Source of the DNA: an uncultured Mageeibacillus sp. | GTDB taxonomy: Bacteria > Bacillota > Clostridia > Saccharofermentanales > DTU023 | Direction of reading: 5' to 3' | NCBI GenBank assembly: GCA_964486135.1 | Contig: CAZAKT010000002.1 | Location: forward strand, 1-61,434 | Length of the DNA stretch: 61,434 bases | Shown: positions 1-61,434 of the stretch, one piece after another | How positions within the stretch are numbered: position 1 is the first letter of the stretch | How the letters are laid out: every line of letters starts with the position of its first letter | Made by a program: the position numbers and the translations under genes | Notes under the pieces: model-generated | Database searches by the model: none | What the model saw: only the letters and a program-made list of their open reading frames with translations | Told to the model about the DNA's origin: nothing

Positions 1-1095
1 TCCTTCGATCATCTGGCGATCCTGGACGAGACAGACGCCAGCAATCCGGATGTCGCAGACGTCTTCGCCCTGCCCGCAGACCGCTTCACCGATCTTGTCA
101 GCAAGGACCTCCTGGGGGCCCTTGACGCGAAAAAGATTGCTGACAGCCTGGGTGGCTGGAGTGATTTCGATGCGGGTCTGGGCGGACTCTTCAAGCCGGA
201 GGATGAGTACCTGGCCTTCCCCTACAACATCGAGACCCTGGTGGTCTTCGCCAACACCAAGAACGCTGGGGACCTGGGGATTGAACTGGACCAGCCGGTT
301 GAGCTGGAGGGTATCGATGACCCCGCCACCATCCTCCTCCCCGTCTTTGACGCCTGGTTTGGGGTGGCGCTGGCCAACTCAGCCGATATCGCCCTCTTAA
401 AGGAAGAGGGAGATGGATTCCTATCGGATTTGACCACCAATTGGGGTGAGCTGGAAGGCGGGAAAAAGGCGGCCCTCACCGTCCTCTATGAGTACTGGGA
501 GCTCAACTACGACAAGAATACCTCCCTCTTTGACGAGAAGGCAGGCTGGGGTTATATCGACGAAAAATTTACCAGCGGTGAAGCCGGTGTCCTTCGCATT
601 GGGGGGCCCTGGGAGGTCGCTGGAATGAAGGAGAAGGCGGGTGGCGGCGATGATCTGGGCGTTTACCCCATCGGTCACATCACAGTGGCGGGCCAGCCCA
701 TGCGCCACTGGCAGGGCGGTTGGGGCCTGGCCATCAATCCCCGGATCGAGGAGGATGAGGCCAAGCTTGAATTGGCGGAAGCCATGATCGCTGAGATTGT
801 CAATCCCGACTATGCCGTTGAGCTCTTCAAGGCGACCGGCAAGATTTTGGAGAATGTGACGGCAGATGCCTACGCTAAATCCGACCTGGATGAGATTGAT
901 AAGAAGGTTATCTCGGCTGTAATCGATTCCTTCCATGTGTCACCTGGCCGGCCGCTCTTTCAGGAGTACGGACCCGTATGGGATACCTGGAAGCACGCCA
1001 TCCTATCCTGGAACAGCGTAGTCCCGGAGACCGTCGAGGCCGCCTACGGCGAACTCAAGGCCTCCTTTGACGCCATGATGGCAGATCTGAAATAA
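1..1095 (+). CDS. Sugar (maltose/maltodextrin-type) ABC transporter substrate-binding protein, 5'-truncated by the window edge
   Basis: Frame 1 is open from base 1 (SFDHLAILDE...DVFALPADRF...AFPYNIETLVVFAN) to TAA at 1095. Family-1 solute-binding-type motifs (GGWGLAIN, P-x-V-W) are present, and MalF/MalG/MsmX-like genes and malQ follow. Confidence 0.85.
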   Translation, partial: SFDHLAILDETDASNPDVADVFALPADRFTDLVSKDLLGALDAKKIADSLGGWSDFDAGLGGLFKPEDEYLAFPYNIETLVVFANTKNAGDLGIELDQPVELEGIDDPATILLPVFDAWFGVALANSADIALLKEEGDGFLSDLTTNWGELEGGKKAALTVLYEYWELNYDKNTSLFDEKAGWGYIDEKFTSGEAGVLRIGGPWEVAGMKEKAGGGDDLGVYPIGHITVAGQPMRHWQGGWGLAINPRIEEDEAKLELAEAMIAEIVNPDYAVELFKATGKILENVTADAYAKSDLDEIDKKVISAVIDSFHVSPGRPLFQEYGPVWDTWKHAILSWNSVVPETVEAAYGELKASFDAMMADLK

Positions 1096-1120
1096 GGCTC
1101 TGACCCGTCCGCGGGTCTTG

Positions 1121-1170
1121 AGGCAGGAGAGTCCCTCGCTCTCCTGCCTTACTTAATTTATATTTTGTTT
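1121..1170 (+). terminator. Stem-loop after the substrate-binding gene (partial terminator or mRNA stabiliser)
   Basis: Perfect 11-bp stem AGGCAGGAGAG (1121-1131) / CTCTCCTGCCT (1139-1149), followed by an AT/T-rich tract. Confidence 0.7.
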
Positions 1171-1216
1171 TCGTTTATGATAGGTGTGTGCAATCCAAGA
1201 CCGTAAGAGGAGACTT

Positions 1217-1702
1217 ATGGAGGCTGATCACAAGCAAGCAAGGGATAGGAGGCGGCCCGATCGTGGACGGCAATTGACAGTCCTGATCGCCTGGTGCGCG
1301 GGCCAGGTTGTCCTCGCGACGCTGACCACCCTTTTACTGGCCAGGCCGGAAGCCTACAGGGCCTGGCAGGAAGTCTCCGCCCAGGGGGGACCGGGCGATT
1401 ATTCCGCCCTGATCCTGACCCGCTTCGTCTGGGAGATCCTTGTCCCTGTCGCCCTGGCCCTCTACAGCTATTTCACCATTGAAAAACTGGGGACACCCCC
1501 CCTCTACCGATTGATCTGGGGCCTGGTGGTCTTTACGTCCGCCCTATGGAAGTTGCTGACCTTTGAGACCTACTCGCCCTTCTGGTACCTGTCACTTATC
1601 CTGTGGCTGGGCCTCTTCCTGACCGTCATCAATATTCACCGGCTTGAGCCTGACGGCTCCAAGAAAGAAGACCTGCATGGACTATCCCAAAACCGTCTTT
1701 GA
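1217..1702 (+). CDS. Hypothetical integral membrane protein (about 4 TM helices) inside the sugar ABC operon
   Basis: AGGAG RBS before ATG 1217, several hydrophobic segments, and a 26-nt overlap with the next gene. Confidence 0.75.
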   Translation: MEADHKQARDRRRPDRGRQLTVLIAWCAGQVVLATLTTLLLARPEAYRAWQEVSAQGGPGDYSALILTRFVWEILVPVALALYSYFTIEKLGTPPLYRLIWGLVVFTSALWKLLTFETYSPFWYLSLILWLGLFLTVINIHRLEPDGSKKEDLHGLSQNRL

Positions 1703-3701
1703 CGATATCGGCAACGAGCACGCCCGGAAAAATCTGTTACTGGCAGAGCAAAGCGGCCTGGAACTGTCCCCTGAGGACCTTGAGGCTTACCGGACGAAGC
1801 GGGCGGAGGCGCTGGCGGATGAGAAGACCTTCCTCCAGGCGGCGGCAGAGAGAAAAACAGGATACGAGGAGGAGGTCTCAGAGAGCGACCCCCGGATCCG
1901 GGGCTGGTTGCTTGAGGCAAAAGAACATGAGGCCCGGGCCGCCTTCTATGAACCCCTGGTCGGAATCGACTATGACTTTGAGCTCCATTACGGTGAAAGC
2001 CGCGAAATAGCGGAACAGTTGCCGCGGATCGCGGCAGGGCGGCAGGTCCTGCTGGAAGAGCGGGCGGCCGCTGAAAAAGCCCTGGCGGAGGCCCGGGCAA
2101 CAGGTCAGGAGGCGGAGGAGGCTAGCTGGCGGGAGGCCAGGAAGGAAGGCCTGGATCGGCTTAAGGAGGAAGGGGCTGAGCTTAAAAAGTCCTACCGGGA
2201 GGGCAATATCTCAGCCAAGGCCTACGCCAATGAAAAAAGGGAGAAGCGGCGGGCCGCCAAGGATGAAATCCGGTCCGGCAAGCGCCGGCTTCCAGTCAAC
2301 TTGCAAGTTGAGCGCCTGCGCCAGGCCAAACACAGGCTGAAATATGAAACAAGGAGCCAGTTGAGGGTCCTTAACTCCGATCTTTCGGATCTCCGCCGGA
2401 AGACTCCCCTGGAGACAGAGAGACGAAGGCCCCACCTCTCCTGGTTGACCTGGCCCCTCCCCGGGCTCGGTCAGTTCCTGCTCGGCCAGCGCCTGAAGGC
2501 GGCCTTCTTCTTCCTGGGAACCCTCTACTTCTATCTGCTGGCCCTCCCCTATGCCCTGGGATACGGCAACTATCGGGGACAGGGCCTTTTCGGCCTGGTC
2601 TCGCTTGCCCAGGAGGGGAGCCGGCTGGACCGCTCGGTCATCTTCATGGTGGAGGGCGTCATCGCCATCCTCCTCCTCCTGATCGGACTCTTTATCTTCT
2701 ATCAATCCTACCGCGACGTCAGCCGGGTTGAGAAGAATATGATCCGGGGTATCCGGATGAACAATTGGTTTGAGACCAGGAGCTCGATCAAGAGGGGGGG
2801 CTTCCCCTTCTTCGCCACGGCGCCGGCGGCCCTGGTCACCCTCTTCATCGTCCTCCTCCCCATCGCCGTGACCATCCTGATCTCCTTCACCAACTACGAT
2901 CCCAGCCACCAGTCAAAGTTCAACTGGGCAGGCCTGGCCAACTACAAGCAGGTCGTGCTGGGCCAGGGAATCGCCGGCGGGCCCTTCTGGCATATCACGG
3001 GCTGGACCATCCTCTGGACCCTCTTGGCGACCAGCCTGGCCATTATGATCGGCTTTGTCCTGGCCCTGCTGGTCAACCAGGATCGAATCTACGGCAAGCG
3101 GCTCTTCCGGACGGTCTACCTCCTGCCCTGGGCCGTGCCGGCCTTCATCACGATCATGTTCTTTTCGATTATGTTCTCGCCGGAAGGGCCCTTGACGGAG
3201 GTCCTGTCCAGCCTGGCCGGCCAGATTACCAATATAAAATACTCAAGCTGGGGGACCCGGATGGTCCTCATCCTGCTCCAGGGCTGGCTGGGTTCCTCCT
3301 ACGTCTTCCTCCTCTGTACCGGGATCCTCCAGGGGATACCCAAGGACCTTTACGAGGCGGCCCGGATAGACGGGGCGACCGGCTACCAGGCCATCCGCCA
3401 TATCACCCTCCCCCTCCTCCTCTTCCAGACGGCACCCCTCCTGATCGGCCAGTATACTTTCAACTTCAATAATTTCTCCATCATCTACCTCTTCAACGGC
3501 GGCGGCCCCTTTGAGCCATCCAAGTACGGTAATATCGCGGGGTCTTCCGATCTCCTGATCTCCTATATCTACAAACTCACCATACAGAAACAGTATCAGG
3601 GGATAGGTTCGGCCATCACCCTGATCGTTTCACTCGTTTTGATCTTCTTTGCCTGGATCGGCTTCAGCCGGTCCAAGGCCTTTCGGGAGGAAAGACTATG
3701 A
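1677..3701 (+). CDS. Maltodextrin ABC permease (MalF/MalC-like) with a ~250-aa charged N-terminal extension
   Basis: PGLGQ segment, YLLPWAVPAFITI, and EAA motif LYEAARIDGA. The N-terminal third is E/K/R/A-rich and helical. Confidence 0.9.
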   Translation: MDYPKTVFDDIGNEHARKNLLLAEQSGLELSPEDLEAYRTKRAEALADEKTFLQAAAERKTGYEEEVSESDPRIRGWLLEAKEHEARAAFYEPLVGIDYDFELHYGESREIAEQLPRIAAGRQVLLEERAAAEKALAEARATGQEAEEASWREARKEGLDRLKEEGAELKKSYREGNISAKAYANEKREKRRAAKDEIRSGKRRLPVNLQVERLRQAKHRLKYETRSQLRVLNSDLSDLRRKTPLETERRRPHLSWLTWPLPGLGQFLLGQRLKAAFFFLGTLYFYLLALPYALGYGNYRGQGLFGLVSLAQEGSRLDRSVIFMVEGVIAILLLLIGLFIFYQSYRDVSRVEKNMIRGIRMNNWFETRSSIKRGGFPFFATAPAALVTLFIVLLPIAVTILISFTNYDPSHQSKFNWAGLANYKQVVLGQGIAGGPFWHITGWTILWTLLATSLAIMIGFVLALLVNQDRIYGKRLFRTVYLLPWAVPAFITIMFFSIMFSPEGPLTEVLSSLAGQITNIKYSSWGTRMVLILLQGWLGSSYVFLLCTGILQGIPKDLYEAARIDGATGYQAIRHITLPLLLFQTAPLLIGQYTFNFNNFSIIYLFNGGGPFEPSKYGNIAGSSDLLISYIYKLTIQKQYQGIGSAITLIVSLVLIFFAWIGFSRSKAFREERL

Positions 3702-4588
3702 CCGGCGAAAAAGAAAAGAAGCTTTACCTTTCGGACAGGCCGCCCTTGACCGGGGTCAAGGTCGCCCTTTTGACCTTGAGCTATATCTTCCTCTTCCTCT
3801 ATGTATTTATAGTCCTCTGGCCCCTCTCCCAGATCCTCTTTGCCAGCTTCAACGGCAATCACGGCTCCTATATCCAGATCGGGGTCAGCTTCTCCTTCTC
3901 GCTCAAGCACTTCAACTATCTCTTTGCCGAGACCTACTTCCTGAACTGGGTGGTCAACACCATCCTCATCGCGCTGGCGACAGCCGCCCTGACTCTGCTC
4001 TTCGTCTCCTTCACGGGCTATGCCTATTCCCGCTACCGCTTCAAGGGCCGTAAGGCTTCCCTCATGGCCATCCTCCTGATCCAGACCATTCCCAGCTTCG
4101 CGGGCATCGCCGCCTTCTATACCCTCCACTCCATCCTCGTGTCGATCGCCCCCTGGTTCAGCCGGCAGGTCTTTTTGATCCTTATCTACGCGGGGGGAGG
4201 CATCGCCGGCAACACCTTCATCCTGAAAAGCTACATCGACTCCATCTCCACGGAGCTGGATGACGCGGCCCGGATCGACGGCTGTGGCAATCTCCAGGTC
4301 TATCGCCTGATCATCATGCCCATTGTCCGCCCCATGCTGGCCGTCATCGCCCTCTGGTCCTTCATCGGGCCCTTCCTCGACTTCCTGCTCCCCAGCATCC
4401 TCTTGAACGACCCCAGGGCCTACACGCTGGCGACCGGCCTGCATACCCTGATCACCGACGTACGCAACATGCACCAACCCGTCTTCGCGGCCGGTGGCCT
4501 GCTGACGGCGGTGCCCATAATCATCTTGTTTATCGCCCTGCAAAAACAGCTGGTCTCCGGACTGGCGAGCGGCGCAGTCAAAGGCTAG
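3698..4588 (+). CDS. Maltodextrin ABC permease (MalG/MalD-like)
   Basis: GYAYSRYRFKGR, EAA motif ELDDAARIDGC, YTLATGL; ATGA overlap with the upstream gene. Confidence 0.9.
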   Translation: MTGEKEKKLYLSDRPPLTGVKVALLTLSYIFLFLYVFIVLWPLSQILFASFNGNHGSYIQIGVSFSFSLKHFNYLFAETYFLNWVVNTILIALATAALTLLFVSFTGYAYSRYRFKGRKASLMAILLIQTIPSFAGIAAFYTLHSILVSIAPWFSRQVFLILIYAGGGIAGNTFILKSYIDSISTELDDAARIDGCGNLQVYRLIIMPIVRPMLAVIALWSFIGPFLDFLLPSILLNDPRAYTLATGLHTLITDVRNMHQPVFAAGGLLTAVPIIILFIALQKQLVSGLASGAVKG

Positions 4589-4597
4589 GAGGCAGTC

Positions 4598-5683
4598 ATG
4601 AAAGTCGAATTGGTAAATATCGGCAAGAAGTACGAGGGCAGGGAGAATTTCACCATCCGGCACATCGATCTGGAGATCGGGGACAAGGAATTTTGTGTCA
4701 TCCTGGGTCCGTCCGGCTGTGGGAAGAGCACCCTCCTCCGCATGATCGCCGGCCTCAACTCGATCACGGAAGGCGACCTCCTCTTCGATGGGAAGCGGAT
4801 GAACAAGGTGGAGCCCAAGGACAGGGACATCGCCATGGTTTTCCAGTCCTATGCCCTCTACCCCCATATGACCGTCTACGACAACCTGGCCTTCTCCCTG
4901 AAGATGAGAAAGGAAGATAAGACCCTGATCCACGACCGGGTCACCGAGGCAGCTGAACTGCTTCAGATCACGGATTATCTTTATTCCAAACCTTCCGAGA
5001 TCTCGGGCGGTCAGCGGCAGAGGGTCGCCCTGGGACGGGCCATAGTCAGGAAGGCGTCTGTCTTCCTGCTCGATGAGCCCCTGTCCAACCTGGATGCCAA
5101 ACTCCGTGAGCATATGCGGGTCGAACTCGTCCGCCTCCATAAATCACTGGATACCACCGCCATCTATGTGACCCATGACCAGACGGAGGCCATGACCATG
5201 GCGACCAAACTCGTTCTCCTGGATGACGGGAAGGTCCAGCAGGTCGGCAAGCCCTCCGAATTCTACGAGCGGCCGGCCAACCTCTTTGCCGCCGGCTTCA
5301 TTGGCTCACCCACCATGAACCTTTTCCCGGGATCCTTTGAGGGGGGCCTCTTCAAGGCTGACGAGGGTTCCCTGGTCGTCGAGCCCGGTGAGGCGGACCG
5401 GGACAAACTGAAAAACTATGAGGGCAAGCGGGTGGTCCTGGGGATCCGGTCCGAGCGCTTCCTGGCCGGCAAGGCGGAAAAAAACGGAATCCAGGTGAAA
5501 ATTGACGTCATCGAGATGCTGGGAAAGGAACAGCTACTCTACTGCAGATTCCCGGACGGCAAGGAATGCCTTATCTCGGAGCCAGGCCATTTCACTTACG
5601 CGGTCGAGGAGGATCATGACTTCCAGCTCGATACGGAAGGACTCCATTTCTTCGATGAGGAGACAACAGAAAGAATAAACTAG
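4598..5683 (+). CDS. msmX: Sugar ABC ATP-binding protein (MsmX/MalK family)
   Basis: Walker A GPSGCGKST, VFQSYALYPHM, signature ISGGQRQR, LLDEPLSNLDAKLR, YVTHDQ. Confidence 0.92.
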   Translation: MKVELVNIGKKYEGRENFTIRHIDLEIGDKEFCVILGPSGCGKSTLLRMIAGLNSITEGDLLFDGKRMNKVEPKDRDIAMVFQSYALYPHMTVYDNLAFSLKMRKEDKTLIHDRVTEAAELLQITDYLYSKPSEISGGQRQRVALGRAIVRKASVFLLDEPLSNLDAKLREHMRVELVRLHKSLDTTAIYVTHDQTEAMTMATKLVLLDDGKVQQVGKPSEFYERPANLFAAGFIGSPTMNLFPGSFEGGLFKADEGSLVVEPGEADRDKLKNYEGKRVVLGIRSERFLAGKAEKNGIQVKIDVIEMLGKEQLLYCRFPDGKECLISEPGHFTYAVEEDHDFQLDTEGLHFFDEETTERIN

Positions 5684-5703
5684 GCAGTTCCGGGCCGGAG
5701 CCC

Positions 5704-6744
5704 CTATTCCTGCCAGGAACTGACCAGGTCCTGGCCTTCCCGTGAGCTGAAGAAGCGGAAGGTGGGGCGGGGGACAAGCGGGGCTATCTCACGGATCTTT
5801 CCCGCGATCAGGAGGCCTCGTACACGTGAGGCCGAGATAACGATGCCGTCCTCCGATTTGATACGTGGCACCAGGGTCACGGAAATCCGATCCTCCAGTT
5901 GTTCCAGAAGACTCCTGTTATAGGTGAAGGTTACTGAATCATAGGGTTCGTCACCGACCGTGCGGTTGGTGATGCCAAGGGCGGGAGCGACGTTGTCCCG
6001 AAAGAGGATGGCGTCCAGGCTTGCCTGGGTCTTGGTCTCATCGGTCTCCTTCTTCAGAAAATAGGAGGGGAAGGAGGCCCGTGAAATGATGTAGTCCTCG
6101 GTCGGGTGGTAAATAATGCCCTCGAGATCGGCCGTCCCCTCGACTACCAGCCGGAAGCGGATATCAGCCGGAACAGTGGAGATGTCCTCGCTTATGACGA
6201 AAAGATGCAGCCTCTTTGAACGGGTCAGCGCGTTTTCGATCAGGGCCCGGTGGCCCAGGGTAAAGGGGTTGGCGTTCATAACGATGGATTCGACAGGCCC
6301 ACTGGCCTGGCCGTGCTCGTCTTCGTAGTCAGCAAGCGTTTGACGGAGGCCAGCCAGATAGTTTTCGAAAGCCGGCTCACCGCGCTCCATATAAGTCACC
6401 CCGTCCGGAGTGGTGGCCAGGGTCTTGAAGCCTAGGTTTTGAAAGGCAGTCACGGCCTCCGGTTTTGTATAAAGGAAGAGTTTTTCAACCCCCTCATCAT
6501 AGGCTTCGGTAATCAGGCCTGAGAGCAGTTCATTAAATAAGGCCTGGCCCTGACGGTCAGGCTTTATGGCGATGCACTTAAGCCGGTTTTCATCCCTGGC
6601 GCCTGTAGCGACCAGTTGGCCGTCTTCGTAAATACCCAGGACGACAGAGTAAGGGGGGTCCTTCTTCAATTCCGCTTCATCCAGAAGTTCTTCCCATTCC
6701 TGTGCAACTTCAGGAAGTTCGGTGATGTTCAATCTTTCAAGCAT
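5704..6744 (-). CDS. citC: [Citrate (pro-3S)-lyase] ligase
   Basis: N-terminal GNAT-like part plus IVMNANPFTLGH, YIISRASFPSYFLK, R-x-VG-x-EP and ISASRVR motifs. Start placed at ATG 6744 (AAGGGA upstream); the ORF track extends to 6843. Confidence 0.88.
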   Translation of the reverse strand: MLERLNITELPEVAQEWEELLDEAELKKDPPYSVVLGIYEDGQLVATGARDENRLKCIAIKPDRQGQALFNELLSGLITEAYDEGVEKLFLYTKPEAVTAFQNLGFKTLATTPDGVTYMERGEPAFENYLAGLRQTLADYEDEHGQASGPVESIVMNANPFTLGHRALIENALTRSKRLHLFVISEDISTVPADIRFRLVVEGTADLEGIIYHPTEDYIISRASFPSYFLKKETDETKTQASLDAILFRDNVAPALGITNRTVGDEPYDSVTFTYNRSLLEQLEDRISVTLVPRIKSEDGIVISASRVRGLLIAGKIREIAPLVPRPTFRFFSSREGQDLVSSWQE

Positions 6745-6864
6745 GCAAAAAGTTATCCCTTTCATGGGGGTTTCATGAGGCCATTCTACACGAAAGAGGG
6801 GCATACTGTCAGTTCCGGCCTGTGCTAGAATCAAATGGATCATTCCATCCCAACGAGGCAGCCC

Positions 6865-8424
6865 ATGACGACAATTGGAAAAGCGGTTCTGGACGAAGGC
6901 TACAATTTCCGAATCCTGAGAGAGGGGCGGCAGAGTGGTATCCTATGCCACATCACCAGCCTGCCCTCGCCATACGGGATCGGAAGCCTGGGCGCCGAGG
7001 CTCTGGACTTCATCGACTTTCTCACCCTTTCGGGACAATCCTGCTGGCAGATCCTGCCCCTGGGCGTGACCGGCTTTGGTGATTCACCCTACCAAAGCTT
7101 TTCGGCCTACGCGGGGAATCCCTACCTGATCGATCTGGACGAGCTGGTGGGGGAAGGCCTCCTGCCCGCCGGGGCGCCGGGGAGTTTCGATTTTGGCATA
7201 GACCCCGGCCGGGTTGACTTCGGCCTGATCTGGGCCAACAGGAGACGCCTGCTCAGCCTTGCCTGGGAGAAGTTCCAGACGGGGGGATTTGGAAGACTTG
7301 AACACGAGTTCGCGGTCTTTACGACCAAAGAGGATGTCTCCTGGCTCCACAGTTTTGCCCTCTTTATGACACTGAAGGCAAGCCAGGCAGGCAGGCCCTG
7401 GTGGTCCTGGCCGACCCCCTACAAGCAGCAGGACCCGGTCGCGCTCCTGGAATTTGAAAGAGCAAACGGACAGGCGATCCAGTTTGAAAAATTCCTCCAG
7501 TTCCTCTTTTTCCGCCAATGGAAGCGGGTCCGTACCTACGCGGCCAAGGCTGGAATTGAAATCATCGGCGACCTGCCGATCTATGTCGCAGAGGATTCCG
7601 TTGAAGTATGGCGGGAGCCGGGCCTCTTCCAGCTCGACGGGAATCTCGATCCCCTCTTTGTCGCGGGCTGCCCTCCTGACTATTTTTCTGATGATGGCCA
7701 GCTTTGGGGCAATCCTCTCTACGACTGGGAGGCCCACCGGGCCCAGGCTTTCAGCTGGTGGATCGAAAGACTCCGCTTCCAACTCAGTCTCTACGACCGG
7801 CTCCGCATCGACCATTTCCGCGGTTTGGAATCCTACTGGGCCGTCCCCTACGGTGACAGGACAGCCAGGCGGGGTCATTGGGAACCGGGTCCGGGAGACG
7901 CCCTCTTCGAGGCCCTGGCCAGGGAACTGGGCTCCTTGCCCCTCATCGCCGAAGACCTGGGCTATATGACCGAGGAAGTCTTCCAGCTGCGCGAACGAAC
8001 CGGATTCCCCGGTATGAAGATCCTGCAGTTTGCTTTCAATCCTGACGCCTCAAGCGACTACCTCCCACACAACCTGACGGAAAATACCCTGCTCTACACG
8101 GGTACCCATGACAACGATACCATCGCCGGCTGGCTGCAGACGGCGCCGGAAGAGGAGCTTGCCTTTGCCAGGGCCTATCTTGGATTGAACGAGGAGGAAG
8201 GTCTGGTCCGCGGCTTCATGCGGGGGGCCGCGACCAGCGTCTGCCGGACGGTCATCTTCCAGTTGCAGGATTTATTGGAGTTGGACAATGAGAGCCGGAT
8301 GAACCGGCCGGGGACAGCGGAAGGCAATTGGCAGTGGCGCCTGAAGCCCGACTCCCTGACCCTGGAGTTGGCGACCGGCCTCCGGGAGCTTACGCGGATG
8401 AGTGGCCGCCTCCCGACCGGATGA
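6865..8424 (+). CDS. malQ: 4-alpha-glucanotransferase (amylomaltase, GH77)
   Basis: GILCHITSLP, WQILPL, SPYQSFSAYAGNP, LWGNPLY, RIDHFRG, IAEDLG, YTGTHDN and MNRPG motifs. Confidence 0.95.
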   Translation: MTTIGKAVLDEGYNFRILREGRQSGILCHITSLPSPYGIGSLGAEALDFIDFLTLSGQSCWQILPLGVTGFGDSPYQSFSAYAGNPYLIDLDELVGEGLLPAGAPGSFDFGIDPGRVDFGLIWANRRRLLSLAWEKFQTGGFGRLEHEFAVFTTKEDVSWLHSFALFMTLKASQAGRPWWSWPTPYKQQDPVALLEFERANGQAIQFEKFLQFLFFRQWKRVRTYAAKAGIEIIGDLPIYVAEDSVEVWREPGLFQLDGNLDPLFVAGCPPDYFSDDGQLWGNPLYDWEAHRAQAFSWWIERLRFQLSLYDRLRIDHFRGLESYWAVPYGDRTARRGHWEPGPGDALFEALARELGSLPLIAEDLGYMTEEVFQLRERTGFPGMKILQFAFNPDASSDYLPHNLTENTLLYTGTHDNDTIAGWLQTAPEEELAFARAYLGLNEEEGLVRGFMRGAATSVCRTVIFQLQDLLELDNESRMNRPGTAEGNWQWRLKPDSLTLELATGLRELTRMSGRLPTG

Positions 8425-8427
8425 GGG

Positions 8428-9495
8428 TTAGTCCCGGGGCGCGGCCAGGACAATCCCCCACCAATGGATACCATCACCCTGCCAGCTATGGTAATAGCCG
8501 ACGCCCACCTGTGTGTACTCCCCGCTGAAGAGCTGGTCCCCGTAAATGGCCTGCAGGCGGGCAGCGACCTTGGCGGGGGTATCAAAGGCATACTCCCCGG
8601 CTGACCCGCTGATCACTGTATTGAAGGCAGTACTCAAGCCGGCCGGCAGATCCTGGAGCTTCCTATGGCTGCTGTAATGGACGGCCTGGTCCTTGGCGAA
8701 AGTATGGAGGGTCTCCGTTATGACAAGAGGGGCCAGGTCTCGGGCCTTCCTTGCCTCGTTGATCAGGCGGACAAGCTCCTGGTCGTAAGCCTCCTGATGA
8801 TATTCTTCTGGGGAGGGGATCAGGGCGAAGAGCTGGATCCAAAAAAAGCTTCCCGCTTGTCGGGAATCGTGCCAGCAGCCGACACCCAGATGGGTCCAGT
8901 CAGGATGTAGGAGGTTTTCCCTGTGGCCCTTGGATTCCATCCAGCCCCGCATGACCTCCTGGGGGGAAGACTGACCCAGGGCAGCGTTCTCGCCCACCGC
9001 CAGGTAGGGGATCTTGACGGCGGTGAAATAGGCGCTTCCGTCAGGCCGCTGGTGGTCAAAGATCTCAATCAGCTCGACAGCGCGAAGGCGGGCCGCCTCC
9101 GCAAGCCCCGAGCTGGCCGTGAGGGGGTTCAAGCCGGCCTTCTTTCTTTCCGCGTTGACCAGGGCCAGGACCTGTTTTTCGAAATCCGCCTCGAAAAAAG
9201 CTTCCGTGACCGGCGGCGCCGTCGTGGGGGCAGTAGCCGCCTTGCTGGTCACAGAAGGCAGGGTGACGGTCCTTGTCGGGGTTGGGGAGGATGAGCTCGT
9301 GACTTCCGTGGCCGGAGGGACTGTGACAGTGGTCATTGACAGGCTGGTCCCTGTCTCCGTCATCTTTGTGACGGCAGTCAGGGAGGGCAGCTCAGTCCTG
9401 GGGGGCTCCGACTCCTGGCTGGCAGGGGAAGAACTGCAGGCAGCAAGGCCGACCAGCAAAAAAAGGATAAGTAGGGGGGCGGTCAGTCGCTTCAC
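8428..9495 (-). CDS. Lipoprotein with a Thr/Ser/Pro-rich linker and two CAP (SCP) domains
   Basis: Lipobox LAAC. CAP motifs VLALVNAERKKAGL, HQRPDG, GENAA and WMESKGHRENLL; the second, degenerate copy begins LVRLINEARKARDL. Confidence 0.85.
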   Translation of the reverse strand: MKRLTAPLLILFLLVGLAACSSSPASQESEPPRTELPSLTAVTKMTETGTSLSMTTVTVPPATEVTSSSSPTPTRTVTLPSVTSKAATAPTTAPPVTEAFFEADFEKQVLALVNAERKKAGLNPLTASSGLAEAARLRAVELIEIFDHQRPDGSAYFTAVKIPYLAVGENAALGQSSPQEVMRGWMESKGHRENLLHPDWTHLGVGCWHDSRQAGSFFWIQLFALIPSPEEYHQEAYDQELVRLINEARKARDLAPLVITETLHTFAKDQAVHYSSHRKLQDLPAGLSTAFNTVISGSAGEYAFDTPAKVAARLQAIYGDQLFSGEYTQVGVGYYHSWQGDGIHWWGIVLAAPRD

Positions 9496-9619
9496 GGGAT
9501 GATCTTCTCCTCTGCCATCAAGAAAAAACTGATATCAATATGGGCTGGATCCATCAATTAGTCAAGTTGGCAAGGGTCTTGGCTTTCTTGGCCTGCTTAG
9601 TTTCTGCCGGGCCGCTTGT

Positions 9620-9647
9620 TTGGCTTTATGCCTATATATGCTAAAAT
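9620..9647 (+). promoter_or_regulatory. sigmaA promoter (extended -10) for the cdd nucleoside operon
   Basis: TTGGCT (9620-9625), 16-nt spacer, TGcTAAAAT (9639-9647). Confidence 0.55.
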
Positions 9648-9724
9648 AAGTCAGGTCAGGAAGGAAATATTAGTGATACTTAGCAAGAGATTCAGAGGCT
9701 TTTCGCTCCCTGCCCGGAGGTGCC

Positions 9725-10171
9725 ATGCTTACAAATGAAGTGAAGGTCAAGCTGGTGGCGGAAGCTTTCGAGGCACGAAAAAAGAGTTATTCCCCTTATT
9801 CCAGATTCAAGGTCGGCGCCGCTCTCCTGACTTCGGATGGCCGGATCTATAGGGGGGCCAATATCGAAAACGCTTCCTATGGCGCCACCATCTGCGCGGA
9901 GAGGACAGCGGCGGTCAAGGCTGTCTTCGCGGGTTCCAGGCAATTTGTCGCCCTGGCGGTCGTCGGCTCTGAACAGGAGGAGGGCGGAGACATAGACTAT
10001 GCCTATCCCTGTGGGATCTGCCGGCAGTTCCTGCGCGAATTCCTGCCGCCTTCGGGCGATATGGTCATCCTGGTGGCCCGGGGCCTTGAAGATTACAAGG
10101 AAACAAGCCTGAATGCCCTGCTGCCGCATTCATTCGGGCCATCTGATCTCGATTATCTGTATGAGTCTTAG
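9725..10171 (+). CDS. cdd: Cytidine deaminase
   Basis: SYSPYSRFKVGAAL, NIENASYG, CAERTA, PCGICRQ zinc motif. Confidence 0.96.
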   Translation: MLTNEVKVKLVAEAFEARKKSYSPYSRFKVGAALLTSDGRIYRGANIENASYGATICAERTAAVKAVFAGSRQFVALAVVGSEQEEGGDIDYAYPCGICRQFLREFLPPSGDMVILVARGLEDYKETSLNALLPHSFGPSDLDYLYES

Positions 10172-10259
10172 GAGGGGAGGACCGGTCCTGTAGGGCCGTT
10201 CATCAATAAATGAGGAAAGAATGGCCCTGACGGGTCATCAATAATCAGGAGGAAAACCT

Positions 10260-11300
10260 ATGAAAAAGAGACTATTCAGTCTAATTCTGGTTCTCGCCTT
10301 GCTTGTGACGCTGGGCGTCGCCTGCGGAACCAAGGATGACGGCGGAAAAACGGAAGGAAAAAAAGTTGCCCTGATCACCGACCTCGGTGGTATCAACGAT
10401 GAATCCTTCAACCAGTCCGCCTGGAACGGCATGAAACAGCTTGAGGAAGACGGCATCAACATCTCATTTGTTGAATCTGAGAAGGAAGCTGACTACGCCG
10501 TCAACTTCACCAACAAGACGGAGGAAGGCAACGACCTGGTCTGGGGTATCGGCTTCCTGATGGAGCAGTCCATCATCGATGCCTCCAAGGAGCACAAGGA
10601 CCAGATGTTCGCCATCGTCGACGCCGGCTTCCCCGAGGGGGAATACCCCAACCTGGTGGGCGCCATGTTCAATTCGGAAGAGTCCTCTTTCCTGGTCGGC
10701 TACATTGCGGGCCACGTGACGGAGACTGACCATGTCGGCTTTGTCCTGGGTATGGAGGGGGACGTCATGTTCCGCTTCCAGTACGGCTATCTGGCCGGTG
10801 TGGCCTATGCCGCGGATGAGCTGGGCAAGGAAATCAGGGTTGATGCCGTGACCATCGATACCTTTGGCGACACGGCCAAGGGCAAGGCCACCGCCACCAA
10901 GATGTTCAGCGATGGGGCTGACATCGTCTACCACGCGGCCGGCCAGGCCGGTTCCGGCTGCATCACGGCGGCCAAGGAAATGGGCAAGTGGGCCATTGGC
11001 GTCGATCTGGACCAGAATGAACTGGCTCCCGACAATGTCCTGACCTCTGCCTTGAAAAATGTTGACCAGGCCGTCTACCAGCTTTCCAAGAAGGTTCTGG
11101 AGGGCGAAGAGGTCGGTGGCAAGACCTTCTTCTTTGGCCTCAAGGAGGGTGGCGTAGGAATCGCGCCCAGCTCGGACAAACATGTCCCCAAGGAGATCCT
11201 GGACAAGACAGCGGAAATCGAGAAGATGATCGTCGATGGGGAGATCGAAGTTCCGATCACCGCCGACGAATTTGAAGCTTTCAAAGGCAAGCTCGGATAA
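10260..11300 (+). CDS. BMP-family nucleoside ABC transporter substrate-binding lipoprotein
   Basis: Lipobox GVAC, DLGGINDESFNQSAWNG, YHAAGQAGSG, IGVDLDQ, GLKEGGVG. Confidence 0.92.
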   Translation: MKKRLFSLILVLALLVTLGVACGTKDDGGKTEGKKVALITDLGGINDESFNQSAWNGMKQLEEDGINISFVESEKEADYAVNFTNKTEEGNDLVWGIGFLMEQSIIDASKEHKDQMFAIVDAGFPEGEYPNLVGAMFNSEESSFLVGYIAGHVTETDHVGFVLGMEGDVMFRFQYGYLAGVAYAADELGKEIRVDAVTIDTFGDTAKGKATATKMFSDGADIVYHAAGQAGSGCITAAKEMGKWAIGVDLDQNELAPDNVLTSALKNVDQAVYQLSKKVLEGEEVGGKTFFFGLKEGGVGIAPSSDKHVPKEILDKTAEIEKMIVDGEIEVPITADEFEAFKGKLG

Positions 11301-11393
11301 AACCAGGATGGCGGCCAGCCGCTGTCTTCTATGAAATGAGCGCCCGGACAGCCTTTCACGGGGTGTCCGGGTGACTCTTATGGAGAGTCAAGT

Positions 11394-13010
11394 ATGGAGC
11401 AGGACAAGCGGGTTCACCTTGAACCGTCCGACATCGCGGGAAGCGATGGGGAAGAGACAGCCCCGGTCCCCGGGCCTGATCAGGAGGAAGCTTCCAACTA
11501 CGCCGTAGAAATGTACGGCATATCCAAGTCCTTCGGGACGCTCAAGGCGCTCGACGAGGTTGATCTGGTCGTGCGCAAGGGGACCATCCACGCCCTGCTC
11601 GGTGAAAACGGGGCAGGCAAGTCGACGCTCATGAAAATCCTCTACGGACTTTACACCAAGGATACAGGCGAGATCAGGATCATGGGCCGGCCCGGGGACA
11701 TCAAAAATCCCAAGCAGGCCATCGACCAGGGAATCGGCATGGTCCACCAGCACTTCATGCTGGTCGAAAATATGACCATTGCCGAAAACATCGTGCTGGG
11801 GAGTGAAGTGACCAAATCCTTTGGCCGGCTCGACCGTGAACGGATGAACAGGAGCATCCGTGAATTCGGTGAGCAATACGGCCTGGAAGTCGATCCCCGT
11901 GAGCTCATCATGGATGTCTCCGTGGCCACCCAGCAGCGGGTGGAGATCCTGAAAGCTCTTTACAGGGGGGCCGATATCCTGATCCTGGATGAACCGACCG
12001 CGGTTCTGACCCCCCAGGAAATTGACAATCTGATTGTGACCATGCAGCGGCTGGTAAAAAGCGGCAAGACCGTCATAATCATTACCCATAAATTGAAGGA
12101 GATCATGGCCTCCTCCGAATACTGCACCATTATCCGGCGGGGCAAGGTGGTCGATACGGTCCGGGTCTCTGAGGTCACCGAGAAGGATCTGGCTTCCATG
12201 ATGGTTGGCCGGGAGGTCATGTTGACGACCGACAAGGAGAAAGCCAGTCCTGGCGAAATCATCATGGAAATCCGGGACCTGACTGTCAAGGACAACCGGG
12301 GTCTTGAAAAAGTCAAGGATCTTTCACTTCACGTGCGGAAGGGGGAGATCCTGGCGATCGCGGGAGTGGACGGCAACGGCCAGACGGAATTGATCGAGGC
12401 CATTACCGGGCTTCGGAAGGCTGAGGAGGGAGAGATCGTGGTCAACGGCCGGCACATCGAGAACGGCCTCCCCCTGGACGCCCACAAGGCCGGGATCAGA
12501 ACCATCCACGAGGACCGCCATAAGCGGGGCCTGGTCCTGGACTTCCTGGTCAGTGAAAACCTGATCCTTGAGTCCTACAAGCAAGAACGCTTCCAGGGAA
12601 AATGCGGCCTCCTCTCCTGGAAAAAGATAAATGAATATGCCAACGAGCAGATTGACCGCTTCGACATCCGGCCGTCCGGTTGCGCCCAGCAGCGGGCCAG
12701 CGAACTTTCCGGCGGCAACCAGCAGAAGGTCATCGTGGCGAGGACCATCGAACAGGAGCCGGATCTCCTGTTTGCCTGCCAGCCCACGCGGGGCTTGGAT
12801 GTGGGCGCCATAGAGTATGTCCGCAATGCCCTGGTCCAACAGCGGGATCAGGGCCGGGCTGTCCTTCTCATCTCCTATGAACTGGATGAGGTGCTTGACA
12901 TTGCCGACAGGATTAACGTGATCTACGATGGCAGTATCGTCGCGGATCTCGATCCGGAAGAGACGGATGAACAGGCCATCGGCCTCTTGATGGCGGGAGG
13001 TAGCCAATGA
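11394..13010 (+). CDS. Nucleoside ABC ATP-binding protein (tandem NBD, NupA/YufO-like)
   Basis: LLGENGAGKST, MVHQHF, ILDEPTAVLT, LSGGNQQK, QPTRGLDVGA. Confidence 0.93.
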   Translation: MEQDKRVHLEPSDIAGSDGEETAPVPGPDQEEASNYAVEMYGISKSFGTLKALDEVDLVVRKGTIHALLGENGAGKSTLMKILYGLYTKDTGEIRIMGRPGDIKNPKQAIDQGIGMVHQHFMLVENMTIAENIVLGSEVTKSFGRLDRERMNRSIREFGEQYGLEVDPRELIMDVSVATQQRVEILKALYRGADILILDEPTAVLTPQEIDNLIVTMQRLVKSGKTVIIITHKLKEIMASSEYCTIIRRGKVVDTVRVSEVTEKDLASMMVGREVMLTTDKEKASPGEIIMEIRDLTVKDNRGLEKVKDLSLHVRKGEILAIAGVDGNGQTELIEAITGLRKAEEGEIVVNGRHIENGLPLDAHKAGIRTIHEDRHKRGLVLDFLVSENLILESYKQERFQGKCGLLSWKKINEYANEQIDRFDIRPSGCAQQRASELSGGNQQKVIVARTIEQEPDLLFACQPTRGLDVGAIEYVRNALVQQRDQGRAVLLISYELDEVLDIADRINVIYDGSIVADLDPEETDEQAIGLLMAGGSQ

Positions 13011-14119
13011 GGAAATTCATCACCCGGGCCCTGAAAGAACCCTTCACCGCCATTCTGATCGCCCTCCTTATCGGTTTTATCATCGGCGCCCTCACCCTGG
13101 CTGTCGGCGGCTATGACCCCGGCCGGGGCTACGGCCTCCTGTTCACAGGGGTGTTCGCCAATACCCGCCGGGTCGCCCAGGTCTTTGTCAACGCCGTCCC
13201 CATCATCATGACCGGCCTTGCTGTGTCTTTTGCTGTCAGGACGGGCATGTTCAATATCGGGGCGGACGGCCAGTTCATCCTGGGCCAGGTCACCGGGGCC
13301 ATACTGGGTTACTATGTCCCCCTGCCCCCCATCCTCCATCCCCTCTTCATCATGCTTTGCGCTGTGGCGGTGGGTGGCCTCTACGGCGCCTTTGCCGCCT
13401 TCCTGAAGAACCGTTTCGGCATTCACGAGGTCATCTCCTCGATCATGCTCAACTGGATTGCCTACTATTTCATGAACTTCATCGTCAACATGAAAAACGT
13501 CAAGGTGCCCGGTACCCAGCATTCACCCGAAATCCTGGATTCGGCCAAGATCACCTTCTTCAGCCGGGATTTCCGGTCAACGGCTGAAGGGGAGGCCCTC
13601 CTGGCCAAACACCCCTGGCTCGAGAGCCTGGTCAGGACGGACGCGGGCTACGCCCTCCTGATCATGGTCGCGGTGACCCTCCTCCTCTGGATTGTCCTGA
13701 AATACACCAAGATCGGTTTTGAGCTGCGGGCTGTCGGTTACAACTACCATGCCGCAGAGTTTGCCGCCATGCCGGTCAAACGGAATGCCCTCCTGTCCAT
13801 GTTCATATCGGGGGGTACCGCTGCCCTGGGCGGGGCCATGCTGGTCATGTCCACCTCCTACTTCATCACCATGCTGGGGGCGACGGAGGGCTATGGCTGG
13901 GATGGGATCTCGGTGGCCCTGATCGCCGGCAATCATCCGATCGGCTGTATTTTCGCCGGTATTCTCTATTCGGCGCTCAAGATCGGAGGCACGGAGATCC
14001 AATCCAGGATGGGGGCCCCGACTGAAATCATCAACATCATGATCGGGGTGCTTGTCCTCTGTATCGCGTTCGCGCCCGCCCTGCCCCGGCTGGCGGAACG
14101 CTTGGAAAGGAAGGAGTAG
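13007..14119 (+). CDS. Nucleoside ABC permease (NupB-like)
   Basis: FNIGADGQ, HEVISSIMLN, GFELRAVG, GYGWDGISVAL. Confidence 0.92.
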   Translation: MRKFITRALKEPFTAILIALLIGFIIGALTLAVGGYDPGRGYGLLFTGVFANTRRVAQVFVNAVPIIMTGLAVSFAVRTGMFNIGADGQFILGQVTGAILGYYVPLPPILHPLFIMLCAVAVGGLYGAFAAFLKNRFGIHEVISSIMLNWIAYYFMNFIVNMKNVKVPGTQHSPEILDSAKITFFSRDFRSTAEGEALLAKHPWLESLVRTDAGYALLIMVAVTLLLWIVLKYTKIGFELRAVGYNYHAAEFAAMPVKRNALLSMFISGGTAALGGAMLVMSTSYFITMLGATEGYGWDGISVALIAGNHPIGCIFAGILYSALKIGGTEIQSRMGAPTEIINIMIGVLVLCIAFAPALPRLAERLERKE

Positions 14120-14122
14120 GCC

Positions 14123-15061
14123 ATGGGACTTCTTAACACCTTGCTTTTAACTGTCTCCATCAGCCTTATGTATTCGGCGCCCCTGATCTTCACGGCGCTG
14201 GGCGGAGTCATAACCCAGCGGGCGGGGGTTGACAACATCGGACTTGAGGGCATGATGGCCTTTGGCGCCTGCGGCGCCTCCTTCCTCTGTCATTTCACGG
14301 GGAGCCCCTGGATCGGCCTGGTGGTCGGCGCCCTCTTCGGCGCCAGCCTGGCCCTCCTCCACGCCTTCATCTCCGTTACCGCCAAGGGGAACCAGCTGAT
14401 CTCCGGCATCGCCATCAACTTCATCGGCCTGGGTGTGGGCGTTTTCCTGACCCGCTTCCTCTTCGAGGGCGCGGCCCAGTCGAATTCAACCATCAACCAG
14501 CCCCTGCCCAAGCTTCTTGAGTTGATCGGTATCGACAAGAGCAAGTCCCGCCTGCTCGAATCCTCGGAGATTGACATCACCGTCATCTTCGCCTTCCTCT
14601 TTGCCGTCCTGATCTGGTTTGTCCTCTACAAGACCAAGACCGGCCTCCGGGTCCGGGCCTGCGGCGAGCATCCGGGAGCCGCCGATACCCTGGGGGTCAA
14701 TGTTACCCGGATCCGCTACATCGCGACCATCCTGTCGGGTGTCCTGGCCGGATTAGGAGGAGCCGTGACCTCGCTTACGATCAGTTACCGCTTTACCCCT
14801 ACCGTTATTTCCGGCCAGGGCTTCATCGCCCTGGCGGCCGTCATCTTCGGCAATTGGAAGCCGATCGGCGCGACCCTGGCCTGCCTGCTCTTTGGCTTCG
14901 CCCAGGCCCTTACCGTGGTCATGGCCGGTATCCCCTGGCTGCCGACCCAGATCCTGGCCATGCTGCCCTATGCCCTGACCCTTTTGATCCTGGTCATCTT
15001 CGTCGAACGTTCGACGCCGCCCCGGGCTCTGGGACAGCCTTACTTCAAGGGCCAGGCCTAG
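14123..15061 (+). CDS. Nucleoside ABC permease (NupC-like)
   Basis: NIGLEGMM, GLRVRACGEHP, GQGFIALAAVIFGNW, LPY. Confidence 0.92.
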   Translation: MGLLNTLLLTVSISLMYSAPLIFTALGGVITQRAGVDNIGLEGMMAFGACGASFLCHFTGSPWIGLVVGALFGASLALLHAFISVTAKGNQLISGIAINFIGLGVGVFLTRFLFEGAAQSNSTINQPLPKLLELIGIDKSKSRLLESSEIDITVIFAFLFAVLIWFVLYKTKTGLRVRACGEHPGAADTLGVNVTRIRYIATILSGVLAGLGGAVTSLTISYRFTPTVISGQGFIALAAVIFGNWKPIGATLACLLFGFAQALTVVMAGIPWLPTQILAMLPYALTLLILVIFVERSTPPRALGQPYFKGQA

Positions 15062-15070
15062 GGACTGCCC

Positions 15071-16048
15071 ATGCCGTTGGAGGGAGCGCGAAAGGGGGCT
15101 TGGCTTGTCGCCGGAGGATTGAACCTGGATATCCTGGCCAAATCCAGGGACAGCTTCAGCCTCTATGATTCCAACCCCGGCAGCATACTGGAAAGACCGG
15201 GTGGCGTCGGCTTCAATATCGCCCGCAACCTGGCCCTGCTCGGGGAGCCGGTCCGCTTCCTGACGGCCCGTGGACGGGACAGGGCGGGGGAGGCCCTCTT
15301 CCTGGCCGCCCGGGAAGGAGGCCTGGACCTCTCCCTGGCCCTGGTCCGGGAGTCCTTTCCCAGCGCCCGCTACCTTGCCATCCACGACCAGACGGGAGAC
15401 ATGGTGGCCGCCATCAACGATATGTCCCTCTTTGACAGCCTGACGGCGGATGACATTGAAGCCTGGTTTGACCCGGGGCAGGGGGGACGGGAAGATCCTC
15501 CGGCCTTCTCCGGGGCCTTTCTTGAAGCCAACCTGTCCGAGCCGGTTCTCCGGGAGCTGGCCTTCCGCTGGGACCTGCCACTTTTCGCCGACGCCGTCTC
15601 CCTGGCCAAGATGGACAGGCTCAAGCCCCTCCTCCCCCGTCTGACCGGTTTCAAGCTCAACCGCCTGGAGGCCGGACAGCTCACAGGCCTGGCGGGAAGG
15701 GACAGGGCGGAGGCCGTGAAGGTGGCGCAGGAAATCGTGGCCAGGGGGGTCAAGCGGGTCTGTCTCTCACTCGACATCGACGGGGCCCTTTTTACCGATG
15801 GCTGGCTGACGGTCCACGCCCGGCCCGCCCGCATCGTCCACGAGGCCAATACGACCGGGGCCGGCGATGCCATGGCGGCAGCCTTTGCCTGGGCGACCGC
15901 CCAGGCTTATGATCTATATGAAACGGCCCGCCTCGGTATTGCGGCGGCCTCCCTGACGGTGGAGTCCACAGAGGCCGTAAATCCAGCCCTGACCCTGGAA
16001 GCTCTCAAGACCAGAGCCGCCAGGATAGAAGTCGAGGAAGTCAAATGA
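15071..16048 (+). CDS. psuK: PfkB-family kinase, likely pseudouridine kinase
   Basis: GGLNLD, GGVGFNIARNLALLG, NTTGAGDA; overlaps psuG. Confidence 0.78.
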   Translation: MPLEGARKGAWLVAGGLNLDILAKSRDSFSLYDSNPGSILERPGGVGFNIARNLALLGEPVRFLTARGRDRAGEALFLAAREGGLDLSLALVRESFPSARYLAIHDQTGDMVAAINDMSLFDSLTADDIEAWFDPGQGGREDPPAFSGAFLEANLSEPVLRELAFRWDLPLFADAVSLAKMDRLKPLLPRLTGFKLNRLEAGQLTGLAGRDRAEAVKVAQEIVARGVKRVCLSLDIDGALFTDGWLTVHARPARIVHEANTTGAGDAMAAAFAWATAQAYDLYETARLGIAAASLTVESTEAVNPALTLEALKTRAARIEVEEVK

Positions 16049-16977
16049 GCAAGTTGAAGCAATACCTGTCCATAGCCGGGGAGGTGGAGGCAGCCTTGGC
16101 GGCTGGCCTGCCTGTCGTCGCCCTCGAATCGACCATCATTTCGCACGGCATGCCCTACCCTGAGAATGTGAGGACTGCCCTGGCGGTCGAGCGGGTAATC
16201 CGGGAGGGCGGCGCCCAAGCGGCCACCATCGCCCTTTTGGATGGCCGGATCAAGGTGGGGCTGACCCCGGAGGAGATCGACAGGATCGGCAGGGGGGGGA
16301 AGGCCGTCATCAAGACCTCGAGGCGGGATATGCCCTATGTGCTGGCCCAGGGCCTGCCGGGGGCCACCACGGTCGCCGGCACCCTGATCGCCGCCCAGCT
16401 GGCCGGCATTTCCTTTTTTGCTACGGGCGGGATTGGCGGTGTTCATCGCGGGGCAGAAAAGACCATGGATGTATCCGCTGATCTGGTCGAACTCCAGAAG
16501 ACGCCGGTCGCCGTCATCTGTTCGGGGGCCAAGTCAATTCTGGCGATTGACCTGACCCTGGAATACCTGGAGACGGGCGGTGTGCCCGTGATCGGCTACG
16601 GGACGGATGAAATGCCGGCCTTCTATACACGCGGGAGTGGTCATAAGCTGGTCATGCGGGCCGACGATCCCCGGACGGCCGCCCGGATTTTTGCCGCCTC
16701 GCGGGCCCTGGGTTTCCCGGGTGGCCTGGTGATAGCCAACCCCATCCCCCTGGAAGCGGCCCTGGACCCCACCCTGATCCAGGAGGCGATTGACCAGGCC
16801 CTGGCAGAGGCCGGGGAGCGGGGGATCGGGGGCAAGGAGGTGACCCCCTTCCTGCTTGAGCGGGTCGCTGAGCGGACCGGCGGGGCCAGCCTCGAAGCCA
16901 ATATTGCCCTTGTCCTCAACAATGCCCGTGTCGCCGCCGACATCGCTTCCGCCTACGCGGATTTGCTGAGAGAATAG
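16045..16977 (+). CDS. psuG: Pseudouridine-5'-phosphate glycosidase
   Basis: VVALESTIISHGMPYPEN, ATTVAGT, FATGGIGGVHRG, DVSADL, GKEVTPFLL. Confidence 0.95.
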   Translation: MSKLKQYLSIAGEVEAALAAGLPVVALESTIISHGMPYPENVRTALAVERVIREGGAQAATIALLDGRIKVGLTPEEIDRIGRGGKAVIKTSRRDMPYVLAQGLPGATTVAGTLIAAQLAGISFFATGGIGGVHRGAEKTMDVSADLVELQKTPVAVICSGAKSILAIDLTLEYLETGGVPVIGYGTDEMPAFYTRGSGHKLVMRADDPRTAARIFAASRALGFPGGLVIANPIPLEAALDPTLIQEAIDQALAEAGERGIGGKEVTPFLLERVAERTGGASLEANIALVLNNARVAADIASAYADLLRE

Positions 16978-16996
16978 ACTGTCAGGAGATCGGAAA

Positions 16997-17767
16997 ATGG
17001 AAAAACTCTATCACATACAACTTGATGATTCACACAAGGCCCAATATGCCATCCTGCCAGGGGATCCCGGCCGGGTCGAGAAGATTGCGGCCCTCCTGGA
17101 CCAACCGGTCCTTCTCGGCGTCAACCGCGAATACACCAGCTGGCTGGGATCGCTTGAGGGGGAGCCGGTCCTGGTCATGTCAACCGGCATGGGGGGGCCC
17201 TCAACCGCCATCGGGGTGGAAGAGCTCTATATGACGGGGGTAAGGAATTTCATCCGGGTCGGCACCTGCGGCGGCATGCATCTGGATGTCCAGGGCGGGG
17301 ACCTGGTCATAGCGACCGGGGCCATCCGTATGGAGGGCACGACCCGTGAGTACCTGCCGATCGAGTTCCCGGCCGTGGCCGACTTCGAATTGACAGGCTG
17401 TCTGGCGGAGGCGGCCCGGTCGGTCGGCTACCGCTTCCATACCGGCGTTGTCCAGTGCAAGGACTCCTTCTACGGCCAGCATTCCCCCCAACGTATGCCG
17501 GTCAGTTATGAGCTGGAGAACAAGTGGCAGGCCTGGCTCAAGGCCGGGACCCTGGCTTCCGAGATGGAGAGCGCCGCCCTCTATATCGTCTGCCAGTCCC
17601 TGGGGGCCAAAGCCGCCTGCGTCCTCAATACCATCTGGAACCAGGAGCGGCGAGCCCGGGGCCTGGACGACGCTGAAAGCCATGACACCCTGCGGGGGAT
17701 CCGGGTCGCGGTCGAGGGGATCCGGCAACACATACTGAAAAATAGGGGCAAGGGCAGGGCCCTTTAA
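16997..17767 (+). CDS. udp: Uridine phosphorylase
   Basis: ILPGDPGRV, NREY, STGMGGPS, IRVGTCG, DSFYGQ, EMES. Confidence 0.92.
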   Translation: MEKLYHIQLDDSHKAQYAILPGDPGRVEKIAALLDQPVLLGVNREYTSWLGSLEGEPVLVMSTGMGGPSTAIGVEELYMTGVRNFIRVGTCGGMHLDVQGGDLVIATGAIRMEGTTREYLPIEFPAVADFELTGCLAEAARSVGYRFHTGVVQCKDSFYGQHSPQRMPVSYELENKWQAWLKAGTLASEMESAALYIVCQSLGAKAACVLNTIWNQERRARGLDDAESHDTLRGIRVAVEGIRQHILKNRGKGRAL

Positions 17768-17769
17768 GC

Positions 17770-19053
17770 TTATGCCAGGCCTGTCGGCTTCCCCGCCTGT
17801 CGGGAGCGGACCAGGATCCCGTCCTTGAAGACCTTCTCAACCTGATTCATGGCGAAATGGTAGGAAAGGTGGCCGTGATTGGGGCAGTCAAGGACCAGCA
17901 GATCGGCCTTCTTTCCGGCTTCAAGTGAACCCCGGCTTGCCGCCCGGCTGACAGCGGCGGCGGCGTTCAGGGTGACAGCGGTCAGGGTCTCCGCCAGGGT
18001 CAGGTCCATATAGAGGGTCGCGAGCGCGATCAGGAGGGGGACGGACTGTGAATAGCAACTGCCCGGGTTGAGGTCGGTGCCCAGGGCGACAGCCAGGCCC
18101 TTGTCGATCATGAAACGGGCCCGGGCGTAGGGCTCCTTCAGGCTAAAGGCCGTCAGGGGCAGGAGGGTGGCGATCACACCGGCCTCCCGCAGGGCCAGGA
18201 GATCCTGGTCGCAAGCCTTGAGCAGGTGGTCGGCGCTCACGGCGCCCAGCCTGGCCGCCAGTCCGGTGCCCCCCAGGGGGAAGATCTCGTCAGCGTGCAT
18301 CTTGAGTTTGAAGCCTTCTTTTTGGGCTGCCCTGAGCAGGCGTTCGGATTCCTCGAGCTCAAAGACATTCTTTTCAGTAAAAATATCACAGAATTCAGCC
18401 CGGCCCCGGGCCATGGGCAAGCCCTCGGAGATCAGATAATCGATGTAGTCGCCTGTTCTTCCCTTGAAGGCCGGTGGGAGCGCATGGGCCCCCATATAGG
18501 TCAGGACGATGTCGACCGGATGATCCCGGTTCAGGCGCTCCATTACCCGGAGGAGCTTGTCCTCGGTCCGGGTGTCCTCCCCATAGCCGGTTTTTCCCTC
18601 CACCGTTGTGATGCCCAGGTCCAGCATGCGGTCCAGCCTCTTCCAGCCGGCTTCATAGAGCTCATCTTCCGAAGCCTCCCGGCTGGCCTGGTTGGTCGAG
18701 GCGATCCCGCCCCCCGCCTCCATGATCTCCATATAGGAGGCGCCTTGCAGCCGGAGCTGGAACTCCCGGTCCCGGTAGCCCCCGAAGACAAAATGGGTGT
18801 GGGGATCGACGAAGCCGGGGATGACAGTCTTCCCCCGGGCCTCCAGCCGGTCAAGGACAGCGCCCTCCGGAAGCTTTTCTCCCAGCCAGGCCTCGGCCTC
18901 AGCGCTGGTCCCCACGAAGAGGAGGATGCCCTCCTTCCAGATAAGGGCCCCGTCGGGGGTGATCAAAAGTTCCTTCATTGCCTGACCGGCCTGGGCCATT
19001 GTGCCCAGGGGGGTTGCCAGTTCGGCGGCGTGCTCGAGCAAAGTGTAGGTCAT
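17770..19053 (-). CDS. hutI: Imidazolonepropionase
   Basis: PGFVDPHTH, GITTVEGKTGYG, GAHA, MHADEI, SADHL, GTDLNPG. Confidence 0.94.
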   Translation of the reverse strand: MTYTLLEHAAELATPLGTMAQAGQAMKELLITPDGALIWKEGILLFVGTSAEAEAWLGEKLPEGAVLDRLEARGKTVIPGFVDPHTHFVFGGYRDREFQLRLQGASYMEIMEAGGGIASTNQASREASEDELYEAGWKRLDRMLDLGITTVEGKTGYGEDTRTEDKLLRVMERLNRDHPVDIVLTYMGAHALPPAFKGRTGDYIDYLISEGLPMARGRAEFCDIFTEKNVFELEESERLLRAAQKEGFKLKMHADEIFPLGGTGLAARLGAVSADHLLKACDQDLLALREAGVIATLLPLTAFSLKEPYARARFMIDKGLAVALGTDLNPGSCYSQSVPLLIALATLYMDLTLAETLTAVTLNAAAAVSRAASRGSLEAGKKADLLVLDCPNHGHLSYHFAMNQVEKVFKDGILVRSRQAGKPTGLA

Positions 19054-19055
19054 GG

Positions 19056-19472
19056 TCAGTCTCCTCGCAGCGCATGGGCCCGGCGGTTTTTCAGCTCTTC
19101 CATAAAGCGGTCATTGTCCCGGGCCGAGACATATAAATACTGGCCGTCATAGAGCTCCAGGGAGATCCGGTCCAGGGAGGTGGCCAGGGAAGAAATCGGA
19201 TTTTTTGTCCGGCCGACGGACCGGATCTCCCGGTAGGGGATTCTCTTGGTTACGGGTCCAAAGCGGAGGAGGAGGGTCTCCTCTTCCAGGGTCAGGTCAT
19301 TGCGGAACTGGATGGACAGGACGAAAAAAAGAGTCAGGGCCATTAAGGTCGCGCTGACCGTGCTGACCAGGCCGGGATCCTTGAAGGCAGCCAGGGCGGA
19401 GAAGGCTGTGGCCACTAAGATGGCCAGGACTACCAGGTACCACCATAAGGCTCGTTTGCCGGTGAAGGTCAT
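19056..19472 (-). CDS. Small membrane protein with a bacterial PH-like domain
   Basis: Two N-terminal TM helices, then RIPYREIRSV...SLDRISL...YVSARDNDRFMEEL; coupled to both neighbours. Confidence 0.7.
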   Translation of the reverse strand: MTFTGKRALWWYLVVLAILVATAFSALAAFKDPGLVSTVSATLMALTLFFVLSIQFRNDLTLEEETLLLRFGPVTKRIPYREIRSVGRTKNPISSLATSLDRISLELYDGQYLYVSARDNDRFMEELKNRRAHALRGD

Positions 19473-20647
19473 GCTCCCTCTTCCGCGATCAGGCTGTCGT
19501 AGACCAGCTTCATCCGTTGGAGTGAGGCCAGGAGAAGCTGGCGGGCACAGGCCAGGTTGACCCGCTCAAAGCCCCGGCCACCCTCGCCAAAGATATAGCC
19601 CTCGTCAAGATAGAGCCATCTGTCGATCATGCCTTGCTCCAGCCGTTCGTGGTCCCGGCAGACAGCGCGGAAGTCCAGCCAGGCCAGGTAGGTGCCCTCC
19701 AGATCAAAGACCCCCACCCGGGGCATCTGGTCCTGTATGAAGGTCTTGAGCGCCCTGTAGTTGTCCTGGACATAGACCAGCATGGCCTGGTACCAGTCAT
19801 CACAGGCGGTGTAAGCCATCTCCGCAGCGGCAAAGCCGAAGCTGCTGTGGGTGTGGACGCCGTCAGTCCGGACCCGGTCGGCAAAGATTTCCCTGTCTTT
19901 TGAGTCCTCGACCACAATGCTGGCGACTCCCAAGCCGGCCAGGGAAAAGGTCTTGCTGGCGGAAAAAGCGACCAGATGCCGGGTGCCGTGCTTCCGGGCC
20001 AAGCGGCTGAAAACGCAGTGTTCCTTCCCGAAGGTGAAATCGCAATGGATCTCATCGGAGATGACAAAGACGTCATATTTTACGGCCAGGCGGGCCATCT
20101 CATCCAGCTCCCACTCGTCCCAGACGCGGCTGACGGGGTTGTGGGGACTGCAGAGGATGAAGAGCCTCGATTGACTGATCTTCCGCTCGAAATCCTCAAA
20201 ATCGATGACATAGGCCCCCTCCCTGATCCTGAGTTCCTGGGTGACCAGGGTCCTTTGATTCTGTTCGATCGCGCGGAAGAAGGGATAGTAGACGGGAGTC
20301 TGGATCAGGACCTTGTCCCCCTTGTCCGAAAAGGCCCTGACAGCGGCATAGACAGCCTGTACGACACCTGTCGCCGGAACGATCCAGTCTTTTTCGACCG
20401 GGAAGCCGTGATGGAGGGAGTACCAGCGGTTGACCGCCTCATAATAATCCGGCCGGGGCCCGGTATAGCCCCAAATCCCTTCCTCAGCCAGGTCCTTCAA
20501 TCTTTCCCGGATGCAGGCGGGACTTCTGAACTCCATGTCAGCCACGGAGAGGGGGATGATATGTTGTCCGGGATCGACCGGGCCCGGGGCCTGGTCCCAT
20601 TTCATGGATCCGGTATTCCGGCGGTCGATGATCTCATCAAAATTCAT
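19469..20647 (-). CDS. MalY/PatB-family PLP enzyme (cystathionine beta-lyase-like C-S lyase)
   Basis: LSVADMEF, WGYT, LCSPHNP, SDEIH, PLP-lysine SASKTFSLAGL, EGTYLAWLD. Confidence 0.9.
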   Translation of the reverse strand: MNFDEIIDRRNTGSMKWDQAPGPVDPGQHIIPLSVADMEFRSPACIRERLKDLAEEGIWGYTGPRPDYYEAVNRWYSLHHGFPVEKDWIVPATGVVQAVYAAVRAFSDKGDKVLIQTPVYYPFFRAIEQNQRTLVTQELRIREGAYVIDFEDFERKISQSRLFILCSPHNPVSRVWDEWELDEMARLAVKYDVFVISDEIHCDFTFGKEHCVFSRLARKHGTRHLVAFSASKTFSLAGLGVASIVVEDSKDREIFADRVRTDGVHTHSSFGFAAAEMAYTACDDWYQAMLVYVQDNYRALKTFIQDQMPRVGVFDLEGTYLAWLDFRAVCRDHERLEQGMIDRWLYLDEGYIFGEGGRGFERVNLACARQLLLASLQRMKLVYDSLIAEEGA

Positions 20648-20664
20648 AGCCTATTCCCCAAGCC

Positions 20665-21573
20665 TCAGTCGTCCAGCAGCCAGTGTTCGATGATTTTGCT
20701 ATCATCAAAGCCGTGAAGGCCCAGATAGTATTCAAGGGACTCAGTCAAGGCGGCCAGGGGGGCCAGGCCGATGATCTCGCTTCCCAGGACCGGGACCCCG
20801 TAGCGGGCCGCCTCCATGCGGACCGTCTCAAAGACACGGTAGATGGGGGTTTTCCGATAGTCGGTGATGTTCATGGTCACCTGGACCAGGCCCTTTTCCT
20901 TCAGCTCGACGCCGCCGGCCTTGATTGCCTGAAAGCCGCCTCCGGACTGGCGGATGGCCCGGGCGATCCGGTCCGCGATCTCCAGCCTGTCCGTCCCCAG
21001 GTCAATGTTGTAGGCGATCAGGGGGAAGCGGGCCCCAACCGCCGTGACTCCGGCTGTGGGGTGGATCCTCCTATCGCCGTAGTCAGGCTCCCATTCGGGG
21101 AGAAGGAGTTTTTCCGGCATACCCTCGAACTGACCCCGGCGGATCTTCGCCAGGTTGACCCGTTCCGGCCGGGAGGCCGAGTCCTCGTAGAGGAAGACAG
21201 GGATGCCGTAGCGGATGTTGATCTCACTGGCCAGGGACTTGGACAGGTCAACGGCCTCCTCCACCGTCATATTCCTTATTGGGATCAGGGGGACGACATC
21301 GGTGGCCCCCATGCGCAGATGTTCCCCTTCATGCCGGTTCAGGTCGATCTTTTCAGTGGCTACGCCCACCGCGTCCAGGACAGCTTCCTTGACCGCCTCC
21401 GGCTCACCGAGCAGGGTGACGACCAGCCGGTTGTAGTCGGGGTCGGCCTCGTAGTTGACCAGCCTCACCCCTTCCCGCTTCTTCAGGGGGGCGACGATGG
21501 CTTCAATGCTATCCTTGTCGCGGCCCTCGCTGAAGTTGGGGACACATTCGACAATGGGCAGTCCTTGGGTCAT
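20665..21573 (-). CDS. ftcD: Glutamate formimidoyltransferase
   Basis: ECVPNFSEGRD, DPDYNR, HLRMGATDVVP, RFPLIAYNI, QVTMNITDY. Confidence 0.93.
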   Translation of the reverse strand: MTQGLPIVECVPNFSEGRDKDSIEAIVAPLKKREGVRLVNYEADPDYNRLVVTLLGEPEAVKEAVLDAVGVATEKIDLNRHEGEHLRMGATDVVPLIPIRNMTVEEAVDLSKSLASEINIRYGIPVFLYEDSASRPERVNLAKIRRGQFEGMPEKLLLPEWEPDYGDRRIHPTAGVTAVGARFPLIAYNIDLGTDRLEIADRIARAIRQSGGGFQAIKAGGVELKEKGLVQVTMNITDYRKTPIYRVFETVRMEAARYGVPVLGSEIIGLAPLAALTESLEYYLGLHGFDDSKIIEHWLLDD

Positions 21574-23600
21574 GACATATTCTCCTCGCTAGCCTGGCGG
21601 AGGGTGGCCTCGACCAGATCATCGTCGGCAAGATAGGGGAGGGTCAGCCGGTCGCGGCCCCCCATCTGCCTGTTATAGGCCCTGGCCGTCTCGATGGCAT
21701 TTTCATTCCTGGCCCAGGCCCGGCGGGCGACCCCTGCCATGACATCCCAGGGAACGGCGTTTCGCAGCACCTCATCGATCCGCTCGGAACCGTCGAGGAC
21801 GCAGCCGAAGCCGCCATTGATCGCCTTGCCAATGCCGGTGCCACCCCCGTTATGGAGGGCGCAAAGGCTCATGCCCCGGGCCGCGTTCCCGGCGAAGACA
21901 GAGGTGGCCATATCGGCTGTCACCTGACTGCCGTCATAGATATTGGAGCTTTCGCGGAAGGGTGAATCCGTACCTCCCGTGTCGTGGTGGTCGCGCCCGA
22001 TCATGACCGGGCCGATCAGGCCCTGGCGGACCATCTCATTGAATTTCAAGGCCATATTCATGCGGCCATGCGCGTCACTATAGAGGATCCGGGCCTTGGT
22101 GCCGACCACCAGCCTGTTCTGCTCCGCGTCGCGGATCCAGTTGTAGTTGTCCCGATCCTGGTAGCGGCGGTCGGGGTCGATGCAGGAGAGGGCAGCCTGG
22201 TCGGTCAGCTTGAGATCCTGCTCCTTGCCTGACAGGCAAACCCAGCGGAAGGGGCCGTAGCCAAAATCGAAGAGGAGGGGGCCCATAATATCCTCAACAT
22301 AAGAGGGCCAGATAAATCCGTCCCGGTCGTTCTCGCCGTTCTTTGAAATCTCCCTGACCCCTGAGTCGAAAATGGCCTTCATGAAGGAGTTGCCGTAGTC
22401 GAAGAAATAGCTTCCCTCTTCCGTAAGCTTTCTTATGGCCTGGAAGTGAGCTTTGAGGGAGCGGTCAACCGCTTCCCTGAAGGCGGCCGGATCCTGGGCC
22501 AGGAGCCGGGTTCTTTCCTCGAAGGACAGGCCCTGGGGGCAATAGCCTCCTGTGTAGGGCTCGTGGCAGGAGGTCTGGTCGGACAGGAGATCGATGGGGA
22601 AGGCCGTCTTAATCGCGTATTCCAGGAGGTCAACCACATTGCCGGAATAGGCGATGGCCAGGGCCTCTCTCCTGGCCAGGGCCTCCTCTGCCTTTTCGAA
22701 GGCCTCGGGACAGGACTGGGCGACCAGATCGATCCAGCCCTGGTCCAACCGGGTCTGAATCCGGGAGGCATCCACCTCGGCCACGATGGAGACGCCGCCC
22801 GCGATCTTACAGGCCTTGCCCTGGGCGCCCGACATGCCGCCAAGTCCCGAACTGACAAAGAGGCGGCCGGCCAGATTGCCGTCAGGGGCAATGCCCAGCC
22901 GCATGCGACCGGCATTGAGCAGGGTATTATAGGTCCCGTGGACGATACCCTGGGGGCCAATATACATCCAGCCCCCCGCAGTCATCTGTCCGTAGTTGGA
23001 AACTCCCATGGAAGCGGCCCGGTTGAAGTCGTCGGGGTTGTCATACTGGCCGATCATAAGGCCATTGGTCAGGATAACCCGGGGGGCGCTGATCTGGCTG
23101 TGGAAGAGGCCGACCGGGTGGCCGGAGAAGAGGACCAGGGTCTGCTCCCCGGTCAGGAGTTCAAGGTATTGCTTGATCAGACGGTATTGCATCCAGTTCT
23201 GGCAGACAGCGCCCGTCTCTCCATAGGTGATCAGTTCGTAGGGGTAGAGGGCCACCTCAAAGTCCAGATTGTTGTCGATCATAACCTGGAAGGCCTTGCC
23301 CTCAACGCAGTTGCCCTTGTAGTCCTGGATCGGTCTGCCATAGATCCTGCCGGGCGGCCGGAAACGGTAGCCATATATTTTTCCGTGTTGGTCGAGTTCC
23401 TTCAGGAATTCAGGGGCCAGTTCCGCATGATAGGCTTCCGGGACATAGCGGAGCGCGTTTTTCAGGGCGGTGGCCCTCTCCTTGTGAGAGAGCTTTGCCT
23501 CGCGTTTGGGTGCCCGCCGGATACCCGCCTCAAAGGTGGGATAGGGCGGCAGCGGGCCCTGGAGTGTGGCCGTCAGATCCGGCCTTGCTTCGTCTTTCAT
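21570..23600 (-). CDS. hutU: Urocanate hydratase, long (676-aa) form
   Basis: YGQMTAGGW, IGPQGIVHGT, GLGGMSGAQ, SDQTSCH, GPFRW, GRDHHD, HNGGG; GGAGG RBS before ATG 23600. Confidence 0.95.
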   Translation of the reverse strand: MKDEARPDLTATLQGPLPPYPTFEAGIRRAPKREAKLSHKERATALKNALRYVPEAYHAELAPEFLKELDQHGKIYGYRFRPPGRIYGRPIQDYKGNCVEGKAFQVMIDNNLDFEVALYPYELITYGETGAVCQNWMQYRLIKQYLELLTGEQTLVLFSGHPVGLFHSQISAPRVILTNGLMIGQYDNPDDFNRAASMGVSNYGQMTAGGWMYIGPQGIVHGTYNTLLNAGRMRLGIAPDGNLAGRLFVSSGLGGMSGAQGKACKIAGGVSIVAEVDASRIQTRLDQGWIDLVAQSCPEAFEKAEEALARREALAIAYSGNVVDLLEYAIKTAFPIDLLSDQTSCHEPYTGGYCPQGLSFEERTRLLAQDPAAFREAVDRSLKAHFQAIRKLTEEGSYFFDYGNSFMKAIFDSGVREISKNGENDRDGFIWPSYVEDIMGPLLFDFGYGPFRWVCLSGKEQDLKLTDQAALSCIDPDRRYQDRDNYNWIRDAEQNRLVVGTKARILYSDAHGRMNMALKFNEMVRQGLIGPVMIGRDHHDTGGTDSPFRESSNIYDGSQVTADMATSVFAGNAARGMSLCALHNGGGTGIGKAINGGFGCVLDGSERIDEVLRNAVPWDVMAGVARRAWARNENAIETARAYNRQMGGRDRLTLPYLADDDLVEATLRQASEENMS

Positions 23601-23642
23601 AAGGCCCTCCTTTCCTTTCACCATGGCTGTTTCAAGTATACT

Positions 23643-23656
23643 ATCCTTTAAAGGAT
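23643..23656. promoter_or_regulatory. Perfect 14-bp palindrome between divergent hutU and ROK genes (candidate operator)
   Basis: ATCCTTTAAAGGAT, adjacent to a minus-strand TATACT (-10-like) at 23635-23640. Confidence 0.45.
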
Positions 23657-23680
23657 TGTTCAGCCGGGAGGTGGAGAGCC

Positions 23681-24649
23681 ATGGCTTGGTCAGTCGGAAT
23701 TGATCTTGGCGGTACGAATATGGCGGCGGGCCTTGTCGACGATCGATACCGGATCATCGAAAGAGTGGAAGTAAAGACAAGGGCGCCACAGCCGGCCGCC
23801 TCCCTCGCCTCATCCATGGCGGACTGTATCCACTCGCTTCTGAAGCGGCAGGGTCTTGAAGGGCGGGACCTCTCTTCCATCGGGCTGGGCCTGCCCGGCG
23901 TCGTCGACCCCCAAAAGGGGATCCTGCTTTTTGCCCCCAATCTAGAGCTTGAGCAGGTCGACTTCCCCTCACTTTTGTCAGACTATTTCCCGGAAACCCC
24001 GGTCTATGTCAGCAATGACGCCGACTGCGCTGTTTTTGGGGAATATCTGGCGGGTGAGGCAAAAACTTATGACAGTACCCTCTTCCTGACCCTGGGGACG
24101 GGGCTGGGTGGTGGCTTTATTTTCGACGGGAAGCTATACCGGGGGGCTACGGGATTGGGCATCGAGCCCGGCCACATGACCCTGGTGGCAGAGGGGGGGC
24201 TGCCATGCAGTTGTGGCCAGCTGGGTTGCTTTGAGGTCTATGTCACCTCGCGCGGTCTTCGGCGCCTGGTCCTGGAGGAGCTGGCCGACGGCCGGCCCTC
24301 CCCTTTAGGGGACTTGATTCAAACACCCTCCCCTGAATTTGACGCCAGGCTTTTCTTCGAGGCTGTCCGCCAGGAGGATCCGGCCGCCCTCCGCGCCCTG
24401 GATCGCTACACCAGCTATCTGGCCATGGGCATCAGGACCTTGGTCGTCCTTTACCGCCCCCATCTCATTCTCCTGGGCGGCGGGATAAGCCAGGCTGGAC
24501 CTCTCCTCCTGGACCCCCTCCGGATTGCCGTCAAGCGGACCAGCTTTGCCGGCGATAGCCTTCCCCCGCCCCCCATCCAGCTGAGCCGTCTGGGCAATGA
24601 AGCCGGCATTATCGGCGCCGCCCTCCTCTATCGGGAGGGCTGTGTCTGA
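23681..24649 (+). CDS. ROK-family sugar kinase (glucokinase-like)
   Basis: GIDLGGTN, NDADCA, GTGLGGG, EPGHM, zinc motif CSCGQLGCFE; no N-terminal HTH. Confidence 0.9.
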   Translation: MAWSVGIDLGGTNMAAGLVDDRYRIIERVEVKTRAPQPAASLASSMADCIHSLLKRQGLEGRDLSSIGLGLPGVVDPQKGILLFAPNLELEQVDFPSLLSDYFPETPVYVSNDADCAVFGEYLAGEAKTYDSTLFLTLGTGLGGGFIFDGKLYRGATGLGIEPGHMTLVAEGGLPCSCGQLGCFEVYVTSRGLRRLVLEELADGRPSPLGDLIQTPSPEFDARLFFEAVRQEDPAALRALDRYTSYLAMGIRTLVVLYRPHLILLGGGISQAGPLLLDPLRIAVKRTSFAGDSLPPPPIQLSRLGNEAGIIGAALLYREGCV

Positions 24650-24664
24650 TTTGCAAGAGGTGAC

Positions 24665-24692
24665 TTGTATTTGAAAACAAATCGGTTATACT
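24665..24692 (+). promoter_or_regulatory. sigmaA-like promoter for the xdhC operon
   Basis: TTGTAT (24665-24670), 16-nt spacer, TATACT (24687-24692) in an AT-rich gap. Confidence 0.45.
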
Positions 24693-24731
24693 GATCCTGC
24701 CAGCTTCTTTTCGGAAAGTGGGGGGATTATT

Positions 24732-25826
24732 GTGGACCCGATTTTAGCCGCTCTTGAACAAGCTCTCGAAGAAAAACAGGATACCGTTCTGGCGACTGTC
24801 ATCGCCAGCTCAGGCGCGACACCCCGGGGAGAGGGGGCCAGGATGCTGGTGGGAAGTGAGGACCGACTGGCGGGAACAGTCGGCGGAGGGGCCGTTGAAT
24901 TGCGGTCGATCCAAATCGCCCGGGAAGCCATCCGGGAGAGACGGTCCAACATCCATCACTTTATCCTGACCAAAAACCAGATAGAAGATATCGGTATGAT
25001 CTGCGGTGGCAACGCCACTGTCCACTATCTCTTCCTGGAAGCTGGGGATGAGGAGCTCCTGCGGACCGTCAAGGCCGCCCGGGAGGCCATCTCCAGGCGT
25101 CAGCCCAGCTGGCTCCTGACGGATATAAGCCAGGAGAATCAGCTGGGCCTGGCCCTTTTCACAGCCCCTGAGGGGGCCAACCCGGCCGCTCCTGATTTTG
25201 ATAGGGAGGGCTGGCTTTTCACCGGCTTCCCCCCCGATCATAAATGCACCAAGGCCCTCCTGGAGGAGCCTGGACTCCTCTGCCAGCGTGGACGGACCAT
25301 CGAAAGTTGCGGCCATAGCTTTTTTGTGGAGGAATTGGTGGTGCCGGGCCTGGTCTATCTTTTTGGCGGCGGTCACGTGGGCCAGGCCCTGACCCCTGTC
25401 CTGGCCCGGGCCCATTTCGCCGTCCTTGTCCTGGATGACCGGCCTGAGTTCACGGATCCCTGTCTCTTCCCCGGCGCCTATGATGTCCGGCTCTGTGACC
25501 TTGACCAGATTGATCGCTCTGTCTCCATCGGTCCCGAGGATTATGTCTGTGTCATGACGCGGGGCCACAGCAAGGACCTGGAGGTGACTGACCAGGTCCT
25601 GAAGACACCCGCCCGTTATATCGGGGTGATAGGCAGCCGTCACAAACTGGCCACCGTAGACAGACTCCTGACAGAGCGTGGCCAGAGCAAGGCGCAGCTC
25701 GAGCGCATAGTTTCCCCCATCGGCCTTGACATAGGGGGGGAGACACCGGAGGAAATCGCGATCAGTATCGCGGCCCAGATGATCGCGGTGCGATCGGGAA
25801 AACTCCAGGCCAGAAGAAAGCTCTAG
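24732..25826 (+). CDS. xdhC: XdhC/CoxI-family molybdenum-cofactor maturation protein
   Basis: GATPRGEGARM, GTVGGGAVE, GMICGG, FGGGHVG, MTRGH, YIGVIGS, SPIGLDIGGETPEEIAISI. Confidence 0.9.
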   Translation: MDPILAALEQALEEKQDTVLATVIASSGATPRGEGARMLVGSEDRLAGTVGGGAVELRSIQIAREAIRERRSNIHHFILTKNQIEDIGMICGGNATVHYLFLEAGDEELLRTVKAAREAISRRQPSWLLTDISQENQLGLALFTAPEGANPAAPDFDREGWLFTGFPPDHKCTKALLEEPGLLCQRGRTIESCGHSFFVEELVVPGLVYLFGGGHVGQALTPVLARAHFAVLVLDDRPEFTDPCLFPGAYDVRLCDLDQIDRSVSIGPEDYVCVMTRGHSKDLEVTDQVLKTPARYIGVIGSRHKLATVDRLLTERGQSKAQLERIVSPIGLDIGGETPEEIAISIAAQMIAVRSGKLQARRKL

Positions 25827-25836
25827 ACAAGCGGTC

Positions 25837-27630
25837 ATGGAAGCTTTTTCTGAAAGACTGTCATTCGCCTATCCGGCCGATGAGCGCCAGCTCCTTGCCT
25901 TTGTCAGGTCAAGCTTGGAAGGTCCGGAAAGGCGGCCCCTCCTTCTGACGGGGGCCATAGGTTCGGGAAAATCTACCTTTGTCCAGCACCTGATTGATGA
26001 CCTGGGGGCCGTACCGGCCGGCTATATGACCATCCGCCATATCGATGCCGATGAGAGACGCCAGTGTTTCACACATGTGCCCGCCGGCAATCAGCGGGGG
26101 ACCGGCTTCCTGACGGTCAGACACCATGAGGGCGACAGCTTCCCTGAGGGAAGCTGTTTTCTTATGGCGGACGGTCAAGGCCGCCATTTCGACCTGGACC
26201 GCTTCGACCGGTCGGTATCCCCCCTGATCGACCGGCCGGGGACCCTGCTGGTCCTGGATGAGCTGGGGGGCGACGAGCTCCTGCTGGACAACTTCTACCG
26301 GAAAATCCTCGATTTGCTGGGAGATAGGTCAAGATCAATCATCGTGGTATGGAAGAACGATGTCTCCTTTGAAAGGTCGGTCGGCCGTTCATCCCTGGCA
26401 GAAGAGGAAAAGGACTTGATCAGGGAACGCCGGCAATCCATCGTGTCGCATCCCGGCCTGGTCCAGGTCGAACTCTTGAACGGAGGCCAATCCCTGGCGC
26501 ACGAGAGGCGGACCCGGTGGGGGAGCGCCGCCGCTCCGGCTCCCCTCCCGGTCCAGGGAGTTTCGGCCTCTGCACAGGAAGAAAGGGGTCTGGCCCCGCA
26601 AAAGGCTGAAGGCCGGCCCAGGCGCATGTCGCTCCGCTTCGCCATCCTCTTTATCCTGCTCCTGGCAATCATCACGGTCTCCTTCGCGGTCGGTTGGTAT
26701 GGCATCAGTCCCGCGACCATCCTTCGATTTTTCTGGAGCCAGCTCTTCCGGACGGGTGAAAGCTTCGCGACCGAAATCCATACCGTCCTGATCAATGTCC
26801 GCCTGCCCCGCATCGTCCTTGGCCTCCTGGTCGGGGCCGGGCTTTCCGTCGCGGGACACAGCTTCCAGGGTGTATTCCAAAACCCCATGGCCTCTCCCGA
26901 TGTCCTGGGAGCCTCATCGGGCGCTGGATTTGGCGCCGCCCTGGCCATCCTCTGGGGGCTTCCCTCCACGGGAATAACCTTGTTTTCCTTCTTCTTCGGC
27001 CTGCTCTCCATCGTCCTGGTCCTCTTTCTGACCTCCCTGGTCAGGGCGCAAAGGGTCCTGGCCCTGATTTTGACAGGGATCGTGGTCGGCTCACTCTTCT
27101 CAGCCGGTCTTTCATTCATCAAGCTGGTGGCGGACCCCCATGACCAACTGCCCGCCATCACCTACTGGCTCATGGGCTCCCTTAATTCATCCCAGGTGAA
27201 ACAACTCTCCTTTGCCGGACCCCTGATCCTGGGTGGCCTCCTGCTCATTCTTCTCCTTCGCTGGCAACTCAATGTCCTTATGGCCGGTGAGGAGGCTGCC
27301 CAGGCCATGGGGGTAAGGACTCGGCTTCTTCGGATCATCCTGATCCTGGCGGCCACCCTGGTGACGGCAACCGCCGTCTCTGTCAGCGGGGTGATCGGCT
27401 GGGTAGGCCTGGTCGTCCCCCACATCGCCCGTATGATCACAGGGGCCGACAACCGCTATTCCCTGCCGGCCTCCGCCCTCATCGGTGCCGGCTTTTTGAT
27501 CTTTGTCGATGATATCGCCCGGCGGGCGACGACGAGCGGGATCCCGCTCGGTATCCTGACCGCTTTTATCGGCGCGCCCTTTTTCATCTACCTGATCCTC
27601 CACCAGGGACGGAAGGAAGGGGCCATCTGA
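25837..27630 (+). CDS. Fusion: NTPase_1/THEP1-like P-loop NTPase + FecCD/BtuC-family ABC permease
   Basis: One uninterrupted 597-aa ORF. It has Walker A GAIGSGKST and Walker B LLVLDELG, an Ala/Pro linker, then permease motifs VRLPR, QGVFQNPMASPDVLG, GEEAAQAMG and GWVGLVVPH. Confidence 0.85.
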   Translation: MEAFSERLSFAYPADERQLLAFVRSSLEGPERRPLLLTGAIGSGKSTFVQHLIDDLGAVPAGYMTIRHIDADERRQCFTHVPAGNQRGTGFLTVRHHEGDSFPEGSCFLMADGQGRHFDLDRFDRSVSPLIDRPGTLLVLDELGGDELLLDNFYRKILDLLGDRSRSIIVVWKNDVSFERSVGRSSLAEEEKDLIRERRQSIVSHPGLVQVELLNGGQSLAHERRTRWGSAAAPAPLPVQGVSASAQEERGLAPQKAEGRPRRMSLRFAILFILLLAIITVSFAVGWYGISPATILRFFWSQLFRTGESFATEIHTVLINVRLPRIVLGLLVGAGLSVAGHSFQGVFQNPMASPDVLGASSGAGFGAALAILWGLPSTGITLFSFFFGLLSIVLVLFLTSLVRAQRVLALILTGIVVGSLFSAGLSFIKLVADPHDQLPAITYWLMGSLNSSQVKQLSFAGPLILGGLLLILLLRWQLNVLMAGEEAAQAMGVRTRLLRIILILAATLVTATAVSVSGVIGWVGLVVPHIARMITGADNRYSLPASALIGAGFLIFVDDIARRATTSGIPLGILTAFIGAPFFIYLILHQGRKEGAI

Positions 27631-28448
27631 TGGACAGGCGACCGGTAATGACGAAGGGAATCGAGGTGGAGGGCCTTTCCTTCCGCTACAGGGCCGAGCC
27701 CGTCCTGACCGATCTGTCCTTCCAGGCTGGGGGCGGTCGGGCCATCGGGGTGCTGGGCGCCAACGGGGCCGGCAAGTCGACCCTCTTCAAACTGATCCTG
27801 GGCATCCTCCCCCTCCAGGAGGGGGGGATCCGGGTCAACGGTAATCCCCTTACCGAACTTTCAGTCAAGAAAAGGGCCCTGGAAATGGCCTATATCCCAC
27901 AGACGGAAACCGGCAGTTTCTCTTTTTCCGTCGAGGAGGTTGTCCTAATGGGAACGACAGCCAGCTTCGGTATGTTCTCGCAACCGGGAAGAAAAGAGAG
28001 GGAGAGGGTGGAAAAGGCCTTGGCCCTGATGAAGATCGAGTCTTTCAGGGACAGGCGCTATGACCAGCTTTCCGGCGGCGAGCAGCAGCTGGTCCTGATA
28101 GCCCGGGCAGTCGCCCAGGACGCCCCCATCCTGATCATGGATGAGCCCTGTGGCAGCCTGGACTACGGCAATCAGATCCGGGTCCTGGAGCAGATCCGCA
28201 GCCTGGCCGACCAGGGCTACCTGGTCCTCTTCTCGACCCATAACCCCCAACAGGTCTTCCTCTACGCGGACGACGTGCTTCTTATCAGCGGCCACACGGC
28301 CTACGCCTACGGCCCGCCCCACGAAGTTCTTTCCGAGTCCCTGCTCACCCATGTCTATGGTATCCCCATCCGATTGGAGGAAAGTGCCCGGACAGGTGAT
28401 GTCACTGTCCTGCCCGATTTCATTAAAATCCGGCAAAATCGTAAATAG
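27630..28448 (+). CDS. Class III metal-chelate/oxyanion ABC ATP-binding protein (FecE/MolC-like)
   Basis: GANGAGKST, AYIPQ, LSGGEQQ, IMDEP, STHNP. Confidence 0.9.
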   Translation: MDRRPVMTKGIEVEGLSFRYRAEPVLTDLSFQAGGGRAIGVLGANGAGKSTLFKLILGILPLQEGGIRVNGNPLTELSVKKRALEMAYIPQTETGSFSFSVEEVVLMGTTASFGMFSQPGRKERERVEKALALMKIESFRDRRYDQLSGGEQQLVLIARAVAQDAPILIMDEPCGSLDYGNQIRVLEQIRSLADQGYLVLFSTHNPQQVFLYADDVLLISGHTAYAYGPPHEVLSESLLTHVYGIPIRLEESARTGDVTVLPDFIKIRQNRK

Positions 28449-28457
28449 GAGAAATTT

Positions 28458-29570
28458 ATGAAAGCCAAATCGAAGAAAGCAATCACCCTCATCCTGTCGC
28501 TGATCCTCCTCCTGACAGCCCTCACAGCCTGTAGTCCTGAGACACCCGCTCCTCAGCCGGGAGAGACGGGGGAACCCACCGAGTCAGAAGAGGAGACGAG
28601 CGCAATTTTCCAGGATTCGGTCGGCCGGGAGGTCGAACTCCCCCTGCCCCTGACCCGGATAGCGCCCTCAGGCACCCTGGCGGACATTGTCCTTTACACG
28701 GCCTGTCCCGATCTCCTCTGTGGGATTTCCATCCCCTTCACGGAGACTCAACTTAAGCTGATCGACCCGAAATATGACGAATTACCCGTTATGGGCAAGT
28801 TCTACGGCAAGGGCCCGGACTTCAACCTGGAGACAGTACTTGCGGCCCAAACACAGGTGATCGTGGATATCGGGGAGCCCAAGGACTCGATTGAGGATGA
28901 TCTGGATGAGCTCATGGACCAGATCAAGGTCCCCACCGTCTTCATCGAGGCCCTTTTTGATGATATGCCGGGGACCTACCGGACCATCGGCCGCCTGATC
29001 GGGGATCAGTCGCGTACGGATCTGCTTGCCGAATACTGTGAGGAGACCCTGGCCCTGGTCCGCAAGGCCGGTGAGGAAATCCCGGAGGAGGATAGGGTCC
29101 GTGTCTACTGGGCCATGGGCGAGCTGGGGCTCAATACCAACGCGGTTGGATCCTTCCACAGTGAACTGCTCGACTACATCCCCGTCGTCAATGTCGCGGA
29201 AGTTGAAGTCGCCAACCGGGGAGGGGGGAGCGAGGTATCCATGGAGCAGATCATCCTTTGGGATCCCGACTACATCCTCATTGATACCCTGGCCCTGGCC
29301 GGGGAGATTCTGGATGACCCCGCCTGGCAGTCATTGCCGGCCATAAAAGAGGGGCGCTATCAGGTGGTTCCCACCCAGCCCTATGGTTTTCTGGCCAACC
29401 CGCCCTCGATCAACCGTTATCTGGGGATGCGCTGGCTGGGGACTTTGCTCTATCCGGAGATCTACACGGCTGAAACAGAGGACGAGGTCAGGGACTTCTT
29501 CTCACTTTTCTACAGGATTGAACTGGATGACAGCCAGCTTGAGGCCATCCTCGACGGCACATTCAATTAA
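28458..29570 (+). CDS. Class III (TroA/FecB/MolA-like) ABC substrate-binding lipoprotein
   Basis: Lipobox LTAC, EQIILWDPDYI, W-x-S-LPAIKEGR, PPSINRYLGMRWL. Confidence 0.85.
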   Translation: MKAKSKKAITLILSLILLLTALTACSPETPAPQPGETGEPTESEEETSAIFQDSVGREVELPLPLTRIAPSGTLADIVLYTACPDLLCGISIPFTETQLKLIDPKYDELPVMGKFYGKGPDFNLETVLAAQTQVIVDIGEPKDSIEDDLDELMDQIKVPTVFIEALFDDMPGTYRTIGRLIGDQSRTDLLAEYCEETLALVRKAGEEIPEEDRVRVYWAMGELGLNTNAVGSFHSELLDYIPVVNVAEVEVANRGGGSEVSMEQIILWDPDYILIDTLALAGEILDDPAWQSLPAIKEGRYQVVPTQPYGFLANPPSINRYLGMRWLGTLLYPEIYTAETEDEVRDFFSLFYRIELDDSQLEAILDGTFN

Positions 29571-29604
29571 TCAGGGGGGAACTCCTGCCCTTGTTTCCCT
29601 TCCT

Positions 29605-29631
29605 GAAGCCGCCGGCCCAGCCGGCGGCTTC
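29605..29631 (+). terminator. Stem-loop ending the xdhC/ABC operon
   Basis: 11-bp stem GAAGCCGCCGG / CCGGCGGCTTC with a 5-nt loop; no strong U-tract. Confidence 0.55.
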
Positions 29632-29694
29632 CCCCTGTGCCCATCCCTGTGTTAGGCTGACGCCATAGGAATAAGCCAGGAGGGAGGTGGCCCT

Positions 29695-30438
29695 ATGATC
29701 CGGATCGGTTTGACCTGTTCCTTTCTTGAACCGCAGGGAGAACAGGGCAAGGGGAGCTTCCAGAACCGTCTCAACCAGGCCTACGTCGACGCTGTGCTGC
29801 GGGCGGGGGCCGCGCCCTTCCTTATCCCCTTCAGTGGAGATCCGGCCGCGACCGATTGTCTCCTTGAAGTATGCTCAGGCTTGATCCTGACGGGGGGCGG
29901 GGATATCCATCCCCGGCATTACGGTGAGAGCTCTGAAAAAGGTCTGGGAGAAGTTTCGGAGGGCCGGGATCACTTCGAACTCAGTCTCTTCGAGAAGGCC
30001 ATAAGCCGGAGGATCCCTGTTTTTGGCATCTGCCGTGGCCTCCAGCTGATCAATGTCGCCTGGGGCGGGACCCTCTATCAGGACCTGGAAGGGCAGGGGG
30101 CCTTTGAACTGCAACATATGCAGGAGGAGGACCGGGAGGAGCCAACGCATAGGGTTCTCATCCAGGAAGGATCCTTCTTGCACAGGGCGCTGGGCGACCA
30201 GGCCTATGTCAATTCCCTGCATCATCAAGCCATCAAGGACTTGGCCCCCCGGCTGAAAGTCACTGCCAGAAGCCCCGATGGCCTGATTGAAGGGGTTGAA
30301 TCCCTGGAAGGTGAAAAGCCCCTCGTTTTCGCGGTCCAGTGGCATCCAGAGGAACTGGCAAAAAAAATGGCCAATATGGCCACCTTGTTTTCTCTTTTTG
30401 CAGATCTTTGTAAAGAAGGGGCTGGCGGGACCGACTAG
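29695..30438 (+). CDS. Peptidase C26 / gamma-glutamyl-gamma-aminobutyrate hydrolase family (class I glutamine amidotransferase-like)
   Basis: LTGGGDI, GICRGLQ nucleophile elbow, VNSLHHQ, QWHPE. Confidence 0.9.
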   Translation: MIRIGLTCSFLEPQGEQGKGSFQNRLNQAYVDAVLRAGAAPFLIPFSGDPAATDCLLEVCSGLILTGGGDIHPRHYGESSEKGLGEVSEGRDHFELSLFEKAISRRIPVFGICRGLQLINVAWGGTLYQDLEGQGAFELQHMQEEDREEPTHRVLIQEGSFLHRALGDQAYVNSLHHQAIKDLAPRLKVTARSPDGLIEGVESLEGEKPLVFAVQWHPEELAKKMANMATLFSLFADLCKEGAGGTD

Positions 30439-30665
30439 GCCTGGTTGTCAGGGACACCGGCCGGCGGAGGTACAAAGGGCAGGGACCAGTCCAGTTCCTG
30501 GTTGCAGTAGACACAGCGTTTGATCGATTGGACAGGAACGTAGCTGATCAATTTATGGCAACGCGGGCAAAGATAGGCATCGGACGTGGACTCGTGGACA
30601 GAGTTCTTTCTCAGCGCCCCATACTTCATTCTTCGACGTACAACTGTTGTTTTTATCAAGTTCAT
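30435..30665 (-). CDS. Small zinc-ribbon protein (CxxC...CxxC)
   Basis: YLCPRC...RCVYCNQELDW; GGAGG RBS and TGcTATAAT promoter at 30686-30694. Confidence 0.75.
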   Translation of the reverse strand: MNLIKTTVVRRRMKYGALRKNSVHESTSDAYLCPRCHKLISYVPVQSIKRCVYCNQELDWSLPFVPPPAGVPDNQA

Positions 30666-30774
30666 TGACTATTGACCTCCCTGACATTATAGCATAGGCG
30701 GTCTTGGCCAGCTTTCAGCCGACCCTTGTGGCCGGGCGGAAGTGCCTGCCATAGCAGTCTTTTAAAAGCCGGGG

Positions 30775-32133
30775 TCAGATATTGAGCAGGGAGACGGCGA
30801 TGCCAAAGTAGACGATCAGGGCGACCGCGTCCACCACGGTTGTAATCAGGGGGGCGGCCATGATGGCCGGGTCTATCTTAAGCTTCTTGGCGATCAGGGG
30901 CAGGATACCCCCGATGATGGCAGCCATGAAGACCGTCGCCAGCATGGCCAGGGCCAGGATCAGGGCGGTGATGGGATCCTTGTAGAGGAGGTAGACGCGG
31001 AGGAAGTTGAAGACGCTCAAGACGGCACCTATGAGGAGGCTGGTTGCCGACTCTTTCAGGATGACCCGGAAAATATCATTGAATCTGACTTCACCCAGGG
31101 TCATGCCCCGGATCATGAGGGTGCTTGACTGGGCTCCGACATTTCCCCCCGTATCGGTGAGCATAGGGATAAAGGATACCAGGAGGGGGAAGGCCAGGAA
31201 GGCAGCCTCATTTTTTTGCAGGATGATGCCGTTGATTGTCCCCGAAACCATGAGGATGAAGAGCCAGGTGATCCGGTGGAGGCCGTGCTTCCAGAAACTG
31301 GTCTTAAGGTAGGGTCTCTCCGAGGGAAGGATCAGGGCCATACGCTCAAAGTCCTCAGTCGTCTCATCCCGCATGACATCAACCGCGTCATCGATGGTGA
31401 CGATTCCAACCAGCCGGTTTTCCTGGTCGACGACCGGGATGGCGAGGAAATCGTACTTGTGGAAGAGTTGGACCGCTTCCTCCCGGTCCATGGTGGTCTG
31501 GACGCTTATGACCTCGGTCTCCATGATGTCGCCGATCCTGTCCTTGTCGTCAGCCAGCAGGATGGCCCTGACTGAGATGACACCCTCCAGAAAGCGTCGG
31601 TCATCCGTAACGTAACAGGTATAGATGGTCTCCCGATCCTCGCCGAAGGTCCTCAGATGCGTGATCGCCTGGGCGACCGTCATATCCTGTTTCAAGCGGG
31701 TATATTCGGCAGTCATGATACTGCCGGCTGAATCCTCCGGGTACTGGAGGTAGCGATTGATGACCCGTCGTTTTTCGGGGTTGGTCAGGCGGAGGATATG
31801 GCTGACCAGGTTGGCAGGCATCTCCTCAAGGAAATCAACCGCGTCATCGACGAAAAGCTGGTCCAGCATGTGGGTCGTTTCCTCATCCGTAAAGGCCTCC
31901 GCGACCCGCCTTTGCGTTTCGGGCTCCAGGTGGGCGAAGACTTCCGCGCAGGTTTCCTTGGGCAACATGCGGAAGATAAAGGCCGTCTGGTCGAAGGGGA
32001 GGGTTTCCATAAAAAGGGCGACATCGACTTCGTTGTCAGCCCGAAGTTCGCTCACCAGGCCGGCATAGTTGCGCTCGTCCAATAAGCTGTTCAAATGATC
32101 GATATAGAGTTCTTCGTTCATTTTTTCGCTCAT
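30775..32133 (-). CDS. mgtE: Magnesium transporter MgtE
   Basis: MgtE_N helices, AGSIMT, CBS pair (LVGIVTIDD), GGNVGAQ, PLITTVVD. Confidence 0.95.
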   Translation of the reverse strand: MSEKMNEELYIDHLNSLLDERNYAGLVSELRADNEVDVALFMETLPFDQTAFIFRMLPKETCAEVFAHLEPETQRRVAEAFTDEETTHMLDQLFVDDAVDFLEEMPANLVSHILRLTNPEKRRVINRYLQYPEDSAGSIMTAEYTRLKQDMTVAQAITHLRTFGEDRETIYTCYVTDDRRFLEGVISVRAILLADDKDRIGDIMETEVISVQTTMDREEAVQLFHKYDFLAIPVVDQENRLVGIVTIDDAVDVMRDETTEDFERMALILPSERPYLKTSFWKHGLHRITWLFILMVSGTINGIILQKNEAAFLAFPLLVSFIPMLTDTGGNVGAQSSTLMIRGMTLGEVRFNDIFRVILKESATSLLIGAVLSVFNFLRVYLLYKDPITALILALAMLATVFMAAIIGGILPLIAKKLKIDPAIMAAPLITTVVDAVALIVYFGIAVSLLNI

Positions 32134-32150
32134 GAGCCCAACCTCCCTGT

Positions 32151-32192
32151 CCTAAAAAAAAGTCTGTCGCGGGCGGGCCGGCGACAGACTTT
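32151..32192 (-). terminator. Rho-independent terminator between ridA and mgtE
   Basis: 12-bp stem AAAGTCTGTCGC / GCGACAGACTTT with a long A-run on + (U-tract on -). Confidence 0.8.
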
Positions 32193-32215
32193 CCTCTACA
32201 AGCTTGTCATCCGGC

Positions 32216-32596
32216 CTATACCATCTGCGCGATGCATTCTATCTCCACCTTGGCGCCGCCGGGTAACTCCTTTACCGCAAAGCAGGCACGGGCGGGGTAG
32301 GGACTTGGGAAATAGGCCCCGTATATTTTATTGACGCAATCAAAGTCAGCCATGTCGGTCAGGAGGACCGTGGTCTTCAGGACGGACTCTGGTCCGCAGC
32401 CCGCTTCCTTCAGGAGGGTGTCCAGATTGGCCAGGGCCAGCCTGGCTTGTTCCTCCACGCTGTCGGGCATGAGGCCGGTCCCGGCGTCGATCCCCAGCTG
32501 TCCGGAGACAAAGAGCAGGCCATTGGCGGCGACAGCGGGTGAGTAGGGGCCGACCGCCTTGGGGATACGATCGGACTGGATATCAATTTTCGTCAT
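32216..32596 (-). CDS. ridA: RidA/YjgF/UK114 enamine-imine deaminase
   Basis: AVGPYS, FVSGQLG, KTTVLL, PARAC, LPGGAKVEIE. Confidence 0.92.
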   Translation of the reverse strand: MTKIDIQSDRIPKAVGPYSPAVAANGLLFVSGQLGIDAGTGLMPDSVEEQARLALANLDTLLKEAGCGPESVLKTTVLLTDMADFDCVNKIYGAYFPSPYPARACFAVKELPGGAKVEIECIAQMV

Positions 32597-32654
32597 AGCA
32601 ACCACCTAAATATAGATAAATACCACAATCAATTTTACCACAGGCCGAAGGCCC

Positions 32655-34016
32655 TCACCTTATCTGGAAGAGGGCTTCGCGGACGATCTCACAGACTGTG
32701 GGGTGGGGGAATACCGTTCGTTTCATCTCTTCCAGGCTCATGGCCTGCTCGATCATAATCCCGAAGGCCAGGATCATTTCCGAGGCGTAGGGGGTGAGCA
32801 GGTGGCAGCCCAGAAGTTGCTTTGTCTCCTTGTCAAGGAAAAGGCGGCAAAGGCCCGTCCCGCGTTCAGTCTCCGCCTGGTAACGTCCCGACCAGCCCAT
32901 GGGCAGCTCCAGCTCCAGGTAGGCCCGGCCTTCCTTATCCAGTTCCTCCCGGGTCTTGCCGACACTGGCGGCCTCGGGATCGGTGTAGATGACGGAGGGC
33001 ATAGCCCGGTTGGACATACGGTCAGGCAGCCCCAGGATGTGGTTGACCGCGACCTCGCCTTCCCTGCTGGCGGCATGGGCCAGCATGTAGCCGCCCGTGA
33101 CATCACCGATGGCATAAAGGCCGGGGCAGGTCGTCTCCATATGGTCATTGACAGGGATGGCCCCACGCTCCAGCTCCACTGGCAGGTTCTCAAGCCCATA
33201 GCCCTTGGTGACCGGCCTCCGACCGCAGGAAAGGAGTACGAGATCCCCCTTGGCCACCTCTTCCTCCCCCTCTTTCGTGAAGAAAACGGCGCCGCCGTCG
33301 ACCCGGGTCACGGTCGCGGAGAGGTGGAAAACCAGGCCGAGTTTTTCATAAACGGCCTGGAGCTTCTCGCCAATAAGGGGGTCAATGTTGCCCGCGATAT
33401 GATCCAGCATTTCAATGACGGTTACCTTGGATCCGACCGCCTGGAAATAACAGGCCATTTCCAGGCCGATAACCCCTCCGCCGATGACGATCAGGCTTTC
33501 GGGAATACTTTCCAGATCCAGGATTTCCCGGTTGGTGACCACGCTTTCCCCCAGGGATTCCCGGATTCCGGGAAGGGGGAGGATGACAGGTTCAGAACCG
33601 GTGGCCAGGATCAGCTTTTTGCCTTCATAAAGTTGGCCATCGGCCTCGACACAGAAGCTGTCCCCTTTTTTCGGCTGGATGACGGCCTGGGCCCCGATCA
33701 GTTCGACACCGGCTTCGGCCATCTGGTTCTTGACGCCGGCAACCAACCTTCTGACGACCTTCTTCTTGCGTTTGATAACGGCCGCCTGGTCGTAGGTCAC
33801 CGTCTCCGCCTTCACCCCGAAGGCCGCGCTGTCGACGGCGTGCCGGTAAAGTTTGGCTGAATTGAGCAGGGCCTTGGAGGGGATGCAACCCTCGTTCAGG
33901 CAAACACCACCCAGCTTGTCTTTTTCAAACAGGGCGACCGAGAGACCGGCCCTGCCGGCGCGCTCAGCGGCCACATAACCGCCCGGTCCGCCACCAATGA
34001 TGATGAGATCGTACAT
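32655..34016 (-). CDS. lpdA: Dihydrolipoyl dehydrogenase
   Basis: GGGPGG FAD motif, redox-active GGVCLNEGCIPSK, GGGVIG, C-terminal HPTVCE. Confidence 0.95.
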   Translation of the reverse strand: MYDLIIIGGGPGGYVAAERAGRAGLSVALFEKDKLGGVCLNEGCIPSKALLNSAKLYRHAVDSAAFGVKAETVTYDQAAVIKRKKKVVRRLVAGVKNQMAEAGVELIGAQAVIQPKKGDSFCVEADGQLYEGKKLILATGSEPVILPLPGIRESLGESVVTNREILDLESIPESLIVIGGGVIGLEMACYFQAVGSKVTVIEMLDHIAGNIDPLIGEKLQAVYEKLGLVFHLSATVTRVDGGAVFFTKEGEEEVAKGDLVLLSCGRRPVTKGYGLENLPVELERGAIPVNDHMETTCPGLYAIGDVTGGYMLAHAASREGEVAVNHILGLPDRMSNRAMPSVIYTDPEAASVGKTREELDKEGRAYLELELPMGWSGRYQAETERGTGLCRLFLDKETKQLLGCHLLTPYASEMILAFGIMIEQAMSLEEMKRTVFPHPTVCEIVREALFQIR

Positions 34017-34073
34017 AGATTATTGCTCCTTCGCGTCAAGCTTTTTTGTCCTGAATTACTATAGCAGACAGGG

Positions 34074-34108
34074 AATAAAAAAAGCCCGCCGTTTGGATAG
34101 CGGCGGGC
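34074..34108 (-). terminator. Rho-independent terminator of the second BMP ABC operon
   Basis: Stem GCCCGCCG / CGGCGGGC (34084-34108) preceded by an A-run on +. Confidence 0.75.
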
Positions 34109-34128
34109 GTCAAAGGGGCCGGGTAAGG

Positions 34129-35103
34129 TCAGCGTTCCTCGCGGAAATAGTTCAAGCCGGTTCCGGCCGGTTGGGCATGCTCCTTGATCTGCATCATGCT
34201 GGTGATGATCAGGACGATGATGGTGGCGATGAAGGGGAACATGCGATAGATGGGGATGGGCAGTCCCTTGATGGGGATGTACATGTACATGACACTCAAG
34301 CCACCGAAGATGATGGAGCAGTAGATGGCACGCAAGGGGTTCCAGGTGGCGAAAATGACGAGGGCGATAGCCAGCCAGCCATAGCCGCTGATGCAGTCCT
34401 GGACCCAGATGCCCTTCTGGTCCACCATGGACATGTACATGCCGCCCAGTCCGCAGAGGCCGCCTCCCCCAAGGGCCGCCAGGTAACGGTAGCGGGTGAC
34501 ATTGATGCCCGCGCTATCCGCAGTCGCGGGGCTTTCCCCCACGGCCCGAAGGGAGAGTCCCTTCCGGGTCCGGTTCAGGAACCAACCCAGGAAGAAGGCG
34601 GTCACCAGGGCCAGGTAGACCAGCCAGTTGTACTTGAAGAATATGGTCCCTATCACAGGGATTTCCGCCAATTTCCCGAAATTGATCCGTGAGTACATGG
34701 CCTTGGTCTGATCATTGACCGTCACGTAGCCGCCGGCCTTATGGCCCAGGACTTCACCGAAGAACTTGCCGAAGCCCGTACCGAAAATTGCCAGTGTCAG
34801 GCCGGTCACATTCTGGTTTGCCCGAAGCGAGACGGTCAGCACGGCATAGATGAGGCCGCCCAGGGCCCCACAGAGGAAGGCAAAGAGGAAGGCGAAGACG
34901 GCTGCCAGAAGACCTCCCTGGCCGAACCAGTGCTCCACATACCAGGCGCCGGCCAGGCCGGCCACCGCCCCCATATACATGAGACCCTCGACCCCCAGGT
35001 TGAGGCTGCCGGATTTTTCCGTCAGTATCTCGCCACAGGTGGCAAAGAGGAGCGGGGTCCCGGCCAGGATGGCCGCGTTCAAAAGATTGATCACACTTGT
35101 CAT
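34129..35103 (-). CDS. BMP-type ABC permease (NupC-like)
   Basis: NLGVEGLM, LRAVGESP, GYGWLAIALVIFATWNP. Confidence 0.9.
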   Translation of the reverse strand: MTSVINLLNAAILAGTPLLFATCGEILTEKSGSLNLGVEGLMYMGAVAGLAGAWYVEHWFGQGGLLAAVFAFLFAFLCGALGGLIYAVLTVSLRANQNVTGLTLAIFGTGFGKFFGEVLGHKAGGYVTVNDQTKAMYSRINFGKLAEIPVIGTIFFKYNWLVYLALVTAFFLGWFLNRTRKGLSLRAVGESPATADSAGINVTRYRYLAALGGGGLCGLGGMYMSMVDQKGIWVQDCISGYGWLAIALVIFATWNPLRAIYCSIIFGGLSVMYMYIPIKGLPIPIYRMFPFIATIIVLIITSMMQIKEHAQPAGTGLNYFREER

Positions 35104-36308
35104 GCCGTCACCTCCTCCAGCATTTCCTCGATCTGAGCCTTGCTGTGCCTGAAGACCAGACGGTACTCGATGAAGAGTTCACAGCCCAGCATGAAGAAGA
35201 GGATGATCCCGGTCAGAAGGTCAGCCGCTGACGCGGGGATCTTCATGGTTGACTGGATGGAGAGGGAGCCCTTTTTCAGCATGGCGATGAAGATGGAGAC
35301 GGGGATCATAATAAAGGGATTCAACTTTGCCAGCCAGGCGACAATGATGGCTGTAAAGCCAACACCGCCGGCAGTGGTTTCCGTCAGGGTATAGTCGGCT
35401 CCGGCCACCTGGAAGTAGCCTGCCAGGCCACAGAGGGCACCGGAGATGATCAGGGTCCTGATTTGGATCCAACGGGTATTCATACCGGCGTAGCGTGCCG
35501 TATTGAGTGAATCGCCGATGACGGAAATCTCGTAGCCGTGCTTGGTCTTCTTAAGGTAGAGATAGGCCAGGACGGCCAGGGCCAGGGCGAAGATCCAGCC
35601 GATGTGGACACCAAAGATCTTGGGCAGGACGATCGTTTCCAGGGAATCCTTGAAGTTGATGATCTTGGGGAAGGTCGTCTTGGGTGGCTTCCAGCCCTGC
35701 AACTGCTTGAGGTAGTTGATGTACTCAATGGCGATATAGTTCAACATAAGGGTGAAGAGGGTCTCATTGGTACCCCACTTGGTTTTGAAGAAGGCGGGCA
35801 GGAAACCGAAGAGGGCCCCGCCCGTGATGGCCGCCAGTACCAAGAGGATATGGAGGGGAATGAAGGCGATCTCGATCCCCCGGTTGACCACGGAGACGAC
35901 GATGTGCGACATAAAGATGGCGCCGGCCAGGATCTGGCCTTCCCCTCCGATGTTCCAAAATCTCATCTTGAAGGCAAAGGCGATGGCGATCCCGGCGATG
36001 AGCAGGGGAACCGCCAGGCGGAATGTCTCCGCCGCCGAAGTCTTGGTTCCGAAGGAGCCGGTAGCCATACTGATGTAGGCCGATGCCGGGTTCTTGCCGA
36101 TCAGGGCCAGCAGGAGGGCTCCCGCTAGGAGGGCCAGGAGGAAGCCGATGACGTAGATCAGGATCTTCTTCCGGGTCTTGACGGTTCCACGTTTGGTGAT
36201 CCGGACAAAGGGTTCCTTGATCACGCAAAGGAGAGCCTCCTGACAAGGCGGGCAGCTTTCGGCCGATCCTTCTTGTCTGGCTTGGTCTTTGATTTCAGGA
36301 TCTGTCAT
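35100..36308 (-). CDS. BMP-type ABC permease (NupB-like)
   Basis: FWNIGGEGQ, NETLFTLMLNY, GYEISVIG, GVGFTAIIVAWL. Confidence 0.9.
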   Translation of the reverse strand: MTDPEIKDQARQEGSAESCPPCQEALLCVIKEPFVRITKRGTVKTRKKILIYVIGFLLALLAGALLLALIGKNPASAYISMATGSFGTKTSAAETFRLAVPLLIAGIAIAFAFKMRFWNIGGEGQILAGAIFMSHIVVSVVNRGIEIAFIPLHILLVLAAITGGALFGFLPAFFKTKWGTNETLFTLMLNYIAIEYINYLKQLQGWKPPKTTFPKIINFKDSLETIVLPKIFGVHIGWIFALALAVLAYLYLKKTKHGYEISVIGDSLNTARYAGMNTRWIQIRTLIISGALCGLAGYFQVAGADYTLTETTAGGVGFTAIIVAWLAKLNPFIMIPVSIFIAMLKKGSLSIQSTMKIPASAADLLTGIILFFMLGCELFIEYRLVFRHSKAQIEEMLEEVTA

Positions 36309-37879
36309 ACGGCGGCAGCTCCTTCCGTTTCTTCAAGCTCGTGGCCGAGCATCATAAGTCCGATCGCCTGTTTAGTTGTTCTGCGGGGATCGACCACGCC
36401 CATGGCCCGCCCATCACTCAGGACCAGGAGACGGTCGGAAATTTCCATAAGGACATCGAGGTCCTCACCGATAAAGATGACGGCCACCCCTTTTTCCTTT
36501 TGCTCATTGAGCAGGCGGTAGATGGTATAGGAAGAGTTGATATCGAGGCCGCGCACAGGGTAGGCGGCGATCAGGAGCCTGGGGCTGGAATCGATCTCCC
36601 TGCCTACGAGCACCTTCTGGACGTTGCCACCCGAGAGTTTCCGGATGGGGGTGAAGACATCGGGTGTGACAATCTCCAGTTCCTCGACCAGCCTTTCGGC
36701 AACCTCCCTGGGTTTTTTCCGATCCACCAGAAAACTCTTGTTTTGCTTGTAGCTTTTCAGGAGGATGTTGTCGACCATATCAAGTGAGGGGACCAGGCCC
36801 ATCCCCAATCTGTCCTCGGGGACAAAGGCCAGGGCTACCCCCTTTTTCGCGATTTCATTGGGTGACTTGCCGACCAGGTTCTCCTCAACTTCAAAACCGT
36901 TGACGAAGCTCTGGTAGAGAATAGCGCCTCCGGTGACCGGGTAGAGGCCGGTGATGGCCTCGCACAACTCCCTTTGGCCACTTCCGGTGATCCCGGCGAT
37001 GCCCAGGATCTCCCCCCCGAAGGCCTCAAAGGATACATCTTCCAGGGCCCGGGTTTTCTCGGGGGTCAGGCAGGTCAGTGAAGTGATCCGGAGGACAGGT
37101 TTCTTGTCGCCGATGACGGGCCGGTCAATCTCAAGGGATACGGACCGGCCGACCATCATATCCGTCAAGGATTGGACGGTCGCGTCCTTGGTCTCAATCG
37201 TATCGATGTATTCGCCCTTCCTGAGGACCGTGACCCGGTCGGAAACTGCCAGGACCTCATTCAGCTTATGGGTGATGAGGATAATGGATTTATTGTCCTC
37301 TTTCATAGCCCGCAGGACATCGAAGAGTTTTTCGGTCTCCTGGGGGGTCAGGACGGCGGTGGGCTCATCCAGGATCAGGATGTCCGCGCCGCGGTAGAGG
37401 GCCTTGACGATCTCGACGGTCTGTTTCTCCGAAATGGACATGTCGTAGACCTTCTTATTGGGTTCGATATTGAAGCCATAGCGGTCTCCGATTTCCTTGA
37501 CATGTTTTGCCAGCGCCCGCCTGTTGATGGTGGTGCCGCCCGGCAGACCCAGGACAATATTCTCGGCCGCCGTGAAAACTTCAACCAGCTTGTAGTGCTG
37601 ATGCACCATACCGATATTAAGGGCAAAGGCATCCCTGGGCTCGCAAATCGCGACAGGATTACCATTTATACGGATTTCACCCAGATCAGGGAAATAAATA
37701 CCGGAGAGAACATTCATGAGAGTGGTCTTGCCGCTCCCGTTCTCCCCCAGCAGGGAGAGGATTTCACCTTTTCTCAGTTCGAGATGAACGTCCTTAAGGG
37801 CCTCGACCTTGCCAAAACGTTTACAGACATGGGTCATCTCGACCACATTTTCGACGGCGGGTCTCTGCAAATCTTGCAT
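36305..37879 (-). CDS. BMP-type ABC ATP-binding protein (tandem NBD)
   Basis: LLGENGSGKTT, MVHQH, ILDEPTAVLT, LSGGNVQK; GGAGG RBS before ATG 37879. Confidence 0.92.
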   Translation of the reverse strand: MQDLQRPAVENVVEMTHVCKRFGKVEALKDVHLELRKGEILSLLGENGSGKTTLMNVLSGIYFPDLGEIRINGNPVAICEPRDAFALNIGMVHQHYKLVEVFTAAENIVLGLPGGTTINRRALAKHVKEIGDRYGFNIEPNKKVYDMSISEKQTVEIVKALYRGADILILDEPTAVLTPQETEKLFDVLRAMKEDNKSIILITHKLNEVLAVSDRVTVLRKGEYIDTIETKDATVQSLTDMMVGRSVSLEIDRPVIGDKKPVLRITSLTCLTPEKTRALEDVSFEAFGGEILGIAGITGSGQRELCEAITGLYPVTGGAILYQSFVNGFEVEENLVGKSPNEIAKKGVALAFVPEDRLGMGLVPSLDMVDNILLKSYKQNKSFLVDRKKPREVAERLVEELEIVTPDVFTPIRKLSGGNVQKVLVGREIDSSPRLLIAAYPVRGLDINSSYTIYRLLNEQKEKGVAVIFIGEDLDVLMEISDRLLVLSDGRAMGVVDPRRTTKQAIGLMMLGHELEETEGAAAV

Positions 37880-38016
37880 AGTTTTCCTCCATCCGATACA
37901 GGGAACGCCTAACCGCTCATGCATCCGGATACTGAAAACCGCCGCAATGCGAAAGCTCTGCGCGGCCTTATCCCAATAAAGCTGCGGTGATCACATTGCG
38001 GCGATTGTGTGCTCAG

Positions 38017-38041
38017 GGGGCGCGCTTTGACAGCGCGCCCC
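38017..38041 (-). terminator. Stem-loop after the BMP lipoprotein gene
   Basis: 10-bp stem GGGGCGCGCT / AGCGCGCCCC with a 5-nt loop. Confidence 0.55.
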
Positions 38042-38066
38042 TTCAATTAACTCTTTGAGCCGATAC

Positions 38067-39200
38067 TTATTCACCGAAGAATTCGATGCCTTCAAGGATG
38101 TGCTCCCAGGCAGGTGAAGAGGCGGGCTCGATGTAGGTCTCACCTTCCTTGACAACGACTTCACCGTCACTGTTGGTCAGGGGGCCTGTGAAGACATCCC
38201 AGTCACCGGACAGGATCTTGGCGCGGGCTTCCTCGATCGCCTCGGCGGTACCCTCGGCGACGAGGGCCTCATTCAGGCGGGAGATATCGACTGCGCCTTC
38301 AGCCAGACCTTCACCCCAGTCCTTGGGGATGGGCTTGCCGTCGACATAGTTGCTGACCGCCAGGACCAGGTAACGGGACCAGTCCCAAACGGCGGAGGTC
38401 AGGGTCGCGTTGGGCGCGGCATCGATCATGTCGGAGTTATAGCCGACATGGAAGACACCCTCAGCCTCGGCGGCCGTCGCTGGCGCGGTGGAGTCACAGT
38501 GCTGGCCGATCACGTCACAGCCTGCCTCGATCAGGGCCTTGGCGGCCTGGGCTTCGGCGGGCGGATCGTTCCAGGAGTTGGTGTTCATAACCAGCATTTT
38601 GACGTCGGGGTTGACGCTCTTGGCGCCGAGGTAGAAGCCGGTGAAGCCTTGGATACACTCAGCGAAGGGGTAGGCGTTGACATAACCCAGCAGATTCTTT
38701 TCCGTCTTCAGGCCGGCGGCGATGCCGGACAGGTAACGGGCCTGGTAGATCTTGCCAAAATAGTTGTGGGCGTTATCCATATCGCTCTGGGCGCACTGGT
38801 AGCCGGAGGCGTGACAGAATTCCACGTCGGGATTGTCCGCCGCGACTTCCATAACATAGTTTTCAAAACCGAAGCTGGTCGCGAAAATGATATGGCAGCC
38901 CTGCTCGACGAGTTCTCTCAGCGCGGCTTCACATTCAGCGTCTTCGGGTGTATTGAACTTGTTGACGATCTGGTCATCCTTCAACCCGAGCTCTTTTTGC
39001 ATTTTCTGGGTCCCCAGGTCGTGGTTGTAGGTATAGCCCATGTCGCTGGGGTCCGTGATGTGGACAAAGCCGAGCTTGATGTTTTCGAGCGTAACGCCGT
39101 CATCAGCTGGGGGCTTTTCCTCCTTTTTGTCGCACGCCACCAGTGTCACCACAAACGCGACGCACAACAAGATTACAATCAGTTTTTTGAAATGTTGCAT
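38067..39200 (-). CDS. BMP-family substrate-binding lipoprotein (purine-binding/Med-like subgroup)
   Basis: Lipobox LVAC, KLGFVHI...DMGYTYNHD, IFATSFGF, YQARYLSGIAAG, IGQHCDS. Confidence 0.88.
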   Translation of the reverse strand: MQHFKKLIVILLCVAFVVTLVACDKKEEKPPADDGVTLENIKLGFVHITDPSDMGYTYNHDLGTQKMQKELGLKDDQIVNKFNTPEDAECEAALRELVEQGCHIIFATSFGFENYVMEVAADNPDVEFCHASGYQCAQSDMDNAHNYFGKIYQARYLSGIAAGLKTEKNLLGYVNAYPFAECIQGFTGFYLGAKSVNPDVKMLVMNTNSWNDPPAEAQAAKALIEAGCDVIGQHCDSTAPATAAEAEGVFHVGYNSDMIDAAPNATLTSAVWDWSRYLVLAVSNYVDGKPIPKDWGEGLAEGAVDISRLNEALVAEGTAEAIEEARAKILSGDWDVFTGPLTNSDGEVVVKEGETYIEPASSPAWEHILEGIEFFGE

Positions 39201-39352
39201 AGCCTTTTCCTCCAAAAGGGTTATTGTATTGGTTATGATAGCATAGTTTCCGGCCGACCAAAAGCTGATTCAACCAAGCTTTCGGCCTGTATATGATAAA
39301 CTGGGAACTGGGAATCGGCCCCTTTTTATTCATTTGCAAGGAGACATCTTCA

Positions 39353-40612
39353 ATGCCCAAAACACACAAGTCAACCCTTCCCCAACTGCTCGGCTATACC
39401 TGCACACTCTGCCAACGCCACTATCCCTACGAGGAAGAGATGCTCACCTGCCCCAGCTGTGGGGAGACCGGCATCCTGGATATTGTTTACGATTATCAGG
39501 TCATCCGCGAACAGTTGAGCCGGGAAAGCCTCAGCCGGGACCCCGACTGGAGCATGTGGCGCTACAAGGCCCTCCTGCCCTTGGAAGACCGGGAGTATTC
39601 GAGCTTTTTGAGGGTAGGCTGGACACCCCTTTATCCCTCGCTTCGTCTGGCTGATGAACTTGGGATCAAGGCTCTTTACCTGAAGGACGACGGCCTCAAT
39701 CCGACAGCCTCCCTGAAGGACAGGGCCAGCGCTGTCGCCGTGGCCAAGGCGCTTGAGCTTGGCTACGATACCATCTCCTGTTCGTCCACGGGCAATGCGG
39801 CCTCCTCCTGCGCCGGCAACGCGGCCAGGGCCGGCCTGAAAGCCGTCATCTTCGTCCCCGAGCGGGCCCCGCAGGGGAAGCTGGCGCAGATGCTGATCTT
39901 TGGCGCCCGGGTGGTCTCTGTGATAGGCGACTATCGGGAGACCTTCAATCTTTCGAAAGCAGCCATCGCCAAGTATGGCTGGTATAATCGGAATGCCGGC
40001 ATAAACCCTGTCATGGCGGAGGGCAAAAAGACCGTTTCCCTGGAAATTGCCGAGCAGCTGGCTTTCGAACCCACGGACTGGGTGGCCGTTTCGGTCGGGG
40101 ACGGTTGTACAATCGCGGGTGTCTATCTCGGTTTTCGTGATCTTCTTGAACTGGGAATGATCGACCGGATCCCCAAGATCCTGGGGGTCCAGTCAACCGG
40201 TTGTTCGCCCTTTGTCGACGCGGCGCGGGACCAGGCCCCCCTGAAGCCGACTCCAGAAAACACCCTGGCCGACTCGATCTCCGTCGGTGTCCCGCGAAAC
40301 CCGGTCAAGGCCCTGCGGGCCGTCTCAGCGACGGGGGGGGCCTGGATTGCCGTGCCAGATCAGGCTATTTTGGAGGCCATGAGCGAATTGGGCCGTAAAG
40401 AGGGCGTTTTTGGAGAACCCGCCGGCGCGGCCTCCTATGCCGGGGTCAGGCAGGCGGTTGCCCAGGGGATCATTGGGGCGGATGAGACGGTAACCTGCAT
40501 CTGCTCCGGCAGTGGCTTGAAAGACGTGGTCAATGCCCTGAAGGCGGCGGGAGAACCCATCCGTTGCCGGCCCGACCTCAAGGAACTGGAGGAGACGGAT
40601 CTGTTTGTATAA
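39353..40612 (+). CDS. Threonine synthase-like fold-type II PLP enzyme
   Basis: N-terminal CxxC...CPSCG, GWTPL, PLP-lysine NPTASLKDR, SSTGN, EGKKT, GSGLKD. Confidence 0.85.
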   Translation: MPKTHKSTLPQLLGYTCTLCQRHYPYEEEMLTCPSCGETGILDIVYDYQVIREQLSRESLSRDPDWSMWRYKALLPLEDREYSSFLRVGWTPLYPSLRLADELGIKALYLKDDGLNPTASLKDRASAVAVAKALELGYDTISCSSTGNAASSCAGNAARAGLKAVIFVPERAPQGKLAQMLIFGARVVSVIGDYRETFNLSKAAIAKYGWYNRNAGINPVMAEGKKTVSLEIAEQLAFEPTDWVAVSVGDGCTIAGVYLGFRDLLELGMIDRIPKILGVQSTGCSPFVDAARDQAPLKPTPENTLADSISVGVPRNPVKALRAVSATGGAWIAVPDQAILEAMSELGRKEGVFGEPAGAASYAGVRQAVAQGIIGADETVTCICSGSGLKDVVNALKAAGEPIRCRPDLKELEETDLFV

Positions 40613-40683
40613 CGCGGGTTACCGAAACCGCGAATAGTTAGAAGCTATAGTCTGTCAAGGATCATCTATGAGGAGGAGTATTC

Positions 40684-43128
40684 ATGAGCCAGTACGAAAA
40701 ACTCGGTGTCTTCTATCTGGGGACTGAGAGCAAGAAAGTAGACGGGAGCGGGCAGGCAGATTTCATGTTGCTTGACTCCCGTGATTTGGTCACCCATGCC
40801 ATGTGTGTGGGTATGACAGGGAGCGGCAAGACGGGGCTGGGTATCTGTCTGCTGGAAGAGGCGGCCATGGACGGTATACCGGCCATTGTCGTCGATCCAA
40901 AGGGCGATATGGGCAATTTACTGCTTACCTTCCCTGATTTGAGCCCTGTGGATTTTGAGCCCTGGATACATCCCGAAGAGGCGGAGGCTGAGGGAATGAC
41001 GGTCAGTGAAATGGCCGCGAAAAAAGCCGAAGTCTGGCGTCAGGGTCTGGCCGATTCCATGCAGGATGGCGAGCGTATAAAGGCCCTGCGCGAAAGTGTG
41101 GAATTTGCCCTCTATACGCCGGGCGGCCAGTTCGGAAGGCCGCTTTCCCTGGAAGGCATGTTCCAGAGACCGGCTGCCGAGGCCGCGGAAGATCCTGAAT
41201 TGCTTCAGGAAGTCATCTCAACGACGGCGACCAGCCTGCTCCATCTGGTGGGGATCACCAACGTGGATCCAGTCTCCAGCCGGGAGCACGTCTTCCTGTC
41301 GACCTTGATCCAGAAGGCCTGGCAGGAGGGTGACGACGTCGCGATTTCTTCCCTGGTCAACTGGATCAGCAAGCCTCCCATGACAACTATCGGAGTCATG
41401 GATGTCGAGACCTATCTGCCGGAAAAAGACCGGTTCGCCCTGGCCCTGCGCTTCAACAACCTGGTTGCCTCACCCGCCTTCGCGGCCTTCATGGAGGGGG
41501 AACCCTTTGATATCCAATCCCTCCTCTACACCCCCGAGGGTAAACCGAAGATTTCCATTTTGACCCTGGCCCATCTGGCAGACGCTGAGCGTATGTTCGT
41601 GGTGACCCTCCTTCTGAACAGGATGATTGCCTGGATGCGGACGGAACAGGGTACCTCCTCCCTGAGGGCCCTCTTCTATATGGATGAGGTTTTCGGTTAC
41701 TTCCCGCCCGTCGCCGCCCCGCCGGCCAAAAAGCCGCTCCTGACCCTCCTGAAGACTGCCCGCGCCTACGGCCTGGGTATGGTCCTCGCGACACAGAATC
41801 CCGGTGATATTGACTATAAGGGACTGGCCAACGTCGGTACCTGGTTTGTCGGCCGGCTCACGACCGAGCGCGACCGTATGCGCCTCTTGGAAGGCATGGC
41901 CGACGAATCGATTGAGGGTGTCAACCGGGCCGAGCTGGGCCGGCTGATTGCAGGCCTGAAGCAGCGGGAGTTCGTCTTAAGGTCGGTCCGGGGCGGGGAG
42001 CCCACCCTCTTTCAGACCCGCTTCTGCATGTCCTACCTGGCCGGACCTCTGACCCGGGACCAGATCCGGCAGCTGGTCGCGGAGCAGGGCTACCTGCCGC
42101 CGGTGAAACCGTCACCGGCCCCGATTGAAAGGGAGCCAGTGGAGGAGTTGGAGACCTTGCCGGAGGAGCAGCCGCCTACGGAGGCACCGGTTGCGCCCAT
42201 AGCCCCGCCTCCAGCCGTCGAACAGGTCACTGTCGCACCGGTACCTGCGGCGGGCGTCGTGGTCAGCTATCTCCCCGGCCAGGCGGGACAGACCTATAAG
42301 CCTGCCCTGGCTGGATTTTTGACTGTCTACTATGAAAACGAGAAGAAGTCGGTCTCCCACACGGAGCAGGTTTCGCGCTTCACCCCCCTGGGAGAAGGAG
42401 TCGTCCCGGTCGATTGGAACAAGGATCTGGATCTCGGTCTCTCTCTCGACGATCTCGATTCGGAGCCGCCCGCCGGCGCCCAATACAAGGGCCTGCCAGC
42501 GGAGGCCAGGCTGAAGACCAGCTTTACGGCCTGGCAGCGGGCTCTGGCCGACACGGTCTGGCGTGATTCATCCCTGGAGATCCGCGAGCATAAGAAACTC
42601 GGACTGGTGTCCGATCTTGATGAAAACGAGCGGGACTTTGTCGCCCGGGTCAAAATGGCGGCCCGTGAACAGCGGGATGTCGAATTTGACGCCATTGAAG
42701 CCAAGTATGAGAAAAAACGGCTGGCCATGGAAGAGAAGATTGCCAAGGCCGAGGAAAGGATCGACCGGGTCAAGGATCAGGCCAAGGACGCCAAGATCCA
42801 ATCCGCGATTTCATTCGGCGCGGCCGCCCTGGGGGCGGTCCTGGGGAAATCCCTCCTCTCCCAGTCAACCGTCTACAAGTCCGCGACAGCCGCCAAGAGC
42901 GCCTCACGGGCGACCAAGTCTGCCAGCAACATCGGCCGGGCGGAAGAATCAGCCGAACGGGTCGAGCAGCAGATGGAACTCCTCGAGGCGGATATGAAGA
43001 AGGATCTCGAAATTGTCAGCGACCGCTATGAATCGGCGGCGGACGACATCGTTACGACGACCATCCGGCCCTTGAAGCGGGATGTTGTTGTCAATGCCTT
43101 CACCCTGGTCTGGCTGCCTCAGGACTAA
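40684..43128 (+). CDS. HerA/FtsK-superfamily P-loop ATPase (DUF87/DUF853-like) with a C-terminal coiled coil
   Basis: Walker A GMTGSGKT, VVDPKGD, Walker B FYMDE, LKTARAYG, ATQNP; GAGGAGG RBS. Confidence 0.8.
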   Translation: MSQYEKLGVFYLGTESKKVDGSGQADFMLLDSRDLVTHAMCVGMTGSGKTGLGICLLEEAAMDGIPAIVVDPKGDMGNLLLTFPDLSPVDFEPWIHPEEAEAEGMTVSEMAAKKAEVWRQGLADSMQDGERIKALRESVEFALYTPGGQFGRPLSLEGMFQRPAAEAAEDPELLQEVISTTATSLLHLVGITNVDPVSSREHVFLSTLIQKAWQEGDDVAISSLVNWISKPPMTTIGVMDVETYLPEKDRFALALRFNNLVASPAFAAFMEGEPFDIQSLLYTPEGKPKISILTLAHLADAERMFVVTLLLNRMIAWMRTEQGTSSLRALFYMDEVFGYFPPVAAPPAKKPLLTLLKTARAYGLGMVLATQNPGDIDYKGLANVGTWFVGRLTTERDRMRLLEGMADESIEGVNRAELGRLIAGLKQREFVLRSVRGGEPTLFQTRFCMSYLAGPLTRDQIRQLVAEQGYLPPVKPSPAPIEREPVEELETLPEEQPPTEAPVAPIAPPPAVEQVTVAPVPAAGVVVSYLPGQAGQTYKPALAGFLTVYYENEKKSVSHTEQVSRFTPLGEGVVPVDWNKDLDLGLSLDDLDSEPPAGAQYKGLPAEARLKTSFTAWQRALADTVWRDSSLEIREHKKLGLVSDLDENERDFVARVKMAAREQRDVEFDAIEAKYEKKRLAMEEKIAKAEERIDRVKDQAKDAKIQSAISFGAAALGAVLGKSLLSQSTVYKSATAAKSASRATKSASNIGRAEESAERVEQQMELLEADMKKDLEIVSDRYESAADDIVTTTIRPLKRDVVVNAFTLVWLPQD

Positions 43129-43150
43129 GGGGACGGTCAAGAGATTAAGA

Positions 43151-44212
43151 TCAGAAAGCCTGATCGCGGATGACCTGGACCAGGTCATCCGCGATTATTT
43201 TTTGGGAGATTTCCCCCACAGTATCCCGGTCACTGCCCAGCCCCCTTATCCGGTCAGCCATTTCACCGGAAACAAAGGGGCTGCCGGTCAGGCTGGCGGC
43301 GACCAGGTCCATGAAATCACTGTCCAGGACGTCACTGTGGATCAGGCTGTCCCGGATGATCCCCTCCTCTACCTGGAAGAGGAGTTCCGCCTGCCCCCAG
43401 GGGAAGCGGCCGGTCTCGATTTTGGCGTCAAACTTGATTGACCTGCCGTAGCGCCATTCCCAGGAGGCGTAACGCTCTTGCAGCGCTTCCAGGTCCCGGT
43501 GGCCCTGGAAGACGGAGGCATCCAGGGTCTCCATCTTGGCTCCTTCACCGTATTGGGTCTCGAAGCTGGCGGCCAGGGAGCTGGACAAGGCGGCAGGGGT
43601 CAAGTCGCCCTTGACCTCGATCAGATTGATGACGCGCGAGCGCACCGACTTGATGGCCCGGGACCGGAGTTTGCTGTCAGAGACGGTCAGGTAGCGGAGG
43701 AGGGGTTCAATGGCGGTGTCCACCATGAGGGTGCCATGGTGGAGGGCGACCCCCTTGTAATAGCGGAAGGCGTTGCCGGAGAATTTCCTGTCCCCGATCA
43801 GGATGTCGTTCCGGCCGGACCGGACGGCAGGGATTCCCAATCCCTTCACGGCGTCAAGGATAACCTGGAAGCTTTGGCCCAGGTCGAAGCGTGACCGGGG
43901 GAGGATGATCGAGAAGTTCAGGTTGCCCAGGTCATGGTAGACGGCGCCGCCCCCGGTGCTCCGCCGGGCGAGAAAACCGCCGTCCGCCTCCAGGTCCCCT
44001 GTCCGGCACTCGGCCCAGGCGTTCTGGTTGCGTCCGATCACCACGGTATGCTCATTTTGCCAGAGGAAGAGGATGGCGGCGTAGGCTCTTGCCTCCTCGT
44101 GTCCGCTATCGCTGAAGCAAAGACCCATAAGGTATTCCTCAAGGGCCAGGTTCTTCCAGGGATTGACCTCATCGGTTCTGACGAGGAGGAGGGGAGGGGA
44201 GCTTGTTTTCAT
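43151..44212 (-). CDS. lplA: Lipoate-protein ligase A
   Basis: NLALEEY, LWQN...VIGRNQN, RRSTGGGAVYHDLGN, GRND, KFSGNA, HHGT, WEWRYG. Confidence 0.94.
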   Translation of the reverse strand: MKTSSPPLLLVRTDEVNPWKNLALEEYLMGLCFSDSGHEEARAYAAILFLWQNEHTVVIGRNQNAWAECRTGDLEADGGFLARRSTGGGAVYHDLGNLNFSIILPRSRFDLGQSFQVILDAVKGLGIPAVRSGRNDILIGDRKFSGNAFRYYKGVALHHGTLMVDTAIEPLLRYLTVSDSKLRSRAIKSVRSRVINLIEVKGDLTPAALSSSLAASFETQYGEGAKMETLDASVFQGHRDLEALQERYASWEWRYGRSIKFDAKIETGRFPWGQAELLFQVEEGIIRDSLIHSDVLDSDFMDLVAASLTGSPFVSGEMADRIRGLGSDRDTVGEISQKIIADDLVQVIRDQAF

Positions 44213-44331
44213 GGCTGGTCCTTTTTCAACTCATTTTCTATGCCCTATAGTATCGAAAAGTGAGGCCCGGGGGAAGAAAGAAAAAGAGGAAGTGGTATGA
44301 TGCCCTATAGGATCAGGAAAGGCGAAAAAAC

Positions 44332-44811
44332 TTGAAAAATAAGCGCTTACATGGCAGGCAGAGAAGGGCGGAACGCCTCCTTACCCGGGAACGTTCCTGC
44401 GGGGCAATCGTATTCCGGAAGGGGGATGACGGCCTGGACCGGGTCCTTCTCGTCCAGCATAAGCCAGGTCACTGGTCTTTCCCCAAAGGGCATGTCGAGG
44501 CGGGTGAAAGCGATCGGCAGACGGCCATCCGGGAGGTGGAGGAGGAGACGGGGGCCCTGATTTCGATCACATCCGATTTCCAGGGAATATCGACCTACTC
44601 GCCGCGGCCCGGCGCCTTCAAGACCGTGATCTTTTTTCTGGGGGATTATCTGGGCGGTCAGATCCGGCCCCAGTTAAGTGAAATCAAGGCTGTTGGCTGG
44701 ATGACCCGGGAAGAGGCGGAGGAGCTTCTGATCTTCGACCGGGACCTGGAGATCTTCCTGGAGGCGCTCGACTTCCATAAAGACCGGGAATCACTTGAAA
44801 GCGGGGAGTGA
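44332..44811 (+). CDS. NUDIX hydrolase (Ap4A hydrolase-like)
   Basis: SCGAIVFR, Nudix box GHVEAGESDRQTAIREVEEETG, WSFPKG. Confidence 0.9.
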   Translation: MKNKRLHGRQRRAERLLTRERSCGAIVFRKGDDGLDRVLLVQHKPGHWSFPKGHVEAGESDRQTAIREVEEETGALISITSDFQGISTYSPRPGAFKTVIFFLGDYLGGQIRPQLSEIKAVGWMTREEAEELLIFDRDLEIFLEALDFHKDRESLESGE

Positions 44812-44813
44812 TT

Positions 44814-45659
44814 ATGGCGGAAATGACTGACCGGGAAAAGAGATTCCCCCTCAAGGAAAACTACAGTATGGATGAGCTTCGGGCCATCCTGGCCTTTCTC
44901 CGAAGTGAAGAGGGCTGTCCCTGGGATCGGGCGCAAAGCCATGAAAGCATCCAGGGCAATATGCTTGAGGAGGCCTATGAGGCGGTTGACGCCATCCAGA
45001 GCGGGGATCCGGAGAAGCTTGTTGAAGAGCTGGGCGACGTCCTCATGCAGGTCGTTTTTCACGCCGGGATAGCGGAAGAAGCTGACGACTTCAGTTTTGA
45101 CCAGGTCGTGTCCGGAATCTGCCGGAAGTTGATTTCCCGGCATACCCATCTGTTCGGCAGTGACAAGGCCGAGACGCCCGAGCTGGTCCTGAGGACCTGG
45201 GAGAAAAATAAGCGGAAGGAAAAAGGGCATAGGCGGACAGTTGACGCCATGCGGGACCTGCCGCGGGGAATGCCGGCTTTGACCCGGGCTTATAAATTGC
45301 AGAAAAAGGCGGCAGATATCGGCTTTGACTGGCCTTCCCTCGAGGGCGCCAAGGAAAAGATCAAGGAAGAATATGATGAATTCCTGGCTGAGCTGGACCG
45401 GGGGGATGAGATCCGTGCCCGGGAGGAAGCGGGCGACCTCCTCTTTGCCGTCGTCAATATCCTCCGTATGCGGGCCATCGATCCGGAAGCCGCCTTGACC
45501 GGTTGTTCCGAACGCTTCATCCGGCGCTTCAGCGCCATGGAGGAGGCGGCTGACCGGGAGGGAAGCTCACTTGCCCGGATGAGCCTGGAGGAGATGGACG
45601 GGCTCTGGGATGAGGCTAAGCGCCTGGAACTGTCTGGAGGCAGGGCTTATGAGACTTGA
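44814..45659 (+). CDS. mazG: Nucleoside triphosphate pyrophosphohydrolase MazG
   Basis: GCPWDRAQSH, EEAYE, EELGDVL, RHTHLF, GFDW, GDLLF; no N-terminal methylase domain. Confidence 0.93.
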   Translation: MAEMTDREKRFPLKENYSMDELRAILAFLRSEEGCPWDRAQSHESIQGNMLEEAYEAVDAIQSGDPEKLVEELGDVLMQVVFHAGIAEEADDFSFDQVVSGICRKLISRHTHLFGSDKAETPELVLRTWEKNKRKEKGHRRTVDAMRDLPRGMPALTRAYKLQKKAADIGFDWPSLEGAKEKIKEEYDEFLAELDRGDEIRAREEAGDLLFAVVNILRMRAIDPEAALTGCSERFIRRFSAMEEAADREGSSLARMSLEEMDGLWDEAKRLELSGGRAYET

Positions 45660-45894
45660 TAAGTTCTTGAAGGTGTCACGGATTGTCAAACGCCGGACCG
45701 TCGCAAATGAAATGGCCTCGGCAGGCCGGATTGAAGTGAATGGGAAGAGGGCCAAGCCTGGAACCGAGGTCAAGCTTGGCGACATTCTGGATATCGGCTA
45801 CGGCCAGAAGCAGATCCGCGTCCGCATACTCCAGGTGAAGGAACACGTGAGAAAGGAGGAAGCGGATTCGCTTTATCAGATACTGACCGACTGA
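45649..45894 (+). CDS. yabO: S4-domain RNA-binding protein (YabO/RqcP family)
   Basis: MRLDKFLKVSRIVKRRTVANE...GRIEVNGKRAKPGTEVKLGD. Confidence 0.92.
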   Translation: MRLDKFLKVSRIVKRRTVANEMASAGRIEVNGKRAKPGTEVKLGDILDIGYGQKQIRVRILQVKEHVRKEEADSLYQILTD

Positions 45895-45952
45895 GAATGC
45901 GTCGGTCTGCACCTCCTGTCACCTGACTGTCAGGGGACGGGACATCCCAGAT

Positions 45953-45981
45953 TTGCAAAACCGAACAAACTGAAGTAGGAT
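45953..45981 (+). promoter_or_regulatory. sigmaA promoter upstream of divIC
   Basis: TTGCAA, 17-nt spacer, TAGGAT. Confidence 0.5.
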
Positions 45982-46023
45982 GGTTTTACTATCAACAGGA
46001 TGTCAGGTCGACAGGTGAACACT

Positions 46024-46344
46024 ATGCGTCAGAGCTACGCTGAAAATTTCAAGGCTGAGCGCAGGCGGTCGTCCCTGTCTTTTTTCACTCGATTTTTCAT
46101 CAGTGTCGTAGCCGTCATTATCCTGACCCTTTGTTTCACATCCTTTTTCGACCAGCAGAAGGAATTCGACCGCTTGACGCGGGAGAAGCAGAAGCTGGAG
46201 CGGGAGCGGGATATCCAGTACCAGAAGTATGAGGCCCTGAAGAGCCTGGACGATATCGCGGAATCCCGGGAATACATTGAGCGTGTCGCCCGGGATTACC
46301 TTGGTATGGCCCTGCCGGGAGACTGGATCATCCAGGTGGATTGA
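46024..46344 (+). CDS. divIC: Septum formation initiator (DivIC/FtsB family)
   Basis: Basic N-terminus, one TM helix, a coiled coil, and EYIERVARDYLGMALPGD. Confidence 0.85.
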   Translation: MRQSYAENFKAERRRSSLSFFTRFFISVVAVIILTLCFTSFFDQQKEFDRLTREKQKLERERDIQYQKYEALKSLDDIAESREYIERVARDYLGMALPGDWIIQVD

Positions 46345-46359
46345 AAGCCTGCCCCTTTT

Positions 46360-46644
46360 CTAGCTGCCGACCAGGTCCCTCAATTCATCCAGATCCTCCC
46401 TCACCTTGTCCAGGGCCTGGGCCGGGATGAAATAGTCGAAGCGTTCGTTGACCGGACCCAGCTCCAGCGCCAGGGCAGCCCCCCTTTGACCGCGCTTCAA
46501 GTAGGGGATCCCCCTCTCCTCCAGATAGGTCTCGACATGGCCGGTCCAGACCAGGGGGGCGGAGATGAGGAAAACCGGCTCCCCGGCATCGGGTATTACC
46601 CGCTCTTCTTCTTTTTTCCGACGAAATAAATCCAATAGTCCCAT
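46360..46644 (-). CDS. Small hypothetical protein (DUF2007-like)
   Basis: VETYLEERGIPY...G...LGPV...FIP pattern; RBS-like GAGGACAGAG. Confidence 0.6.
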   Translation of the reverse strand: MGLLDLFRRKKEEERVIPDAGEPVFLISAPLVWTGHVETYLEERGIPYLKRGQRGAALALELGPVNERFDYFIPAQALDKVREDLDELRDLVGS

Positions 46645-46823
46645 GGCTCTGTCCTCAGCTGGATCCCCGGATCACCCGGTCAATCTCCCCAAAGCTATTC
46701 TGAGCCGTCCGGTCCCAGGAGGCAAGTCTTTGCCCCCTTTCACGTTATAATAGGGTCGGTTGCGCCCGCCTGGGCAGGCCTGTCCTGGACCGGTCTTTGC
46801 GGCGGAGACGGCTTTGAAAGAAG

Positions 46824-47552
46824 GTGTTTATGTTCCATATCAACCACCCGGTGCTCTACGGGCTGGCAGCCCTGGTCATCCTCTATGTGCTGGGCCAGTC
46901 AGTCTTTTTCACCGTGAAAGCTTACAAACGGGCCCGTGAGCTCGGCATAGAGACGCCGCTCCTCCGGGCCATCATGCGGGGTTCGGCCGTGTTTTCCCTG
47001 GCTCCTGCTGTGGCCATCGTAATCGGGATCATCACCTTGTCACAGTATCTGGGCCTCCCCCTGCCCTGGCTCCGTCTCAGCGTTGTCGGGGCCCTGACCT
47101 ACGAACTCCCTGCCGCCACCTCGGCGGCGACAGCCCTGGGCATATCCATGACGGACGCCTTGACCGACGCCAGGGCCTATGCCACCATCGCCTGGGTCAT
47201 GACCCTGGGTAGCTTCTCAGGCATAGTCATTATCACCTTTTTCCTGAAAAAGATTGAAAAAGGCCTGATGACCATCAAGGCAAAGGATGAAAAATGGGGA
47301 GCCCTCTTCATGGACTCACTTTTCATCGGTATGGTCTCCGCCTTCCTTGGCATGGTCTTCTCCCAGATCCGGCTGGGTTTCAAAGGCTGGATCCCAGTAT
47401 TCGTCATGCTTTTTTCCTCCTTGCTCATGCTGGTTTTTGGCTACCTGGTCAAGAAAAAAGAAGTGGCCTGGTTGGAGAACTACGCCATGCCCTTCAGCAT
47501 GCTGGGGGCCATGGCCTTTTCCATCCCGCTGACCTTTTGGATTGGAGGTTGA
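46824..47552 (+). CDS. Multi-pass membrane protein (DUF5058-like)
   Basis: SAVFSLAPAVAI, PLPWLRLSVVGALTYE, W-x-ENYAMPFSM; 6-7 TM. Confidence 0.75.
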   Translation: MFMFHINHPVLYGLAALVILYVLGQSVFFTVKAYKRARELGIETPLLRAIMRGSAVFSLAPAVAIVIGIITLSQYLGLPLPWLRLSVVGALTYELPAATSAATALGISMTDALTDARAYATIAWVMTLGSFSGIVIITFFLKKIEKGLMTIKAKDEKWGALFMDSLFIGMVSAFLGMVFSQIRLGFKGWIPVFVMLFSSLLMLVFGYLVKKKEVAWLENYAMPFSMLGAMAFSIPLTFWIGG

Positions 47553-47555
47553 CCC

Positions 47556-48209
47556 ATGAGTCACTACGATGAAAAGATCCACCGCTGGGGGCGGATATCC
47601 GGCATTCTCGCCATGATCATGTTTGCGGCCTATCCCTTGCTGCTCAGCATCTACTTCAGGGCCTGGCCCTATCTGGGCGCCCTGGGCAAGGGCCTGCTGG
47701 GCGTCGTCCCTGTCTTCTACACCATAGGAATCATTGAGGCCTTTACCTACGGCCCCATGTTGGGGGCGGGCGGTTCCTATCTGAGCTTTGTAACCGGGAA
47801 TATAACCAATCTGAAAGCCCCTTGCGCCATCAATGCCATGAAGGTGGCCAAGGCGGAACCGGGTACGCCGGAGGGTGAGGTCATCTCCACCCTGGCGATC
47901 GGCATCTCCTCCATCGTGACGACCATAGTCCTCTTCCTGGGTATGCTCCTCTTGAGCTACCTGGCGCCCATCCTGGAATCGCCGGCCTTGACGCCTGCTT
48001 TCGCCAACATCCTCCCGGCCCTGTTCGGGGGACTGGCGGTTGTCTTCATTTCGAGGAACTGGAAGATCGCGATCGGTCCTATGGTGTTCATGCTGCTCCT
48101 CTTCCTCATCCAGCCCAGCCTGGCGAGCGCTGTCAGCCTCCTGGTACCGGTCGGGGCTGTCATCGCCATCCTGATATCCCGGATACTTTACAAGAGGGGG
48201 AAACTATAG
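47556..48209 (+). CDS. Multi-pass membrane protein, partner of the DUF5058-like gene
   Basis: IEAFTYGPMLGAGGSYLSFVTGNITNLKAPCA; 3-nt gap to the upstream gene. Confidence 0.75.
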   Translation: MSHYDEKIHRWGRISGILAMIMFAAYPLLLSIYFRAWPYLGALGKGLLGVVPVFYTIGIIEAFTYGPMLGAGGSYLSFVTGNITNLKAPCAINAMKVAKAEPGTPEGEVISTLAIGISSIVTTIVLFLGMLLLSYLAPILESPALTPAFANILPALFGGLAVVFISRNWKIAIGPMVFMLLLFLIQPSLASAVSLLVPVGAVIAILISRILYKRGKL

Positions 48210-48740
48210 GCCCGGGAGACCGGAGGCCCGGTCCTCCCGGATAAGGACCTTTTCGATCCCGGCCACATAGAGGTGATGGAAGCCGCCACCGTACCACTTA
48301 TCGACGATGGCCTGACCTTGGATCAGGTCCTGGGCGCTGAACTGGGGCCGGGCCATCTTCCTGCAGATAAAGGAGACTTTTGACTCTTCAAAATAGGGGG
48401 TTTCCCCCTCATAGGCGACGGTCAAACCACAGGCCTTGATCTTATCCTGATCCCGGCCGGAATGCTGGCCGCAATAGGCCAGGATCCGGCGGGACTCCTC
48501 CCCTTCCGGGAGGGCGGCAAAGGAAAAGCGGTCGGCCTTCTCCGTGAATTCAAAGGTGTATCGTTCCGGGCGGACCGCGACATAGACGACCTTTCTGCCC
48601 CAGATACAGCCAAAGCCACCCCAGCCGACGGTCATGGTGTTGATCCTGCCATCAAAGCAGGCTGTCAGCAACATCCCCTCCTCCAGCAGGGTGAAGGGAT
48701 TTTCCCTGAGTTCGGCCGGATCAATGGATCTAAAAGTCAT
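48204..48740 (-). CDS. Flavin reductase-like FMN-binding protein
   Basis: NTMTVGWGG, VAVRPERYTFEF, YCGQHSGRDQDK, HHLYVAGI. Confidence 0.88.
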   Translation of the reverse strand: MTFRSIDPAELRENPFTLLEEGMLLTACFDGRINTMTVGWGGFGCIWGRKVVYVAVRPERYTFEFTEKADRFSFAALPEGEESRRILAYCGQHSGRDQDKIKACGLTVAYEGETPYFEESKVSFICRKMARPQFSAQDLIQGQAIVDKWYGGGFHHLYVAGIEKVLIREDRASGLPGL

Positions 48741-48827
48741 GGTTTTTCCTTTCTCCCTGCCAGATGGGCATTCCCCGTTGGTTCAAAGGGACAAAACCCA
48801 GTATACCCTTATCCCTTCCCCTCATCC

Positions 48828-48853
48828 AAAAAGGGGCCGTCACAGACAGCCCC
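48828..48853 (-). terminator. Rho-independent terminator of the cell-wall hydrolase gene
   Basis: Minus strand GGGGCUGUC-UGU-GACGGCCCC (one G-U pair) followed by UUUUU. Confidence 0.7.
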
Positions 48854-48879
48854 TCTTATGTAGGTCGGATTCAGGATCA

Positions 48880-49896
48880 TCAGTGGGTGCTGAAGAAGCG
48901 GACCGCATTTCGCTGGACGATGAATTTTTGAGTCTCATGCCATTTTCCCTTGGCCAGGTTGCTGGCATAGAAGTAGTAGATGGGGTGTTGGACCCCGCTC
49001 CCCCCCTGGTCAAAGACAAAGGAGACAGCCTGCTTGACGGTCTGGGAGACATTCTTCCTGACAGGAGCGGTATAACCGTACTTGCGCTTGATGACAGCCG
49101 CGCTGTTGGTGCCCGACCTTACCATGGAGTCGCGGATACACTGGGAGACCAATACGGCACCGATGTAATCATTTCCATACTCACCCATGACCAGGCCCTC
49201 AAGAACTTGTCTGTCCGAAACCTGGAGCGACCGACCCTGGTAGCTCCTGTCAGGATTGGCTATTTCAATCAAGAATTGGCCATTCCCTGGAGCGGCTGCT
49301 GGACTCTCCTCCGGACTGGTGGTCTCGGCAGGAGGATTCCCCTCTGTTTCCTGAGCAGCTTGCTCCTGGGCAGCCTTCTCAGCCGCAGCCTTCTCTTCCG
49401 CTGCCCTCTTTTCAGCCGCCTTCTTTTCTGCAGCCTTTTTCTCAGCCGCCTTCTTCTCCGCGGCCTTTTTCGCCGCCGCCTTCTCCTCAGCCTCTCTCTT
49501 TTCCTCTTCGAGCCTGGCCTCTTCACTCAGCCTAACCCGCTCTTTTCTCTCTTCCTCTTCGGTTTCCATCCGGGCCAGGCGTTCCCAGCGCTTCAGATTT
49601 CTTTCACTGTCGGCCGAGGTCCCTGTATCCAGTTCAATCTCTTTTTCGGCTTCCGTGTCCATACCGGGTAGATCTGAAAGGTTCCGGTCAATGACGTCCG
49701 TATCAAATATTAGGAAGTCCTTGCCATCCTGCAGACTTAAGTAGGGTTCGTCCTCTCCGGCATCCAGACCGGATGAACTCCGGTCGGCCTGGGCACCACT
49801 GCCCGCGATTGCCGCCGTCACCGGCAGGGATAGCAGGGTAGCCGTCAGGACGGCACCAGCCATAAGTCGTTTATATCTGTTTAACTTAGCTTTCAT
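48880..49896 (-). CDS. Exported protein with an A/E/K-rich helical spacer and a C-terminal SleB/Hydrolase_2-like cell-wall hydrolase domain
   Basis: Signal-peptide-like N-terminus, AEKKA repeats, LEGLVMGE (aligns by eye to the SleB catalytic Glu in AVYGE), IYYFY...WHETQKF...VRFF. Confidence 0.65.
   Translation of the reverse strand: MKAKLNRYKRLMAGAVLTATLLSLPVTAAIAGSGAQADRSSSGLDAGEDEPYLSLQDGKDFLIFDTDVIDRNLSDLPGMDTEAEKEIELDTGTSADSERNLKRWERLARMETEEEERKERVRLSEEARLEEEKREAEEKAAAKKAAEKKAAEKKAAEKKAAEKRAAEEKAAAEKAAQEQAAQETEGNPPAETTSPEESPAAAPGNGQFLIEIANPDRSYQGRSLQVSDRQVLEGLVMGEYGNDYIGAVLVSQCIRDSMVRSGTNSAAVIKRKYGYTAPVRKNVSQTVKQAVSFVFDQGGSGVQHPIYYFYASNLAKGKWHETQKFIVQRNAVRFFSTH
49365..49490 (-). repeat. 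Imperfect 15-nt tandem coding repeat (AEKKA)n
   Basis: EKAAAKKAAEKKAAEKKAAEKKAAEKRAAEEKAAAEKAA, with synonymous divergence between units. Confidence 0.85.
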
Positions 49897-50360
49897 TTCA
49901 GCCTCATACTTTCTAGCCAAACCACTCCCACTTGACACGCAGCAAAACCAGACATCAGACGTAGAACGATATAGGGGCTCGCGTTGGGGGGTTTTTTTGA
50001 CTGTAGTTACCTTAACGCACCCTACCGGCCCATCAAAGGGTTAAATAGACGAATCTGCCAGGCTGTTGGGGTCCTTATGCTGTCATTAAACAGAAAACAG
50101 CCTGTGCAAAAAGAGAGGAAGTGAAGGATAATACGGGCATAAGCTGACATAATGGACAAAATTCAGGCAGGGACAACTGTCAAATTATCAAGCTTGGAAT
50201 AGCTGTAATAGCATAGGGGCAGGCCCTTCGAGCCATTATATTCCACCAGGAGGAGGAAAATCCCGGTTTTGGGGTGGGAGCCGGCTCCTGGCAGTTCCCG
50301 AAAAAGGGTCTAAAATGAAACTATTGTGAAGAGAATTTGAATCCCGGGAGGAGAAGGAAG

Positions 50361-51443
50361 ATGGATAAAAGCGAACTGGTCCGGATGATTACCGATTACG
50401 CAGAGGCGAGCGGACCCTCCGGCTTTGAGCACGAGATGGCAGAAAAAATCATGGAATACAAGGACAGCTACGGGGAGATGACCCGTGACAGCCTCCAGAA
50501 TGTCTACATCCGCCGTCACGGCAACAAGGGGGAGGGACTATGTGTCCAGCTGGACGCCCACCTGGATGAGGTGGGACTGATCGTCCAGTCCATCAAGGAG
50601 AATGGCATGCTGGCCGTCCTCCCCTTGGGCTCCTGGGTACCCAGCCATATACCCAGCCAGCTTTTCCGGGTCAGGACCAGGGACGGCCGATGGATACCCG
50701 CCATTGCCGCCAGCAAACCGCCTCACTATCTGACGGAGGCAGAGAAGGGGGAAGGCGTCCGTCTGGACCAGATTGAGCTGGATGTAGGGGCCAGTTCCCG
50801 GCAGGAGGTGGAGGAGGTCTTTGGCCTTGGCCTGGCAGCCCCGGTCGTCCCCCATGTCGACTGCCACTATGACGAGGCGCAGGACCTCCTCCTGGGCAAG
50901 GCCTTTGACTGCCGGCTCGGCTGTGCCGCTATGACGGCGACCCTGGAACGGTTGAAGGGGGAGGATCTGGAGATCGACCTGGTTGCCGCCTACTCAGCCC
51001 AGGAAGAGATCGGCGGCCGCGGTGCCCTGGTGACAGCCCGCCAGATTGATGCCGACCTGGCTATCGTCTTTGAGGGGACGCCGGCGGACGACAGTTTTGC
51101 CCCGGCCGGACAGGGGCAGACATTGTTGGGCAAGGGGCCCATGCTCCGCCATCTGGACCGCTCCATGGTGACACATCCGGGTTTTCAGCGCTATGCGCTG
51201 GACCTGGCCCGTGAGCAGGGGATCCCCGTCCAGGAGGCTGTCAGGAGCGGAGGCGGGACCAATGGCGGACTGATCCATACCGCGGGCGCCGGAATTCCCA
51301 CCCTGGTCATCGGGATACCGGTCCGCTACATCCATACCCATCACGGTTGGGCGAAAGGGGCGGATGTCGAGGCCGCCATTGAGCTGGCGGTGGCCCTCCT
51401 CCGATCCTTTGATGGAAAAACCCTGGAGAAGCTGGTCTATTGA
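50361..51443 (+). CDS. M42-family metallo-aminopeptidase
   Basis: DAHLDEVG, KAFDCRLG, QEEIGGRGA, FEGT, RYIHT. Confidence 0.9.
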   Translation: MDKSELVRMITDYAEASGPSGFEHEMAEKIMEYKDSYGEMTRDSLQNVYIRRHGNKGEGLCVQLDAHLDEVGLIVQSIKENGMLAVLPLGSWVPSHIPSQLFRVRTRDGRWIPAIAASKPPHYLTEAEKGEGVRLDQIELDVGASSRQEVEEVFGLGLAAPVVPHVDCHYDEAQDLLLGKAFDCRLGCAAMTATLERLKGEDLEIDLVAAYSAQEEIGGRGALVTARQIDADLAIVFEGTPADDSFAPAGQGQTLLGKGPMLRHLDRSMVTHPGFQRYALDLAREQGIPVQEAVRSGGGTNGGLIHTAGAGIPTLVIGIPVRYIHTHHGWAKGADVEAAIELAVALLRSFDGKTLEKLVY

Positions 51444-51460
51444 CGGGTCGGGAGGAGAGG

Positions 51461-52888
51461 CTAAAGGCCGGCGATGGTTTCGCGGAGCAGCTCCTCTACC
51501 AGCAGGGGATTGGCCCTGCCGCCCGTCTGTTTCATTACCCCCCCGACCAGTGACCGCAGGGCGCTTTCCTTGCCCTTGAGGAAGTCCTTGAGGGCCCGTT
51601 CGTTGGCGGCCAGGGCCGCCTCGATCGCGGGCTGAAGCCTCTCGCGGTCATTGATCTGGCCAAGATCATGTTCGGCGATATAGTTGACCGGATCAAAATC
51701 CTTTTCCATCAGGGCCTTCAGGACCTTCCGGCCGGTATTGCTGTTGATCTCATCCTTGGCCAGGAGGTCGGCCAGTTTGCCCAGGCTGACGGGGTTGAGC
51801 AGGTCTTCCTCCGTCTCCTCTGTGTAGAGGGGGGCGATATCCGCCAGGATCAGATTGACCAGGGTTTTGACATTCCCGGTCGCTGCCGCCGCTTTTTCAA
51901 AGAAATCCGACAGCTCCTTGTCGTCAGTGAGCCGCTCCGCCTCGTATTCTGTCAGGTCGAAGTCCCTGATATATTGGGCCTTCCGCTCATCGGCCAGCCT
52001 CGGAATGCCAGCCCGGATCTGTTCGATCTCCGCTGTTTCCACCTCAACGGGGACCAGGTCGGGATCTGGGAAATAACGGTAGTCGGTCGCCTCATCCTTC
52101 AAGCGCATAGGATAGGTCTGGCCGGTCTTCTCATCGTAGCGGCGGGTTTCTGAAATGATTTCATCCCCCGCCTCCAGGAGGCTGACCTGACGTTTGAACT
52201 CGCTTTCTATGGCGCGGGCGATGAAGTTGAAGGAGTTCAGGTTTTTGAGCTCGACCCGGGTGCCCAGGGCCGACTCGCCCTTCTTGCGGACGGAAAGGTT
52301 GACATCGCATCGGAGAGATCCCTCGTTCATCTTACCGTCGGATATGCCGGTGTAACGGGCCATGGCCCGCAACTTCCTCAGGTAGGCGACGGCCTCTTCC
52401 CCATTTCGGATATCCGGTTCGGAGACAATTTCGATCAGGGGGACGCCACAGCGATTGCAGTCAACCAGGGTGCCCTCATCCGTATGGATAAGCTTGCCGG
52501 CGTCCTCCTCCATATGGATCCGGTTGATGCGGATCCGCCTGACCCCGTCGCCCGTGGCGACCTCCAGGTAGCCCTTGGTGCAGATGGGAAAAAAGTTCTG
52601 CGTGGTCTGGAAGGCCTTGGGAAGGTCGGGATAGAAGTAGTTCTTCCGATCAAAGCGAGACCAGCCCTCAATTGAGCAATGGGTCGCGATACCGGCCCGG
52701 ATGGCAAATTCAACAACCTCGCGGTTCAAGGCGGGGAGGGTCCCCGGCAAGGCCAGACAGACGGGACAGACCTGCGTATTGGGCGGCGCGCCGAAGCTGG
52801 TCGCGCAATTGCACAGGAGTTTATGCTCCGTCTTCAATTCGATATGGACTTCAAGTCCGATTACAGATTCATAGTCCTGCAGGCTCAT
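51461..52888 (-). CDS. gatB: Asp-tRNA(Asn)/Glu-tRNA(Gln) amidotransferase subunit B
   Basis: IGLEVHIEL, RKNYFYPDLPK, HMEEDAGK, NRCGVPLIEIVSEP, YRYFPDPDL, C-terminal YqeY-like tail. Confidence 0.96.
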   Translation of the reverse strand: MSLQDYESVIGLEVHIELKTEHKLLCNCATSFGAPPNTQVCPVCLALPGTLPALNREVVEFAIRAGIATHCSIEGWSRFDRKNYFYPDLPKAFQTTQNFFPICTKGYLEVATGDGVRRIRINRIHMEEDAGKLIHTDEGTLVDCNRCGVPLIEIVSEPDIRNGEEAVAYLRKLRAMARYTGISDGKMNEGSLRCDVNLSVRKKGESALGTRVELKNLNSFNFIARAIESEFKRQVSLLEAGDEIISETRRYDEKTGQTYPMRLKDEATDYRYFPDPDLVPVEVETAEIEQIRAGIPRLADERKAQYIRDFDLTEYEAERLTDDKELSDFFEKAAAATGNVKTLVNLILADIAPLYTEETEEDLLNPVSLGKLADLLAKDEINSNTGRKVLKALMEKDFDPVNYIAEHDLGQINDRERLQPAIEAALAANERALKDFLKGKESALRSLVGGVMKQTGGRANPLLVEELLRETIAGL

Positions 52889-54357
52889 AGGATCACCTCT
52901 CCAGGGATGGGCAGGAGCCCGTGCGCGTCCTCATAATGGGCAGCCAGCCTGTAAAGCAGACCCTCGGAGAAGCGGGGTCCTACAAGCTGCATGCCGATGG
53001 GCAGACCGGCGTCCGTCATCCCAATCGGCAGGGACAGGGCGGGGAGGCCGGCCAGGGAGGGGGGGAGGGTAAAGCGGTCGTTGCTGTATTTGCCGCCACC
53101 CGCCTCTTCGGGTGAACTGCCCAGGGGCCAGGCCGGTGTCGCGGTGACCGGGGTCAGGAGGGCCTGGCAGCTATGGAAGACCTGGTTCAGCTCTTCAGTG
53201 ACCAGGGTCCTTACCTGGGCCGCCTTGAGGAAGTAGTCCTGGTAGTGTTCCTCGGAGAGGGCCAGGCCGCCAAGCAGGATCCGCTCTTTGACTTCAGGGC
53301 CGAAGGCCTGGCCCCGGGACTTGAAGTAAATGTCCTCCAGGCTTTCGGCCTCGGGGCTCCTGAAGCCAAAATGGATACCATCGTAACGGTTCAAGGTGGA
53401 GAAGCCCTCCGCGCCTGAGATGATGTAATAGGCGGCAAGCGCCGCTTCGACCGTCTTCAGGTCAACCGGGACCAGGCGGGCGCCGGCCGACTCAAAGAAG
53501 GCAAGGGCGGCCTCCAGTCCCTTCTTGATAGTGGGATCCAGATCGCCTGACTCGAAATAAGCCCTCGACCAGCCGATGACGGGATTGCCCAGATCCCCCT
53601 CCAGGAGCTCTGTATAGGCGGGGCCCTCCCGGCCCAGGCTATGGACATCCTTCTTGTCCCTCCGGGCGATGGTCTCGAGCACAAGCGCATTATCACGCAC
53701 GCTCCGGGTCATGGGGCCGACCTGGTCAAGTGAAGGGGCAAAGGCTGTGACGCCCCGTCTTGAGACCAGGCCGTAGCTGGGGCGAAGGCCAACCAGTCCA
53801 CAAAGGGCCGAGGGCTGCCTGATGGATCCACCCGTGTCCGTTCCGAGCGCGAAACAGGCCTCACCAGAGGCCACGGCAGCTGCGGATCCTCCGGAACTAC
53901 CGCCGGGCACGCGCGACAGATCATAGGGATTACGTGTTGGATGGAAGGCTGAGGATTCCGTTGAATGTCCGATGGCGAATTCATCCAGATTGGCCTTGCC
54001 GAGCAGGACCACCTCCTCCTGTTTGAGCAGGCGCCAGACGTAGGCATCGTAGGGGGGGATAAAATTTTCAGTCATCCGGGAGCCGTTGGTCGTGGGGATT
54101 CCCTTGACTGCGATATTGTCCTTCAAAGCACCTGGAAGTCCTGCGAGAAGAGCTAGTTGACGCTTTTCAGCCAGGAGGCGGTCGACATGGTCGGCCTGGT
54201 TCAAGGCCAGATCCCGCGTCAGCGTGATGTAGGCGCCGACCCTTTCCTCCTGGGCCCCGATCCTGTCATATATGGCCTCCGTCAGTTCCCGGGAGGAGAA
54301 AAGTCTCTTGCGCAAGCCCTCTGCCAGTTGTCTCAATTCCATTGTTTGGTATTTCAT
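52885..54357 (-). CDS. gatA: Asp-tRNA(Asn)/Glu-tRNA(Gln) amidotransferase subunit A
   Basis: Amidase signature KDNI, PGGSSGGSAAAVA, GTDTGGSIRQP; ATGA coupling to gatB. Confidence 0.95.
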   Translation of the reverse strand: MKYQTMELRQLAEGLRKRLFSSRELTEAIYDRIGAQEERVGAYITLTRDLALNQADHVDRLLAEKRQLALLAGLPGALKDNIAVKGIPTTNGSRMTENFIPPYDAYVWRLLKQEEVVLLGKANLDEFAIGHSTESSAFHPTRNPYDLSRVPGGSSGGSAAAVASGEACFALGTDTGGSIRQPSALCGLVGLRPSYGLVSRRGVTAFAPSLDQVGPMTRSVRDNALVLETIARRDKKDVHSLGREGPAYTELLEGDLGNPVIGWSRAYFESGDLDPTIKKGLEAALAFFESAGARLVPVDLKTVEAALAAYYIISGAEGFSTLNRYDGIHFGFRSPEAESLEDIYFKSRGQAFGPEVKERILLGGLALSEEHYQDYFLKAAQVRTLVTEELNQVFHSCQALLTPVTATPAWPLGSSPEEAGGGKYSNDRFTLPPSLAGLPALSLPIGMTDAGLPIGMQLVGPRFSEGLLYRLAAHYEDAHGLLPIPGEVIL

Positions 54358-54368
54358 AGCCTATCCCC

Positions 54369-56516
54369 TCATTCGACCACGGAGGGCACCAGGAAAAAGC
54401 CATCCTGTGCCGCCGGCGCGTTCCGCAGGGCATCTTCCTCCGACAGCGGCGGTTCATCCTCTTCAGTCAAGTGGACATGGCGGGCTTCGGAAGCCGTGAA
54501 CATAGGCGAAACCCCCTCCGTATCCAGAGCTTGGAAGGCGTCGGCCAGGCCAATAAGCTCTTTCAGCCGGGCGCCAATAATCTCTTCTTCCTCCCGGTTT
54601 AGATCAAGCCGGGTCTGTTTTTTCAGCCGGTCAAGATCAATCTCGATCGGCCGTTTCCGCCCCGGATCCGGGCCGGCTGTCCCAGTGGATGAGCCGGGAT
54701 GCCCGCTAAGGCAAATGCCCAATTCATCCAGCTGGCCAGGGCTGACCGTCGAAGGACTCCCTGTCATGGGGCAGGAGGCGTCGCGGACTTTGGGGAAGGC
54801 AATGACATCACGCAGGGATTGCTCTCCTGCCAGGACCATGACAAGGCGGTCGAGGCCGAAGGCAAAGCCACCATGGGGCGGGGCCCCATAACGGAAGGCC
54901 TTGAGCATGAATCCGAACCGGTCATCAATGGCCTGGTCGGTCAGACCCAGCGCCTTGAAAACCTGCCTTTGAATAGACTGCTGGTGGATCCGGATGCTGC
55001 CTGAACCGAGCTCGATGCCATTCAGCACGAAGTCATAGGCCTGGGACCTGACCCGGGCCGGGTCGCTGACAAGGAGGTCAAGGTCCTCCGGGAAGGGCAT
55101 GGTGAAGGGATGGTGCTGGGCCAGGAAGCGCTTCTCCTCCTTGGAATACTCGAACATGGGGAAATCAGTGATGATGGCAAAGGCGAAACGACCGGGGTCG
55201 CGCAGGCCCAGGAGTTCTGCCAGCCTCAACCTGAGCGCGCCGGTGACCTGCCGGACCTTCTCCAGCGAGTCGGCCGAAAAGAGGATGAAGTCGCCCGGTT
55301 TCGCGTCCGCCCGCTCGAGCAGGGCCTCCAGCTTCTCCTGATTGACAAACTTGGAAAGGATGGAGTAGATCTCGCCTGAGGGACGCCAGGCGATCCAGGC
55401 CATACCGGCCGCCCCCTGGGAGACGGCATAGTCCGTCAGGTCCTCGATGGTCGCCCGGGAAAAGTCTGCTTGGCCGGGTACCGTGATGGCGCGCACGACG
55501 CCACCTCCCGCGACCGCTTTTTCAAAGACGGAAAAGCCGCTCTCCCCGGCCAGGTCCGTCACATCGACAATGGGCAGATCGAAGCGGAGGTCAGGTTTGT
55601 CGCTGCCGTACCTGTCCATGGCCTCCGCCCAGCTGAAGCGGGGAAAGGGTTGGGGGAGGTCAATGCCCTTGACCTCCTTGAGGATGGAGCGGAAGAGGCC
55701 TTCGAGCAGGACCAGCACGTCTTCCACCTCGACAAAGGACATCTCCATATCGAGCTGGGTGAATTCGGGCTGGCGGTCGGCGCGGAGGTCCTCGTCACGA
55801 AAGCAGCGGGCAATCTGGTAATAACGGTCCAGACCCGAGACCATGAGCAGTTGCTTGAAGAGCTGGGGGGACTGGGGAAGGGCGTAGAAGGAGCCAGCAT
55901 GGACACGGCTGGGGACCAGATAATCCCGGGCGCCCTCGGGGGTGCTCTTGGTCAGGAGGGGGGTCTCAACATCAACGAAACCCGCCTGGTCCATAAACTG
56001 GCGGATAGCGCTTGTCACCCGGTGACGGAAGCGGAGGTTGGCGAGGAGGCGGGGCCGCCTGAGGTCGAGGAAACGGTATTGGAGCCTCAGATCCTCCCGC
56101 ACCTCATCCGCGTCCGAAGGATCGAAGGGCAGTGGCGCGCAGGGGGCTAGGAGTTCAGCCTCCCTGACCCGGAGTTCGACGGAACCTGTCGCGATCTTGG
56201 GATTGACAGTCTCCTCATCCCGGAGGCGCATGACCCCCCTGACCAGGATCACGGATTGGTTGCGGACCCCTTCGGCAAGCGCGAAGGATTCCGCCTGGGT
56301 GTATTCGGGATTGAAAACAGTCTGGAGCAGGCCCTCCCGGTCGGCAAGATCGATGAAAATCACACCGCCCATATCACGCTTGGTCTCAACCCAGCCGCAG
56401 GCAACTGTCTCCTGCCCGATATCCTCTTCGGAGAAAAGTCCGCAATAGTTTGTACGTTCCATACACTTGAACCCAATTCCAGGCCACAGGCCGCTGTTCG
56501 CCAGGATAAGGTCCAT
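54369..56516 (-). CDS. aspS: Aspartyl-tRNA synthetase fused in frame to GatC (AspS-GatC)
   Basis: RTNYCG, RDMGG, ETPLLTKSTPEGARDY, ARCFRDEDLRADRQPEFTQLD, GAD insertion and PPHGGFAFGLDR. After a G/S/P linker comes a GatC-like tail ending ALRNAPAAQDGFFLVPSVVE. The start is at 56516 or 56462. Confidence 0.92.
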   Translation of the reverse strand: MDLILANSGLWPGIGFKCMERTNYCGLFSEEDIGQETVACGWVETKRDMGGVIFIDLADREGLLQTVFNPEYTQAESFALAEGVRNQSVILVRGVMRLRDEETVNPKIATGSVELRVREAELLAPCAPLPFDPSDADEVREDLRLQYRFLDLRRPRLLANLRFRHRVTSAIRQFMDQAGFVDVETPLLTKSTPEGARDYLVPSRVHAGSFYALPQSPQLFKQLLMVSGLDRYYQIARCFRDEDLRADRQPEFTQLDMEMSFVEVEDVLVLLEGLFRSILKEVKGIDLPQPFPRFSWAEAMDRYGSDKPDLRFDLPIVDVTDLAGESGFSVFEKAVAGGGVVRAITVPGQADFSRATIEDLTDYAVSQGAAGMAWIAWRPSGEIYSILSKFVNQEKLEALLERADAKPGDFILFSADSLEKVRQVTGALRLRLAELLGLRDPGRFAFAIITDFPMFEYSKEEKRFLAQHHPFTMPFPEDLDLLVSDPARVRSQAYDFVLNGIELGSGSIRIHQQSIQRQVFKALGLTDQAIDDRFGFMLKAFRYGAPPHGGFAFGLDRLVMVLAGEQSLRDVIAFPKVRDASCPMTGSPSTVSPGQLDELGICLSGHPGSSTGTAGPDPGRKRPIEIDLDRLKKQTRLDLNREEEEIIGARLKELIGLADAFQALDTEGVSPMFTASEARHVHLTEEDEPPLSEEDALRNAPAAQDGFFLVPSVVE

Positions 56517-56548
56517 AAAAAAGCCACCTGCTCCCGGCAAGTGACTGT

Positions 56549-56557
56549 ATTTTAACA
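56549..56557 (-). promoter_or_regulatory. Extended -10 promoter of aspS-gatCAB
   Basis: TGtTAAAAT about 30 nt upstream of ATG 56516. Confidence 0.55.
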
Positions 56558-56711
56558 TAAGGGGGGCCTCTCCTCCCCAAGCGGACCCGGGCTGGAGCTC
56601 CCTTGGGGAGGAGCTCTTGACTCTTCTTTGCCGCCAGCGGCGGGGGGCGCCCTCAATGGGACGGAGGGAGGGCCCGCTTGTGCTAAACTCGGATTACGAG
56701 AGAAGCGGTGG

Positions 56712-57167
56712 ATGACGAATATGACGCAAAAAGCCGGGCAATCCGCAAGAAAAGAGACCCTTCTTTTGTGGCGTCGCTTCCTGGCACGCCTTTTCGATTT
56801 CCTGGTCTGCTTCCTTGCCGCCTACCGGCTGGGGAGCTTGCTGGTCCCCGAACCCAACCGACAGAACCTTGCCTGGCTCTATGCCGTCCAAATGACGGCG
56901 GCAGCCTTCATGGCCGTGACGGAACCCCTCCTGCTGGCCCTGACCGGGAGGACCCCGGGCAAGGCCGTCCTCGGATTGCGTGTGTCGGACCTGGATGGCG
57001 GCCGGCTCAGTCTGGCCAAGGCCTGTAGCAGGAGCTGGCAGGTCTGGCGTGAAGGATTGGGCTTCGGTCTCCCCCTCTACCGGCTCCTTGCCCTGACCCG
57101 GTCCTACGCGGCGGCCCGCCGGGGGGCAAGGGCGGGCTGGGAGGAAGGGACAAGCCTGTCATGGTGA
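56712..57167 (+). CDS. RDD-family membrane protein
   Basis: WRRFLARLFD, GRTPGKAVLGLRV, SLAKACSRS; TGcTAAACT promoter at 56681-56689. Confidence 0.82.
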   Translation: MTNMTQKAGQSARKETLLLWRRFLARLFDFLVCFLAAYRLGSLLVPEPNRQNLAWLYAVQMTAAAFMAVTEPLLLALTGRTPGKAVLGLRVSDLDGGRLSLAKACSRSWQVWREGLGFGLPLYRLLALTRSYAAARRGARAGWEEGTSLSW

Positions 57168-58051
57168 ACAAGGACTTGATAAAGAGCAATGTTTACGATA
57201 CAGCCCTGATCTTTGAAGGTGGCGGCATGCGTGCTTGCTATACGGCAGGTTTCGTCACCCTGCTTCTTGAACAGGGAATATATTTCAATTATGTGGCGGG
57301 GATTTCAGCCGGCTCGACCCATGCCGTCAACTATCTTTCCCGGGACCTGGTCCGGGCCCGCCGGTCTTTTACAGATGTGGTCCTTGACCCGTCTTTTGGA
57401 GATATGGCCTCCTGGCTCAGAGGGGATGGCTACTTCAATTCCGATTACATCTATTCAAAAATGCCCCGTGAAGACGGTTTCCTGCCCTTCGACTTCGGGA
57501 CCTTCAAAAAGAATGAGGCGGAATGCGTGATCGGTTCCTTCCTCCGCTACGAGAATGAGATGGTCTATTGGCACAAGCGGGATTACCAGACCCTGGATGA
57601 TCTGATTGTCCGGGTCCGGGCCTCCTCCACTGTCCCCTATCTCATGCCGGAGACGAAGATCGACGGCAGGATTTATGTGGACGGCGGTCTTGATACCGCC
57701 ATCCCCCTCGATATTGCCCTTGAGGACGGCTATGAACGATTTGTTTTCGTCCTCACCCGGGAGCGGGGTTTCCGCCTTGACCCCATCCCACAGTACCGGT
57801 TCATGGACCGGATGCTGGACCGCCACCTGGTTGAGAAGGAGGCCCTCTTGACCCGCCACACCCGCTACAACGCGGTTCTGGACAGGATCCAGGAACTGGA
57901 GGAAGCGGGACGGGCCTATGTCTTCTATCCCGAATCAATTGATCTTTCCATGATGGATCGTGACCGGGAAAAACTCTTAAGCCAGTACATTGCCGGCCAT
58001 GAACAGGCCGTGGCTGACCTGGACCGTCTCCGCAGTTTTTTGGAGGGCTGA
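57161..58051 (+). CDS. Patatin-like phospholipase
   Basis: EGGGMR oxyanion loop, GISAG nucleophile, RASST, VDGG catalytic Asp. Confidence 0.9.
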   Translation: MVNKDLIKSNVYDTALIFEGGGMRACYTAGFVTLLLEQGIYFNYVAGISAGSTHAVNYLSRDLVRARRSFTDVVLDPSFGDMASWLRGDGYFNSDYIYSKMPREDGFLPFDFGTFKKNEAECVIGSFLRYENEMVYWHKRDYQTLDDLIVRVRASSTVPYLMPETKIDGRIYVDGGLDTAIPLDIALEDGYERFVFVLTRERGFRLDPIPQYRFMDRMLDRHLVEKEALLTRHTRYNAVLDRIQELEEAGRAYVFYPESIDLSMMDRDREKLLSQYIAGHEQAVADLDRLRSFLEG

Positions 58052-58054
58052 CAG

Positions 58055-59224
58055 ATGCGCTTCATCCATCTCGCCGACCTGCATCTTGGCAAACGCCTCC
58101 ACGAGTACCCCCTGATCGAGGACCAGCGGGCGCTTCTTGATTCAGTCCTTGAGCTCTGCCGCCGGGAGAAAGCGCAGGCGCTTGTGGTGGCCGGGGATAT
58201 TTACGATAAGTCCATCCCTTCGCTTGAGGCCATCGAACTCCTGGAGACCTTCTTCGTCAAGATCTCGGCCCTGGACATTCACCTCCTGGTCATTGCCGGC
58301 AACCACGATTCCGGCGAGAGGCTGGCCTTCGGCGACCTCTTCTTCAAAAGCCACAAGCTCCACCTGTCAGGTGTCTTCAAGGGGAGGATCGACCCCCTTA
58401 CCCTGGAGGGGCCTGAGGGGCCGGTAAGCTTCTACCTCCTCCCCTATGTCCGGCCTTCGGAGGTCCGCCCCTTCTTCCCTGACAGGGAGCTGGCCTCTGT
58501 TTCGGACGCGGTGGCTGCCGTCCTTTCCACCCTTGACAGGGGCCCCGGGCGACAGGTCCTGGTCTCACATCAGTTCGTGAGGGCCCGGACCTCAGCGCCC
58601 CTTCGCTCAGATTCCGAAATCCTGCAGGTGGGAACGGCCGATGAGATCGATGAGTCGGTCTATGCCGGCTTTGATTATGTCGCCCTCGGCCATCTGCATG
58701 GCATGCAGCGGGTAGGCAGTGGCCCCCTCTACTACGCCGGCTCCCCCTTGGCCTATTCCTTCTCGGAAGTCGGCCAGACCAAGGGGGCCCTGGTCGTCGA
58801 TCTTCCTGCCGACGGCCCCCCGGTCGTCCGCCAGGAGGCCCTGGCCGTCCGCCATGCCCTGCGCCGGATCCGGGGGACCCTGGATGAGCTGCTGGCAGTG
58901 GGACGGGGGCTGGAGAAGGCAGCTGACCCGTCCCGTTTCGACTACCTGGAGGTCACCTTGACTGATCAGGGGCCTGTGACCGACCCCATGAACCGCTTGA
59001 AGGTCTTCTACCCCCATGTAATGCGACTGGTTTTCGAAAGGGACCTGGAGGGGGAGGGCCGTCCGGATGCCCTTCTTGACCAGGAGGACCTGCGCTCCTT
59101 GAGCCTGGCCGACCTTTTCGCCCGCTTCTACCAGCTGCAGACAGGCAGGGAGCTGACCGGCCATCTCCTCGACATCGTCGAAGAGGTCGCGGCCGAGGCC
59201 GAAGCCGGAGCGGGCAGGCCATGA
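58055..59224 (+). CDS. sbcD: Exonuclease SbcD (Mre11-like)
   Basis: HLADLHLG, AGDIYD, AGNHDS, SHQF, ALGHLH, YAGSPL-x-YSFSE. Confidence 0.95.
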   Translation: MRFIHLADLHLGKRLHEYPLIEDQRALLDSVLELCRREKAQALVVAGDIYDKSIPSLEAIELLETFFVKISALDIHLLVIAGNHDSGERLAFGDLFFKSHKLHLSGVFKGRIDPLTLEGPEGPVSFYLLPYVRPSEVRPFFPDRELASVSDAVAAVLSTLDRGPGRQVLVSHQFVRARTSAPLRSDSEILQVGTADEIDESVYAGFDYVALGHLHGMQRVGSGPLYYAGSPLAYSFSEVGQTKGALVVDLPADGPPVVRQEALAVRHALRRIRGTLDELLAVGRGLEKAADPSRFDYLEVTLTDQGPVTDPMNRLKVFYPHVMRLVFERDLEGEGRPDALLDQEDLRSLSLADLFARFYQLQTGRELTGHLLDIVEEVAAEAEAGAGRP

Positions 59225-61434
59225 AGCCGCTGGCCATCACTCTTTCCGCCTTTGGCCCCTACGCCGGGGAGACCAAGGTTTCCTTCCAGGACGTAAAGGA
59301 AGGACTCTTCCTGATCACCGGTGAGACGGGGTCTGGCAAGACCATGATCTTCGACGCCCTAATGTATGCCCTCTATGACGATACAAGCGGTACTTCCCGT
59401 GGCAATCATTCCCTTCGTTCGGATTTTGCCGCCCCTGGCACCAAGACCTTTGTCGAGCTCGAATTTCTCCTCCGTTCCCAGGTCTATACCATCCGCCGAA
59501 GCCCCCGCTATGAGCGCCCCAGTCTCCGGGGCGGGGGGACAACGGAACAGCCGGCCGCAGTCGAGCTCCAGCTTCCGGATGGGCGGGTCCTGACCTCAAA
59601 GCGGGAGGTCGACCAGGAGATCGTGGAATTGATTGGCCTGGACAAATCCCAATTCCGCCAGGTCGCCATGATTGCCCAGGGGGCCTTTTTCACCCTGATT
59701 GAGGCCTCCAGCCTTGACCGGGCCAAGGTCTATCGCAGGCTCTTCGACACCTCCCTTTACGAAGACCTCCAGAACCGGCTCCTCAAGCGCTACTCTGAAG
59801 CCAGGGCCAGGCGGGCCAACCTGTCCAGCCAGCTCTTCCTCGATTTGGAACGCTTTATCCTGCCTGAGGAGGCCGTGACCATCAGGCAAAAACGCCAGGA
59901 GATCCTTGACACCCAGGACGTCTGGGGGGCCGGCGATTTTTTGGCTGAGCTGGAAGGGGTGGGGGATTCCCTCGAGGAAGCCTTGGCCGAGGCGGATGAG
60001 GATCTCAAAAACCATCAGGATCAAGTTGTTAAGGCCCACCTGGCTCTGGAAAAACAGAGGGAGGACAACCGCCGTCTGGATCAACTGGACGAGGTCCTGG
60101 AGGAAAAGGCCAGGCTGGATTCAGAGGAGATACCCTTCCAGGAGAATCTTTCCCGGTTGTCGGCGGCGGACAGGGCGGGGAGGCTGGTAAGGCCTGCCTA
60201 TCAGGAATGGAAGCAGGCGGTCAAAGGCCTGGCTGAACTGGAAGCTGATCTGGCTCGGACAAGGGGTCGATATGAGGAGACCTTGAAGACCTATGAAAAG
60301 GCTTCGCGAGAGCTTGTAAGAGTCAAAGCCCAGGAGGCGGAAAGAACCAGGCTACCGGGGGAGATCTCCGCACTGACCAATGAAGTGGAGGATCTTGAAA
60401 AACTGGGTCTTAAGAAGCGTGCACACAAGGATGCCGGGGACAGGCTAATCGGCCTGGAGGAAAAGCTGAAAAAATTAAAAGCCGAAGCTCTTGAGCTTGA
60501 AGGGGTCATGAAGAAGGAGCGGTTGGAATGGGAGTCACTTGCTGATGCCGAGGAAGTCCTCCACCTGAGACAGCGGCAGAAGGATGAAATTGAGGCCGAT
60601 CTGCAAAAAATGGCGGCTATCCGGCTACTTGTCCAGGAGACGGGAGAAGAGCAGAAGATACTGGAAGAGACCAGGCAGGACTTTGAAGCCAAGCTGACCC
60701 TTTGGCGGCGGCAGGAAAGCCTGGCGGCCGAGGCGGCTGAGAAGCTTTTCCTTGAGCGAGCCGGCCTGCTGGCCCGGGAGCTTGAGGAGGGAAAACCCTG
60801 TCCTGTATGCGGCTCCAGGCATCATCCGGCCAAGGCCCAACCCTCACCCGACGCGCCTTCCAAGGAAAGGGTGGATGATCTGCTCGGCCAGGCTGAGGAA
60901 GGCCGGCAACAAACGGAGACCCTGAGCCGGGAACTTGAGATCCGGGAAGAAAGGATCAGGTCGGCCCTCAGTCGGGCCTGGAAGGATGCCAGTAAATTCC
61001 TGGCCGGTCCGGCCCCTGTGGAGGCTGAGCCGGCCCGTCAACTGGAGGCCCTCGACCGGCTCCTGTCAAGTCAGGGGGAGATCCGGGAGCGGGAGCAGGA
61101 GGCTGCCAAGGCCTGTCTCGAAGAGGCGGAAGCCCGCAAGGCCCGCTGGGAGGACTTGCTGAAGAAGGAAAAAGTCGATAGCCAGAAACTCCAGGGAATC
61201 AAGGAGGAGACGGCTGTGCGGGAGGAGGCGGCCGGAGGCTTGCGGGAGGAAGTCGCCCACCTGTTGGGAGAGCTTGCTGTGCTCCAAAAGGGCCTGACCG
61301 GACGGGATCTGGGCAAGGTGAGGCAGGATCTAGAGGACAGGAAGGTCCGACTGGCAAGCCTTGAGGTGGCCTGGGACAAGGCGGGGAAGGCTGAGAGTGG
61401 GGCGGCCAGCGCCAAGGCAGAGCTTGAAAGCGTC
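59221..61434 (+). CDS. sbcC: SbcC (Rad50/SMC-like ATPase), 3'-truncated by the window edge
   Basis: ATG 59221 overlaps the sbcD stop. AFGPYA, ITGETGSGKT, QGAF, a coiled coil, and zinc-hook CPVCGS at 60799-60816; not in the ORF track because no stop is reached. Confidence 0.93.
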   Translation, partial: MKPLAITLSAFGPYAGETKVSFQDVKEGLFLITGETGSGKTMIFDALMYALYDDTSGTSRGNHSLRSDFAAPGTKTFVELEFLLRSQVYTIRRSPRYERPSLRGGGTTEQPAAVELQLPDGRVLTSKREVDQEIVELIGLDKSQFRQVAMIAQGAFFTLIEASSLDRAKVYRRLFDTSLYEDLQNRLLKRYSEARARRANLSSQLFLDLERFILPEEAVTIRQKRQEILDTQDVWGAGDFLAELEGVGDSLEEALAEADEDLKNHQDQVVKAHLALEKQREDNRRLDQLDEVLEEKARLDSEEIPFQENLSRLSAADRAGRLVRPAYQEWKQAVKGLAELEADLARTRGRYEETLKTYEKASRELVRVKAQEAERTRLPGEISALTNEVEDLEKLGLKKRAHKDAGDRLIGLEEKLKKLKAEALELEGVMKKERLEWESLADAEEVLHLRQRQKDEIEADLQKMAAIRLLVQETGEEQKILEETRQDFEAKLTLWRRQESLAAEAAEKLFLERAGLLARELEEGKPCPVCGSRHHPAKAQPSPDAPSKERVDDLLGQAEEGRQQTETLSRELEIREERIRSALSRAWKDASKFLAGPAPVEAEPARQLEALDRLLSSQGEIREREQEAAKACLEEAEARKARWEDLLKKEKVDSQKLQGIKEETAVREEAAGGLREEVAHLLGELAVLQKGLTGRDLGKVRQDLEDRKVRLASLEVAWDKAGKAESGAASAKAELESV

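Follow-up and report, generated by a model that had tools for sequence, protein, structure and literature searches.

Anaerobic Bacillota break down histidine through a folate-dependent Hut pathway built from the HutH, long-type HutU, HutI, FtcD, FTCD_C and Fhs families. FtcD requires a formimino group, and a 2-thio-imidazole yields none unless it is desulfurized first. Ergothioneine catabolism, which runs through ergothionase and a thiourocanate hydratase or desulfurase, has the urocanase and aromatic-lyase folds in common with the host genes described below; ergothionases lack the Ala-Ser-Gly (ASG) motif, and reductive removal of sulfur from thiourocanate has been reported for anaerobes (bioRxiv 10.64898/2026.04.22.720169). 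The MalY/PatB lyases, among them T. denticola cystalysin, B. subtilis PatB and E. coli MalY, form a separate system. PatB enzymes act both as cystathionine beta-lyases and as cysteine desulfhydrases, have a broad range and accept varied cysteine S-conjugates (PMC11203769). Our search of the literature for PatB together with hut enzymes, or for DTU023 with histidine, returned nothing relevant.

The window, a stretch of 61,434 nucleotides, is contig C2 of a 1.55-Mb genome (92.8% complete) whose close relatives are digester MAGs, including 'Clostridiales bacterium DTU023'. All six Hut families are found in this genome. Unlike in the standard folate-dependent pathway, the genes lie in two loci, and two extra genes stand between ftcD and hutI. 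In the ORF list, the minus strand carries hutU-ftcD-patB-bPH_4-hutI, running from 23600 to 17770. An earlier note on this DNA had described a tightly coupled five-gene run, and all five ORFs are present, as are both ATGA overlaps (hutU/ftcD at 21570-21573, patB/bPH_4 at 19469-19472) and the 2-nt gap between the bPH_4 gene and hutI; ftcD and patB are spaced by 17 nt. The first gene, hutU (21570..23600), encodes a long-type urocanate hydratase of ~676 aa (TIGR01228, 427/375; paired figures are score and cut-off in bits on curated NCBIfam or Pfam models). Its ORF can be extended to 23624, and the likely start is 23600, with GGAGG upstream. The ftcD gene (20665..21573) encodes the transferase half only of glutamate formiminotransferase (TIGR02024, 396/221; PF07837 and PF02971), and patB (19469..20647) a PLP-dependent beta C-S lyase of the MalY/PatB/cystalysin family (TIGR04350, 387/340). 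The bPH_4 gene (19056..19472) follows, encoding a 138-aa protein with a hydrophobic N-terminal half and the bPH_4 domain behind it (PF06713, 54/23, E=1e-14). Imidazolonepropionase, with its metal-binding motifs present, is encoded by hutI (17770..19053; TIGR01224, 425/298). Thus all four enzymes score above the curated NCBIfam cut-offs.

A candidate sigma-70 promoter for the operon lies on the minus strand at 23635..23662, within the 80-nt gap to a divergent ROK gene. It matches 9 of 12 consensus positions and is weak, as 4 sites of such quality occur where 2.2 are expected. A terminator scan gave nothing beyond chance level. Downstream, 2 nt lie between the hutI stop and the end of a nucleoside uptake and salvage run (9725-17767), and no terminator was called in that gap; the genes of the run, named from the ORF sequences, encode a cytidine deaminase, a BMP lipoprotein, an ABC transporter, a PfkB kinase, a pseudouridine glycosidase-like protein and a uridine phosphorylase-like protein. 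On the other side, positions 24732-29570 hold xdhC, then an NTPase-FecCD permease fusion, an ABC ATPase and a binding protein. The xdhC gene is divergent from hutU in the host genus and its sister genus. In two genomes (G046 and G051), a gene of the M16C presequence-protease type follows hutI (L039:12380-15265 and L045:657-3551).

The earlier note had found neither hutH nor a cyclodeaminase gene. This holds for the window but not for the genome: a genome-wide search placed both on contig C11, adjoining one another between recN and rny, one copy each. The hutH gene (C11:16653-18188; TIGR01225, 663/539) encodes an MIO-type histidine ammonia-lyase with ASG at 149-151 and the Ser-His (SH) loop; against P. 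putida HAL the enzyme reaches 398 bits, against the ergothionase 6s7j 247; the cyclodeaminase gene (C11:18210-18848) matches FTCD_C. Fhs is encoded on C18. With MIO-type HutH, a urocanase bearing the catalytic motifs, HutI, FtcD, cyclodeaminase and Fhs all found, each Hut step has a gene. Of 65 genomes in the family, 49 were found to have hutU and 48 to have hutH, and both genes are present in the identical eight genera and absent from the identical two. In five other genera, hutH-ftcD-hutI-cyclodeaminase lie together behind recN, with hutU mostly elsewhere. In the host genus and its sister genus, only hutH-cyclodeaminase stands behind recN, and ftcD-hutI is placed behind hutU. The recN-hutH-cyclodeaminase run was seen in all 21 other genomes of the genus examined for it, some interrupted by contig ends, and in five genomes of the sister genus. 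The split of the Hut genes into two loci is common to both genera.

PatB appears to be an unremarkable member of its family. Its nearest structure is cystalysin 1c7n (320 bits), the PLP-lysine is intact, and the GYT, VYYP, SDEIH, SKTF and ERVN motifs align with those of cystalysin; together with the TIGR04350 score, these PLP-site motifs place it among the PatB/MalY beta C-S lyases. Compared with those lyases, it would differ in gene position only, while forming a distinct clade. It is the only PatB of the host genome. The codon use of patB resembles that of its neighbors (GC3 0.76 against 0.77-0.81), and recent horizontal arrival was rejected on this ground. A search of the host genome returned no methionine synthase and no MetB/MetC-type gene, which makes the breakdown of cysteine or cystine the likelier role. 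PatB is most likely the general cysteine/cystine desulfhydrase of the cell, with no action on imidazoles. For a peptide fermenter, a transcript shared with other genes of amino-acid breakdown would be fitting, and this may account for the retention of patB in the operon without shared chemistry.

Within the genus, 14 of 23 genomes carry a hut-embedded patB, always behind ftcD and, where the contig continues, ahead of hutI (of the 14, two are split over contig ends and a third is truncated at one). The PH gene stands directly behind patB in 11 of the 14, is absent from three, and was seen nowhere else in the family. Searching metagenomes with the PH alignment gave five close relatives, and the one inspected lies in the same operon. 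Eight other genomes of the genus carry a different PatB lineage beside an MBOAT/DHHW pair, and in one (G044) no PatB of either kind was found. None of the 23 has both. The two kinds share a median identity of 39%, compared with 68% within the hut-PatB clade and about 80% for HutU. An AU test rejects a common clade of the two (p=0.004), and the tree groups the MBOAT-locus PatB with PatBs from other genera of the family. The genome G000 still has the MBOAT locus, but patB is missing from it; on its contig C6 (L211:6984-8177), the place that PatB takes in sister species is filled by a malic-enzyme-like gene (so named from sequence), a peroxiredoxin-like ORF and a Fur/PerR-like gene.

On a housekeeping tree, 12 of the hut-PatB genomes form one clade with support 1.0. 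G048 falls outside it with weak support, a placement that makes gain plus transfer indistinguishable from early gain with losses; G032, which had no data for this tree, groups with G045 on the hut tree. Since kin are not independent, the hut-embedded patB reflects one or two events, not fourteen. No donor was identified, as the nearest PatBs (G059/G060, 46%) join on long branches. The ftcD-hutI junction tolerates insertions: in G040 (L047:7710-10716) and G038 (L048:9070-12196) it holds an opine dehydrogenase gene and a gene for a 645-aa protein without a Pfam or NCBIfam match at the thresholds used. The median identity of 68%, the matching codon use and the tight coupling indicate that the patB insertion is old and has been kept, possibly through selection for co-expression, a point that counts against the hitch-hiking reading preferred below.

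Outside the family, we surveyed 60 hutU loci from other Bacillota families, a sample and not a census. The patB gene is coupled to hut genes in none of them. At three loci from two independent lineages, PatB lies within ~9 kb of hutU, against a rough chance expectation of ~0.5 (P ~0.1 for two independent cases). In one genus (G398/G328), a hutU standing alone has patB on the other strand at a distance of 4-5 kb; in one distant genome, patB follows hutI at 1.3 kb, separated from it by a gap of 350 nt and an unrelated gene. Conversely, no hut or PH match appeared in the fetched flanks (<=6 kb a side) of the 71 most closely related PatB loci from outside the family. Genus g7 seemed to offer a second link between patB and hutU, which we rejected because patB is there part of a divergent run, peptidase S41-nitroreductase-patB, that G022 carries without hutU. 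The conserved patB-hut linkage on which the earlier note had made its proposal depend is thus confined to part of one genus.

We consider it highly probable that the window encodes canonical folate-dependent histidine catabolism, joined by a patB-PH cassette that replaced an older PatB and hitch-hikes on the hut transcript. From the gene identities, positions, distribution and trees described above, we infer the activities, co-transcription and order of events as follows. HutH would make urocanate, which HutU and HutI would convert to formiminoglutamate; FtcD would pass the formimino group to THF, the cyclodeaminase would then free ammonia, and Fhs could recover formate and ATP. The cassette would then have entered the ftcD-hutI junction in one part of the genus, and the hut PatB would have taken over from the older PatB of the MBOAT/DHHW locus. 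Co-transcribed with the hut genes and not acting on imidazoles, PatB would release pyruvate, ammonia, and H2S or a thiol. The fallback of the earlier note, PatB as a possible mere passenger, agrees with the data. Its main speculation, an operon for sulfur-substituted imidazoles or free urocanate, is not supported, given hutH on C11 and a patB-hut link restricted to part of the genus, two of the three outcomes that the note itself had named as refuting; on the third, a HutU acting only on urocanate, the sequence evidence consists of the failed thiourocanate-hydratase models and the unchanged active-site motifs described below. What we find is a known pathway, a known enzyme family and a local gene rearrangement, with nothing pointing to a new sulfur-imidazole pathway. 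The locus is a small, clean example of operon shuffling and PatB lineage replacement in a genus from anaerobic digesters, and points to the gene that may provide sulfide from cysteine in these bacteria.

It is very improbable that the operon breaks down ergothioneine or thiourocanate. HutU and the thiourocanate hydratases do belong to one fold family, xdhC lies near hutU, four xanthine-oxidase-family (Mo) enzymes occur in the genome, and anaerobic reductive desulfurization is on record. None of the four Mo enzymes is on the hut contig, however, and without such prior desulfurization a 2-thio-imidazole would leave FtcD with no formimino group to transfer. HutU, the only urocanase-family gene found in the host genome, has 6uek as its best solved relative (603 bits) and fails the thiourocanate and S-methyl-thiourocanate hydratase models widely (NF058530, 302/930; NF058531, 351/880), short of both cut-offs by about 530-630 bits. 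We aligned HutU, FtcD, HutI and HutH from three groups: genomes with the PatB link, their PatB-free relatives, and ~20 hutH-containing operons from other families. In HutU, Y134, Q213, T215, M264, R460 and the HHD motif are invariant across all compared groups, and compared with the complete hut operons of other families the protein is 62-69% identical, with like motifs. No PatB-linked change was seen in the active-site motifs of any of the four enzymes; the columns specific to the PatB-linked group (one in HutU, none in FtcD, three in HutI, one in HutH) are all variable elsewhere. HutU is, to all appearances, an ordinary long-form urocanase. In the 92.8% complete genome, neither an ergothionase nor an OpuAC-type binding protein was found, and the single PF00221 gene carries the ASG that ergothionases lack.

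It seems to us just as improbable that the operon serves HutH-independent scavenging of urocanate that is free in the community. The hutH gene is indeed unlinked, in a housekeeping run behind recN, and separate regulation of the two halves is possible; yet hutH co-occurs with hutU across the family, the operon has no transporter, and hutU without nearby hutH is common, with hutH not within ~9 kb at 23 of the 60 outside loci (15 of the 49 long loci). Somewhat less remote, though still unlikely, is that PatB is retained for cleaving cysteine-urocanate or other S-cysteinyl-imidazole conjugates, thereby freeing a pathway substrate or detoxifying adducts. Cysteine-urocanate adducts occur in mammalian skin and urine, PatB enzymes are permissive toward cysteine S-conjugates, the coupling is tight and long-lived in 14 genomes, and one distant genome has patB shortly past hutI. 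Against this, the hut PatB and an unlinked PatB replace each other one for one, the pathway also operates in sister lineages that have no hut patB, the three nearby cases among the 60 outside loci (two lineages against ~0.5 expected, P ~0.1) include none that is coupled, and no hut gene lies in the fetched flanks of the 71 closest relatives outside the family. Beta-elimination would also be expected to yield a thiol, not urocanate itself. We accordingly give little credence to a hut PatB clade specialized on imidazole cysteine conjugates that, with the PH membrane protein, adds a thiol-adduct salvage branch to histidine catabolism; if PatB did act on such conjugates, this would be a new branch of that pathway. 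Canonical histidine catabolism with a hitch-hiking cassette remains the preferred reading.

Urocanase-like genes of another kind were seen at other loci. On a 12.9-kb contig (L053, G039:C26), a second hut-like cluster has hutH-ftcD-cyclodeaminase divergent from a short urocanase-like gene, along with hutI, an M20 amidohydrolase and an APC transporter. The short gene scores 629/880 on the S-methyl-thiourocanate model and 601/375 on the hutU model, and its best structure match is 7ned by a small margin. The cluster may handle a modified histidine; it could also be a binning contaminant. Several hut operons of other Bacillota (L227, L229, L231 and L234) have, beside a long-type hutU, one or two additional short genes of urocanase-like sequence (28-37% identity to the host HutU), which are candidate modified-urocanate hydratases.

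Follow-up and report, generated by a model that had tools for sequence, protein, structure and literature searches.

Several described systems provide points of comparison for the locus analysed here. MolBC-A of Haemophilus influenzae (HI1470/HI1471/HI1472) is a type II importer of molybdate and tungstate that likewise combines a FecCD permease, an ATPase and a cluster A protein, with a link to molybdenum metabolism. BtuCD-F, for cobalamin, and HmuUV-T, for haem, belong to the same transporter class and follow a similar logic, in which a large preformed cofactor is salvaged, frequently under the control of a riboswitch that responds to it. For the molybdenum cofactor (Moco), the prevailing view is that every user must make its own, as the cofactor is too labile to be exchanged; to our knowledge an uptake route for it is undescribed in bacteria, and a literature search found no bacterial Moco importer on record. 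Dietary Moco uptake in Caenorhabditis elegans draws the cofactor from outside, with no transporter identified. Several hundred prokaryotes encode proteins of the xanthine oxidase (XO) or DMSO reductase (DMSOR) families without a complete pathway, and known molybdenum transporters are missing from most of them as well (PMC6147048). The "orphan molybdoprotein" proposal of Peng et al. 2018 invoked unknown biosynthetic components or molybdenum-independent enzymes, not uptake, and no transporter was identified in those organisms, which share with the present one the possession of Moco enzymes without the pathway (PMC6147048).

The window, that is, the whole stretch of 61,434 nucleotides analysed from an uncultured Mageeibacillus sp., carries on its + strand four adjacent genes in the order xdhC (24732..25826), a THEP1-like NTPase fused to a FecCD permease (25837-27630), an ABC transporter ATPase (27630..28448, 272 aa) and a MolA-like lipoprotein (28458..29570). 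All four open reading frames lie exactly where the initial annotation had placed them, with intergenic distances of 10, -1 and 9 nt; the NTPase-permease and ATPase genes meet in a 1-nt overlap (TGATG) and the last gap contains GGAG. That annotation had also described spacings of 0-10 nt, one promoter-like site and one terminal hairpin. The tight spacing was confirmed, as was a strong, G+C-rich hairpin of 12 bp at 29605..29631 on the + strand (RNA fold dG -37.9 kcal/mol, z -3.6 against shuffles), but a second, weaker hairpin lies at 29572-29587, neither is followed by a clean T-run, and the promoter-like site proved weak. This site, TTGTAT (24665) and TATACT (24687) separated by 16 nt (24665..24692, + strand), was read by eye within the 82-nt gap downstream of a ROK kinase gene, and a consensus promoter scan called no + strand promoter, this site included. 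The same four genes occur together in 21 of 22 genomes in this genus, and other families have them in unfused form, so their order is not due to chance. The ROK kinase, the hut genes, a C26 peptidase and MgtE were rejected as parts of the module, flanking synteny being confined to the genus.

The 364-aa product of the first gene, which has a GTG start, carries both XdhC Pfam domains above cut-off, PF02625 (XdhC_CoxI N-domain, 64.6 bits, 8e-18) and PF13478 (XdhC_C Rossmann domain, 138.1 bits, 3e-40), and in this resembles the Moco-binding maturation chaperones XdhC of Rhodobacter capsulatus and PaoD of E. coli. Unlike those proteins, it is encoded with an importer instead of with enzyme subunits, and it falls below the curated subfamily cut-offs (NF045664, XdhC_rel_AOR, 293.3 against 350; TIGR02964, xanthine_xdhC, 153.4 against 161.6). 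As the sole PF02625 match, it is the only XdhC in a genome with four XO-family enzymes.

In the second gene, the cytoplasmic N-terminus of the permease is fused to a THEP1-like P-loop NTPase domain (aa 1-215, 25837..26481, + strand), matched by PF03266 (NTPase_1) over aa 35-175 with 31.5 bits against a cut-off of 23.9, and with up to 95 bits in homologues. Its Walker A (GxxGxGK[ST]T; G39, G42, G44, K45, T47) and Walker B (DE; D141, E142) motifs are invariant across 20 homologues. THEP1 of Aquifex aeolicus is both the best Pfam and the best fold match of the domain, although the Foldseek match of the AF2 model (pLDDT 87) to its structure (1ye8) is weak (E 3e-4, TM 0.47 by query and 0.62 by target, 18% identity). 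The domain differs from THEP1 in being fused to a permease, and elsewhere its family is encoded beside the permease and XdhC; we know of no connection of THEP1 to transport or to Moco. Identification of the domain as YqeC or MobB was rejected, as neither family matched even at E up to 10, and a real YqeC, fused to MocA, is encoded elsewhere in the genome. A complex prediction for XdhC with the NTPase domain scored 0.00 and gave no verdict, so it was counted neither for nor against binding. The domain is followed by a low-complexity linker rich in Ala, Pro and Gln (26482..26622, + strand; pLDDT <50 from residue 222), which terminates in RPRR immediately ahead of the first transmembrane helix of the FecCD/BtuC-type permease domain (26623..27630, + strand; aa 274-588). 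This domain matches PF01032 at 4.3e-84 over model positions 1-310 of 311, and it differs from BtuC and HmuU, neither of which has a fused NTPase.

Together with this permease, the ATPase (PF00005, ABC_tran, 7e-31) and the lipoprotein, a cluster A (Peripla_BP_2) substrate-binding protein of the MolA/4PAG subgroup (PF01497, 9e-11; lipobox LTAC), make up a type II ABC importer. One reading of such a module is that it imports iron chelates, haem or cobalamin in the ordinary way and adjoins xdhC by accident; this reading draws on the database name of the homologues, "iron chelate uptake ABC transporter", and on the best NCBIfam similarities, all below cut-off, which are to BtuC, haem and corrinoid ATPases and FecCD. 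Every such equivalog nevertheless falls far under its cut-off (BtuC 221.6 against 461; FecD 169.9 against 406; FhuB 161 against 554-849; haem ATPase 194.7 against 261), which sets the module apart from BtuCD-F and HmuUV-T, and its distribution and neighbourhood, described below, point to molybdenum enzymes.

The binding protein lies much nearer to the uncharacterised 4pag than to MolA (3psa), its nearest characterised relative, both among PDB sequences (8e-41 for 4pag; 2.9e-11 for MolA, over the C-lobe only) and in Foldseek searches with its AF2 model (pLDDT 93.5; 1e-28 for 4pag; 4e-19 for 3psa, with TM 0.63-0.71 and 19% identity). Its fold agrees with that of cluster A binding proteins. E125 and E263 are invariant in its family and would correspond in position to the docking glutamates of BtuF. 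The distant relationship to MolA is one point for another reading, in which the module is a low-affinity molybdate/tungstate importer like MolBC-A, the pterin is made or acquired otherwise, and XdhC and the NTPase might replace MogA and MoeA. The MolA ligand residues K221 and R264 (bioRxiv 10.64898/2026.10.15.759412), which bind the oxyanion from lobe II, align with S232 and L278 and are thus not conserved, which argues against this reading, if weakly given the 19% identity and an inferred numbering offset of 21. Compared with MolBC-A, moreover, the permease here carries a fused NTPase, the operon starts with XdhC, and the host lacks every gene for using molybdate.

This last difference emerged from the genome, which is 92.8% complete. 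It encodes four XO-family enzymes (XdhA, a selenium-dependent XDH, a pterin aldehyde oxidoreductase and a fourth member) and one TGA-containing (selenocysteine), formate-dehydrogenase-like enzyme of the DMSOR family, so it is not the genome devoid of Moco enzymes that the initial annotation had named as incompatible with its proposal. The late maturation genes YqeC::MocA, MobA::FdhD, SelD and XdhC are retained. Whereas the search of the genome put forward with that proposal thus recovered the Moco enzymes and XdhC, it did not recover moa or moe genes: MoaA, MoaC, MoaE, MogA and MoeA (MoeA_N) were not found, the only PF00994 protein being CinA, and tblastn searches of the genome with a congener's MoaA, MoaC, MogA-MoaE and MoeA-like proteins yielded no match. 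The searches likewise recovered no binding protein of the ModA or TupA type; the single PF13531 protein was rejected as ModA, because it is a binding protein of the PhnS2/thiamine type and comes with a TOBE_2 ATPase. In a relative (G012), the gene order is yqeC::mocA, sulfatase, mogA-moaE, moaC, moaA, isochorismatase and tuf. In contig C31 of the present genome only 835 bp lie between yqeC::mocA and the isochorismatase gene, the moa cluster having been cleanly deleted inside an assembled contig. From its gene content, the organism appears to be a molybdenum-cofactor auxotroph.

These absences bear directly on the cargo. Since MogA, MoeA and all molybdopterin synthesis genes are missing, molybdate and tungstate would be unusable here and are unlikely cargo in this genome, and an early precursor such as cPMP would be unprocessable because MoaE was not found. 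The cargo first proposed for this importer, molybdate, tungstate or a cofactor precursor, is thus a poor fit, in the case of the oxyanions also for the distant similarity to MolA and the unconserved ligands; preformed molybdopterin cofactor fits better. Because five molybdenum enzymes are encoded with no genes for cofactor synthesis, the importer most likely scavenges the cofactor ready-made. We therefore propose, with a probability of roughly 0.5, that the operon is a cofactor-supply module for the molybdenum enzymes of a host that does not make the cofactor, and that preformed molybdopterin cofactor is imported and passed on to the NTPase and XdhC. Type II ABC importers normally transport large cofactors, B12 and haem among them (PMC4245157).

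The distribution of this importer was followed in an unselected sample of 101 relatives, in which the binding protein is present in 35 of the 48 genomes with XO-family enzymes and in only 2 of the 53 without them. It is carried by 25 of the 29 relatives that have XO-family enzymes but not MoaC/MoeA, and by 10 of the 19 that have both. Among 50 wider carriers of the binding protein, XO-family enzymes occur in 49, and MoaC and MoeA are both absent in 24, although many carrier genomes are MAGs, in which gene absence is never certain. ModA is found in 21 of the 26 wider carriers with biosynthesis and in 2 of the 24 without. This pattern argues against a molybdate/tungstate importer on several counts: there is no known acceptor pathway for the metal where MoaC and MoeA are absent, as here and in those 24 carriers; ModA is lost with biosynthesis while the importer is kept; most Moco-making carriers already have ModA; and Moco makers without XO-family enzymes almost never carry the importer. 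The tracking of XO-family enzymes speaks equally against an iron, haem or cobalamin importer.

Related loci, searched for from a 5-row alignment, provide further associations. Of 80 loci, about 30 have XdhC next to the homologous importer, with two gene orders and two phyla represented, and 42 encode the NTPase family, as a separate gene outside this genus. Homologous importers repeatedly adjoin XdhC, MocA, MoeA-like genes or molybdoenzymes themselves, and in Intestinimonas isolates they are linked to XdhC with biosynthesis genes absent. Six homologous importer operons (L063, L078, L081, L082, L088 and L104) are immediately preceded on their own strand by a Moco/Tuco riboswitch (RF01055). Three of the six belong to genomes without MoaC, MoeA, MoaA or ModA, among them that of the isolate Flavonifractor plautii ATCC 29863. 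No RF01055 aptamer was found in the present genome or upstream of the window's xdhC. With XdhC, NTPase, MocA and MoeA adjacency repeated in several gene orders and phyla, and with six loci preceded by a Moco riboswitch, we give an accidental neighbour that imports iron chelates, haem or cobalamin a very slim chance. The initial annotation had held that this importer would be automatically labelled iron/B12 and yet serves molybdo-hydroxylases, and the latter role is strongly supported by the enzyme-tracking distribution, these adjacencies and the riboswitch loci.

There are also points in favour of the metal as cargo. A paralogous importer lies beside a MoeA-like gene in cofactor-making relatives (L020, L021, L026 and L040) and other homologues lie beside moa genes (L112 and L118), a placement that would be natural for a metal importer. 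DUF364, which is usually found beside molybdate and tungstate transporters (PMC2954201; bioRxiv 10.1101/2024.03.05.583561), belongs to some importer modules, and the Moco riboswitch is itself known upstream of molybdate transporters (PMC2408646). A model of two clades, in which XdhC-linked importers carry the cofactor and MoeA-linked ones the metal, was not supported, as XdhC-linked and MoeA/Moa-linked loci are interleaved on the binding-protein tree; a single substrate class probably serves both contexts. Together with MolA as the nearest characterised binding protein and an operon without a riboswitch in the window, these observations would count against cofactor cargo, as does the fact that free Moco is very labile. 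Weighing them against the missing acceptor pathway and the separate fate of ModA, we regard a MolBC-A-like metal importer as unlikely, though still a serious contender.

Alternatively, the importer could carry a selenium species or another small ligand that finishes selenium-dependent molybdenum hydroxylases, with the cofactor entering otherwise. SelD, YqeC and a selenium-dependent XDH are encoded in the genome, Se_S_carrier and TusA genes lie near one relative's locus, and XdhC-type proteins work at the step that determines the terminal S or Se ligand (PMC2276186). SelD, however, was found in only 31 of the 50 wider carriers; one closed 4.7-Mb chromosome (G131) lacks it, as do several XdhC-linked loci. 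The riboswitch of the homologues responds to Moco/Tuco and not to selenium, and the MoeA/moa linkage in other genomes would be left unexplained. We consider selenium cargo highly improbable.

For preformed cofactor as cargo, the following route is envisaged, in which the cargo, its hand-off and the role of the NTPase are inferred from genomic association. Outside the cell, the lipoprotein would capture a molybdopterin-type cofactor; the likeliest candidate is Mo-molybdopterin, or a close derivative, that nearby microbes have released. The BtuCD-class permease and ATPase would then carry it inward. At the cytoplasmic face of the permease, the labile cofactor would be received by the THEP1-like NTPase domain and XdhC. 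Tailoring by YqeC::MocA and MobA::FdhD would follow, the selenium ligand depending on SelD, before insertion into the four XO-family enzymes and the formate-dehydrogenase-like enzyme.

At odds that we place just short of even, this would be the first recognisable bacterial importer of preformed Moco. Its parts would be a transporter of the BtuCD class, a binding protein related to MolA, a dedicated THEP1-like NTPase, in this case fused to the permease, and XdhC as the receiving chaperone, and with it many anaerobes of the gut and of digesters could run xanthine dehydrogenases and related enzymes without biosynthesis. Even with a metal as cargo, a permease fused to an NTPase and coupled to XdhC would represent an undescribed wiring of uptake to enzyme maturation. 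If preformed cofactor is indeed imported, the widespread "iron chelate / B12 transporter" annotation would be corrected, and the "orphan molybdoprotein" genomes would be explained; an XdhC-tied importer conserved where biosynthesis is lost, and preceded by a Moco-sensing riboswitch in cultured gut species, opens that puzzle to direct tests. Models of purine and uric-acid degradation by gut Clostridia would change as well, with activity dependent on Moco producers in the community, and Moco would become a shared, cross-fed community vitamin.

The four open reading frames of the initial annotation were found where it had placed them, all on the plus strand: an XdhC-family protein (24732-25826; PF02625 and PF13478), a THEP1-like NTPase (PF03266, residues 35-175) and a FecCD permease (residues 274-588) joined in one 597-aa protein (25837-27630), an ABC ATPase (27630-28448) and a Peripla_BP_2 binding protein with the lipobox LTAC (28458-29570). 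The near-contiguity of these genes held up (10 nt between the first two, an overlap of 1 nt at TGATG, then 9 nt that include GGAG), as did the closing hairpin (12 bp, G+C-rich, dG -37.9 kcal/mol, z -3.6), while the promoter-like site ahead of xdhC is weak and received no call in a consensus scan. This operon is real and conserved. The genes upstream at 19469-23624 (-), hutU (urocanase), ftcD (glutamate formimidoyltransferase) and a gene for a PatB-type C-S lyase, lie outside the module and are syntenic throughout the genus.

The permease and ATPase score far under all named NCBIfam equivalogs (BtuC, FecCD, FhuB and haem). An Ala/Pro-rich linker followed by RPRR separates the NTPase domain from the first membrane helix, and from this position the positive-inside rule and BtuC topology would place the NTPase domain on the cytoplasmic side. 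Its Walker A and B motifs are invariant among 20 homologues, and the nearest fold to the predicted structure (pLDDT 87) is, loosely, THEP1 (1ye8). An identity as YqeC or MobB was ruled out, as neither family matches. The closest solved relatives of the binding protein are the uncharacterised Sulfurospirillum 4pag (8e-41), 4ovk and then H. influenzae MolA (3psa, 2.9e-11), a ranking also given by predicted fold with an AF2 model (pLDDT 93.5). The relationship to MolA favors molybdate or tungstate as cargo; K221 and R264, named as lobe-II ligands of MolA (bioRxiv 10.64898/2026.10.15.759412), align with S232 and L278 here, which at 19% identity is weak evidence.

The window belongs to contig C2 of the host genome (1.55 Mb, 60 contigs, 92.8% complete). 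This genome encodes four xanthine-oxidase-family (XO-family) enzymes, of which XdhA, a selenium-dependent XDH and a pterin aldehyde oxidoreductase exceed curated cut-offs and are joined by a fourth member, together with a TGA-containing DMSO-reductase-family enzyme. The objection that the organism might hold no molybdenum cofactor (Moco) enzymes falls away with these five genes. A single XdhC, SelD and the late-stage fusions YqeC::MocA and MobA::FdhD are also present. Searches of this genome for MoaC, MoeA_N, MogA, ModA and a TupA-type binding protein found none of them, the sole PF00994 protein being CinA, and congener Moco genes used as tblastn queries gave no match. In the congener G012 the gene order is yqeC::mocA, sulfatase, mogA-moaE, moaC, moaA, isochorismatase, tuf, fusA. 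On contig C31 of the host genome only 835 bp run from yqeC::mocA to the isochorismatase gene; at C31:12433-13268, outside the window (compare L020:5519-9431), mogA-moaE, moaC, moaA and the sulfatase gene are absent, and the interval retains a short ArsC/Spx-like frame and one for a small membrane protein. The missing moa cluster is not an assembly gap, and as the contig is intact across the site, the early pathway has been excised and the neighbouring late tailoring genes retained. Judged by gene content, the host is predicted to be able to tailor and insert Moco and unable to make molybdopterin or insert the metal. Molybdate or tungstate, which the initial annotation had named as cargo alongside a cofactor precursor, is thus a poor fit to a genome missing the early-pathway and metal-insertion genes, and would need an acceptor pathway not known in auxotrophs.

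Several further features of these genomes concern cofactor tailoring and selenium. Immediately next to the gene for the selenium-dependent XDH is one that joins an NTP_transf_3 domain to a ModE-N-type HTH (DVU_1551-family NTP transferase; C5:22162-22575; L031:1003-2049, -), and its product may be a cofactor-tailoring enzyme that doubles as a regulator. SelD (C5:58717-59643; L013) and an FDH-like DMSO-reductase-family enzyme (C41:4542-5810; L122) contain one in-frame TGA each and are both probably selenoproteins. The relative G012 has a tRNA-Sec gene (L020:1608-1700).

Across an unselected sample of 101 relatives, with the binding protein scored at E <= 1e-20, XO-family enzymes occurred in 48 genomes, and MoaC or MoeA_N in 19 of these 48 (26 of 101 in the entire sample). 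The binding protein was present in 25 of 29 genomes with XO-family enzymes and without MoaC or MoeA, in 10 of 19 with both, and in 2 of 53 without XO-family enzymes; as the relatives are not independent, these counts are descriptive and carry no test. All 22 genomes of the genus hold XO-family genes (3-8 per genome) and 21 hold the fused permease, with MoaC in 6 and MoeA in 7; those without MoaC or MoeA include 97%-complete genomes and one of 6 contigs. In four congeners with Moco genes (G007, G012, G015 and G019), an additional, paralogous set of permease, ATPase and binding protein (35-44% identity) stands beside a MoeA-like gene, and this set was not found in any genome without biosynthesis.

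A search of species-representative genomes yielded 80 loci, at 33-92% binding-protein identity, spread over Bacillota (Saccharofermentanales, Lachnospiraceae, Butyricicoccus, Intestinimonas, Flavonifractor and Acetobacterium), Spirochaetota, Synergistetes, Coriobacteriia and Anaerolineae. XdhC adjoins the importer in about 30 of the 80, one of them a Treponemataceae locus, its gene either preceding that of the permease or following that of the binding protein. The NTPase profile matches in 42 loci, mostly as a gene of its own, 170-250 aa long, next to the permease or XdhC; within this set, fusion to the permease is confined to this genus. Genes for MocA-type transferases, XO-family enzymes, DUF364/DUF4213 and a SAM methyltransferase also recur nearby, as do MoeA-like or moa genes. 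Such neighbourhoods, like the phyletic profile, contradict an unrelated role in iron or B12 uptake. Adjacency to MoeA and moa in Moco-making genomes, DUF364 in some modules, and the interleaving of XdhC-linked and MoeA-linked contexts on the binding-protein tree would each suit molybdate or tungstate.

Individual loci vary in layout. In L035 (G038:C61:26000-44000; genus g9), the binding-protein homologue (about 10139-11353) has a ~120-aa insertion in a frame of ~495 aa; its neighbours are two XO-family genes and one MocA-like gene, with XdhC, NTPase, permease and ATPase 36 kb off on the same contig. DUF364/DUF4213, a "putative heavy-metal chelation" family with predicted action on a flavin or pterin derivative, stands between XdhC or NTPase and permease in some lineages (L037:4734-5468, L108:7383-8132 and L063:7157-7951). 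A Clostridia MAG encodes a 563-aa protein with both XdhC domains in its C-terminal region and a long extra N-terminal part (L060:4128-5819); between XdhC and permease it also encodes a protein of 343 aa with MoCF_biosynth as its sole domain (L060:6295-7326). In an Intestinimonas isolate, an ssnA RNA motif (RF03031) at L103:4683-4730 (-) is separated by a few kb from the XdhC-linked importer.

When 50 carrier genomes were examined in detail, XO-family enzymes were present in 49, MoaC in 26 and MoeA_N in 24. Neither marker was found in 24 carriers, including the isolates Intestinimonas aquisgranensis CLA-AA-H199, Intestinimonas sp. HCP28S3_D6, Lachnospiraceae bacterium LCP25S3_G4 and Flavonifractor plautii ATCC 29863, and the MoaA C-domain was absent in all five of these 24 that were checked. 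ModA was found in 21 of 26 carriers with biosynthesis compared to 2 of 24 without; the canonical molybdate transporter thus goes with the pathway and is lost with it, and the module importer is retained. Import of a selenium species, another possible tie to these enzymes, is weakened as an explanation by the 19 of 50 carriers in which SelD was not found.

No Moco/Tuco riboswitch was found in the host genome or its operon. The RF01055 Moco/Tuco aptamer lies directly upstream, on the same strand, of six homologous importer operons (L081:6703-6840, L088:7912-8061, L104:7911-8064, L078:7950-8066, L082:7163-7303 and, in tandem, L063:5725-5857 and 5985-6139). RNA of this type responds to the cofactor and not to the metal alone (PMC2408646). 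The F. plautii locus runs from the riboswitch through NTPase, permease and ATPase to the binding protein, and in three of the six riboswitch genomes MoaC, MoeA, MoaA and ModA are absent (G141, G145 and G149). A cofactor-sensing switch before an importer in a non-synthesiser is the design of B12, thiamine and riboflavin salvage transporters, and by analogy the layout in these Moco auxotrophs resembles that of a cofactor-salvage transporter. Some riboswitch-controlled operons also contain a SAM-dependent methyltransferase-like gene, recognised from a sequence motif only (L082:7390-8094 and L088:11205-12008).

Phyletic counts, XdhC adjacency and Moco-riboswitch loci agree with the molybdo-hydroxylase connection originally proposed, and the link of the importer to XO-family enzyme maturation is secure. 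For the cargo, we give preformed molybdopterin cofactor a probability of about 0.5, as the host appears to tailor and insert Moco yet cannot make molybdopterin or insert metal, the importer and not ModA persists after loss of biosynthesis, and the importer belongs to a class carrying large cofactors. Co-encoding or fusion of the permease with a cytoplasmic NTPase and a Moco chaperone would likewise suit hand-over of a labile molecule, these two proteins taking the cofactor over from the permease. Molybdate or tungstate is the main rival, and we consider it rather unlikely. Among the papers searched, none described a bacterial Moco or molybdopterin transporter; the YqeB/YqeC/YgfJ accessory set was defined with no transporter mentioned (Haft and Self 2008, PMC2276186). 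Several hundred "orphan molyboprotein" prokaryotes, with mostly XO-family and DMSOR-family proteins, no pathway and mostly no known Mo transporters, were left unexplained by the authors who described them (Peng et al. 2018, PMC6147048). In total, the gene content and context examined here suggest that this operon encodes an importer of the MolBC/BtuCD class wired to Moco enzyme maturation, with cofactor salvage as its most likely function.

Follow-up and report, generated by a model that had tools for sequence, protein, structure and literature searches.

Transamidosomes are the textbook case of cells avoiding the release of mischarged tRNA, and all those that have been characterised are, to our knowledge, non-covalent and differ in stability. 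In the known Asn-transamidosomes, the tRNA holds the complex together, and the assemblies range from stable to dynamic (PMC3367201). The complexes of T. thermophilus (PDB 3KFU), P. aeruginosa (PDB 4WJ3) and H. pylori bring together the ND-AspRS, GatCAB and tRNA(Asn) activities that we predict for the locus described here, and the logic proposed is the same, with Asp-tRNA(Asn) handed directly to the amidotransferase (PMC3367201). In contrast to these complexes, the link in the fusion would be a peptide bond and independent of tRNA.

Chain C of PDB entry 3AL0, which we take to be the Thermotoga maritima glutamine transamidosome, is an engineered covalent GatC-linker-GluRS ('subunit C,Linker,Glutamate--tRNA ligase 2'). 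There, as in the present locus, GatC is tethered to a misacylating synthetase; however, the 3AL0 chain is artificial, runs in the opposite order (GatC C-terminus to synthetase N-terminus), has GluRS as the partner and belongs to the Gln pathway. Saad et al. (2012, 2013; cited in PMC4206432) reportedly described a T-box-controlled C. acetobutylicum operon that encodes ND-AspRS and GatCAB for tRNA-dependent Asn-tRNA(Asn) synthesis. The T-box of this operon is said to have a specifier loop with overlapping GAA and AAC codons and to sense both tRNAs, and its aspS and gatC are reportedly separate genes.

Two other cases involve covalent additions. In M. smegmatis, a lab-selected loss of the gatC stop codon joined the GatC C-terminus to GatA; this fusion impairs the enzyme, with predicted disturbance of the GatB-tRNA contacts and more mistranslation (PMC7541841). 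Both the mutant and the natural fusion join GatC covalently, but the natural one uses the GatC N-terminus, to which AspRS is joined, so that the C-terminus stays free. The GlnRS of D. radiodurans carries a C-terminal YqeY/GatB-like domain, a tRNA-binding module (PMC1865053), and is likewise a synthetase with a C-terminal amidotransferase-derived domain; unlike GatC, the appended domain is not a subunit that would recruit a whole amidotransferase.

The AspRS-GatC architecture itself is represented by the curated NCBIfam entry NF009460/PRK12820 ('bifunctional aspartyl-tRNA synthetase/aspartyl/glutamyl-tRNA amidotransferase subunit C'). The window, i.e., the whole 61,434-nt stretch of DNA analysed here, encodes a protein of identical architecture, in which AspRS with GAD is joined through a linker to a C-terminal GatC; as in the members of that family, gatA and gatB are the next genes. 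Of the 723 profile positions, 24-722 are covered by residues 5-696 of the window protein, an end-to-end alignment. Its score of 650 bits lies below the equivalog cutoff of 1379 bits, and a Desulfobacterales protein (P0152) reaches 1188 bits. Whereas the NF009460 clade is Desulfobacterota-type, the window belongs to a separate, independently arisen Clostridial clade in our neighbour-joining (NJ) tree. The novelty of the fusion was overstated in the initial annotation, since this family and the UniRef label 'Multifunctional fusion protein', given to close relatives, already exist.

The fused gene and its operon

A reading-frame scan of the minus strand revealed an ORF at 54369..56558 without any interruption. 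Based on this ORF, the domain matches and a revised start, the fused gene aspS::gatC (697 aa) was localized at 54369..56462 on the minus strand, with its stop codon at 54369-54371. The start had initially been placed at 56516. From sequence comparison, it is almost certainly the ATG at 56462 (MERTNYCG), because the homologues begin with M-x-R-T and because the upstream ATG of the closest relative (L003) lies in another frame and meets a stop five codons on. In the 697-aa numbering, AspRS extends through ...LDELGI to residue 583, the linker covers residues 584-605 and GatC covers residues 606-697; the coordinates first given for these parts agree with the re-derived ones to within 3 nt. Pfam identifies tRNA_anti-codon, tRNA-synt_2, GAD and a complete GatC in one polypeptide.

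The N-terminal OB-fold anticodon-binding domain of AspRS (residues ~22-105; 56148..56399, minus strand; PF01336, E=1.6e-12) holds the sequences KRDMGG (M31) and RLRDEETVNPKIATG (E84, T85). The class II catalytic core comprises residues ~123-559 (54786..56096, minus strand; PF00152, E=2e-121), and the bacterial GAD insertion comprises residues ~313-404 (55251-55526, minus strand; PF02938, E=2e-18). The catalytic motifs are invariant in the homologue alignment A1, and the protein exceeds the cutoffs of the NCBIfam aspS equivalogs NF001750 (810 bits, cutoff 443) and TIGR00459 (738 bits, cutoff 374). Judged by its sequence, the AspRS moiety is a complete bacterial-type (class IIb) AspRS with the OB-fold, class II core motifs 1-3 and GAD. 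In the PDB, the N-terminal half is matched best by the AspRS of 4WJ3 (306 bits), which is likewise a bacterial-type enzyme with GAD. We found no further class IIb synthetase in the 61-kb window.

The GatC domain (54372..54647, minus strand) is full length and ends in a free C-terminus, ...NAPAAQDGFFLVPSVVE. It matches Pfam PF02686 over model positions 1-66 of 66 (E=3e-12; 46.9 bits, cutoff 23) and NCBIfam TIGR00135 over positions 4-93 of 93 (55.3 bits, cutoff 47.1), and its entire length can be aligned with GatC chains of known structure (3H0L_C, 2DF4_C, 4WJ3_C and 3KFU_G). An AF2 model of the fusion, which covers the monomer only, reaches a modest quality, with a mean pLDDT of 69 from a shallow alignment. 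In this model, the GatC part is predicted to begin with two helices and to end in a disordered tail, in line with expectation for a partnerless GatC. Searching the 61-kb window with an HMM built from GatC domains (E<=10) revealed no second GatC. With one open frame, both families above their curated cutoffs and strong conservation, the in-frame AspRS-linker-GatC fusion that had been proposed at the outset is borne out.

Downstream, gatA (490 aa; 52885..54357, minus strand) begins with the ATG at 54357, 11 nt past the aspS::gatC stop and preceded by GAGGGGA. Its product matches Pfam Amidase (E=4e-135) and TIGR00132 (493 bits, cutoff 481) and has kept its amidase signature (GGSSGGS) and its GGSIRQP motif intact. 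The gatB gene (475 aa; 51461..52888, minus strand) overlaps gatA by 4 nt (ATGA) and encodes GatB_N plus a YqeY tail according to Pfam, with 600 bits for the NCBIfam GatB equivalogs. The proposal of a tight aspS::gatC-gatA-gatB operon holds, given this gap, this overlap and a gene order that is strongly conserved in relatives. Inspection of the leader/intergenic region (56463..56627, minus strand) localized a GC-rich inverted repeat (56569-56614), an extended -10-like sequence TGTTAAAAT (56549-56557) and a hairpin with a T-run behind it (56522-56546), all on the minus strand; the -10-like sequence and the hairpin are kept in L003. An Rfam search for a T-box (RF00230) gave no match in the window, either at the gathering threshold or with the limit relaxed to E<=10.

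Distribution and phylogeny of the fusion

An architecture search for AspRS plus GatC recovered the same four Pfam domains in 119 of the 120 best clusters (clustered at 90% identity; 57-100% identity). The cluster sequences were drawn from NCBI, JGI, ENA and Logan, and the members include the isolates Fournierella massiliensis, Bianquea renquensis and strain NSJ-31. Among the 80 best genome loci from species-representative genomes, 57 are fused, each as a single ORF of about 690-720 aa. The next gene is gatA in 56 of these 57, the contig of the remaining one stopping ~230 nt past the ORF, and gatB follows gatA in every fused locus with enough contig (about 45 loci). No gatA or gatB was found within 5 kb in the 23 unfused loci, 15 of which show the canonical hisS-aspS arrangement. 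Close relatives were checked for separate aspS and gatC genes, which proved absent; all are fused. The AspRS-GatC fusion is real and widespread and has entries in databases, and it seems to have gone unstudied; our literature search found no paper describing it.

In the NJ tree of the AspRS part (221 sequences), the fused AspRSs fall into exactly two clades, each free of unfused members, and unfused sequences lie between the two. Clade I consists of Clostridia and includes the window, while clade II is Desulfobacterota-type. Since the two fused clades are separate, the fusion has at least two origins; parsimony on the AspRS tree likewise gives at least two gains, a result that speaks for selection on the fusion. 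The searches run turned up no GatC domain on any other synthetase.

A candidate tethered Asn-transamidosome

We interpret the fusion, with a probability of about 0.7, as a covalently tethered Asn-transamidosome, (AspRS-GatC)2·GatA2·GatB2, in which GatC is carried on a short flexible linker at the AspRS C-terminus; its assembly, tRNA(Asn) charging and channelling are what we infer from the genes. The three proteins would be translated from one mRNA shared by aspS::gatC, gatA and gatB. The GatC domain would wrap the GatA-GatB interface, like free GatC in solved GatCAB structures, and each protomer of the AspRS dimer would therefore be bound covalently to one GatCAB. The PDB chain counts, with the GatC sequence present four times in 4WJ3 and the AspRS sequence five times over 4WJ3 and 4WJ4, are consistent with one GatCAB per AspRS protomer. 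The free C-terminus of the fused GatC and the analogous chain that crystallographers constructed for 3AL0 also favour this interpretation. The AspRS moiety would charge tRNA(Asn) with Asp; the acceptor end would then move to the tethered GatB site for phosphorylation and subsequent amidation, with ammonia supplied by the GatA glutaminase, and Asn-tRNA(Asn) would be released. With the tether, the Asn-transamidosome would assemble regardless of tRNA and of protein concentration, its stoichiometry would be set at 1:1, and less mischarged Asp-tRNA(Asn) would escape.

Alternatively, the fusion could act in co-expression or as a chaperone, without channelling: AspRS would be an ordinary, possibly discriminating, housekeeping enzyme, the fusion would secure a stoichiometric and stable supply of GatC, and the main job of GatCAB would perhaps be Gln-tRNA(Gln). 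The T-box leaders of relatives bear on this choice. Of the 33 clade-I loci, 23 have a T-box immediately ahead of the fused gene, and none was found with the clade II fused genes. The specifier is AAC (Asn) in all 23, and the Asp codons GAC and GAU do not occur there; a neighbouring T-box, which reads UUC ahead of pheS, validated the register in which the specifiers were read. Because every specifier is AAC, the clade-I operons with a T-box are, on this reading of their leaders, operons that sense uncharged tRNA(Asn), which indicates that the regulatory signal is tRNA(Asn). These AAC T-boxes, present in 23/33 Clostridial relatives, lend indirect support to the notion that the fused operon may serve tRNA(Asn).

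Some features of the same data fit the co-expression alternative. In 19 of the 23 T-boxes, a G precedes AAC, so that the Glu codon GAA overlaps AAC in GAAC; these leaders thereby resemble that of the C. acetobutylicum operon, from which the window differs in having no T-box. The nearest relatives of the window (L003-L005), which form its own subclade, also have no T-box, and the Asn-sensing argument thus comes from more distant clade-I members. Furthermore, a comparison of PDB AspRSs and the 221 AspRSs showed M31 and E84 in the window and clade I at the equivalents of H31 and G83 of the P. aeruginosa ND-AspRS, which are reportedly implicated in tRNA(Asn) recognition; the clade II fused proteins have the H/G pair. 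The H31/G83 residues come from a single species and serve as a lead rather than as a rule for all AspRSs. Besides the uniform AAC specifiers, the co-expression alternative is opposed by the joining of GatC to AspRS, and to no other synthetase in the searches run, in two independent clades, and by the unfused sister AspRSs, which lie in hisS-aspS operons without gatAB. We consider it rather unlikely.

Returning to the tethered Asn-transamidosome, a more specific version of it has, in our estimate, slightly better than even chances. It holds that an obligate, tRNA-independent covalent Asn-transamidosome evolved at least twice. The Clostridial form, never characterised at the biochemical level, would then be a three-gene unit that works as a dedicated 'indirect asparaginyl-tRNA synthetase', is induced by uncharged tRNA(Asn) and is common among Oscillospirales-type bacteria of the gut and of digesters.

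The linker and the integrity of the fusion

The window linker, CLSGHPGSSTGTAGPDPGRKRP (22 aa, residues 584-605; 54648..54713, minus strand), is rich in G/S/T/P, with a basic patch at its end. In the alignment of relatives, the clade I linkers are variable in sequence and 15-24 aa long (median 19), and the clade II linkers, of 16 or 32-36 aa, are unlike those of clade I. The AF2 pLDDT is below 50 over residues 555-606. A linker predicted to be disordered would be accessible to proteases in principle, and the fusion might exist at the gene level only, with proteolysis or internal initiation yielding a free GatC and hence an ordinary non-covalent GatCAB and a free AspRS. An in-frame GTG/ATG with a Shine-Dalgarno-like sequence does occur near the junction in 8 of 34 loci; however, another 8 of the 34, close relatives among them, have zero candidate internal starts, and across the 34 loci neither a start codon nor a Shine-Dalgarno sequence from which GatC could be made separately is conserved, since position and type vary. 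The sole in-frame start-type codon near the window linker is TTG (Leu of LDELGI), at which no Shine-Dalgarno sequence was seen, and alignments of relatives show no conserved Met at the start of the GatC domain. These results uphold the initial claim that GatC has no separate start. Moreover, the open frame is kept in >55 species and in two clades, which would be pointless if the products were separate, and we regard a fusion restricted to the gene level as very improbable. A sequencing or assembly artefact, in which a lost stop or a frameshift joined neighbouring aspS and gatC genes, is effectively refuted and has a negligible probability: some MAG entries of the same 90%-identity cluster are annotated as split (e.g., pieces of 239 aa and 338 aa on one Bianqueaceae contig), a sign that data of this kind do contain errors, but the continuous ORF recurs in independent assemblies (119/120 best clusters, isolates included, and 57 species-representative genomes), and the linker varies in sequence among relatives yet is always in frame, so that both chance and artefact are excluded.

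A natural and recurrent covalent version of the transamidosome suggests a selective value of keeping GatCAB beside AspRS and, if our interpretation is true, would provide a natural experiment on whether selection acts on substrate channelling in transamidosomes. Fused and split constructs would provide a system to measure the gain in fidelity and rate from tethering, and the Asn-specific T-boxes offer an added regulatory handle. In NCBI, the Clostridial fusion proteins are named only 'aspartate--tRNA ligase'; many Clostridial genomes that carry this label apparently lack gatC, a combination that would mislead reconstructions of the Asn- and Gln-tRNA pathways.

The aspS::gatC gene and its operon

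On the minus strand, a single ORF runs from position 56558 down to a stop codon at 54369-54371 and encodes four Pfam domains in one polypeptide: the OB-fold anticodon-binding domain of AspRS, the class II catalytic core, the bacterial GAD insertion and a C-terminal GatC. The GatC domain is complete, covering positions 1-66 of the 66 in PF02686 (E=3e-12). The NCBIfam equivalogs for bacterial aspS score 810 and 738 bits, well over their cutoffs, and the NCBIfam gatC model TIGR00135, whose cutoff is 47.1 bits, gives 55.3 bits over positions 4-93 of 93. On the same strand, gatA (52885-54357) begins 11 nt past the aspS::gatC stop and is preceded by GAGGGGA, while gatB (51461-52888) shares an ATGA overlap with gatA; both genes are canonical by Pfam and NCBIfam. 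Because one ORF holds all four domains and is followed by canonical gatA and gatB, the initial annotation, an AspRS-GatC fusion heading a gatA-gatB operon, is correct according to the ORF, Pfam and NCBIfam analyses, its coordinates being within 3 nt of ours. The exception is the start codon, which had been placed at 56516 and is here corrected to 56462, since the aligned homologues start with M-x-R-T-x-Y-C-G and, in the closest relative (locus L003), the ATG matching 56516 is out of frame and meets a stop after five codons. Thus, the gene most likely extends over 54369-56462 and would encode 697 amino acids. Neither a tRNA gene nor a further GatC or other class IIb synthetase was found in the 61-kb window.

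At the junction, read on the minus strand, AspRS ends in ...PGQLDELGI and is followed by the linker CLSGHPGSSTGTAGPDPGRKRP and by the GatC domain, IEIDLDRLKK...NAPAAQDGFFLVPSVVE, which ends at the stop codon. An AF2 monomer model of moderate quality (shallow 17-sequence alignment, mean pLDDT of 69), which has no bearing on the complex, gives pLDDT values <50 across residues 555-606. In its GatC part, the model predicts helices at 610-617 and 623-644 and then an unstructured tail, a shape that is as expected for GatC modelled without GatA and GatB.

The minus strand also carries a 352-aa ORF (48880-49938) with a long Lys/Ala/Glu-rich repeat region (AAEKKAAEKKAAEKK...) and only a weak Pfam match (HC2, E=3e-4, under the cutoff). 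L003 has a syntenic 345-aa gene with no Pfam match.

Conservation, range and origins of the fusion

In a search of 5.8 billion proteins, 119 of the best 120 clusters (57-100% identity) presented the same four Pfam domains; the sole exception, P0034, stops inside the linker and hence lacks the GatC part. The fused proteins come from NCBI, JGI, ENA and Logan assemblies as well as from cultured isolates, namely Fournierella massiliensis, Bianquea renquensis and Clostridiaceae bacterium NSJ-31. The order aspS::gatC-gatA-gatB is found in a fully syntenic relative of 83% identity (with RDD, patatin, SbcD and SbcC at one flank and an M42 peptidase at the opposite flank) and again in a relative of 59% identity whose neighbourhood is unrelated.

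We also scanned one genome per GTDB species with a query alignment that included the AspRS C-terminus and analysed the best 80 of the loci listed; the counts are lower bounds and give no prevalence figure. Among these 80, at least 57 loci are fused, each with a single ORF of about 690-720 aa by tblastn and ORF analysis. The next gene is gatA in all of them but one, a locus that ends about 230 nt past the ORF, and gatB follows gatA wherever the contig is long enough. The remaining 23 loci, mostly from Lachnospiraceae, are unfused; none has gatA or gatB within 5 kb, and 15 of them show the classical hisS-aspS arrangement. In none of the 57 fused loci does hisS lie upstream. No assembly prefix was common to fused and unfused loci among the matches listed. 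The fusion is real, conserved and recurrent. As a separate observation, some MAG records in the 90% cluster of P0103 split the fusion into two adjacent fragments, as in one Bianqueaceae contig with a 239-aa 'amino acid--tRNA ligase-related' piece and a 338-aa 'GatC' piece; these are probably frameshift errors, and they illustrate how the fusion may come to be annotated, wrongly, as a long 'GatC'.

Among the matches listed, the Clostridial fused loci belong to Oscillospiraceae, Christensenellales, Saccharofermentanales-type MAGs, Fusibacter, Tissierellia, Peptostreptococcaceae, Acetoanaerobium and Ca. Epulonipiscium, and others come from Desulfobacteraceae, Syntrophus, Smithella and Thermodesulfobacteriota, with single MAGs labelled Caldithrix, Verrucomicrobia, Dehalococcoidia and Competibacteraceae. 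We built a neighbour-joining tree from 221 AspRS core sequences (Kimura distances, without bootstrap), in which all fused proteins fall into exactly two pure clades: clade I, with 35 sequences from Clostridia including that of the window, whose sister group consists of unfused Lachnospiraceae-type AspRSs, and clade II, with 20 Desulfobacterota-type sequences. Fitch parsimony requires at least two gains of the fusion. Two origins would be a reasonable reading of this tree, short of proof because the tree is simple. The 150 representatives listed at 50% identity are mainly unfused AspRSs, together with one clade-II fusion, and the fused Clostridial clade has no representative of its own in this list. 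Two other architectures appeared in that search: P0150 (744 aa), in which a YbaK-type aminoacyl-tRNA editing domain (PF04073, E=2e-29) is appended to the C-terminus of AspRS, and P0122 (1029 aa), which joins HisRS and AspRS in one polypeptide.

Linkers in clade I have a length of 15-24 aa (median 19) and are unrelated in sequence; those of clade II measure 16 or 32-36 aa. In the alignments of homologues, GatC does not begin with a conserved Met. Start-type codons in frame near the junction occur at varying positions; 8 of 34 loci have none, and a Shine-Dalgarno-like sequence accompanies them in only 8 of the 34. In the window, the sole such codon is a TTG lacking a Shine-Dalgarno-like sequence, which bears out the earlier statement that GatC has no separate start with a ribosome-binding site. 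In many clade-I linkers, the last residues ahead of GatC form a short basic K/R run (GRKRP, KRKTP, GGKKAA, KKKKS; 54648-54662 in the window), which could provide a conserved point of contact for tRNA or GatA/GatB.

NCBIfam already holds a model for this architecture, NF009460/PRK12820, named 'bifunctional aspartyl-tRNA synthetase/aspartyl/glutamyl-tRNA amidotransferase subunit C'. The window protein aligns end to end with its 723-position profile but scores 650 bits, below the cutoff of 1379, whereas P0152, from Desulfobacterales, scores 1188 bits; apparently, the model derives from clade II-type sequences. Clade-I proteins are named 'Multifunctional fusion protein' in UniRef and merely 'aspartate--tRNA ligase' at NCBI. 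Since curated databases already list the architecture, the present case does not amount to the discovery of a new kind. A full-text literature search returned no description of a natural AspRS-GatC fusion, which is weak evidence because most subscription journals lie outside its coverage, and nothing relevant on Clostridium sticklandii and tRNA-dependent asparagine synthesis. What seems undescribed is the Clostridial clade, together with its control by Asn T-boxes and the apparent double origin.

T-box leaders of the fused operon

A T-box leader precedes the fused gene in 23 of 33 distinct clade-I loci (for example, L001 9678-9934 and L037 3070-3310) and ends 44-230 nt upstream of it. The exception is L010, from a roe-deer gut MAG, in which an insertion of ~960 nt with a 244-aa ORF (2390-3347) parts the Asn T-box from aspS::gatC. 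No T-box was found before the 17 unfused aspS loci scanned or among the 20 clade-II loci. All 23 leaders share an invariant Asn codon, AAC: their specifier-loop position has the form GAA-N(1-2)-AAC, and the next base is A, except in two leaders where it is U. The register was controlled with a divergent T-box in L019, which reads GAA-G-UUC-A ahead of a Pfam-confirmed pheS. Based on this invariant specifier, the fused operon of most Clostridial lineages is predicted to be induced by uncharged tRNA(Asn), not by tRNA(Asp), and this result is the strongest available evidence that the operon makes Asn-tRNA(Asn).

The base before AAC is G in 19 of the 23 leaders, giving GAAC, in which the Glu codon GAA overlaps the Asn codon AAC; the other four read A-AAC. 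The GAAC overlap resembles the T-box of the C. acetobutylicum transamidation operon, in which a GAA and an AAC codon reportedly overlap and which is reported to bind tRNA(Glu) as well as tRNA(Asn).

The window belongs, with L003, L004 and L005, to a subclade devoid of T-boxes, and its leader contains neither a T-box nor any other Rfam element at the gathering threshold or at E<=10. Instead, an extended -10-like element, TGTTAAAAT, is immediately followed by a hairpin with a 10-bp stem and a T6 run (minus strand, 56522-56557 in the window; ~10090-10135 in L003). Both the element and the hairpin with its T-run are kept between the window and L003, and together they could constitute a promoter plus an attenuator.

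Comparison with known transamidosomes

The most likely function of the fused gene, to which we assign a probability of about 0.7, would be that of a covalently tethered Asn-transamidosome. From end to end, the GatC domain can be aligned with the GatC chains of the solved GatCAB and transamidosome structures 3H0L, 2DF4, 4WJ3 and 3KFU. AspRS is joined to the N-terminus of GatC and thus leaves its C-terminus free. This arrangement makes sense, as loss of the gatC stop codon in M. smegmatis, which fuses the GatC C-terminus to GatA, increases mistranslation and is predicted to disturb GatB-tRNA contacts (PMC7541841). Each AspRS protomer would carry one GatCAB, in agreement with the chain counts of 4WJ3. 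An engineered precedent for the tether is found in 3AL0, whose chain C is named 'GatC, Linker, Glutamate--tRNA ligase 2'. Known Asn-transamidosomes, whose stability varies between the stable complex of T. thermophilus and the dynamic one of H. pylori, rely on tRNA as the scaffold (PMC3367201), whereas the link in the fusion would be a peptide and would abolish that dependence. A flexible tether need not bar GatCAB from amidating Glu-tRNA(Gln) too, the need for which depends on whether the genome has GlnRS.

The N-terminal half of the protein scores 306 bits to the non-discriminating AspRS of P. aeruginosa (4WJ3), compared with 297 to that of E. coli and 291 to T. thermophilus AspRS1, a gap too small to matter. 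Two residues, H31 and G83, are reportedly implicated in tRNA(Asn) recognition by the P. aeruginosa enzyme. At the equivalent positions, clade I carries M, replaced by L in its Peptostreptococcales and Tissierellia members, and E or D; H and G are found in clade II, and the unfused Lachnospiraceae have K or L. For clade I, we share the doubt expressed in the initial annotation that the sequence settles whether the AspRS is discriminating.

A different GatA-like protein follows the fusion in the Syntrophus/Smithella/ORM2a subclade of clade II (5441-6640 in L082, ORM2a, CP113000.1; likewise in L042, L050, L052, L065, L068 and L077). It is only 399 aa long, shares 26% identity with the window GatA, and lacks the N-terminal ~70 residues. 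The fused C-terminal 'GatC' of this subclade has no BLASTP similarity to the window GatC. In the GatA-like protein, QPNI and GSKAGE stand where KDNI and GGSSGGS are expected; its amidase signature looks degenerate, and it may be a pseudo-glutaminase subunit.
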